A DNA stretch of 32,101 nt from Octopus bimaculoides (taxonomy: Eukaryota): assembly GCF_001194135.2 (NCBI RefSeq), contig NC_068986.1, positions 45,505,857 through 45,537,957 on the forward strand, given 5' to 3'. A model generated the notes under the pieces. It saw only the letters and a list, made by a program, of their open reading frames with translations. It made no database searches and was not told the DNA's origin. This document shows positions 1 to 32,101 of this stretch, piece after piece; position 1 is the first letter of the stretch, and each line of letters opens with the position of its first letter. The translations under genes were made by a program, and so were the position numbers.

Positions 1-51
1 ATCGTCCAACCCATGCTAGCATGGAAAGCGGACGTTAAACGACGACGACGA

Positions 52-53
<2 letters not shown>
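1..53 (+). mobile_element. 3' tail of an RTE-type LINE/SINE ending in (ACG)n
   Basis: ccaacccatgctagcatggaaagcggacgttaaa followed by an (acg)n tail, then (TA)n. Resembles octopus RTE-type 3' ends from recall. Confidence 0.6.

Positions 54-88
<35 letters not shown>
54..88. repeat. (TA)n microsatellite
   Basis: Direct reading. Confidence 0.95.
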
Positions 89-92
<4 letters not shown>

Positions 93-201
93 GCGTAAGG
101 TATTTTAGGACATACTTATTTTGGGTTATTGCTAGATTTCTTGTTAGCTCTGTATAATCTTTGTTTCAGAGAAAAAAAAATAATAATGACAATAATAATA
201 A

Positions 202-672
202 TTGGTATAAAGATGGGCTACAGCAAATATTCTGCTTAATACCACAGATTTGCTTGTCAGTTGTTTGACCGTAACCAGTTGAGCATGTCCCTTGGTGGCT
301 GACGATGTGTGCATCTCTGATCATGAGCAGAAATAGTGGGGGAGTATCATAGCCATGTGTTGAGAAGAATTCTTTGGGGTTTGAATAATTCACCTTTGGA
401 AACATGGGTGTTTAGGTCAACATCCTTAAACAAACCTTATTCAGGTACCTTTTGAGTGGGATGGGCTACTTGACCTGAAAAAAATTCTAACTGGGCCCAG
501 GTGACAAGGTCATGCACTGTTTATCTTGATATGAGATCACCATGTCGCACACATATGGTTGTGATGCATGTGCCTGATGTACCCTTATCAGACGGGAAGT
601 CATGATGGGTATAATGGGCTTCGTATATTTTACCCCACTGTCACTTTGATGGCATGCACTGCTCTCTCACTC
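202..672. mobile_element. Non-coding interspersed repeat of about 470 bp flanked by (AAT)n
   Basis: Mixed-composition block between AAT runs at about 179-201 and 673-720. About 35 bp (catgtgttga...attctttggggtttgaataa) recurs at about 9204-9238. Confidence 0.55.
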
Positions 673-706
<34 letters not shown>

Positions 707-720
707 GCAATAATAATAAT
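673..720. repeat. (AAT)n microsatellite
   Basis: Direct reading. Confidence 0.95.
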
Positions 721-836
721 ATGTGTGTGTGCGCACACATAGACATACACACACACATGAGGCACAAGGATGCGGAAACGACATCAACCTGTTTAGAAAT
801 AAGAGCTAAATCCCCAACATACAACCGCCAGAAAGT

Positions 837-1238
837 ACCAAATAACAGAAAAACAACAGTAGGCGAGGAAACTGATAAAGAATCAAGACATTAATCAAGT
901 GAGTGATGGTTAGTAATAAAGATAGAAAATATATATCAATAATGAATAGTTTAGTGAAGAGAAAGAAATGGCCAGCAGTACAGAAGAGTGATGGTGTGGT
1001 GTAGAGGATACCAGCAGATTCAATGCAATCTTATTACATACTCTAGCCAATGGTCTTTTGAACTTTCTGGATAAATTCAAGTGTTCTGATGATTTCAGAG
1101 TGTTTAGAATGCTCTTTGTGCTTTGATACTGGTAACATGTTTCCATTTTCAGTCTCAAGCTCCTTACAAACTTTGTAGGCACCAAATAACAGAAAAACAA
1201 CAGTAGGCGAGGAAACAGATAAAGAATCAAGACATTAA
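837..1238. repeat. 58-bp direct repeat pair (837-894 and 1181-1238)
   Basis: accaaataacagaaaaacaacagtaggcgaggaaac(t/a)gataaagaatcaagacattaa, one mismatch. Confidence 0.9.
1040..1180 (-). mobile_element. Possible Tc1/mariner-superfamily transposase N-terminal fragment
   Basis: Minus frame AYKVCKELETENGNMLPVSKHKEHSKHSEIIRTLEFIQKVQKTIG*. Resembles the region before the HTH of mariner/maT-like transposases; no catalytic motif present. Confidence 0.35.
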
Positions 1239-2793
1239 AAAAGCATACAGTTAAAGAATATGCCCTTCAGATATTCATATACCATGGTTTCGGGTTCTTA
1301 CCTGTGGGCCTCAACCTTCATCAGTATGAGTCACTGGTGAAAATTCGAAGTCCGTCACATTATAAAAGATTGTGTTTGGGTATGTGGATAATGGTGTGAG
1401 TGTTGAGAAATGTTCAGTGCTAGTGTACATGGATAGAGAAGGTGTTTATGGGCGTGTGTGTAATGGTGTGTGAAGTGAGTAATGAGTTGGTGCTTAGTGT
1501 GAATAGTGGTGTGTGTGTGGTGAGGGTAGTGAGGTAGGTAGTATGCAGGTATGTAGGTGGAAGGGGAAGTTGAATCTGGGAGGTGTGTGGGAATTCGTGT
1601 GGGGTTGGTGTCAGATGAAGAGAGATAGTGAGTTGAACCCATATGGAGCAAGGAATGAAAAGAGAAGATTAATTCCTTTTCATAGACGGAGGTGGGAGAA
1701 GATTAATTCCTTTTCATAGGCGGAAGCGGGAAAAGAGAAGATTAATTCCTTTTCATCTTGGAGGTGGGAGTCCGATGGCTCTTGTGCAGGCTTTCGTTGT
1801 GTGGGCTTACTGTGTACAAAGATTTAATGTCAAGAATGAACAGAAGTTGAGAGGGGCCAGAAGGGAAGGAGAATGAAACATGGAGAACATGATTAGTGTT
1901 GTGAATGTGTGTGGGTAGGGAAGCCACTAGAGAGGTAAGGCCACGATCAAGATCATTTCAGTGGGGCAGTTGCAGGTGGAGACGATGGGGTGGTCAGGCT
2001 TGTTGGGCTTGTGAATTTTGGGAAGTAAATAGTGGGGGGTGCATGGGATACGGACAATGAGACTGGAGGCGGTGGGAAGAAGACGGGAGGAGGAAATGAA
2101 GTCATGAATGGAGGAGGACAGTCTGTTGGTAGTTAGGCACGAGGTTGGAGGGCGAGAGAAAATAGAAGGTGTCTTGAAGTTGACGGAGAGCTTCAACCCT
2201 GTAAAGGTCTCTATGCCACACCACTACAGTTCCACCCTTGTTGGCCGGTTTGATGACAATATCTTTGCGGTGTCAGAGACATCGAAGGGCCGAAAATTTG
2301 GCCAGGGTGATGTTGAAATGTTGGAGACTCCTGCAAAATTTTAACTGGTCAACAACATGTTGGTAGATGCTTGCAAATTAATCAACTGCTTGGAGCTGGC
2401 CAGGAGCTGGCGTCCAGTAAGATGGTTAGCAGCCCAGGTCAGAGAAGCAATTTTCTTCATTAGATGCAGGTGGGGTGGGGTGTTGTGGAATAGTGCTTGT
2501 AGCCTGACGTGGCGCATAAAGTGTCAGATATCAGCACGGGTCTGAAACTCGTTACTGGATGTAGTGAGAGGGACGAAGCGCAGGCTCTTACTAAGAAAAG
2601 AGCACTCTGCTTCAAAGAAGGAATGAGAACAATAGGCTGGAGCGTGGTGGGGGTGAGTTAGGTGGGAAGGGGTGGTGATAGGATGGGAGGAGACAGGAGG
2701 AAGTAGTGTTTGGGAGGGCTGGAGTAATGGGAGGGTAGGAATGAGGACGAGAGGGGTGGGGTGGATTGAAGGGAGAGGTGTAGGTGTAGTGGC
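1181..2793 (-). mobile_element. Penelope-like element, internally deleted (RT N-half joined to GIY-YIG C-terminus, plus pLTR)
   Basis: Minus-strand peptides EAECSFLSKSLRFVP..NEFQTRADI*HFMRHVRLQALFH, TPHYLLPKIHKPNKPDHPIVSTCNCPTE and LFILDIKSLYTVSPHNESL (RT motif A). Then a jump to EKELIFSFHS/LAPYGFN (PLE ORF end), a low-complexity tail and a hammerhead. Confidence 0.88.
1273..1331 (-). ncRNA. Type I hammerhead ribozyme in the PLE terminal repeat
   Basis: Minus strand: actcata CTGATGA a ggtt-gaggcccacaggtaag-aacc c GAAA ccatg GTA tatgaat. Stem I 6/7 bp, stem II 4 bp, palindromic stem III (accatggt), predicted cleavage between 1280 and 1279. Confidence 0.8.
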
Positions 2794-3341
2794 NNNNNNN
2801 NNNNNNNNNNNNNNNNNNNNNNNNNNNNNNNNNNNNNNNNNNNNNNNNNNNNNNNNNNNNNNNNNNNNNNNNNNNNNNNNNNNNNNNNNNNNNNNNNNNN
2901 NNNNNNNNNNNNNNNNNNNNNNNNNNNNNNNNNNNNNNNNNNNNNNNNNNNNNNNNNNNNNNNNNNNNNNNNNNNNNNNNNNNNNNNNNNNNNNNNNNNN
3001 NNNNNNNNNNNNNNNNNNNNNNNNNNNNNNNNNNNNNNNNNNNNNNNNNNNNNNNNNNNNNNNNNNNNNNNNNNNNNNNNNNNNNNNNNNNNNNNNNNNN
3101 NNNNNNNNNNNNNNNNNNNNNNNNNNNNNNNNNNNNNNNNNNNNNNNNNNNNNNNNNNNNNNNNNNNNNNNNNNNNNNNNNNNNNNNNNNNNNNNNNNNN
3201 NNNNNNNNNNNNNNNNNNNNNNNNNNNNNNNNNNNNNNNNNNNNNNNNNNNNNNNNNNNNNNNNNNNNNNNNNNNNNNNNNNNNNNNNNNNNNNNNNNNN
3301 NNNNNNNNNNNNNNNNNNNNNNNNNNNNNNNNNNNNNNNNN

Positions 3342-3634
3342 TTTATTGAGCAAAAACACCTAAAGCTCCACGAGGCTCCGGCAGGTGATTGTGGCGAACC
3401 CTGCTGTACTCTTTCACCACAACTTTCTCTCACTCTTCCTGTTTCTGTTGTGCCTGTAATTCAAAGGGTCAGCCTTGTCACACTGTGTCACGCTGAATAT
3501 CCCCAAGAACTACGTTAAGGGTACACGTGTCTGTGGAGTGCTCAGCCACTTGCACGTTAATTTCACGAGCAGGCTGTTCCGTTGATCGGATCAACTGGAA
3601 CCCTCGACGTCGTAAGCGACGGAGTGCCAACAAC
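3342..3634 (+). mobile_element. tRNA-derived SINE family A (5' end in gap)
   Basis: Near-identical to copies at 9300-9692, 23203-23585 and 25393-25670; ends gttgatcggatcaactggaaccctcgacgtcgtaagcgacggagtgccaacaac. Confidence 0.9.
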
Positions 3635-3649
3635 GATGAATATGTAATT

Positions 3650-3830
3650 AAGACATTTGCTTTCCAACAACTCACAGATTCGGTCCCAGTGTCTGCGAAC
3701 TTGGACTATAGGCTTGTACCTTAACCTAGAATTCAGTAAAAACTTCATTGTGGAGTTTTGACGATTGAAAGTTTGCTGTATAGCGTCTGTTTATGTTTAT
3801 ATATTTAAATCCTTGTCCGCAGCGTTGAAG
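3650..3830 (+). mobile_element. Old diverged SINE fragment, family E
   Basis: Patchy similarity to the head of the 9830-9995 copy (ttgctttccaacaac..cggtcccagtg..ttgtggagttttg). Confidence 0.4.
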
Positions 3831-4090
3831 TGTGTATGAATATAATAGGCTTTAGCAGACCGAGTTAACGAAATTCTATCATAAAGTTATGGCTGAATTG
3901 GAAGTTAAGGTGAGCCCAAGCTTCCGCATATTGGGATCAAATTTGTAAACAAATGGGGAGAGAACTCTCAATATTTGTTTTCCGCATTTATTTCCCTTTG
4001 GCAATATTTCCGGATGCATACACACATACACATACACACACACAGACACACGTATTTTTTTTCTTTTTTGGTAATTTCTGTTAGAAAGCG

Positions 4091-4392
4091 TCATGCTGGG
4101 GCAACACTTTAAAGAATTTTATTCGATTGAATGAACTCCAGTACTCTTAAGCCGTCATCTATTCTATCGGTCTGTCATGCTGTACTATTAAGTTACGCAG
4201 GCATGAACGCACCACACCATTTGTGAAGCGGGGACAAACACAGACAAGATACCCCGTCCCATTCCACACACACACACAACCACCACTACCATACACACAT
4301 GTGACAAGCTTTCTTCAGTTTCAGATATAGCAGAAGACACAGGAATCATGTGACTGGAAAAAAACGCAAATTTCCTACCACACAGCCACACT
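4091..4392 (-). mobile_element. Diverged SINE family E
   Basis: Reverse complement of the head gtggctgtgtggtaggaaatttgc, ctgaaactgaagaaagcttgtc and a 3' part ..accgatagaatagatgac..ccagcatg. Confidence 0.65.
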
Positions 4393-4424
4393 TGCTCTTT
4401 CGGATGTATGCGTATGTCTCAGTC

Positions 4425-4502
4425 TGTCTCTCTGTCCGTCCGTCCGCCTGTCCGTCTATCTGTCTGTCTATCTGTCTGTCTGTCTGTTTGTTTGTCTGTC
4501 CG
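4425..4502. repeat. (TCTG/TCCG)n tetranucleotide repeat
   Basis: Direct reading. Confidence 0.9.
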
Positions 4503-4619
4503 TCACAGTATCTTTATTCGAATTAAGCAATAAGTGCTCTAGTTTAAAACCCTTATGCATATGGCATTTTTGACGTATGCATATCGCATTGAGGGACTTT
4601 GTGGTTTTATTGTTATCAT

Positions 4620-4768
4620 GCGAGCTTGCAGAATCGTTAGCACGTCGGGCAAAATGTTTAGCAGCATTTCGTCCGTCCTTACGTTCTGAATTCAAATTCC
4701 GTGAATGTCGACTTTGCCTTTCATTCTTTCGGGGTCGATAAATTAAATACTAATTGAGTACTAGGATT
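4620..4768 (+). mobile_element. tRNA-derived SINE family D (3' truncated)
   Basis: gcagaatcgttagcacgtcgggcaaaatg..gttctgaattcaaattcc..gtcgactttgcctttcattctttcggggtcgataaa; matches 25182-25392 and 29457-29666. Confidence 0.85.
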
Positions 4769-4789
4769 GAGGACTACAAAACCATCCAA

Positions 4790-5420
4790 TAACATTGCAA
4801 TCAATGGTCATTTTATCCCCAATATCCAATGGGTGAATGTTAAAGGTACTTAGGAATAGAGGAAAAATATTTTTATGATGGAACCTTAACAAGGAGCGTG
4901 TAAACGGAAAATAACACCAGAATAAAGAAAATATCGCCCTTGAAAAGTTTCTGCCAGCAATAAATAAATTGCCCAGAGTATGTATGCTTTACTTGTACTT
5001 AATACCGACACTTGGTCCTCTCGTTTGGACTTTAAATCTAATATCAGCAATTAATCTTAAAACTTGTACTTTAGTGTATTATAATAGTGGTAATCCATAT
5101 TAAAACTTTTCACAGCAATAATGATGTAGACAACCTTTACGAAAGGGAAGGAAATCGAAGTGGCAGAAGATTAATGTCAATGCAAGCAGCCTTTGAATGT
5201 GATATTATATTTCTTCGGGAACATCAACTAACCACCAAATATCGAAGTACAACTATGGGCCAAGCCTGCACACGTGAGGTTGGTGACACTATGAGAGATG
5301 AAAAGGAACTGCTCAGAAAATATTTCAGGACCGATAACCTAGGATGTATACTCACAGAAGCTGCACAACCCTACTACAACATAATCAGAAAATTATACAT
5401 ATCAGATACATGCCATGCAT
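4790..5420 (+). mobile_element. Decayed R4/Dong-clade non-LTR retrotransposon fragment (RT C-terminal region)
   Basis: Frameshifted KYLGIEE-like/NKERV region and TFHSNNDVDNLYER..GRRLMSMQAAFECDII, homologous to NFHINNVIERIYVRRREGSRCISSVQTAFESCI of the 19345-20902 copy. Confidence 0.65.
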
Positions 5421-5597
5421 AGTTATGTTCTCAGAAGAAATATTACTTGACGGCAACATCAGCCAGAATATTATTTCGTAGACTGACAACCGCAATTTTA
5501 GTTCTGTCTTCGAAAGATATGCTTTTCTAATTACGGAAGCAGGAAATATTTACAAAATATTTGATACACAAAAGAAATAGGGAGTAATGTGGTAGTG

Positions 5598-5875
5598 GTG
5601 GAGGGTCTCGTGGAGGGTCTCGTGGCGAGGCGGTTCACACGATCCTCTATATTAAGGAAGACAGTTCTTTCGCTTCTGTATTTTTGTCATTGAATGTGAA
5701 GGTGCTAGTTTTCTTGTATGTCTTGATGATCATGTTTACGTGGAGTCTTTCGTGTGTGGGGATGTATGTTTCATAAACGTCCTTTCTTTTGTCTGCAAAG
5801 ATATGTACATTAGGCGATGACGATTGCTTAATTTTTTTCAAGTAGTCATTTAATGATTTGAAAAACGATGCCAAT
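5598..5875 (-). mobile_element. Second Penelope-like element fragment (pre-RT region)
   Basis: SFFKSLNDYLKKIKQSSSPNVHIFADKRKDVYE..IIKTYKK..NTEAKELSS then frameshifted LNIEDRVNRLATRP; resembles the FADK..ITKTYK..EAK.IA.L..DR segment of PLE ORFs. Confidence 0.7.
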
Positions 5876-6711
5876 GTATATATATATATATATATATNNN
5901 NNNNNNNNNNNNNNNNNNNNNNNNNNNNNNNNNNNNNNNNNNNNNNNNNNNNNNNNNNNNNNNNNNNNNNNNNNNNNNNNNNNNNNNNNNNNNNNNNNNN
6001 NNNNNNNNNNNNNNNNNNNNNNNNNNNNNNNNNNNNNNNNNNNNNNNNNNNNNNNNNNNNNNNNNNNNNNNNNNNNNNNNNNNNNNNNNNNNNNNNNNNN
6101 NNNNNNNNNNNNNNNNNNNNNNNNNNNNNNNNNNNNNNNNNNNNNNNNNNNNNNNNNNNNNNNNNNNNNNNNNNNNNNNNNNNNNNNNNNNNNNNNNNNN
6201 NNNNNNNNNNNNNNNNNNNNNNNNNNNNNNNNNNNNNNNNNNNNNNNNNNNNNNNNNNNNNNNNNNNNNNNNNNNNNNNNNNNNNNNNNNNNNNNNNNNN
6301 NNNNNNNNNNNNNNNNNNNNNNNNNNNNNNNNNNNNNNNNNNNNNNNNNNNNNNNNNNNNNNNNNNNNNNNNNNNNNNNNNNNNNNNNNNNNNNNNNNNN
6401 NNNNNNNNNNNNNNNNNNNNNNNNNNNNNNNNNNNNNNNNNNNNNNNNNNNNNNNNNNNNNNNNNNNNNNNNNNNNNNNNNNNNNNNNNNNNNNNNNNNN
6501 NNNNNNNNNNNNNNNNNNNNNNNNNNNNNNNNNNNNNNNNNNNNNNNNNNNNNNNNNNNNNNNNNNNNNNNNNNNNNNNNNNNNNNNNNNNNNNNNNNNN
6601 NNNNNNNNNNNNNNNNNNNNNNNNNNNNNNNNNNNNNNNNNNNNNNNNNNNNNNNNNNNNNNNNNNNNNNNNNNNNNNNNNNNNNNNNNNNNNNNNNNNN
6701 NNNNNNNNNNN

Positions 6712-6743
<32 letters not shown>

Positions 6744-7090
6744 TGGTATCAATGAAGCGCGTATGGTTTCATGGTGAATCAACTTTTTTTGCATTTGCTC
6801 AACAGCAGATAGAATAATTCGGACATAGTAGCCATATTTCTTAGGCTTGCAAAGAGATGTAAAGCGAGAATTCGGATAGGACCTAATGGTATAAATATAG
6901 AGGATTAATTTAATGGATAAAGGGAGGTAAATATTTAGGGATTATAATAAACTCGGGTCCGTGTGTATTACGTAAGGCTAGAGATTTAATATAACTTATC
7001 TCTCTCTTTTACGAAATCAGCGGCAGTGTGTCGCTAGAAAAAGGATATAGTATTTTGTGAGTGGAATGAGTTCTTCAGCACTAGCCAGTG

Positions 7091-7563
7091 GCTGGAAAAG
7101 AGGACCCTGTCAGCTAGAGTATATGAACAGAGATGGAAGGAAGTGGTGAAAAAGGTGGGTGTGAGTCACCCAAACTAATCATCGGGGAAATAAAAGGCGA
7201 TCTGCAGGGCCTTATAGGCTGCCGAGTTGAAGAATCAATCGTTTTATTATAAAAAATATGTGTGTATGTGTATGTGTGTGTATGTGTGTGTATATATATG
7301 TGTGTGTATGTATATATGTGTATATATGTATATATATATGTGTGTGTGTGTATGTATGTATATGTTTGTCTGTATATTTATAATATAAAAAAAGTGAGAG
7401 GAAAAATTCAACGAAGATATGAACTTTAAATTTTGATATATATATAAAGACAATCGTTAATTTTTAAAGAACATCGAACTCATACATTTTGTATATTTGT
7501 TTATCCTGTATTGTACCCATTTCTATATTTGATCCATAGTGATCCTAATGAAAAATTTTTCAT
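7091..7563 (+). mobile_element. 5'-truncated L1/Tx1-like LINE 3' end with 12-bp TSD
   Basis: TSD cactagccagtg at 7079-7090 and 7564-7575. Begins with LEKRTLSARVYEQRWKEVVKKVGVSHPN*, similar to MEKKYLFRKRWKTVASVLRVNEP at the ORF2 end of the 14855-16935 Tx1 copy. Then an AT-rich UTR with a TA/TG microsatellite. Confidence 0.6.
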
Positions 7564-7579
7564 CACTAGCCAGTGATTA

Positions 7580-7626
7580 ACACACGCTGAAGACGGGTAA
7601 CCACCCAGAAACTCGGGTTCGTGTGT
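7580..7626 (+). ncRNA. Minimal type I hammerhead ribozyme
   Basis: acacacg CTGAAGA c gggt-aacc-accc a GAAA ctcgg GTT cgtgtgt. Perfect 7-bp stem I, 4-bp stem II, near-palindromic stem III (actcgggt). The upstream half-copy has the canonical GTC triplet. Confidence 0.85.
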
Positions 7627-7689
7627 ATCACGTAAAGTTAGAGATGGGAGCGATGGCCGCCCTCGTAAATACTAATCGGCCGCATTCCG

Positions 7690-7940
7690 TTTGTTGGTTC
7701 TCACCTCAGCATTTGACTCATCTTTGCAACGAAAGCAGTGTCCACAGAATTTCAGCCTCCTTTCCTTTATGGTGGAAGTAAACCTTAGAAGAATGCCATG
7801 AAGAACCTGGTTTGTTGTAAGGTATTGGCATTTCATGTTAAGTACTGCTCTCAGAAGTTTTCTGTAGGCTCCATCTAGATTTCTTTCCAGTGTCATAGAG
7901 TCCATGTAGGGCAACCGCATAAGAGCACGGTTTCTATTGT
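7690..7940 (-). mobile_element. RTE-clade LINE fragment (post-RT region)
   Basis: TLERNLDGAYRKLLRAVLNMK..TNQVLHGIL..TIKERRLKFCGHCFR, typical RTE LDG.Y.RMLR..LN / RRL.FAGH motifs. Confidence 0.8.
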
Positions 7941-8209
7941 TGCTCGAAGGTCGTTATGACAATAATAAATACAAGTGCTGATTCAATTTAACTTCTTTAT
8001 TACTATTCAAATGCTTAGTTATTTAACCAACAAACTAATCGATTGTCTGCTTAATCAATAATTCAAGCAATTAATCAGTTGTTTGCCAAAGTTTTTTCGT
8101 CGCCATTTGCAACGTCACCAATGACGTGCATTCTCTACTCTAGGTCAGCCACAAATCTGTCAGTCATCAAGTGAAAATTTATGTAGTTTTATGGTTAAGT
8201 ACGCGAGAA

Positions 8210-8668
8210 GGGGGAGGAGAGAGAGAAAGGGAGAATGCATGTGTGTGTTTTTGCGTGTTCTTGTGTGTTCTTGCGTTCTGGTGTATGCGTGTGGATGTAT
8301 GTTTGTTTGATGTAGTTGGTTCTATCAGGGAGTGCACATTTGCACGTGTGACTGTGAGTGTGCTTTCTTGCATGTGCGTTGTATGTGATGTGTGTGTGTG
8401 TGTGTGTGTGGTGTAGTCGGTTCTATGTGTAAGTGTGTGAGTCAACGTGTGCGTGAGTTTGTATGCTTGTGTACCTTCTGGTGTGTATGTGTGTGTGTGT
8501 GTGTGTGTATAGATGTGTATTATAATTTTTTAATGAATATTCCGTTCCTATTCTGTTATTTGACTTATACCAATCCCGTAAAAAATAGAACAAATTTTAC
8601 TTGTTTTAAAAAAAAAAATTCTATTAGGTTATGCTATTAAGCGTGAGTTCTTGCAAATATACGATCTG

Positions 8669-8725
<57 letters not shown>
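8210..8725. repeat. GT-rich low complexity and (GT)n microsatellites
   Basis: Direct reading. Confidence 0.9.
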
Positions 8726-8729
<4 letters not shown>

Positions 8730-8950
8730 GGTGTGAGCGTGCGCGCGCGTATATACGCGTGCTTGAAATAATTACACTATATAACAAAATTTTAATTTTT
8801 TTTGTCTTTTGTCAATAAGTGTTATCTCATATTTGCTTCTATCAAGAAATGAAGGGAAATGACTAGTGCTTTTGTGACCTAGACATCATGTTTTGAAACT
8901 GACTTATTTTTCATTTCAGACAGATTCAGCGCTGAATTTTTGAAGCAAAC

Positions 8951-9065
8951 TTTTCTAGAATTTCTTAGAAGTTTCAAAGCTTTCGAGAACTTTCTGAAAG
9001 TTTCAAGAATTTCTAGAACATTCTGACAGTATAAATGCAAGGATCGTAAGCTCACGTGTTCAGTT
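8951..9065 (+). promoter_or_regulatory. Heat-shock-element array, TATA box and initiator
   Basis: nGAAn/nTTCn units in 5-bp register from 8982 to 9009 (six units, one mismatch); perfect TTCtaGAAcaTTC at 9011-9023; TATAAAT at 9030-9036; TCAGTT Inr at 9060-9065; AATAAA near 9234. Confidence 0.55.
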
Positions 9066-9299
9066 CACTACAAGGGTAGACAAGTTGTCGTTGAAACCTG
9101 CATTCGTCACAGATGACATCCAGAGGTTTGTAAGCATCCAACAGTCGCATTTTGCTATGTCTGCCGCGAATTTACGAAGACAAGAGCGAAAAGTACTCTC
9201 TGACATGTGTTGAAAGTGATTCTTTGGGGTTTGAATAAAAATCGCAACAAAAACAAAGTTTGAAGGAAATATTAGCCATTTTTCATACTTTCTAGGAGT

Positions 9300-9692
9300 C
9301 ACCCCACCACAGATGGCACTCCGTCGCTTACGACGTCGAGGGTTCCAGTTGATCCGATCAACAGAACAGCCTGCTCGTGAAATTAACGTGCAAGTGACTG
9401 AGCACTCCACAGACACGTGTACCCTTAACGTAGTTCTCTGGGATATTCAGCGTGACACAGTGTGACAAGGCTGACCCTTTGAATTACGGGCACAACAGAA
9501 ACAAGAAGTATGCGTGAGAGAAAGTTGTGGTGAAAGAGTATAGCAGGGTTCGTCACCATCCCCTGCCGGAGCCTCGTGGAGCTTTAGGTGTTTTCGCTCA
9601 ATAAACACTCACAACGCCCGGTCTGGGAATCGAAACCGCGATCCTATGACCGCGAGTCCGCTGCCCTAACCACTAGGCCATTGCGCCTCCAC
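9300..9692 (-). mobile_element. Full-length tRNA-derived SINE family A with 13-bp TSD
   Basis: A box (tggcctagtggttagg) and B box (ggtttcgattccc). TSD actttctaggagt at 9287-9299 and 9693-9705. About 15 extra nt (atctgtggtggggtg) at the 3' end. Confidence 0.95.
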
Positions 9693-9829
9693 ACTTTCTA
9701 GGAGTAAGAAAATAGGAAATAACAGTAGCTACCCGAGGACATAAAGCGTGCTACACAGTGTTAAAGCTGAAACTATAAATATTACAATTATAAATATTCC
9801 ACTTTTAACTTAATAATTCACATAATTCT

Positions 9830-9995
9830 GGTGTAGGAGTGGCTGTGCGGTAAGTAGCTTGCTTACAAACTACATGGTTCTGGGTTCAATCCCACGGCGT
9901 GGCAGCTTAGGCAAGTATCTTCTACTATAGCTTGGGCCTGCCAAAGTCTTGTGAGTGGATTTGGTAGACGGAAACTGAAAGAAGCTCGTCGTATA
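9830..9995 (+). mobile_element. tRNA-derived SINE family E, 5' part with CORE-like segment
   Basis: gtggctgtgcggtaagtagcttgc..gggttcaatcccac..ggcaagtatcttctactatagc..ggatttggtagacggaaactgaaagaagc, then (TA)n. Confidence 0.85.
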
Positions 9996-10050
9996 TATAT
10001 ATATATATATACATATATATTTTTATATACATCATACCGTTACATATATA

Positions 10051-10350
10051 TCTATATATATAAAACTGACAATGTGTGTGTGTGTGTGCGTGTGTCTGTC
10101 TGTCTGTCTGTCTGTATGTGTGCATCACTAAAACTCGAGAACTACTCAACCGATTTCATTCAAATTTTACACATGCCTTACTTAGAGTTCATGTAGTGTC
10201 ATAGGTCAAAAACATTTTCAGCTTCTTGCCTAATACGAGCCCGGAGCAATCTCTTATCTCTTATAGTGTTTCAGTATTACGCGTCAAAAGTGAAACAATA
10301 ACATCTCTATTAATACCTTCACTATTATATGGTTTCAATTTCAATTACTT
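10051..10350 (+). mobile_element. Non-autonomous Helitron-like element, 5' portion
   Basis: Starts a|TCTATATATATAAAA, then a (GT)/(TCTG) microsatellite and aactactcaaccgatttcattcaaatttt, a layout typical of non-autonomous Helitrons. No 3' hairpin-CTAG seen. Confidence 0.55.
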
Positions 10351-10362
10351 TCAATATGTATC

Positions 10363-10397
<35 letters not shown>

Positions 10398-10417
10398 GTG
10401 TATGCATATATCTTTGT

Positions 10418-10455
<38 letters not shown>

Positions 10456-10502
10456 GTGGGTATATATATGTATATATATGTATATATATCTATGTATGTA
10501 TG

Positions 10503-10863
10503 TATAATTATAAGCATATAGAGATCAGCGTGTGGATGCTGATTTTTTCTTATGTGATATTTGATGTTGCATGGTCAGATATGCATGAGTATATTAGCAT
10601 TTTCAGATTTATTATTTTGTATATCATGCTGATGAGTGGAAAATAATTTTATATTCTAATCACGAAACGTCGTACATGATTAACTAACGGCAGGTTTGTT
10701 TTCGTTTATTTTCTCTTCTGTTTTGTTCTATATGTGCCATAAATATCGCCATCTGTTGGAGAAAAAATTGTAGTTAGAATTAGTAGTTCTTTGACTGCTA
10801 TTTCTAAATTTTCAGTATGTTGGTGAAGCAACTCATGCTGATCTCTATATGTTTATAATTATA
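10503..10863. mobile_element. MITE-like element with 30-bp terminal inverted repeats
   Basis: tataattataagcatatagagatcagcgtg (10503-10532) versus catgctgatctctatatgtttataattata (10834-10863), 28/30 complementary. Confidence 0.75.
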
Positions 10864-10962
10864 AATGGCTTACCGATAAAGGTTTTTTTGCATACTGAAC
10901 TACTTGGCAAAATTGTTAATTATTAATTTTATTAACTAATTGGCAATTCCCTGCCCTATATC

Positions 10963-10994
<32 letters not shown>

Positions 10995-11873
10995 TGTATA
11001 TGTATGTGTATGTATGTATATGTATGTAAATGTATGTATACATATGTATATATATGTACAGATATATATGTATATATATNNNNNNNNNNNNNNNNNNNNN
11101 NNNNNNNNNNNNNNNNNNNNNNNNNNNNNNNNNNNNNNNNNNNNNNNNNNNNNNNNNNNNNNNNNNNNNNNNNNNNNNNNNNNNNNNNNNNNNNNNNNNN
11201 NNNNNNNNNNNNNNNNNNNNNNNNNNNNNNNNNNNNNNNNNNNNNNNNNNNNNNNNNNNNNNNNNNNNNNNNNNNNNNNNNNNNNNNNNNNNNNNNNNNN
11301 NNNNNNNNNNNNNNNNNNNNNNNNNNNNNNNNNNNNNNNNNNNNNNNNNNNNNNNNNNNNNNNNNNNNNNNNNNNNNNNNNNNNNNNNNNNNNNNNNNNN
11401 NNNNNNNNNNNNNNNNNNNNNNNNNNNNNNNNNNNNNNNNNNNNNNNNNNNNNNNNNNNNNNNNNNNNNNNNNNNNNNNNNNNNNNNNNNNNNNNNNNNN
11501 NNNNNNNNNNNNNNNNNNNNNNNNNNNNNNNNNNNNNNNNNNNNNNNNNNNNNNNNNNNNNNNNNNNNNNNNNNNNNNNNNNNNNNNNNNNNNNNNNNNN
11601 NNNNNNNNNNNNNNNAAGATTAAGATAGGGTTGCAGTATTTTAAAAATTTACTACCAGTGGCCTAGTATGTATAAAAAATCAAAAGAAAACATATTTTCT
11701 ACATAAGAATGAGTGTACATTTAAACACAAAAGAGGCAACCTTTAACAGGCAATCTTACACACTAGAAAGAACAGTAAAAAAACGTCCAAAACCACATTT
11801 AAGAGCAATTTCGAAGGGAATGAAAAATAAAAACTTTTATCTTGTTAATTTACTGCCAGACCTAGGTTTCAAA

Positions 11874-12600
11874 TTGGAGGTGGTCCCGTTGGAGGTGGTC
11901 CCGTTGGCCATCACTACCTGACATCTATCTTTCAGAAAGTCATGTTACCATTATCCAAGCTTTCCGACTAAGCCAAGGTCACGCAGCTTGTGATATATCG
12001 TACCTTGGCTTTATCAAAGGCTTTTGTAGAGTCAAGCTGTATCACGTCCATATTTGAGTTGTTGAGCAGCTTTTTAAACAACCAGTCTTAGTACTGCAAG
12101 ATCTGTGCCAGTCAGCTTCTACCTGGTCGAATACCGTGATGGTTGTCAGTCAGCAAGTTATTCTCTTCAAGGAATGTAATCAGTTTCCTTCGGACTATTC
12201 GTTCTAGGACTTAGCTGATGTACAAGGTCAGAGAGATAGGCCTATAGTTTTCAGCATCTGCTCAGCTTCCTCCTTTATGAATAGGGCATATTGCCTCATT
12301 CAATTTTGCTCAGGAACTTACCATTGGCAAGGAAGCTCTGAAAAAGAGGCTGCAGTGGTTTTGCAAAGGCTCGTTTGTATGCCTTGAGAAATATTGCTGG
12401 GAATCCATGGGGCCCAGCAACTGAGTTTGCATCTACATCATCTATTGTCAGTATTACATCCTCTTCTATGATGTTGATGAAATCAATTGTTACTGCCACC
12501 CTTTCTACATCTGTAGTGTTAAGAAAACTTCAGGTTTGCTAACTTGTATGTGCCGCAAGGGTGGGGTGTTTCTCTTATCCTCATTGGGTTTCCCGTGAGA
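11874..12600 (-). mobile_element. CR1/L2-group LINE RT fragment
   Basis: SVAGPHGFPAIFLK..FAKPLQPLFQSFL, ENYRPISLT..ERIVRRKLITFLEEN, HGIRPGRSC, LDSTKAFDK, HKLRDLGLVGK..FLKDRCQVVMANGTTS, with stops and frameshifts. Confidence 0.85.
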
Positions 12601-12682
12601 GAACCATCTCTTTAAAGGAGTGACACTACCTTGCAACGCACGCAAGCAATTTCTTTGGCGGACATAAAGAAGACTTTAAGGT

Positions 12683-12685
12683 TTG

Positions 12686-12723
<38 letters not shown>

Positions 12724-12737
12724 TATAATATATACAC

Positions 12738-12770
<33 letters not shown>

Positions 12771-12783
12771 ATATATATATATA

Positions 12784-12820
<37 letters not shown>

Positions 12821-12850
12821 ATATGTGTTTGTGTGTATATATATTTACAC
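12683..12850. repeat. Compound (TA)/(CA)/(TG) microsatellite, roughly palindromic
   Basis: (CA)n arm and (TG)n arm around a (TA)n centre. Confidence 0.85.
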
Positions 12851-12884
12851 ACGCACAGACATAACAGAAGTAAATAGACATCCT

Positions 12885-13450
12885 TATAGTCAGTAAAACT
12901 TATTTAAATCTGAAATTATACATTCAAATTATTTATATATCTAATATTTAGTAGACATGCCCTTTGCATTTTTCAATGCAAGATCCTATAAAGCATGCTA
13001 CTGATCAGGTGATGAATATTCTCTTACGGAATTTCTTGCCAAGTTTCATGCAGTAATCTCAAAAGATCTGGCTTTGAGGATGCTTTCCTGTTCTTTTTAT
13101 GAAATGTCCTGTCCATTATGCCCCATAGGTGTTCAATAGGGTTCATATCTGGTGACTGGCTTGGTTATGGAAGTTTTTAAATACCATTCTTTTCCAACCG
13201 ACCTTGGATCTTTTTAGCCCTTTGACAAGAAGCCCTGTGACAAGGAGCCACATCTTCCATAAATAAAAAGTCTTCTTTAATTATTTCACCATTGGAGAAG
13301 TTTGGAAGGAGTCCTTTCCGCAATATGAACACATATTTATCTGAGTTTATGTTTCCATCACACTCCACCAGCTCTGAATATCCATTGCTCCAAATTGCTC
13401 CCCAGACCATCACAGAAAAGCTGTCACTTATTTTCTTAACGAAATATTTT
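12885..13450 (-). mobile_element. Tc1-family transposase C-terminal remnant
   Basis: [47 protein letters not shown] (stop at 12941-12943). Confidence 0.9.
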
Positions 13451-13748
13451 CAAACTTGGGACACTGGTAGAATGTGTTATATAAAATATCTTTTACTCTT
13501 AGTGTTATTAAGAAAATTTTATCTTTTTAAAGTTATTTCATGCTAAAATTGTCGTATTTCGGTAATTTCAACCAATCACTGACGTCTATTGAAGTGAAAA
13601 CAATTACTGCTATGGAATGTAAACAACACGTTGTGCGGTGTAATGGGATCTTTTCCCTTGAATAAAATTAGTGCCGTTGTTTGTCTACAACAACTATCGG
13701 TGGTACTGTTATTTATGACATCGTTCGTGCGTTTGTATTGGTTTTAGC

Positions 13749-13810
13749 TTTAGGGTTTTAGGGTTAGGGTTCGGGTTTTAGAGTTAGGGGTCAGGGTTAG
13801 GATTAGGGTT
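13749..13810 (+). repeat. Degenerate (TTAGGG)n interstitial telomere-like tract
   Basis: tttagggttttagggttagggttcgggt..gttaggggtcagggttaggattagggtt. Confidence 0.75.
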
Positions 13811-14666
13811 ATGAGTATTTTTGCCAAAATACAAATTTTTTTTATCTGTTCTATTACACAAAATATACAAGNNNNNNNNNNNNNNNNNNNNNNNNNNNNN
13901 NNNNNNNNNNNNNNNNNNNNNNNNNNNNNNNNNNNNNNNNNNNNNNNNNNNNNNNNNNNNNNNNNNNNNNNNNNNNNNNNNNNNNNNNNNNNNNNNNNNN
14001 NNNNNNNNNNNNNNNNNNNNNNNNNNNNNNNNNNNNNNNNNNNNNNNNNNNNNNNNNNNNNNNNNNNNNNNNNNNNNNNNNNNNNNNNNNNNNNNNNNNN
14101 NNNNNNNNNNNNNNNNNNNNNNNNNNNNNNNNNNNNNNNNNNNNNNNNNNNNNNNNNNNNNNNNNNNNNNNNNNNNNNNNNNNNNNNNNNNNNNNNNNNN
14201 NNNNNNNNNNNNNNNNNNNNNNNNNNNNNNNNNNNNNNNNNNNNNNNNNNNNNNNNNNNNNNNNNNNNNNNNNNNNNNNNNNNNNNNNNNNNNNNNNNNN
14301 NNNNNNNNNNNNNNNNNNNNNNNNNNNNNNNNNNNNNNNNNNNNNNNNNNNNNNNNNNNNNNNNNNNNNNNNNNNNNNNNNNNNNNNNNNNNNNNNNNNN
14401 NNNNNNNNNNNNNNNNNNNNNNNNNNNNNNNNNNNNNNNNNNNNNNNNNNNNNNNNNNNNNNNNNNNNNNNNNNNNNNNNNNNNNNNNNNNNNNNNNNNN
14501 NNNNNNNNNNNNNNNNNNNNNNNNNNNNNNNNNNNNNNNNNNNNNNNNNNNNNNNNNNNNNNNNNNACACACACACACACACACACACACAGACACACAG
14601 ACAGACACACACACATTTGAAAAAATGAATAGAGATGGCTTTTGTGGGGATTCCAGCAAAGAAGAT

Positions 14667-14692
14667 CTGAAGAAGGAATTGTAATTCCGAAA
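14667..14692 (+). ncRNA. Hammerhead core plus stem II, decayed (stem I not recoverable)
   Basis: CTGAAGA a ggaat-tgta-attcc GAAA. Confidence 0.45.
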
Positions 14693-14854
14693 TATCATCG
14701 GACTATAGATAACCAAATTACAACAGGTATATAGTCCATTTTTTGTTCTATAGTGCATTGTTGTACCATTCTAAACTTTTTATTCTTTAATGATAATGTT
14801 TACAGTTACTCTAATAAGTTTCGAGCTTTTCGGTAGCCGTTTTTAAACTCCTTT

Positions 14855-16935
14855 CTTCATTAACCATTACGGTGAAGATATGGAGTGGATGACACAAAGA
14901 CAGACAAGTGGTCGGGGGGCAAATGAAACAACAACATGAAGATATACATAATTGAAAAAAAAACAATGATGAATAGTTAGAGAATCAAATGAAAGAACAA
15001 TAATGAAGTGAGGCACGTGACTGACCCCACAAACCACATTCCAGCACTGAATTCCTTGGTAGACTCTTTAATTCCTCGCTTGAACAGGTTCATTCACTCT
15101 CAACACGCTTGCTACAGTCTTCCATCTTTTCCGAAACAGGTATTTCTTCTCCATCCTTATTTTTCTTTTCATGTGGAAAAGGAAAAAATGTTAACCAAAC
15201 AAAGGCTGGAGATGAAAATGCCTGTCACGATCCTTTTCCCTCTCGTCTTCCACATTACCTCCTTCGCGGTAGCTACTACACAGAGGAAACAAGCTTACCT
15301 TTCCTTATTCAAGGGAGACGGCGGAACAATCTTAATTATAGATTCAGTTGACAGTTGTACTCTCCTCAGATGTGACAACACTTGTTCGACATAAACCTAA
15401 AGTTCCGATATCTTTGGACATTGCACAATTGCGTGCAGGACAGTTTCATTGTCTCGCATGCATTTTGGACAAGTTAGTGTAGATGAAGAACCATGCCTAA
15501 AGAGTTTGTACGGAACAGGTAAAGCACTTTTGTAACATTGCCATGCCAGGGACTTTTGGAAATTGTCCAAAGGCCCTGGCACGAATGTTCTTCGGTACAG
15601 GCTGTTGAGTTGACTGTCATAGAAGCCTAGGGTTTTTCTACGGCGTCGTCACACTTGAACTCTACTAACTCTCTATAAAAGGACGAGGTGGAATCCCCGC
15701 CGCCGGCGTTGCTCGCTTGAGAGAGAAGCACGGGAGCCTGATGACACTCTGCTTGCCAAGCTCCCAACTTCGGTCTACGCTTAATCCATGGGTCCAGTTC
15801 AGTAAACGAGGTGAATCGTAGAAACAACAGTCTGACGAACGGAGACCACACCTGCATACCGTCCAGGTAGACCCAGAGGTGACTCAGCCTCAGCGCATGC
15901 CTGTGCATTTTTAGCCACGGCATCCCCAGCCTACCCTTCAGCAATTGTCGGCAACAATTAGAACGTCTTACAAGAGGTCCCCTGCCCCTCCACAAAAAGC
16001 GGAAGAGCATGCGTTCCAACTTGTTCATCCACGAATCGGGGAAAGTCACGGTGATCAGGCGGTAGGTAATAACATGCGATGAACACAACTGCAACCTCCG
16101 CCCCCCCTTTCAGGGATAGCTTCCGCTCAGACCAGGTCTGAGTTAGGAGAGCAACCCTGCTCACCACTGCACTCCAGTTCTTCTCTGTCTGGACCAAACC
16201 AGACCCCTAGCATTTTCACCGGTCCGTCGATTCAGCGACCCACGACGCTGATGGGAGGGATCAACTTGCCCCTGCAGGTGCCGAGTTGTAAGCCGACCGA
16301 TTTATCCCGGTTAATTTTTGCTCCTGCCACAGCTTCGTAATCCCTTAGGGCCTCACCTACGCGCTGTAGGTCTTCGACCCGGGATACGATGACGGTGATG
16401 TCATCCGCATACGCCAAAACCGATTTTTCGAACCCTACATCTCGTGGGATGCCCCTCATAGCCTCCAACTTTTGCAGCAATGACTCGAGAGCCAAAACGT
16501 AGAGAAGTGGAGAGAGAGAGAGAGGACACCTTTGCCGTACCGATCGCTCTATGTAGAACGGTTCCGAAGAAAAACCGTTCACCCGAACAATCGATTCAAT
16601 GTTGCTATACAAAACGGTGATCCAGCCACGGAAGGTTGGGCCAAACCCGGCCGCCACAAGGCGGAAAGGATCGATGGGCCACGCTTTCGCGGTCCGTATT
16701 CGTACGCTTTCGATTAGTCTAAATGGACCATAGCTCCACTCTTGCCAGGAATTCTATCTTCCGTCTCTATGGTATAACCTAGAAGGTAGAGATTATCGTG
16801 AATCGACTTGCTAGGGATGGCGCATGTTTGCGCCTCCCCAACAAGACTATCCACAACCCGCGCCAACCTTTTTTGCTAATACCTTGGGGGCCTAAAATGG
16901 GCCTAAAATTATCAATTACATCCCCCTTGTAGTAA
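14855..16935 (-). mobile_element. L1/Tx1-clade LINE, 5'-truncated and decayed
   Basis: KGDVIDNFRP, KVLAKRLARVVDSLVGEAQTCAIP, SVRQRCPLSLSPLLYVL, AYADDITV, KINRDKS, LFRFLWRG..GRLGMP, CCHC knuckle CPKCMRDNETVLHAIVQC, C-terminus and an AT-rich UTR. The 3' boundary is approximate. Confidence 0.92.
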
Positions 16936-17073
16936 AGATTGTTTGCCAACAACATAGCAGTCCTGGTTTAGGACTAATGTTGCTGTAATTCATCTCCAGG
17001 AGACATCGTCTCCAGCTGGCTATACGAACAAGGTGGGTGTGTGTGGGTGTGTGTGTGGGGGGGTAGTATCTGT

Positions 17074-17145
17074 AATTATAGGCCCATAACTCTACTTAAT
17101 GTAGAGTTAAAGATTTTGGCCAAGGTGTTAGCAAAAAAGGTTGAC
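17074..17145 (+). mobile_element. Short Tx1 RT piece in inverted orientation
   Basis: Encodes NYRPITLLNVELKILAKVLAK; homologous to minus-strand 16863-16920. Confidence 0.8.
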
Positions 17146-17149
17146 GGTG

Positions 17150-18316
17150 TTAGCAAAAAGATCACACAGCAGAAAGTGTGGTAAAGTGTCTCTGAGGATG
17201 TTATTTGTCGGCATGGCTGTATAAAAATTCTGATAAATGACCAAAGAAGAGAATTTGTAAACAGAGTGTCTGCAGAACTACATAAACTGACAGGAACACA
17301 GCAGCACATAACAAGTGCTTCCCTTTCTGTCCTCTCGAATTATGTGGTTGAGGTGGTGTGTTCATCTTTCCAATAAAACCTCTCTAAAATTTTAGCCCGT
17401 GTTCTGTCGACACCAAGATGACTTCCCAAGCAGCGGGCATTATCATTATCTCCCCAGGCCATGTGAATCTACTATAATAATGCTCTTGTGTTTTTCTCCG
17501 TTACAAGATATGAATGAGAAAGCGAATGGCCACGTGGAGCGACAGAATCGCACTATAAAAGATGCTTTTATCAATTCCTTTGAGGACCATGGCAACTGGG
17601 TTGAATGCTTACCAGCAGTTCTGTTTGCGTATCGAACAAACCAAACATTCTTCAACACATTTTACCCAATTTCAAATTTTATACAGCAGGCAAGCTACAC
17701 TTCCAGTTGAGCTACAGCACAACCCAACTGCCAAAGATAAGGACAGTTTTGGAAATGGTCAATCTATATCCATAAAATTGAAGTTATGACAGCTATTCGG
17801 GACTGTATGATTTCTCGAGTTGCCTTCAATATTAGAATAGCTCAGTCTGTTCAAAAGAACAATACGATAGTAAACATGAGCAACAGCAGCTCAGTACTGA
17901 AAATAAAGTTCTACTCAAAAACCTAATTCGAGAACACAGAAAGGGAAGACATTTTATGGAACGCTGCACAGGTCCTTCCACTGTTGCAGAAGTTTGTGGC
18001 AAAAATACTTATCGACTTTCAAATAACAATAAAGTAGTAGAAAAGAACTTAAATGCTACCAACCTCACTCGATATATTGAGCAACCACTAGCAATTGGAA
18101 AACGAAAAGGAAATTACGAAAATCAAAATACCCAAGCTCCAAGTTGAAAAAAAGGAAACCGCAGCGATGTTTTAATGTATATAAATATATTTCATTACCA
18201 ATTTAAAGTGTATAAATAAATTTTGGTTTGTATGTAAAACATTGTTCTTCAAATCAATCTCTTATCGATACATTCTGTCAACTCAATTCAGTCCACTATA
18301 AACAATATCCATCTGC

Positions 18317-18320
<4 letters not shown>
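17150..18320 (+). mobile_element. Gypsy-type DDE integrase remnant with GPY/F domain (Ginger/GIN-like DNA transposon or Gypsy 3' end)
   Basis: DVICRHGCIKILINDQRREFVNRVSAELHKLTGTQQHITSA | about 200-bp interruption | ANGHVERQNRTIK..WVECLPAVLFAYRT..PFQILY, TGPSTVAEVCGKNTYRL; ends ..tgctACA directly against (TA)n. Confidence 0.8.
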
Positions 18321-18355
<35 letters not shown>

Positions 18356-19140
18356 CAAATAAAAGGGTAAAGGATTATTAATTTATCAATAAATTAATAA
18401 TTAATAATTTTTACCAAGCACTTCGGTATCTAAACACCATTATCGGTGAAGAACTTATTTAAAAGTTCTTATAAATTTATAAACNNNNNNNNNNNNNNNN
18501 NNNNNNNNNNNNNNNNNNNNNNNNNNNNNNNNNNNNNNNNNNNNNNNNNNNNNNNNNNNNNNNNNNNNNNNNNNNNNNNNNNNNNNNNNNNNNNNNNNNN
18601 NNNNNNNNNNNNNNNNNNNNNNNNNNNNNNNNNNNNNNNNNNNNNNNNNNNNNNNNNNNNNNNNNNNNNNNNNNNNNNNNNNNNNNNNNNNNNNNNNNNN
18701 NNNNNNNNNNNNNNNNNNNNNNNNNNNNNNNNNNNNNNNNNNNNNNNNNNNNNNNNNNNNNNNNNNNNNNNNNNNNNNNNNNNNNNNNNNNNNNNNNNNN
18801 NNNNNNNNNNNNNNNNNNNNNNNNNNNNNNNNNNNNNNNNNNNNNNNNNNNNNNNNNNNNNNNNNNNNNNNNNNNNNNNNNNNNNNNNNNNNNNNNNNNN
18901 NNNNNNNNNNNNNNNNNNNNNNNNNNNNNNNNNNNNNNNNNNNNNNNNNNNNNNNNNNNNNNNNNNNNNNNNNNNNNNNNNNNNNNNNNNNNNNNNNNNN
19001 NNNNNNNNNNNNNNNNNNNNNNNNNNNNNNNNNNNNNNNNNNNNNNNNTTACAGTCTTGAATGTAATCCGTGTATAATGTTATAAAAATATCAGGGGTTA
19101 TAAGTCTTAGAATTTATTATTTTAGCAGAATCATTGATGG

Positions 19141-19243
19141 GGTAATGTGAACTGCGGGGGATGGGGTGGGGGAGGTGGGAGATGTCATTTGATATCGGTT
19201 TCAGGTTATCCCGCCTGTAATCTGAAATCGATTTCACATTACC
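19141..19243. other. Interrupted inverted repeat (hairpin) with G-rich insert
   Basis: Arms 19141-19151/19233-19243 and 19194-19208/19218-19232; G runs at 19156-19179. Confidence 0.65.
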
Positions 19244-19344
19244 GGGAAGTAGTTTGAAATGGGGTGGGGTGGGGGGTAACTTGAAATCTTTACATAATCA
19301 ATATGTAAATATGTGGTTGAGGTGGTGTGTTCATTGAACTGTTG

Positions 19345-20902
19345 ATGCATACAACCAAGTGTGTATACCTATATTTATCTAAAGAATCTCATATAGAGGA
19401 TCTTTGGATTGTCTTGCAAATCTTCATCATGCCGCTTCTTTTGCTTGTTCTTCGAAAAATATCTATTTCTAGGTTTTTGTGTAAATCTTTAGGTACGTTG
19501 CCTAATGCACTTATGATGATAGGTACAAATGACGACTCTATAGCCAGAGTACAAGAGCTGCAAGTTCCGTATTAATTCACCATGAATGTTCTCTTCTCCT
19601 GGACTTTTGATGGAACATTCATATCTGCTGGGAAGCAGACCTCTACAACAGTGCATGACTTTTGTCCCCTGTCCCACAGAACAATATCAGAATAATAATT
19701 GGGTGTTTGCACCTAATTGCAGTTTTTATTAAAGTAGTCCACCAGTATCACTTGTTCTTAAAGGTGTGAATACATTCTGGTTCTGACGTGTCTTTGATAT
19801 ACTAATCAAGAGAGTCCGTCTTGCGGATAGCATTGTAAAAAGTCTTTGAAACCATATCATGCTTCAGGAGTAGATAGTGTCTCGTAGACGTTTTGGGACA
19901 GCTGCTGATAACGTGGGTGATATCTTCTACACTAGTATAGCACAGCCAACACTTTCTATCACAACGTGGAGGTGTGGTGGTGTCTCTATCATTCTTGTTT
20001 ATCAGGTATCTCCTGTTCGTGGATAGCGAAGGCATATCCCTCTAAGTGGGATGTAATGTATCTAACACAGTACAAGAGGCTACTCGTACTTTCGATGGTG
20101 CTATTGTCCTCTAGCTTACAGGATGCATTGCTTTTTGCTGATATGGCTCCGAATTTCTATTTAGGTAGGCCAGTCAAACCTCTTTGAGATGCATGAGACA
20201 GTTGTATTCTCAGAACATCTTCTCAGTAGTTCCCCAACCCTGAAGATGTTGCTCTCACTTTTGAGTATGCATGTTGCATGTAATGTTCTCATTTCTTTCT
20301 TTCTGTTTAACATGTGTTGTCCGAGTGATACAATGCAAGATTCAAAGGCTGTCTGGACTGAACTTATACATCTACTGCCTTCTCTTCGTCTCACATAGAT
20401 CCTTTCGATGACATTGTTGATGTGGAAGTTGTTAATGGTGGTCAGTATCTTTCTAATTTTGATATCCAGGCTGCAAATCTCGTCAAGAGTCCAGTCCAGT
20501 ATCCCAAATGTTGACACTAGCACTGGCATTGTGAGATATGCTCTTGTTAAGTGCACACAGCTCTGAGTTCCATATTTTTCAGAGTTTGCAGAAGTACTCT
20601 TTGGTTTTAGTACTTCTGGTTTTAGTCTCAGCACCAAGGTATGCAACGTTCTCGTCGATTCCATGATACTTATTGTTTTTATCATTAGAAGTAGGGGTGA
20701 TAGACAAGCCATTGACAAACATGTTCTCTGTCTGGCTGACAACCCTTCATGTATGAGCATTTATCTTGCCCAAACTCCATTTCTATGTCGCGTGAAAATG
20801 TGACTTGTTCTAATTGTCTCTTGATATTGTTCATATTGCCAGAATATAACTTTAGGTCATCAACAAAAAATGTGAGAGGCATTAATTTTATTCTTGTCTG
20901 CA
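19345..20902 (-). mobile_element. R4/Dong-clade non-LTR retrotransposon with restriction-like endonuclease, 5'-truncated
   Basis: FVDDLKLY (RT), FGQDKC, MPVLVSTFGILDWT..LDIKIRKILT, CCHC CWLC..EDITHVISSC, KHD motif, DIVLWD..CTVVE (RLE), KICKT C-terminus. 5' junction abuts (CATA)n at 20903-20937. Confidence 0.9.
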
Positions 20903-20904
20903 TG

Positions 20905-20936
<32 letters not shown>

Positions 20937-20937
20937 T

Positions 20938-21010
20938 CAGTGGCGGCTCGTGGTTAAAATTAGTGAGGGTGCTGCTTCAGAAAAATTTTGCCTTTGTCTT
21001 AATATTGTGT
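20938..21010 (+). mobile_element. Possible hAT-like terminus
   Basis: CAGTGGCGGCTCGTG next to (TATG)n; no partner TIR found in the window. Confidence 0.25.
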
Positions 21011-21563
21011 AAAACGAAACAAACTTATAAAAAGAAAATTTATACATAAACTTGATAAAATACATACATACATTGTATGTATGTATGTATGTATGTATGT
21101 ATGTATGTATGTATGTATGTACGTACGTACTTAAATAAGATAAAATTGTCCCGATTGTTGCAAGTGATCTTCCGTTAGAAATTGTTTCACCAGCCAGGAA
21201 AGGAAAACACACACAAACCAAACCAAAACAAAACAAAACCAAAAACAAAGCTTCAACTACTTTCATAAGAAGGATGTCCATACCGAATAGTCCTTTTTGC
21301 ACATCAACTTCATTGGTTTCTTTTTCATCAGAACTGCCCTAAACTACATTAGCTTTAGCCAATAGCTGTAGAGTATCGACTGATACGTCATTATATGTAG
21401 GAACAGAAATAAGATATTTAGAAAACTTGATTTTTCATTGTTGAACGATGAATACAAGAATGAATTTAATTTCTGTTTTGCCATTTCTACTTTTTGCAGG
21501 TACGATGTTGTTTTTTTTATATAATTTTCATGTTTCTACATACACCGCATCACACACACACAC

Positions 21564-21594
<31 letters not shown>

Positions 21595-21683
21595 AGCGCG
21601 CACGCACACAAGAATGTGTGTTGCATGTGTGTATATTTGCATATAAGTATACATACATGCATACATACATACATACATATATT

Positions 21684-21715
<32 letters not shown>

Positions 21716-23202
21716 TGTATGTATGNNNNNNNNNNNNNNNNNNNNNNNNNNNNNNNNNNNNNNNNNNNNNNNNNNNNNNNNNNNNNNNNNNNNNNNNNNN
21801 NNNNNNNNNNNNNNNNNNNNNNNNNNNNNNNNNNNNNNNNNNNNNNNNNNNNNNNNNNNNNNNNNNNNNNNNNNNNNNNNNNNNNNNNNNNNNNNNNNNN
21901 NNNNNNNNNNNNNNNNNNNNNNNNNNNNNNNNNNNNNNNNNNNNNNNNNNNNNNNNNNNNNNNNNNNNNNNNNNNNNNNNNNNNNNNNNNNNNNNNNNNN
22001 NNNNNNNNNNNNNNNNNNNNNNNNNNNNNNNNNNNNNNNNNNNNNNNNNNNNNNNNNNNNNNNNNNNNNNNNNNNNNNNNNNNNNNNNNNNNNNNNNNNN
22101 NNNNNNNNNNNNNNNNNNNNNNNNNNNNNNNNNNNNNNNNNNNNNNNNNNNNNNNNNNNNNNNNNNNNNNNNNNNNNNNNNNNNNNNNNNNNNNNNNNNN
22201 NNNNNNNNNNNNNNNNNNNNNNNNNNNNNNNNNNNNNNNNNNNNNNNNNNNNNNNNNNNNNNNNNNNNNNNNNNNNNNNNNNNNNNNNNNNNNNNNNNNN
22301 NNNNNNNNNNNNNNNNNNNNNNNNNNNNNNNNNNNNNNNNNNNNNNNNNNNNNNNNNNNNNNNNNNNNNNNNNNNNNNNNNNNNNNNNNNNNNNNNNNNN
22401 NNNNNNNNNNNNNNNNNNNNNNNNNNNNNNNNNNNNNNNNNNNNNNNNNNNNNNNNNNNNNNNNNNNNNNNNNNNNNNNNNNNNNNNNNNTATATATATA
22501 TATATATATATTTACACGTATATATGTATACACATATTCAAACTCACACTCACATGCACAGCAACACAATCGCGCTCGAATAATTCATAGCGTCTTGCTA
22601 ACAAATCTGCATTCAACCACACCCATGTTTTTAAAATATATCTCTATTTTTTCAGCTGGCGTTTGATGCAATCTTCGTAACAAACTCTATAGCATCTAGC
22701 AGTTTTTAATTTGAATAGAACATAGTTGGTAAAAAAGTGATATGTTAGTCAAACCCAGTATGTAAGAAAAGTATCCACACTAGGCTTCTTATGTTTTCCT
22801 CTTTACGACAAATTTCTTCTCATTGCTTAAATGCTTTTTGCTGTATGCGATTGAATTTATATGCAAGGGTGAGTGCAACAGGGAATCTAAAAATTGTTGC
22901 CAATACAATTTGCCCTTTTGTTCGTTGTAATTTCTGGGGTAAAACAACACTTTAGTTAGTAGAACTTCCCATGTCAGGATTTCTATTATACATTTTGTTA
23001 CCTCCTTATTGTTGACTATAACAGAATGTAGGATTACGTCAGATGTTTTTTTTACTTTTGATCAAATTTTCATCGGGGTTGAGAGTACACTCAAGCTACA
23101 GTGTGTGTGTGTGTGTGTGTGTGTGTGGAGTGGGTGGGTACATAAGTGAAGTAAAATCAAAGGATTGTATAATGTAAGTTCGCGAGATTGTGAAAGGAGA
23201 GT

Positions 23203-23585
23203 GTGGAGGCGCAATGGCCCAGTGGTTAGGGCAGCGGACTCGCGGTCATAGGATCACAGTTTCGATTCCCAGACCGGGCGTTGTGAGTATTTATTAAGCG
23301 AAAACACCTAAAGCTCTACGAGGCTCCGGCAGGGGATGGTGGCGAACCCTGGTGTACTCTTTCACCACAACTTTCTCTCACTCTTACTTCCTGTTTCTGG
23401 TGTGCCTGTAATTCAAAGGATCAGCCTTGTCACAGTGTGTCACGCTGAATCTCTCCGAGAACTACGTTAAGGGTACACGTGTCTGTGGAGTGCTCAGCCA
23501 CTTGCACGTTAATTTCACGAGCAGGCTGTTCCGTTGATCGGATCAACTGGAACACTTGACATCGTAAGCGACGAAGTGCCAACTC
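23203..23585 (+). mobile_element. Full-length SINE family A with TSD
   Basis: A and B boxes; TSD gaa(a/g)ggagagt at 23192-23202 and 23586-23596. Confidence 0.93.
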
Positions 23586-23693
23586 GAAGGGAGAGTGGGA
23601 GGTGAAGAGGAGAAGAAGTAATGACAGAATTCGAATAGAGGGAGGAGGTGTTTGGGGGTTATCTTGTGGGAAAGGAGTGCATCGTGTGCAGGT

Positions 23694-23951
23694 GAAGGTG
23701 CGTGGCTTAGTGGTTAGGGTGTTGGACTCATGACCGTAAGGTTGTGGTTTCGATTCCTGGACCGGGCAACGTGTTGCGTTCTGAGCAAAGCACTTCATTT
23801 CACGTTACTCCAGTCCACATAGCTGACAAAAATGAATAATCCTGCTACGGACCGGTTTCCCATTCAGGTGGGGAATATATATGCCATGAAACCGGGAAAC
23901 CGGCCCTTGTGAGTTGACATGACTAGAAAAGCTAACTTTACCTTACCTTTA
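23694..23951 (+). mobile_element. tRNA-derived SINE family C (V-domain-like core) with 14-bp TSD
   Basis: Head gtgcgtggcttagtggttagg..ggtttcgattcc; core cctgctacggaccggtttcccattcaggtgg; (CTTTAC)-like tail; TSD catcgtgtgcaggt at 23680-23693 and 23952-23965. Confidence 0.9.
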
Positions 23952-24197
23952 CATCGTGTGCAGGTATGTTTGCGAGGATGCGAAGGGACAGAGGTAAATA
24001 GAGGGGTAGGGAATACAGCGAATGGTGAACTCAGGGTGGGGGAGGTGTTAGGAAGATGGATTGTGGCTGAGAAGTTTTTCAGGGACAGATTGTGTGTAGG
24101 GGCATAGAGATGCCTTTATAGCCTCGATTTTACGTAGGTGGACAGGACATCTCAAGTACAGCAAATCGCCAATCATCTAGATCCTTTGTCATCTCCT

Positions 24198-24279
24198 CTA
24201 TGCCAAGCAGTGGCATGGTACTGAACCCAGAACCATGTGGTTGGGAAGCAAACTTCTTACCATATAGCTACACCTGCAC
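24198..24279 (-). mobile_element. SINE family E head fragment
   Basis: Reverse complement gtgcaggtgtagctatatggtaagaagtttgcttcccaaccacatggttctgggttcagt. Confidence 0.75.
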
Positions 24280-24290
24280 TTAATATAATG

Positions 24291-24321
<31 letters not shown>

Positions 24322-24409
24322 CCAAGCCATAAAGTAGAATAGGGAATTATATATCTGAAAATTTATTTAAGTATTTAAGTATTATTCTCATTAAATTCTT
24401 TTGCGTAAT

Positions 24410-24424
24410 ATATGTATGTATGTT

Positions 24425-24455
<31 letters not shown>

Positions 24456-24464
24456 ATGTATGTT

Positions 24465-24497
<33 letters not shown>

Positions 24498-24510
24498 ATG
24501 TATGTATGTT

Positions 24511-24549
<39 letters not shown>

Positions 24550-24565
24550 ATGTATGTATGTATGA
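24410..24565. repeat. Compound (TATG)n/(TG)n microsatellite
   Basis: Direct reading. Confidence 0.9.
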
Positions 24566-25181
24566 GTTATTTATATAAGAATAATTCTCAAGTAAATATA
24601 GGCCGATAGGAAAACAGTTATTGTATGAGGAGTGTTTTAACCTACATTTTGAAAAGTTTTAGCACCACAAATAGAAACAGGGTAAAAAACATCAGGATGA
24701 TAAATACGTTTGGTATAGTTCATAAGTTCAATGAACCCTCCTATAAAATGAAGCATTCTAGGGCATGAAGCTGAAGAAATCGGTGCAAAATTTTGTAACG
24801 TTATTAAAACCGCTGAAGTATTGACTATTAGGTAGGAGGGGGTTCACAGAAACGTGCACACACGCCCACATAGACATATATACACAGTTTGTTAACCTTT
24901 TACTTGATAAACTTTGTATTAAAGATGTGGAGGCTGTGGGAATTACTTTACTATATTGTTATATATTGACCTAAATAATATTGTAGACTTGTTCTTTTTT
25001 TATTATTTAATCCAAAATTGATGCATGCAATGAAGAATTATTTGAAAATAACTTCAAACTTTCGTAATCTAATATGCAGTGCTAGCGAACATTTAAGAAT
25101 ATATTCCTTAATTCAAACCTTGTTCATTTGTGAACATAATTGCCGACTGCTGGCTGTATTAGCATTATTAGTAGTGTGAGG

Positions 25182-25392
25182 AAGGCAGCGAGCTGGCCGA
25201 ATTGTTAGCACGCCTGGCGAAATGCTTAGCGCTATTTCGCCCGTCGATACGTCCTGAGTTCAAATTCTGCCGAGGTCGACATTGCCTTTCATGCTTTCGG
25301 GGTCGATGAAATAAGTACCTGTGAAACACTGGAGGTCGACGTAATCAACTTAATCCCTTCCCGCAAATTAGAGGCCTTGTGCTTCCAGTAGA
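25182..25392 (+). mobile_element. SINE family D
   Basis: Matches the 29457-29666 copy; its 3' tail is interrupted by a family A SINE. Confidence 0.88.
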
Positions 25393-25670
25393 GTGGAGGC
25401 GCAATCGCCCAGTGGTTAGGGCAGCGGACTCGCGGTCATAGGATCGCGGTTTCGATTCCCAGATCGGGCGTTGTAAGTGTTTATTGAACGAAAACATTTA
25501 AAGCTCCACGAGGCTCCGACAGGGGATGGTGGCGAACCCTGCTGTACTCTTCCACCACAACTTTCTCTCACTCTTACTTCCTGTTTCTGTTGTACCTGTA
25601 TTTCAAAGGGTCAGCCTTGTCACACTGTGTCACGCTGAATATCCCCGAGAACTACGTTAAAGGTACACGT
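25393..25670 (+). mobile_element. SINE family A nested in the tail of SINE D (3' end in gap)
   Basis: Near-identical to 23203-23585. Confidence 0.9.
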
Positions 25671-26352
25671 NNNNNNNNNNNNNNNNNNNNNNNNNNNNNN
25701 NNNNNNNNNNNNNNNNNNNNNNNNNNNNNNNNNNNNNNNNNNNNNNNNNNNNNNNNNNNNNNNNNNNNNNNNNNNNNNNNNNNNNNNNNNNNNNNNNNNN
25801 NNNNNNNNNNNNNNNNNNNNNNNNNNNNNNNNNNNNNNNNNNNNNNNNNNNNNNNNNNNNNNNNNNNNNNNNNNNNNNNNNNNNNNNNNNNNNNNNNNNN
25901 NNNNNNNNNNNNNNNNNNNNNNNNNNNNNNNNNNNNNNNNNNNNNNNNNNNNNNNNNNNNNNNNNNNNNNNNNNNNNNNNNNNNNNNNNNNNNNNNNNNN
26001 NNNNNNNNNNNNNNNNNNNNNNNNNNNNNNNNNNNNNNNNNNNNNNNNNNNNNNNNNNNNNNNNNNNNNNNNNNNNNNNNNNNNNNNNNNNNNNNNNNNN
26101 NNNNNNNNNNNNNNNNNNNNNNNNNNNNNNNNNNNNNNNNNNNNNNNNNNNNNNNNNNNNNNNNNNNNNNNNNNNNNNNNNNNNNNNNNNNNNNNNNNNN
26201 NNNNNNNNNNNNNNNNNNNNNNNNNNNNNNNNNNNNNNNNNNNNNNNNNNNNNNNNNNNNNNNNNNNNNNNNNNNNNNNNNNNNNNNNNNNNNNNNNNNN
26301 NAATACGAGAAAAGTATGTATGAGTGTGAGTGTATGTATATATGTATGTATG

Positions 26353-26973
26353 CCATTCAGTTTTATTTCAAGATTTCTTGCTAATAGAGAAAGAGCCGGT
26401 TTCTAACTTAGATTCAAGGCTCCTGGGTATTTTTGTATGTATGTATGTATGTGTGTAGATTTGTATGTTTTGTTTTATGCATGTCTTATCATGCATATAC
26501 TTGCATATCTAGATATGCTCATATATACTCAAATGATAAACTTCTGGAAAGTTTTACAGATTTTTACAGTTCCAGTGATGGATTAGATCTGTAGTCTGAT
26601 AAAGTAATCCCCCTTTCTAGTTTTGAGAAGCCTAATTTCTCAAAATAGATATTCAGGTAGTGTGTTACATATCCCAGTGTCCCAATAATTACAGGTATAA
26701 ACCTAAACTCTGTAATCTGAATAGAATAACTGCAGATTTCTCAATAGTTCAGCGTAGGTATCTTTTTCACTAATTTTCAGCTTTATGTTCGCATTCACTG
26801 AACAGCTGATTTCCACAACTGTACATAGTTTCCCTTCTCTATCTCAAGTCATTATATCAGGTCTGTTGTGCTTACATTTTATTGAGGTTTTCACTGGGAC
26901 ATTCCACCGGTACTCCTTTTTATTATGAGTGGCTATGGATTCTAACATGCTGTGGGTTCTTACTTCGTTGTCC
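26353..26973 (-). mobile_element. 5'-truncated R4/Dong-clade element (RLE and 3' UTR) flanked on both sides by (TACA)n
   Basis: EYRWNVPVKTSIKCKHNRPDIM..EKLCTVVEISCS..FIPVIIGTLGYV..KLGF; (tatg)n at 26331-26352 and about 26974-26995. Confidence 0.88.
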
Positions 26974-26999
26974 TGTATGTATGTATGTATGCATGTTTG

Positions 27000-27345
27000 C
27001 ATCCAAGGTCTAAAGTTTGACACTTGCTGGATTATGTCATCATTCGCAAGCATGACATCTATGACATTCAGAAGAGTGCAATTTCCTATTCGTATCAACT
27101 TCGCAATGTCTATCAATAAATTCCAGGACTTCACTTGGAAGATTCGTGCTTCTCATACGGGCAATTATATGTTGGCTGCTCTAGAATGCGAATAAAAGAA
27201 TCTATTTGCATTTGTTCCACAAGGGAAAACAAAGAATATTGTTTATCAAGAGGTTTTTTAGGAATTAGTAGATGCTATGATGCGCTCCAGTATCCACTGC
27301 TCTTTGTGAATGGTAAAGATGGATACCATTTCAGCATAATACTAC
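27000..27345 (+). mobile_element. Helitron RepHel fragments (helicase C-terminus followed by a Rep-side piece)
   Basis: FRRVQFPIRINFAMSINK, CFSYGQLYVGCSR, QGKTKNIVYQEVF* (PIF1 helicase end), then RCYDALQYPLLFVNGKDGYHF. Confidence 0.85.
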
Positions 27346-27776
27346 CGAACCCGTTAAAAATTCTACACAATATGTCTATTGTGTTTCTAAAGTTTATGTC
27401 AGAAGGTTTTTACTAGGAGTACGTAATTACTGTAACGCTCATGTTCTGCTGCCAATTAGGCGCGTTTTCATATCGTCGTCCCAATCTTTGCACACTTTAT
27501 TGAAAATCTGCTCTTATCTTCTATAGTAAGCCTCGAAGGTAACTCCTTCGTCTGGTTCATACTTAAATTCTGTTATTGAGTTTGCAAGATAATCTGGTAA
27601 GAACATCTTTTCAGCACTTTTTTCCGATTTACTATTCATTAATTACAGTATTCGTTGCTGTAATTATTGTTGCTGTTATTTCAATTGTTGTTGCTGTTTT
27701 TGCAACTCGAGCAAACCGGCCAACAATTTTTCAATAATTTTACAGGCGTATGGTGCATTGCTGGTATGTTGTCAGA

Positions 27777-27810
27777 CTGATGAATTCCAGTAAATTGAAA
27801 TCACGTGATA
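27777..27810 (+). ncRNA. Possible decayed hammerhead-like motif
   Basis: CTGATGA attccagtaaatt GAAA with a perfect palindrome atcacgtgat and an ATA triplet; stems I and II do not pair well. Confidence 0.25.
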
Positions 27811-27997
27811 TAAGGGTTTCGGCGCCATTCTCGTCTACTACGATCTATGTCTGCACTTTCATGTACCATGCACCTATATGAGGGGATCTCTCAGGGCTAC
27901 TAACGCAGTATTCGGCGTTCTAACAAGACATTCACGTTAAGTTGGATATAAAGATTACCTTTTGGTACTGATACTGCTTCTGTCGTCGCTAATAATT

Positions 27998-28048
<51 letters not shown>
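27998..28048. repeat. (GT)n microsatellite
   Basis: Direct reading. Confidence 0.95.
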
Positions 28049-28050
<2 letters not shown>

Positions 28051-28307
28051 CACCAATTTTTATGTTCAGAATAATATAGGTCACATATTGTTATTAGTTG
28101 CAGGCAGTAGACACATGCGTGAGTTGCAAGAAATGTTCATAAGTTGCCGCAGTTCTCTAGATGCTTATTCCACTACAGATTGCCAGTAAGTATACGTATA
28201 TATAAGTATAAAACATGAAAAAAGTAGACACTAAAATAAAATCACAAAAAACACATAAAACACACTGAAAATTAAAGCACATAAAACACGCTAAAATACA
28301 AAATACA

Positions 28308-28411
<104 letters not shown>

Positions 28412-28680
28412 TATACAGACGCCCATCCCCACGGATTACTGTATACTTTTTATTGTAATTAAGCAATAACTGAATCTAAACGCAATGTATGGATCGCTTC
28501 TCAACCTCCTTTGTGTAGACCGAAGTAATGCTAGGATGCAACATACTATTAACTGCGGAAACTGCCAGAAAATAACAAACAAATAATCGATTAATCAGGC
28601 TGCCTTGATGACCACATTTTCCGTTGGCTCTTGGCATTTTATATCACAGACTGAAGCTATAGAAGTATTTGTTCATAATT

Positions 28681-29145
28681 ATGTGGACTCTAGGGAGTGT
28701 TGAATCTCTGATGGACGAGAATACGTATTTGGCAGTAAGTCGTACGCACTTGGTCTCCATCGACTCTCATCTATGCCTCCGAGAAACTGCAACATGCATC
28801 AGTTAGCACAATCTACTACTGAACCACTTGAACAGGCTGTCTAGAGGAGAGTATCCAACAGATGTTAAACCATCGCAAATAGGGAACTACTCATATCTGA
28901 ATCCAAAAACTGTTTTATCACGCTGGTTGGATGAAAGTAATGAAATGATTCAGTGGTTCAGCAAAGTACTGGACATAAGACACCTTAGAACAAAAAGAAA
29001 AGACATGAACTTCATTGAAGCTAAAGAAATAACCAGTTCTAATATATTACTGAGTCAATTGGACTCTGGCCTTTATAACCACGAAAGTAGGGTTTATCTT
29101 GTGCAAAACTTCTTCAATCTAAAGCCTCCACGGATAAAATTTTGA
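28681..29145 (+). other. Unassigned reading frame of about 154 codons with one internal stop
   Basis: MWTLGSVESLMDENTYLAVSRTHL..CIS*HNLLLNHLNRLSRGEYPTDVKP..FFNLKPPRIKF; no family recognised. Confidence 0.2.
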
Positions 29146-29456
29146 GCATCTCTCCATTTTTCCCTCAGTTAAATATCCATTATGATAGGGAAAGAACATG
29201 GCAACAAATGGGATAAATACTTGAAGTCATAGTGTTGAACTTGCACACTGGTGGTGTGCGGCTATGTTGTCTCTCTTCTCTGTCCCGATAGCGGAAAGGA
29301 AGTTAGGTATACTCTTTGGGGCAGTGATGTTCATTAGTAATGTAAAGGACTTGTAAAGGTGTACTGAACATTACCTATTCTTCAAACTAACGAGTTAACG
29401 GTCTCTGAATTGCTTGGAAGCAACCAAATCTGCTTCGTATTATCATACTTTAGCAT

Positions 29457-29666
29457 AAGGCAGCGAGCTGGCAGAATCGTTAGCTCGCCGGGCAAAATGC
29501 TTAGCGGTATTTCACCTGTCTTTATGTTCTGAGTTCAAATTCCGCTGAGGTCGACTTTGCCTTTCATCCTTTCAGGATTGATAAATCATGTACCAATGAA
29601 CCACTGGGGTCGATGTAATCGACTAGTCCCCTCAAATTTCAAGGCTTTGTCCCTTCTGTAGAAAGG
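29457..29666 (+). mobile_element. Full-length SINE family D with 18-bp TSD
   Basis: TSD attatcatac(tt/cg)tagcat at 29439-29456 and 29667-29684. Confidence 0.92.
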
Positions 29667-29799
29667 ATTATCATACCGTAGCATCTTAAAAAAGGGACCT
29701 TGATCAGGCCTGACTTGAGGTCGACAAGAAACTGCAACAACAGAATAACAACTGGCCAGCTTATCCCAGCTAGAAGTTAGTCTAGTTTTGTGGTCAAGA

Positions 29800-30970
29800 T
29801 GAAATGGAAGGAAAGACAAAGAAAGTACTTATTCGTCACGCATAGAGCATCTATACTTGAATAGACTGATACAATGCAAGTCCTCTCAAGAAGACAGTCC
29901 TTGTAACTATGAAACTAACATAGTACAAGATTAGTATGGATGATTTTACTCTTTGAACTAGATGGTGGCTACACATCCTTCAGGGCAGATAGAGAACGAA
30001 GATCAGATTCATGGAATTAGATTATGTTGTATACACCTCCCGGTAAAAAGTGTTAGGCGATGGTCATTATAATAGACCAGTAGCCAGTCGTCAAGGTGGA
30101 GTCGAGAGTCGATAGTTCTAGTCGGTGTTTTGTGGAGCTATCAGCGATAGTAAGATAGAAGTTAGTGTATCACTATTCCGGTACGAAGAGATACAACGGT
30201 ATCCGATAACTAGTAACTATTGTGGCTACTATCGTAAACAGCAACTACAGTACAACGGCAGTCACACATCACACTAGTTGGAGGAATCCACTTTACAACA
30301 GGTTAGCTATTAGGAGTAAACAAATGGTTTTAAAAATTTCGTCGCTGCCATTGCTACCTTGACAAACAACGAAGAAATTATACATAATATTTCCTGCTCA
30401 ATAAAGACAATGATAGTTAGTTATAAGCGTGTCCTACTGTGAATTTAGATGTCAGTGCTACAAACAAACTATGAAACCTCACAGAATTGAGGAACAAATG
30501 GAAATAGTTTGTTCTTTCAGAATAAGTGTGTAGGGAATCACCACAGCATTAGCTAGCTTTTTTGAATAACCAATAACTATATTTCTACATGAATACATCC
30601 CAGGTTTTGACAACGATATCAACTGATTGTTATTATTTTCTGTAGACGAGACATCGCGATGTAATGATCTTCAGAACCATGTGGTAAGCAGAATGTTGGA
30701 ATAACCAAACTAATAAAGTTGATATTCAGTCTCTAAATTTCCTCGATGAATTTCAACGAAAGAAAATGGAAACTGAAGAATTTTAGCTGAGGAATGTGGA
30801 GACTGAGACTCGAGATACTTCAGTTACGATAAATTAAAGCATCCAGTCATCATGGACATATTCCAGTTGCATCAAAACAGTACAGAAATGGCAATGGACC
30901 ACTGATAAGAGATCCAGATAAAAGGTGGAATTGGTTGATGCTGTTGTGTAACCCGATATGGACATAGGTT
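29800..30970 (+). mobile_element. Heavily decayed RTE-like LINE (endonuclease and C-terminal traces)
   Basis: Frameshifted traces: YKIS..TRW, GTNGNSL..CVGN, and KWQW/GPLIRDPDKRWNW..NP resembling RTE RKW.WIGH.LR..RW..W.P. Confidence 0.4.
30025..30300. mobile_element. Solo LTR (276 bp)
   Basis: Termini TGTTGTA...TACAACA; flanking 5-mers gatta/ggtta (TSD with one mismatch); internal TATAATA. Confidence 0.65.
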
Positions 30971-31224
30971 AAGCAAATCTATAATAAAATGTTTAAAATT
31001 GGACCCTTCCGTCTTTATTCTAGACATAGTACACATTATTCAAAGTATGATTTTTTAAAAGACGTTACGGAGTGATTTGAGGGATGCTCAACTCACTCAC
31101 TGTTTCTGTATGCCTGTTATTGAACAAAAATGATAATATTTAAACTGAATGTTATAAGTAAGAAAGTAATATTGAAGGTATCTGGTATCTGAATTTTGCT
31201 AACCGTTGTTAATAATTTTTATAG

Positions 31225-31313
31225 ACGTGCACAGAATATTCATTTCTGCACTGAATTGCTCAATGGGCGAATAGGAAGTCGTGGAAACCAAGAACTTGAT
31301 CGCTTGAAATGCA
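31225..31313 (+). other. Candidate 89-nt exon
   Basis: aatttttatag| acceptor and GCA|gtaagt donor; one open frame RAQNIHFCTELLNGRIGSRGNQELDRLKC; no recognised homologue or partner exons. Confidence 0.25.
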
Positions 31314-31560
31314 GTAAGTATATAATTCAAATTTCTTGTTTTCGGTTCTCATCAATGCAGTGACACGGGATATCATCCTACTTCAAATTAGTAATTATTG
31401 CATAATATACAAATTCGAATTACTGGAGAAAGTCTGACTCTGAAACACATTCATGGTGATATAAACTTTCAGTTAATATATAAAGCAACAAAATATTTAC
31501 ACTAACTTGTAGGCTATATATTGCATGTCCGTAAAATAATTAGTTCGCCTGTTGCAATGG

Positions 31561-31880
31561 GGTTTGTTGTTGTTGCTGTTTGTTCCTTCTCGAGCCATGC
31601 CTGGCTCATAAGGGTCAGTTTCCCGGTTTTATCGGCGCATAGGTTCTCCACCTGGACGGGTCGCCGGTCCGTCACAGGTGAGCTGCTAGATGTAGGAGGA
31701 AAGAATGAGAGAAAGTTGTGGCGAAAGAGTCAGCAGAAGTTCGCCATTACCTTCTGCCATTAGCCACGTGGAGCTTAGGTGTTTTGCTCATAAACACACA
31801 CACTGCCCGGTCTGAGATTCGAACCCGCGATCCCTCTACCGCGAGTCCGCTGCTCTAACCACTAGGCCATGTGCCTCCAC
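31561..31880 (-). mobile_element. SINE family B (family A head and body, family C-type core and tail) with 8-bp TSD
   Basis: TSD tgcaatgg at 31553-31560 and 31881-31888; (AAC)n tail. Confidence 0.9.
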
Positions 31881-32101
31881 TGCAATGGTGTAACGTGACA
31901 AAATAAATTTCGGGTATTATTTACATTCTTTTTTTTTTCAAATTGGGCTGATAACATGCAAGTGTTATACAACAAAAAGTAGTCTTTTGCTAGTTAAGCC
32001 TGTGATACAGTTTTGCATATTGGTGCCCAAAACAATTAGTGAAAGTTTGGTGCATGTCACCAAATAATACTCGCTTCTGAGTGACGGTTATAGTTTACAC
32101 A

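What the first reader, a model, noticed from the sequence alone, without database searches (positions are those of the whole stretch)
6949..7645. Hidden retrozyme-like hammerhead unit of about 175 nt, masked by a nested insertion
Seen: a complete minimal type I hammerhead at 7580-7626 (7-bp stem I, CTGAAGA/GAAA core, near-palindromic stem III), and its 3' half plus tail repeated at 6949-6985 with the canonical GTC site. Removing the TSD-flanked insert gives a cleavage-to-cleavage unit of 175 nt containing small hairpins (agagat/atctct, agcggca/tgtcgct, cact/agtg). Established: metazoan non-LTR retrozymes are non-coding tandem units of roughly 170-400 nt with minimal type I hammerheads that cleave as dimers, produce circular RNAs and are thought to be mobilised by PLEs. 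Inference: this is a cephalopod retrozyme family, which I do not know to be characterised; PLE remnants occur in the same window.
Basis: partly seen in the sequence, partly recalled or inferred. Interest (0 to 1): 0.85.

Follow-up and report, generated by a model that had tools for sequence, protein, structure and literature searches.

The report
Decayed hammerhead-ribozyme retroelement copy
This is a worn-out, interrupted copy, just over one unit long, of a short non-coding mobile element carrying a hammerhead self-cleaving RNA motif; such elements are already known in many animals, so it is a modest addition rather than a discovery.

Summary
A type I hammerhead (HHR) motif sits at 7580-7626 (+). 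Its 3' part plus 26 nt is repeated at 6949-6985 (33/37 identical, with GTC at the cleavage site). A 465-nt block flanked by a 20-nt direct repeat (18/20, 12 exact) splits the unit. Removing the block gives a 175-nt period.

The motif is not chance. My descriptor finds three HHRs in the window, none in 200 shuffles, and 0.008 per descriptor with permuted core boxes.

Caveats:
- Rfam finds no hammerhead, even at E<=10.
- Helix II has a C/A apposition next to the core, and the complete copy has GUU rather than GUC.
- The small hairpins and the unit fold are no better than shuffled sequence.

The HHR runs unbroken across the repeat boundary, so the template must have been periodic: a tandem or circular 175-nt non-coding RNA. 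The 37-nt overhang matches the more-than-unit, "tail" signature of Penelope-like element (PLE) integration. A PLE reverse-transcriptase remnant lies in the window.

This locus has only one complete HHR, is decayed and cannot release a circle. There is no other copy and no tandem array in the window. I could not reach the source genome, so family size, multimers, covariation, circular RNAs and the cephalopod host remain untested. New member of a known kind; low to moderate interest.

The parts
6949..6985 (+). Upstream partial copy. It runs from A13 through the cleavage site (GTC, cut after 6959) plus the first 26 nt of the next unit. It lacks helix I 5' strand, CUGANGA, helix II and G12.
   Evidence: Direct repeat D9, 89% identical to 7609-7645; blastn E 5.7e-9; sequence read.
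6986..7070 (+). Non-ribozyme body of the unit (85 nt). It holds the hairpins AGAGAT/ATCTCT (6980-7003) and AGCGGCA/TGTCGCT (7019-7035).
   Evidence: Read. The hairpins appear in the MFE fold, but the fold is not better than shuffles.
7071..7090 (+). Left copy of the 20-nt duplication (TTCTTCAGCACTAGCCAGTG); part of the unit.
   Evidence: D7: 18/20 identical to 7556-7575, with 12 exact.
7091..7555 (.). Nested 465-nt insertion of unknown identity, holding a TG/TA microsatellite at 7256-7381.
   Evidence: Flanked by the 20-nt repeat. No other copy of its unique parts is in the window. A resemblance of its start to a LINE C-terminus is not significant.
7556..7575 (+). Right copy of the 20-nt duplication (TTTTTCATCACTAGCCAGTG).
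   Evidence: D7.
7580..7626 (+). Complete type I hammerhead motif. Helix I 7580-7586 / 7620-7626. CUGAAGA 7587-7593. Helix II 7595-7598 / 7603-7606 with loop AACC, flanked by unpaired C7594 and A7607. GAAA 7608-7611. Helix III A7611-U7618 and C7612-G7617 with loop UCGG. U17 at 7619, with the predicted cut after 7619.
   Evidence: descriptor and controls; helix I and helix II appear in the MFE; dimer with intermolecular helix III. Rfam gives no hit.
7627..7645 (+). Last 19 nt of the element. Homology to the upstream copy stops at 7645, at the junction between the 5' arm and the loop of the AGAGAT hairpin. This is the inferred start point of reverse transcription.
   Evidence: Repeat D9 ends at 7645. 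The mechanism is inferred from PMC11167929.
7646..7953 (-). Neighbour, not part of the element. It is the C-terminal coding fragment of a LINE, cut on its 3' side at about the GRP motif, exactly where the HHR element ends.
   Evidence: 1425 homologues. The homologues continue about 40 residues beyond GRP. A profile of those tails matches nothing below 7646 or in 6712-6948.

Best explanation
The stretch 6949-7645 is an old, inert DNA copy, 212 nt long before interruption. It derives from a short non-coding RNA with a period of 175 nt, each period carrying one type I hammerhead.

The copy covers 1.2 periods. It starts 11 nt before one cleavage site, runs through a whole unit, and ends 26 nt after the next cleavage site.

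The most likely origin is reverse transcription by a Penelope-like element (PLE) enzyme. The template would be an uncleaved multimeric or circular transcript of a PLE-dependent non-autonomous element, that is, a non-LTR retrozyme or pLTR-derived element. Synthesis would start internally, downstream of the ribozyme, and stop early at the 5' side.

Later a 465-nt element inserted into the unit and duplicated 12-20 nt of it. Point mutations then accumulated: C17 to U, and possibly a CpG-to-CpA change at the base of helix II.

Shown here: the motif, the repeats, the period, the absence of coding capacity, the continuity of the ribozyme across the repeat boundary, and a PLE remnant in the window. 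Inferred: the RNA template, the PLE enzyme, the order of events, and any past self-cleavage. Today the locus has one complete ribozyme and cannot excise a unit-length RNA.
For: - HHR motif with controls: 3 hits in the window against 0 in 200 shuffles and 0.008 per decoy descriptor.
- 37-nt repeat at 660-nt spacing (D9).
- 20-nt duplication bracketing 465 nt (D7), which gives the 175-nt period.
- Helix I 5' strand and G12 lie left of 7609, while A13 through helix I 3' strand lie in the repeated block. The repeat is therefore part of the unit and not a target duplication.
- Helix III region ACUCGGGU self-pairs, and two copies cofold 6.3 kcal/mol better than two monomers. This is the dimer-dependent type described for animal HHRs (PMC4209133, PMC7229834).
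- There is no ORF and no RT or endonuclease similarity in or next to the element.
- A PLE RT N-terminal remnant lies at 2293->1784 (-), E 2e-18 to an RT + GIY-YIG element that itself carries a min-HHR about 80 nt after its ORF.
- PLE insertions are typically more-than-unit partial tandems with a 30-40 bp 'tail' (PMC8557442). A purified PLE enzyme starts reverse transcription internally, in a stem-loop downstream of the HHR, on unprocessed RNA (PMC11167929). Here the overhang is 37 nt and the end falls in a stem-loop 26 nt past the cut site.
- Retrozyme monomers are common, and retrozymes are related to PLE pLTRs (bioRxiv 10.64898/2026.07.22.740005).
- An extra C follows A9, as in the PLE min-HHR consensus and in the L002 element (PMC4209133).
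Against: - There is only one locus: no second copy in 27.5 kb of non-gap sequence and no tandem array.
- No hammerhead is called by Rfam at any threshold tried.
- An unpaired C7594/A7607 sits where G10.1-C11.1 should abut the core. The RNA may never have cleaved well, or this copy is mutated.
- The unit is not 'highly self-paired' as published retrozyme circles are (z about -0.6).
- No target-site duplication of the whole element was found.
- The right end abuts a LINE that is cut on its 3' side, and the missing LINE part is not on the left. The junctions therefore do not look like a clean simple insertion.
- The left flank is only 237 nt before an assembly gap.
Confidence: 0.6

Rival explanations
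1. This is the terminal fragment (solo pseudo-LTR or heavily 5'-truncated copy) of an autonomous or internally deleted PLE, not a member of a separate retrozyme family. The 37-nt redundancy is then the ordinary PLE partial tandem or 'tail'.
For: - HHRs are universal in canonical PLE pLTRs, and most genomic copies are single motifs from truncated PLEs (PMC4209133).
- The extra nucleotide after A9 is a PLE-HHR trait (PMC4209133).
- A PLE remnant lies in the window.
- The tail length of 30-40 bp matches (PMC8557442).
Against: - The period implied by the repeat is 175 nt (660 nt uninterrupted) and contains no ORF or RT/endonuclease remnant. A PLE partial tandem would have a period of several kb.
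- Helix sizes (7, 4 and 2 bp, with a 4-nt loop 3) are closer to the 'canonical' animal type I HHR than to the min-HHR with long helix II and no helix III (PMC4209133).
- If retrozymes are PLE derivatives, as the 2026 preprint argues, this rival differs from the best explanation only in degree.
Confidence: 0.22
2. This is the remnant of a once longer head-to-tail array (retrozyme array or HHR satellite) that was trimmed on both sides by later insertions and deletions.
For: - Published retrozymes are arrays of 2 to more than 60 units (PMC7229834).
- The right boundary coincides with a broken LINE, so rearrangement happened there.
- An assembly gap lies 237 nt to the left.
Against: - Nothing resembling the unit continues on either side within the contig 6712-11079.
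- The sequence left of 6949 is unrelated, and TRF finds no array.
Confidence: 0.12
3. The hammerhead-like motif is a chance match inside an unrelated local duplication.
For: - Rfam gives no hit.
- Folding energy is not different from shuffles.
- The base of helix II is non-canonical.
Against: - Both core boxes, a 7-bp helix I, a 4-bp helix II and a self-pairing helix III occur together.
- There are 0 hits in 200 shuffles, and 0.008 hits per decoy descriptor against 3 real hits in the same window.
- The other two motifs share the same architecture.
Confidence: 0.04

Closest known systems
Metazoan non-LTR retrozymes (Cervera & de la Pena 2020, PMC7229834; Li, Clavereau & Pollet 2026 preprint)
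   Same: - A non-coding unit carrying one type I HHR.
- Inferred unit of 175 nt, within the published 170-400 nt (51-972 nt in the preprint).
- GC 42% (<50%).
- An HHR whose short helix III needs a partner copy.
- Co-occurrence with PLEs.
- Monomeric derivatives are known to be common.
   Different: - This locus has 1.2 units and one complete HHR, not a tandem of complete units.
- The predicted RNA is not unusually self-paired.
- Copy number and circular RNAs are unknown.
- No flanking target duplication was seen.
- In invertebrates the published retrozyme HHRs cleave efficiently as monomers, whereas this one looks dimer-dependent like the amphibian ones.
Minimal hammerheads in pseudo-LTRs of Penelope-like elements (Cervera & de la Pena 2014, PMC4209133; Frangieh et al. 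2024, PMC11167929)
   Same: - An extra nucleotide after A9.
- A palindromic helix III region.
- A more-than-unit copy with a 30-40 nt terminal extension.
- The end of the copy lies in a stem-loop shortly downstream of the ribozyme.
- A PLE remnant lies in the same window.
   Different: - No RT/GIY-YIG coding sequence is adjacent.
- The period is 175 nt rather than kilobases.
- Helix II is 4 bp (PLE min-HHRs often have 6-8) and a small helix III with a loop is present.
- There is an additional unpaired A between helix II and G12.
HHR-bearing SINE-like and satellite repeats (Schistosoma Sm-alpha, newt satellite 2), as cited in PMC4209133
   Same: A short dispersed or tandem non-coding repeat carrying a type I HHR that works as a dimer.
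   Different: There is no sequence relationship. No pol III promoter features or tRNA-like part were detected (Rfam scan). The copy number here is unknown.

Membership tests
Hammerhead ribozyme, type I | Conserved core C3 U4 G5 A6 N7 G8 A9 and G12 A13 A14 | tested here: met
   CTGAAGA at 7587-7593 and GAA at 7608-7610.
Hammerhead ribozyme, type I | A15.1-U16.1 pair and a non-G nucleotide at position 17 | tested here: met
   A7611-T7618. Position 17 is T7619 (GUU). The partial copy has C6959 (GUC).
Hammerhead ribozyme, type I | Three helices, with helix I open and helices II and III closed | tested here: met
   Helix I is 7 bp, helix II is 4 bp with loop AACC, and helix III is 2 bp with loop UCGG. 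In a dimer, helix III extends to 8-10 bp.
Hammerhead ribozyme, type I | G10.1-C11.1 pair directly abutting A9 and G12 | tested here: inconclusive
   C7594 and A7607 are unpaired at that place. If C7594 is the extra nucleotide typical of PLE HHRs, then G7595-C7606 is 10.1-11.1 but A7607 is surplus. The HHR at 1329-1275 (-) shows the same layout (A...C).
Hammerhead ribozyme, type I | Recognised by the curated covariance models (Rfam hammerhead families) | tested here: not met
   No hammerhead match at gathering score or at E<=10, including a 131-nt slice.
Hammerhead ribozyme, type I | Self-cleavage | not testable with these tools
   This needs in vitro transcription of monomer and dimer constructs.
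Metazoan non-LTR retrozyme | Head-to-tail repeats with a type I HHR in every unit (two or more) | tested here: not met
   There is one complete HHR plus a fragment starting at A13. TRF finds no array of period 100-500 in the window.
Metazoan non-LTR retrozyme | Short non-coding unit (about 170-400 nt) with GC below 50% | tested here: met
   175 nt after removing the nested insertion. The longest open frame is 49 codons. GC is 42%.
Metazoan non-LTR retrozyme | Many copies in the genome, including monomers and multimers | not testable with these tools
   There is no other copy in the window. Pattern scans of the metagenome, prokaryote-genome and viral collections found nothing, and those collections do not hold the source genome.
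Metazoan non-LTR retrozyme | Stable, highly self-paired predicted circular RNA | tested here: inconclusive
   The circular MFE is -37.2 kcal/mol with 63% of bases paired and z -0.61 against dinucleotide shuffles. This is one decayed copy, not a consensus.
Metazoan non-LTR retrozyme | Expression as linear and circular RNA of unit length | not testable with these tools
   No transcriptome data are available.
Penelope-like element (autonomous), pseudo-LTR | HHR-bearing repeat flanking an RT + GIY-YIG ORF | tested here: not met
   tblastn with a complete PLE (L002) hits only 2293->1784 (-) and nothing near 6949-7645. The nearest neighbour on the right is a LINE on the other strand.
Penelope-like element (autonomous), pseudo-LTR | More-than-unit insertion with a 30-40 bp 'tail' | tested here: met
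   There is a 37-nt terminal redundancy (D9). The feature is as described in PMC8557442 and PMC11167929.

The most novel reading that the evidence does not exclude
The copy is a fossil of an undescribed retrozyme family in a cephalopod (or whatever the host is). Its 175-nt unit would be at the small end of the published range for this class. Intact tandem members elsewhere in the genome would still produce abundant circular RNAs using PLE machinery. The unpaired A/C apposition at the base of helix II, seen in two independent HHRs of this window, would be a lineage-specific variant of the hammerhead core rather than decay.
Probability: 0.2. Interest if true: 0.5.

Novelty: new member of a known kind. 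Interest (0 to 1): 0.3.

Why it matters
If the family is real and has intact members, it would extend ribozyme-made circular RNAs and PLE-dependent non-autonomous elements to a lineage where the repeat annotations I could read list Penelope elements and hundreds of unclassified SINE-like families but never mention hammerheads (PMC13282606, PMC8967140). No paper in the library links retrozymes with cephalopods. It might explain part of that unclassified fraction. By itself, this locus is a dead copy of a class described between 2014 and 2020 and changes nothing conceptually.

Tried and rejected
- **Rfam scans.** I scanned at gathering score, at E<=10 on the whole window, and on a 131-nt slice. 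No hammerhead was reported; the only hits were microsatellite-driven miRNA false positives.
- **Other copies in the window.** blastn of the unit against the window found none. A one-mismatch descriptor found no further HHR.
- **External DNA scans.** Two HHR/unit patterns in metagenome contigs, one in prokaryote genomes and one in viral contigs all gave 0 matches.
- **Exact-protein look-ups.** Two window ORFs were looked up to reach the source genome; neither is on record.
- **Pfam.** Six-frame ORF pieces around the HHRs gave only one zf-RVT hit elsewhere. Pfam does not see the PLE N-terminal fragment.
- **Idea: the HHR is the antisense of the LINE C-terminal coding region.** Long tblastn alignments ran through it. 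Rejected: a profile of homologue tails gives no signal past GRP, with 417 of 1000 shuffles scoring at least as well.
- **Idea: the HHR element inserted cleanly into the LINE.** Not supported: the missing LINE tail is not in 6712-6948.
- **Idea: the nested insert is a 5'-truncated LINE** ('YMNRDGRKW'). Not significant: 289 of 2000 shuffles score at least as well.
- **Idea: the 37-nt repeat is a target-site duplication.** Rejected because the ribozyme is continuous across its boundary.
- **Related loci L001 and L002.** They share almost no DNA with the window, so they could not serve as a sample of the source genome.
- **Third protein search, not run.** I ran no further search on the 49-codon antisense frame of the unit, because the odds that such a frame was ever called as a protein in a related genome are very low.

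Full report
**What is in the sequence**

The window is a gap-rich scaffold with seven runs of N. The finding lies in the contig 6712-11079.

At 7580-7626 on the + strand the sequence reads ACACACG CTGAAGA C GGGT AACC ACCC A GAAA C TCGG G T T CGTGTGT. This has the following hammerhead features:
- both conserved boxes, CUGANGA and GAAA;
- a 7-bp helix I;
- a 4-bp helix II closed by AACC;
- the A15.1-U16.1 pair with a second pair (C-G) closing UCGG;
- U at position 17.

The stretch ACUCGGGU can pair with itself (8 bp, two of them G.U). This is the hallmark of animal type I hammerheads that act as dimers (PMC4209133).

I wrote a descriptor requiring both boxes, helix II of at least 3 bp, 15.1-16.1 and 15.2-16.2 pairs, H17, and helix I of at least 5 bp.
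- It finds this motif and two more: 10623-10680 (+) and 1329-1275 (-).
- It finds none in 200 shuffles of the window.
- 240 descriptors with permuted boxes, run on the real sequence, give a mean of 0.008 hits.
- Allowing one core mismatch adds nothing.

The motif is therefore not chance, and this genome carries hammerheads.

**Repeats and period**

The block 7609-7645 (A13 through helix I 3' strand plus 19 nt) recurs at 6949-6985. 33 of 37 positions match and all four differences are transitions. The upstream copy has GTC at the cleavage triplet (D9, E 5.7e-9).

A second, nested direct repeat is 20 nt long (18/20 identical, 12 exact): 7071-7090 and 7556-7575 (D7). It brackets 465 nt that include a TG/TA microsatellite.

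The reconstructed unit folds no better than shuffled sequence, whether linear (z -0.63) or circular (-37.2 kcal/mol, 63% paired, z -0.61).

**Caveats on the ribozyme**

- Rfam reports no hammerhead at gathering score, at E<=10 over the window, or on a 131-nt slice. None of the three motifs is recognised, so the models seem blind to this short-helix-III type. The fact remains that no curated model supports the call.
- C7594 and A7607 face each other unpaired where G10.1-C11.1 normally abuts the core.
- An extra nucleotide after A9 is a conserved trait of PLE hammerheads (PMC4209133). It is also seen in the PLE of locus L002: CTGATGA C GGG...CCC GAAAC. The surplus A before G12 is not part of that consensus.
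- The HHR at 1329-1275 has the mirror arrangement (A...C). This may be a lineage trait, or decay such as CpG to CpA at 7606-7607. I cannot tell from one copy.
- GUU at 7617-7619 is still a permitted triplet by the NUH rule (established knowledge). 'Restoring GTC' is therefore not strictly required.
- As a monomer the RNA prefers an alternative pairing of CUGA with UCGG. Two copies cofold at -35.3 against 2 x -14.5 kcal/mol, with an intermolecular AACUCGGGUU helix.

**What the architecture means**

Helix I 5' strand, the CUGAAGA box, helix II and G12 lie left of 7609. A13 to helix I 3' strand lie inside the repeated block. The ribozyme is thus seamless across the repeat boundary.

The 37-nt repeat therefore cannot be a target-site duplication created around an unrelated insert. 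The DNA must have been copied from a template in which the same sequence recurred every 175 nt (660 nt if the inner block is not an insertion). That template was a head-to-tail multimer or a circle.

The copy is 1.2 periods long. It starts 11 nt before one cut site and ends 26 nt after the next.

It contains no open frame longer than 49 codons. It has no similarity to PLE reverse transcriptase or GIY-YIG endonuclease.

This is the layout expected for a PLE-type retrocopy:
- PLE insertions are 5'-truncated, more-than-unit partial tandems with a 30-40 bp 'tail' (PMC8557442).
- A purified PLE enzyme starts reverse transcription internally, in a stem-loop downstream of the hammerhead, on unprocessed RNA (PMC11167929).

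Here the overhang is 37 nt. The copy ends at the junction between the 5' arm and the loop of the AGAGAT/ATCTCT hairpin, 26 nt after the cut site. The correspondence is suggestive, not proof.

**PLE in the window**

On the minus strand, 2293->1784 encodes a frameshifted fragment (IKPANKGG..., LPKIHK...PIVS, DIKSLYT).
- Its relatives are about 47% identical.
- It aligns (E 2e-18) with an element in L002 that has RT plus a GIY-YIG domain (IYIGETGR) and a minimal hammerhead about 80 nt after its stop codon.

The 1329-1275 hammerhead lies downstream of that remnant on the same strand.

**Surroundings of the element**

Immediately right of 7645, on the minus strand, is the C-terminal coding part of a LINE (7953->~7651). 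It has 1425 homologues, for example the 825-residue P0025. Homologues continue about 40 residues beyond the GRP motif.

A profile of those tails matches nothing beyond the junction: 417 of 1000 shuffles score at least as well. It also matches nothing in the 237 nt left of 6949.

The LINE is therefore broken on its 3' side exactly at the element's end, and the missing part is not on the other side. The junction is real, but the history was not a clean simple insertion. I found no target duplication for the whole element. An assembly gap starts 237 nt to the left.

**What could not be tested**

- The unit has no other copy in the window. TRF finds no array of period 100-500.
Exact look-ups of two window ORFs failed. 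Pattern scans of the metagenome, prokaryote-genome and viral collections returned nothing.
- Copy number, multimers, covariation, association with coding PLEs and circular RNAs remain open.
- The host is also unverified. The only named relative of a LINE RT in the window is from the cuttlefish Acanthosepion pharaonis, at 51% identity.

**Comparison with what is known**

Type I hammerheads in short animal repeats, their expression as circles (non-LTR retrozymes), and minimal hammerheads in PLE pseudo-LTRs are established (PMC4209133, PMC7229834). A 2026 preprint argues that retrozymes are non-autonomous PLE derivatives and that monomeric copies are common (10.64898/2026.07.22.740005).

The present element works like these. 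As a locus it fails the defining tandem criterion, having one complete ribozyme.

In the library I found no paper that links retrozymes or hammerheads with cephalopods. Cephalopod repeat surveys list Penelope elements and many unclassified SINE-like families without mentioning ribozymes. The class is, however, reported 'from molluscs to arthropods'.

**Verdict**

- Observation: confirmed.
- Interpretation: partly supported.
- Best reading (0.6): a decayed, interrupted 1.2-unit retrocopy of a 175-nt hammerhead-bearing, PLE-dependent non-autonomous element, now inert.
- Rivals: terminal fragment of a PLE (0.22), trimmed remnant of a longer array (0.12), chance (0.04).
- Novelty: new member of a known kind.
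- Interest: 0.3.

Noticed in passing
window 10623-10680 (+), with 10500-10532 / 10834-10866: A second minimal type I hammerhead: ATCATG CTGATGA G-TGG...TCA-C GAAAC GTC GTA|CATGAT, with a canonical G10.1-C11.1. It lies inside a ~367-nt segment bounded by 33-nt inverted repeats (91% complementary). That segment is itself embedded between two (TATG)n microsatellites (10354-10505 and 10957-11079). It could be an HHR element with inverted ends, or an inverted PLE-type partial copy inserted in a microsatellite.
   Followed up: partly
window 1329-1275 (-), and 1243-1181 / 899-837 (-): A third hammerhead: TCATA CTGATGA A-GGTT...AACC-C GAAA CCATGG TA|TATGA, with a perfect palindrome ACCATGGT and an A/C apposition at the base of helix II. 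It is followed on the same strand by a 63-nt direct repeat (95% identical) at 344-nt spacing, which again gives a 'unit plus terminal redundancy' layout.
   Followed up: partly
window 2293-1784 (-): A frameshifted N-terminal fragment of a Penelope-like element reverse transcriptase (IKPANKGG, LPKIHK..PIVS, DIKSLYT). It is about 47% identical to ENA proteins and to a Saccoglossus kowalevskii protein. tblastn E is 2e-18 to an RT + GIY-YIG element in L002. A 34-nt x 3 tandem repeat follows at 1662-1770.
   Followed up: yes
window 7646-7953 (-): A LINE C-terminal coding fragment with one in-frame stop. It is cut on its 3' side at the GRP motif, exactly at the end of the hammerhead element. The missing roughly 40 codons and 3' UTR were not found nearby.
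   Followed up: yes
window 13740-13811: A degenerate interstitial (TTAGGG)n-like run of about 8.5 copies, next to the assembly gap at 13872.
   Followed up: no
window 12299-12529 (-), 13180-13449 (-), 15400-16753 (-), 17396-17707 (+), 20164-20936 (-): The window is a mosaic of decayed transposon fragments. By eye these are LINE RT pieces, a Tc1/mariner-like DDE fragment and a gypsy-like integrase fragment. One LINE RT piece (16235-16753) was searched, and its best named hit is Acanthosepion pharaonis at 51% identity. The window is also rich in TG/TATG microsatellites and has seven assembly gaps.
   Followed up: partly
L002 16761-16796 (+): A textbook PLE min-HHR (TCCA CTGATGA C GGG CACAGT CCC GAAAC GTC TGGA) lies about 80 nt after the stop of an RT + GIY-YIG ORF. 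It is on a long contig of an ENA 'metagenome' assembly (ERZ25067546) that is evidently animal host DNA.
   Followed up: partly
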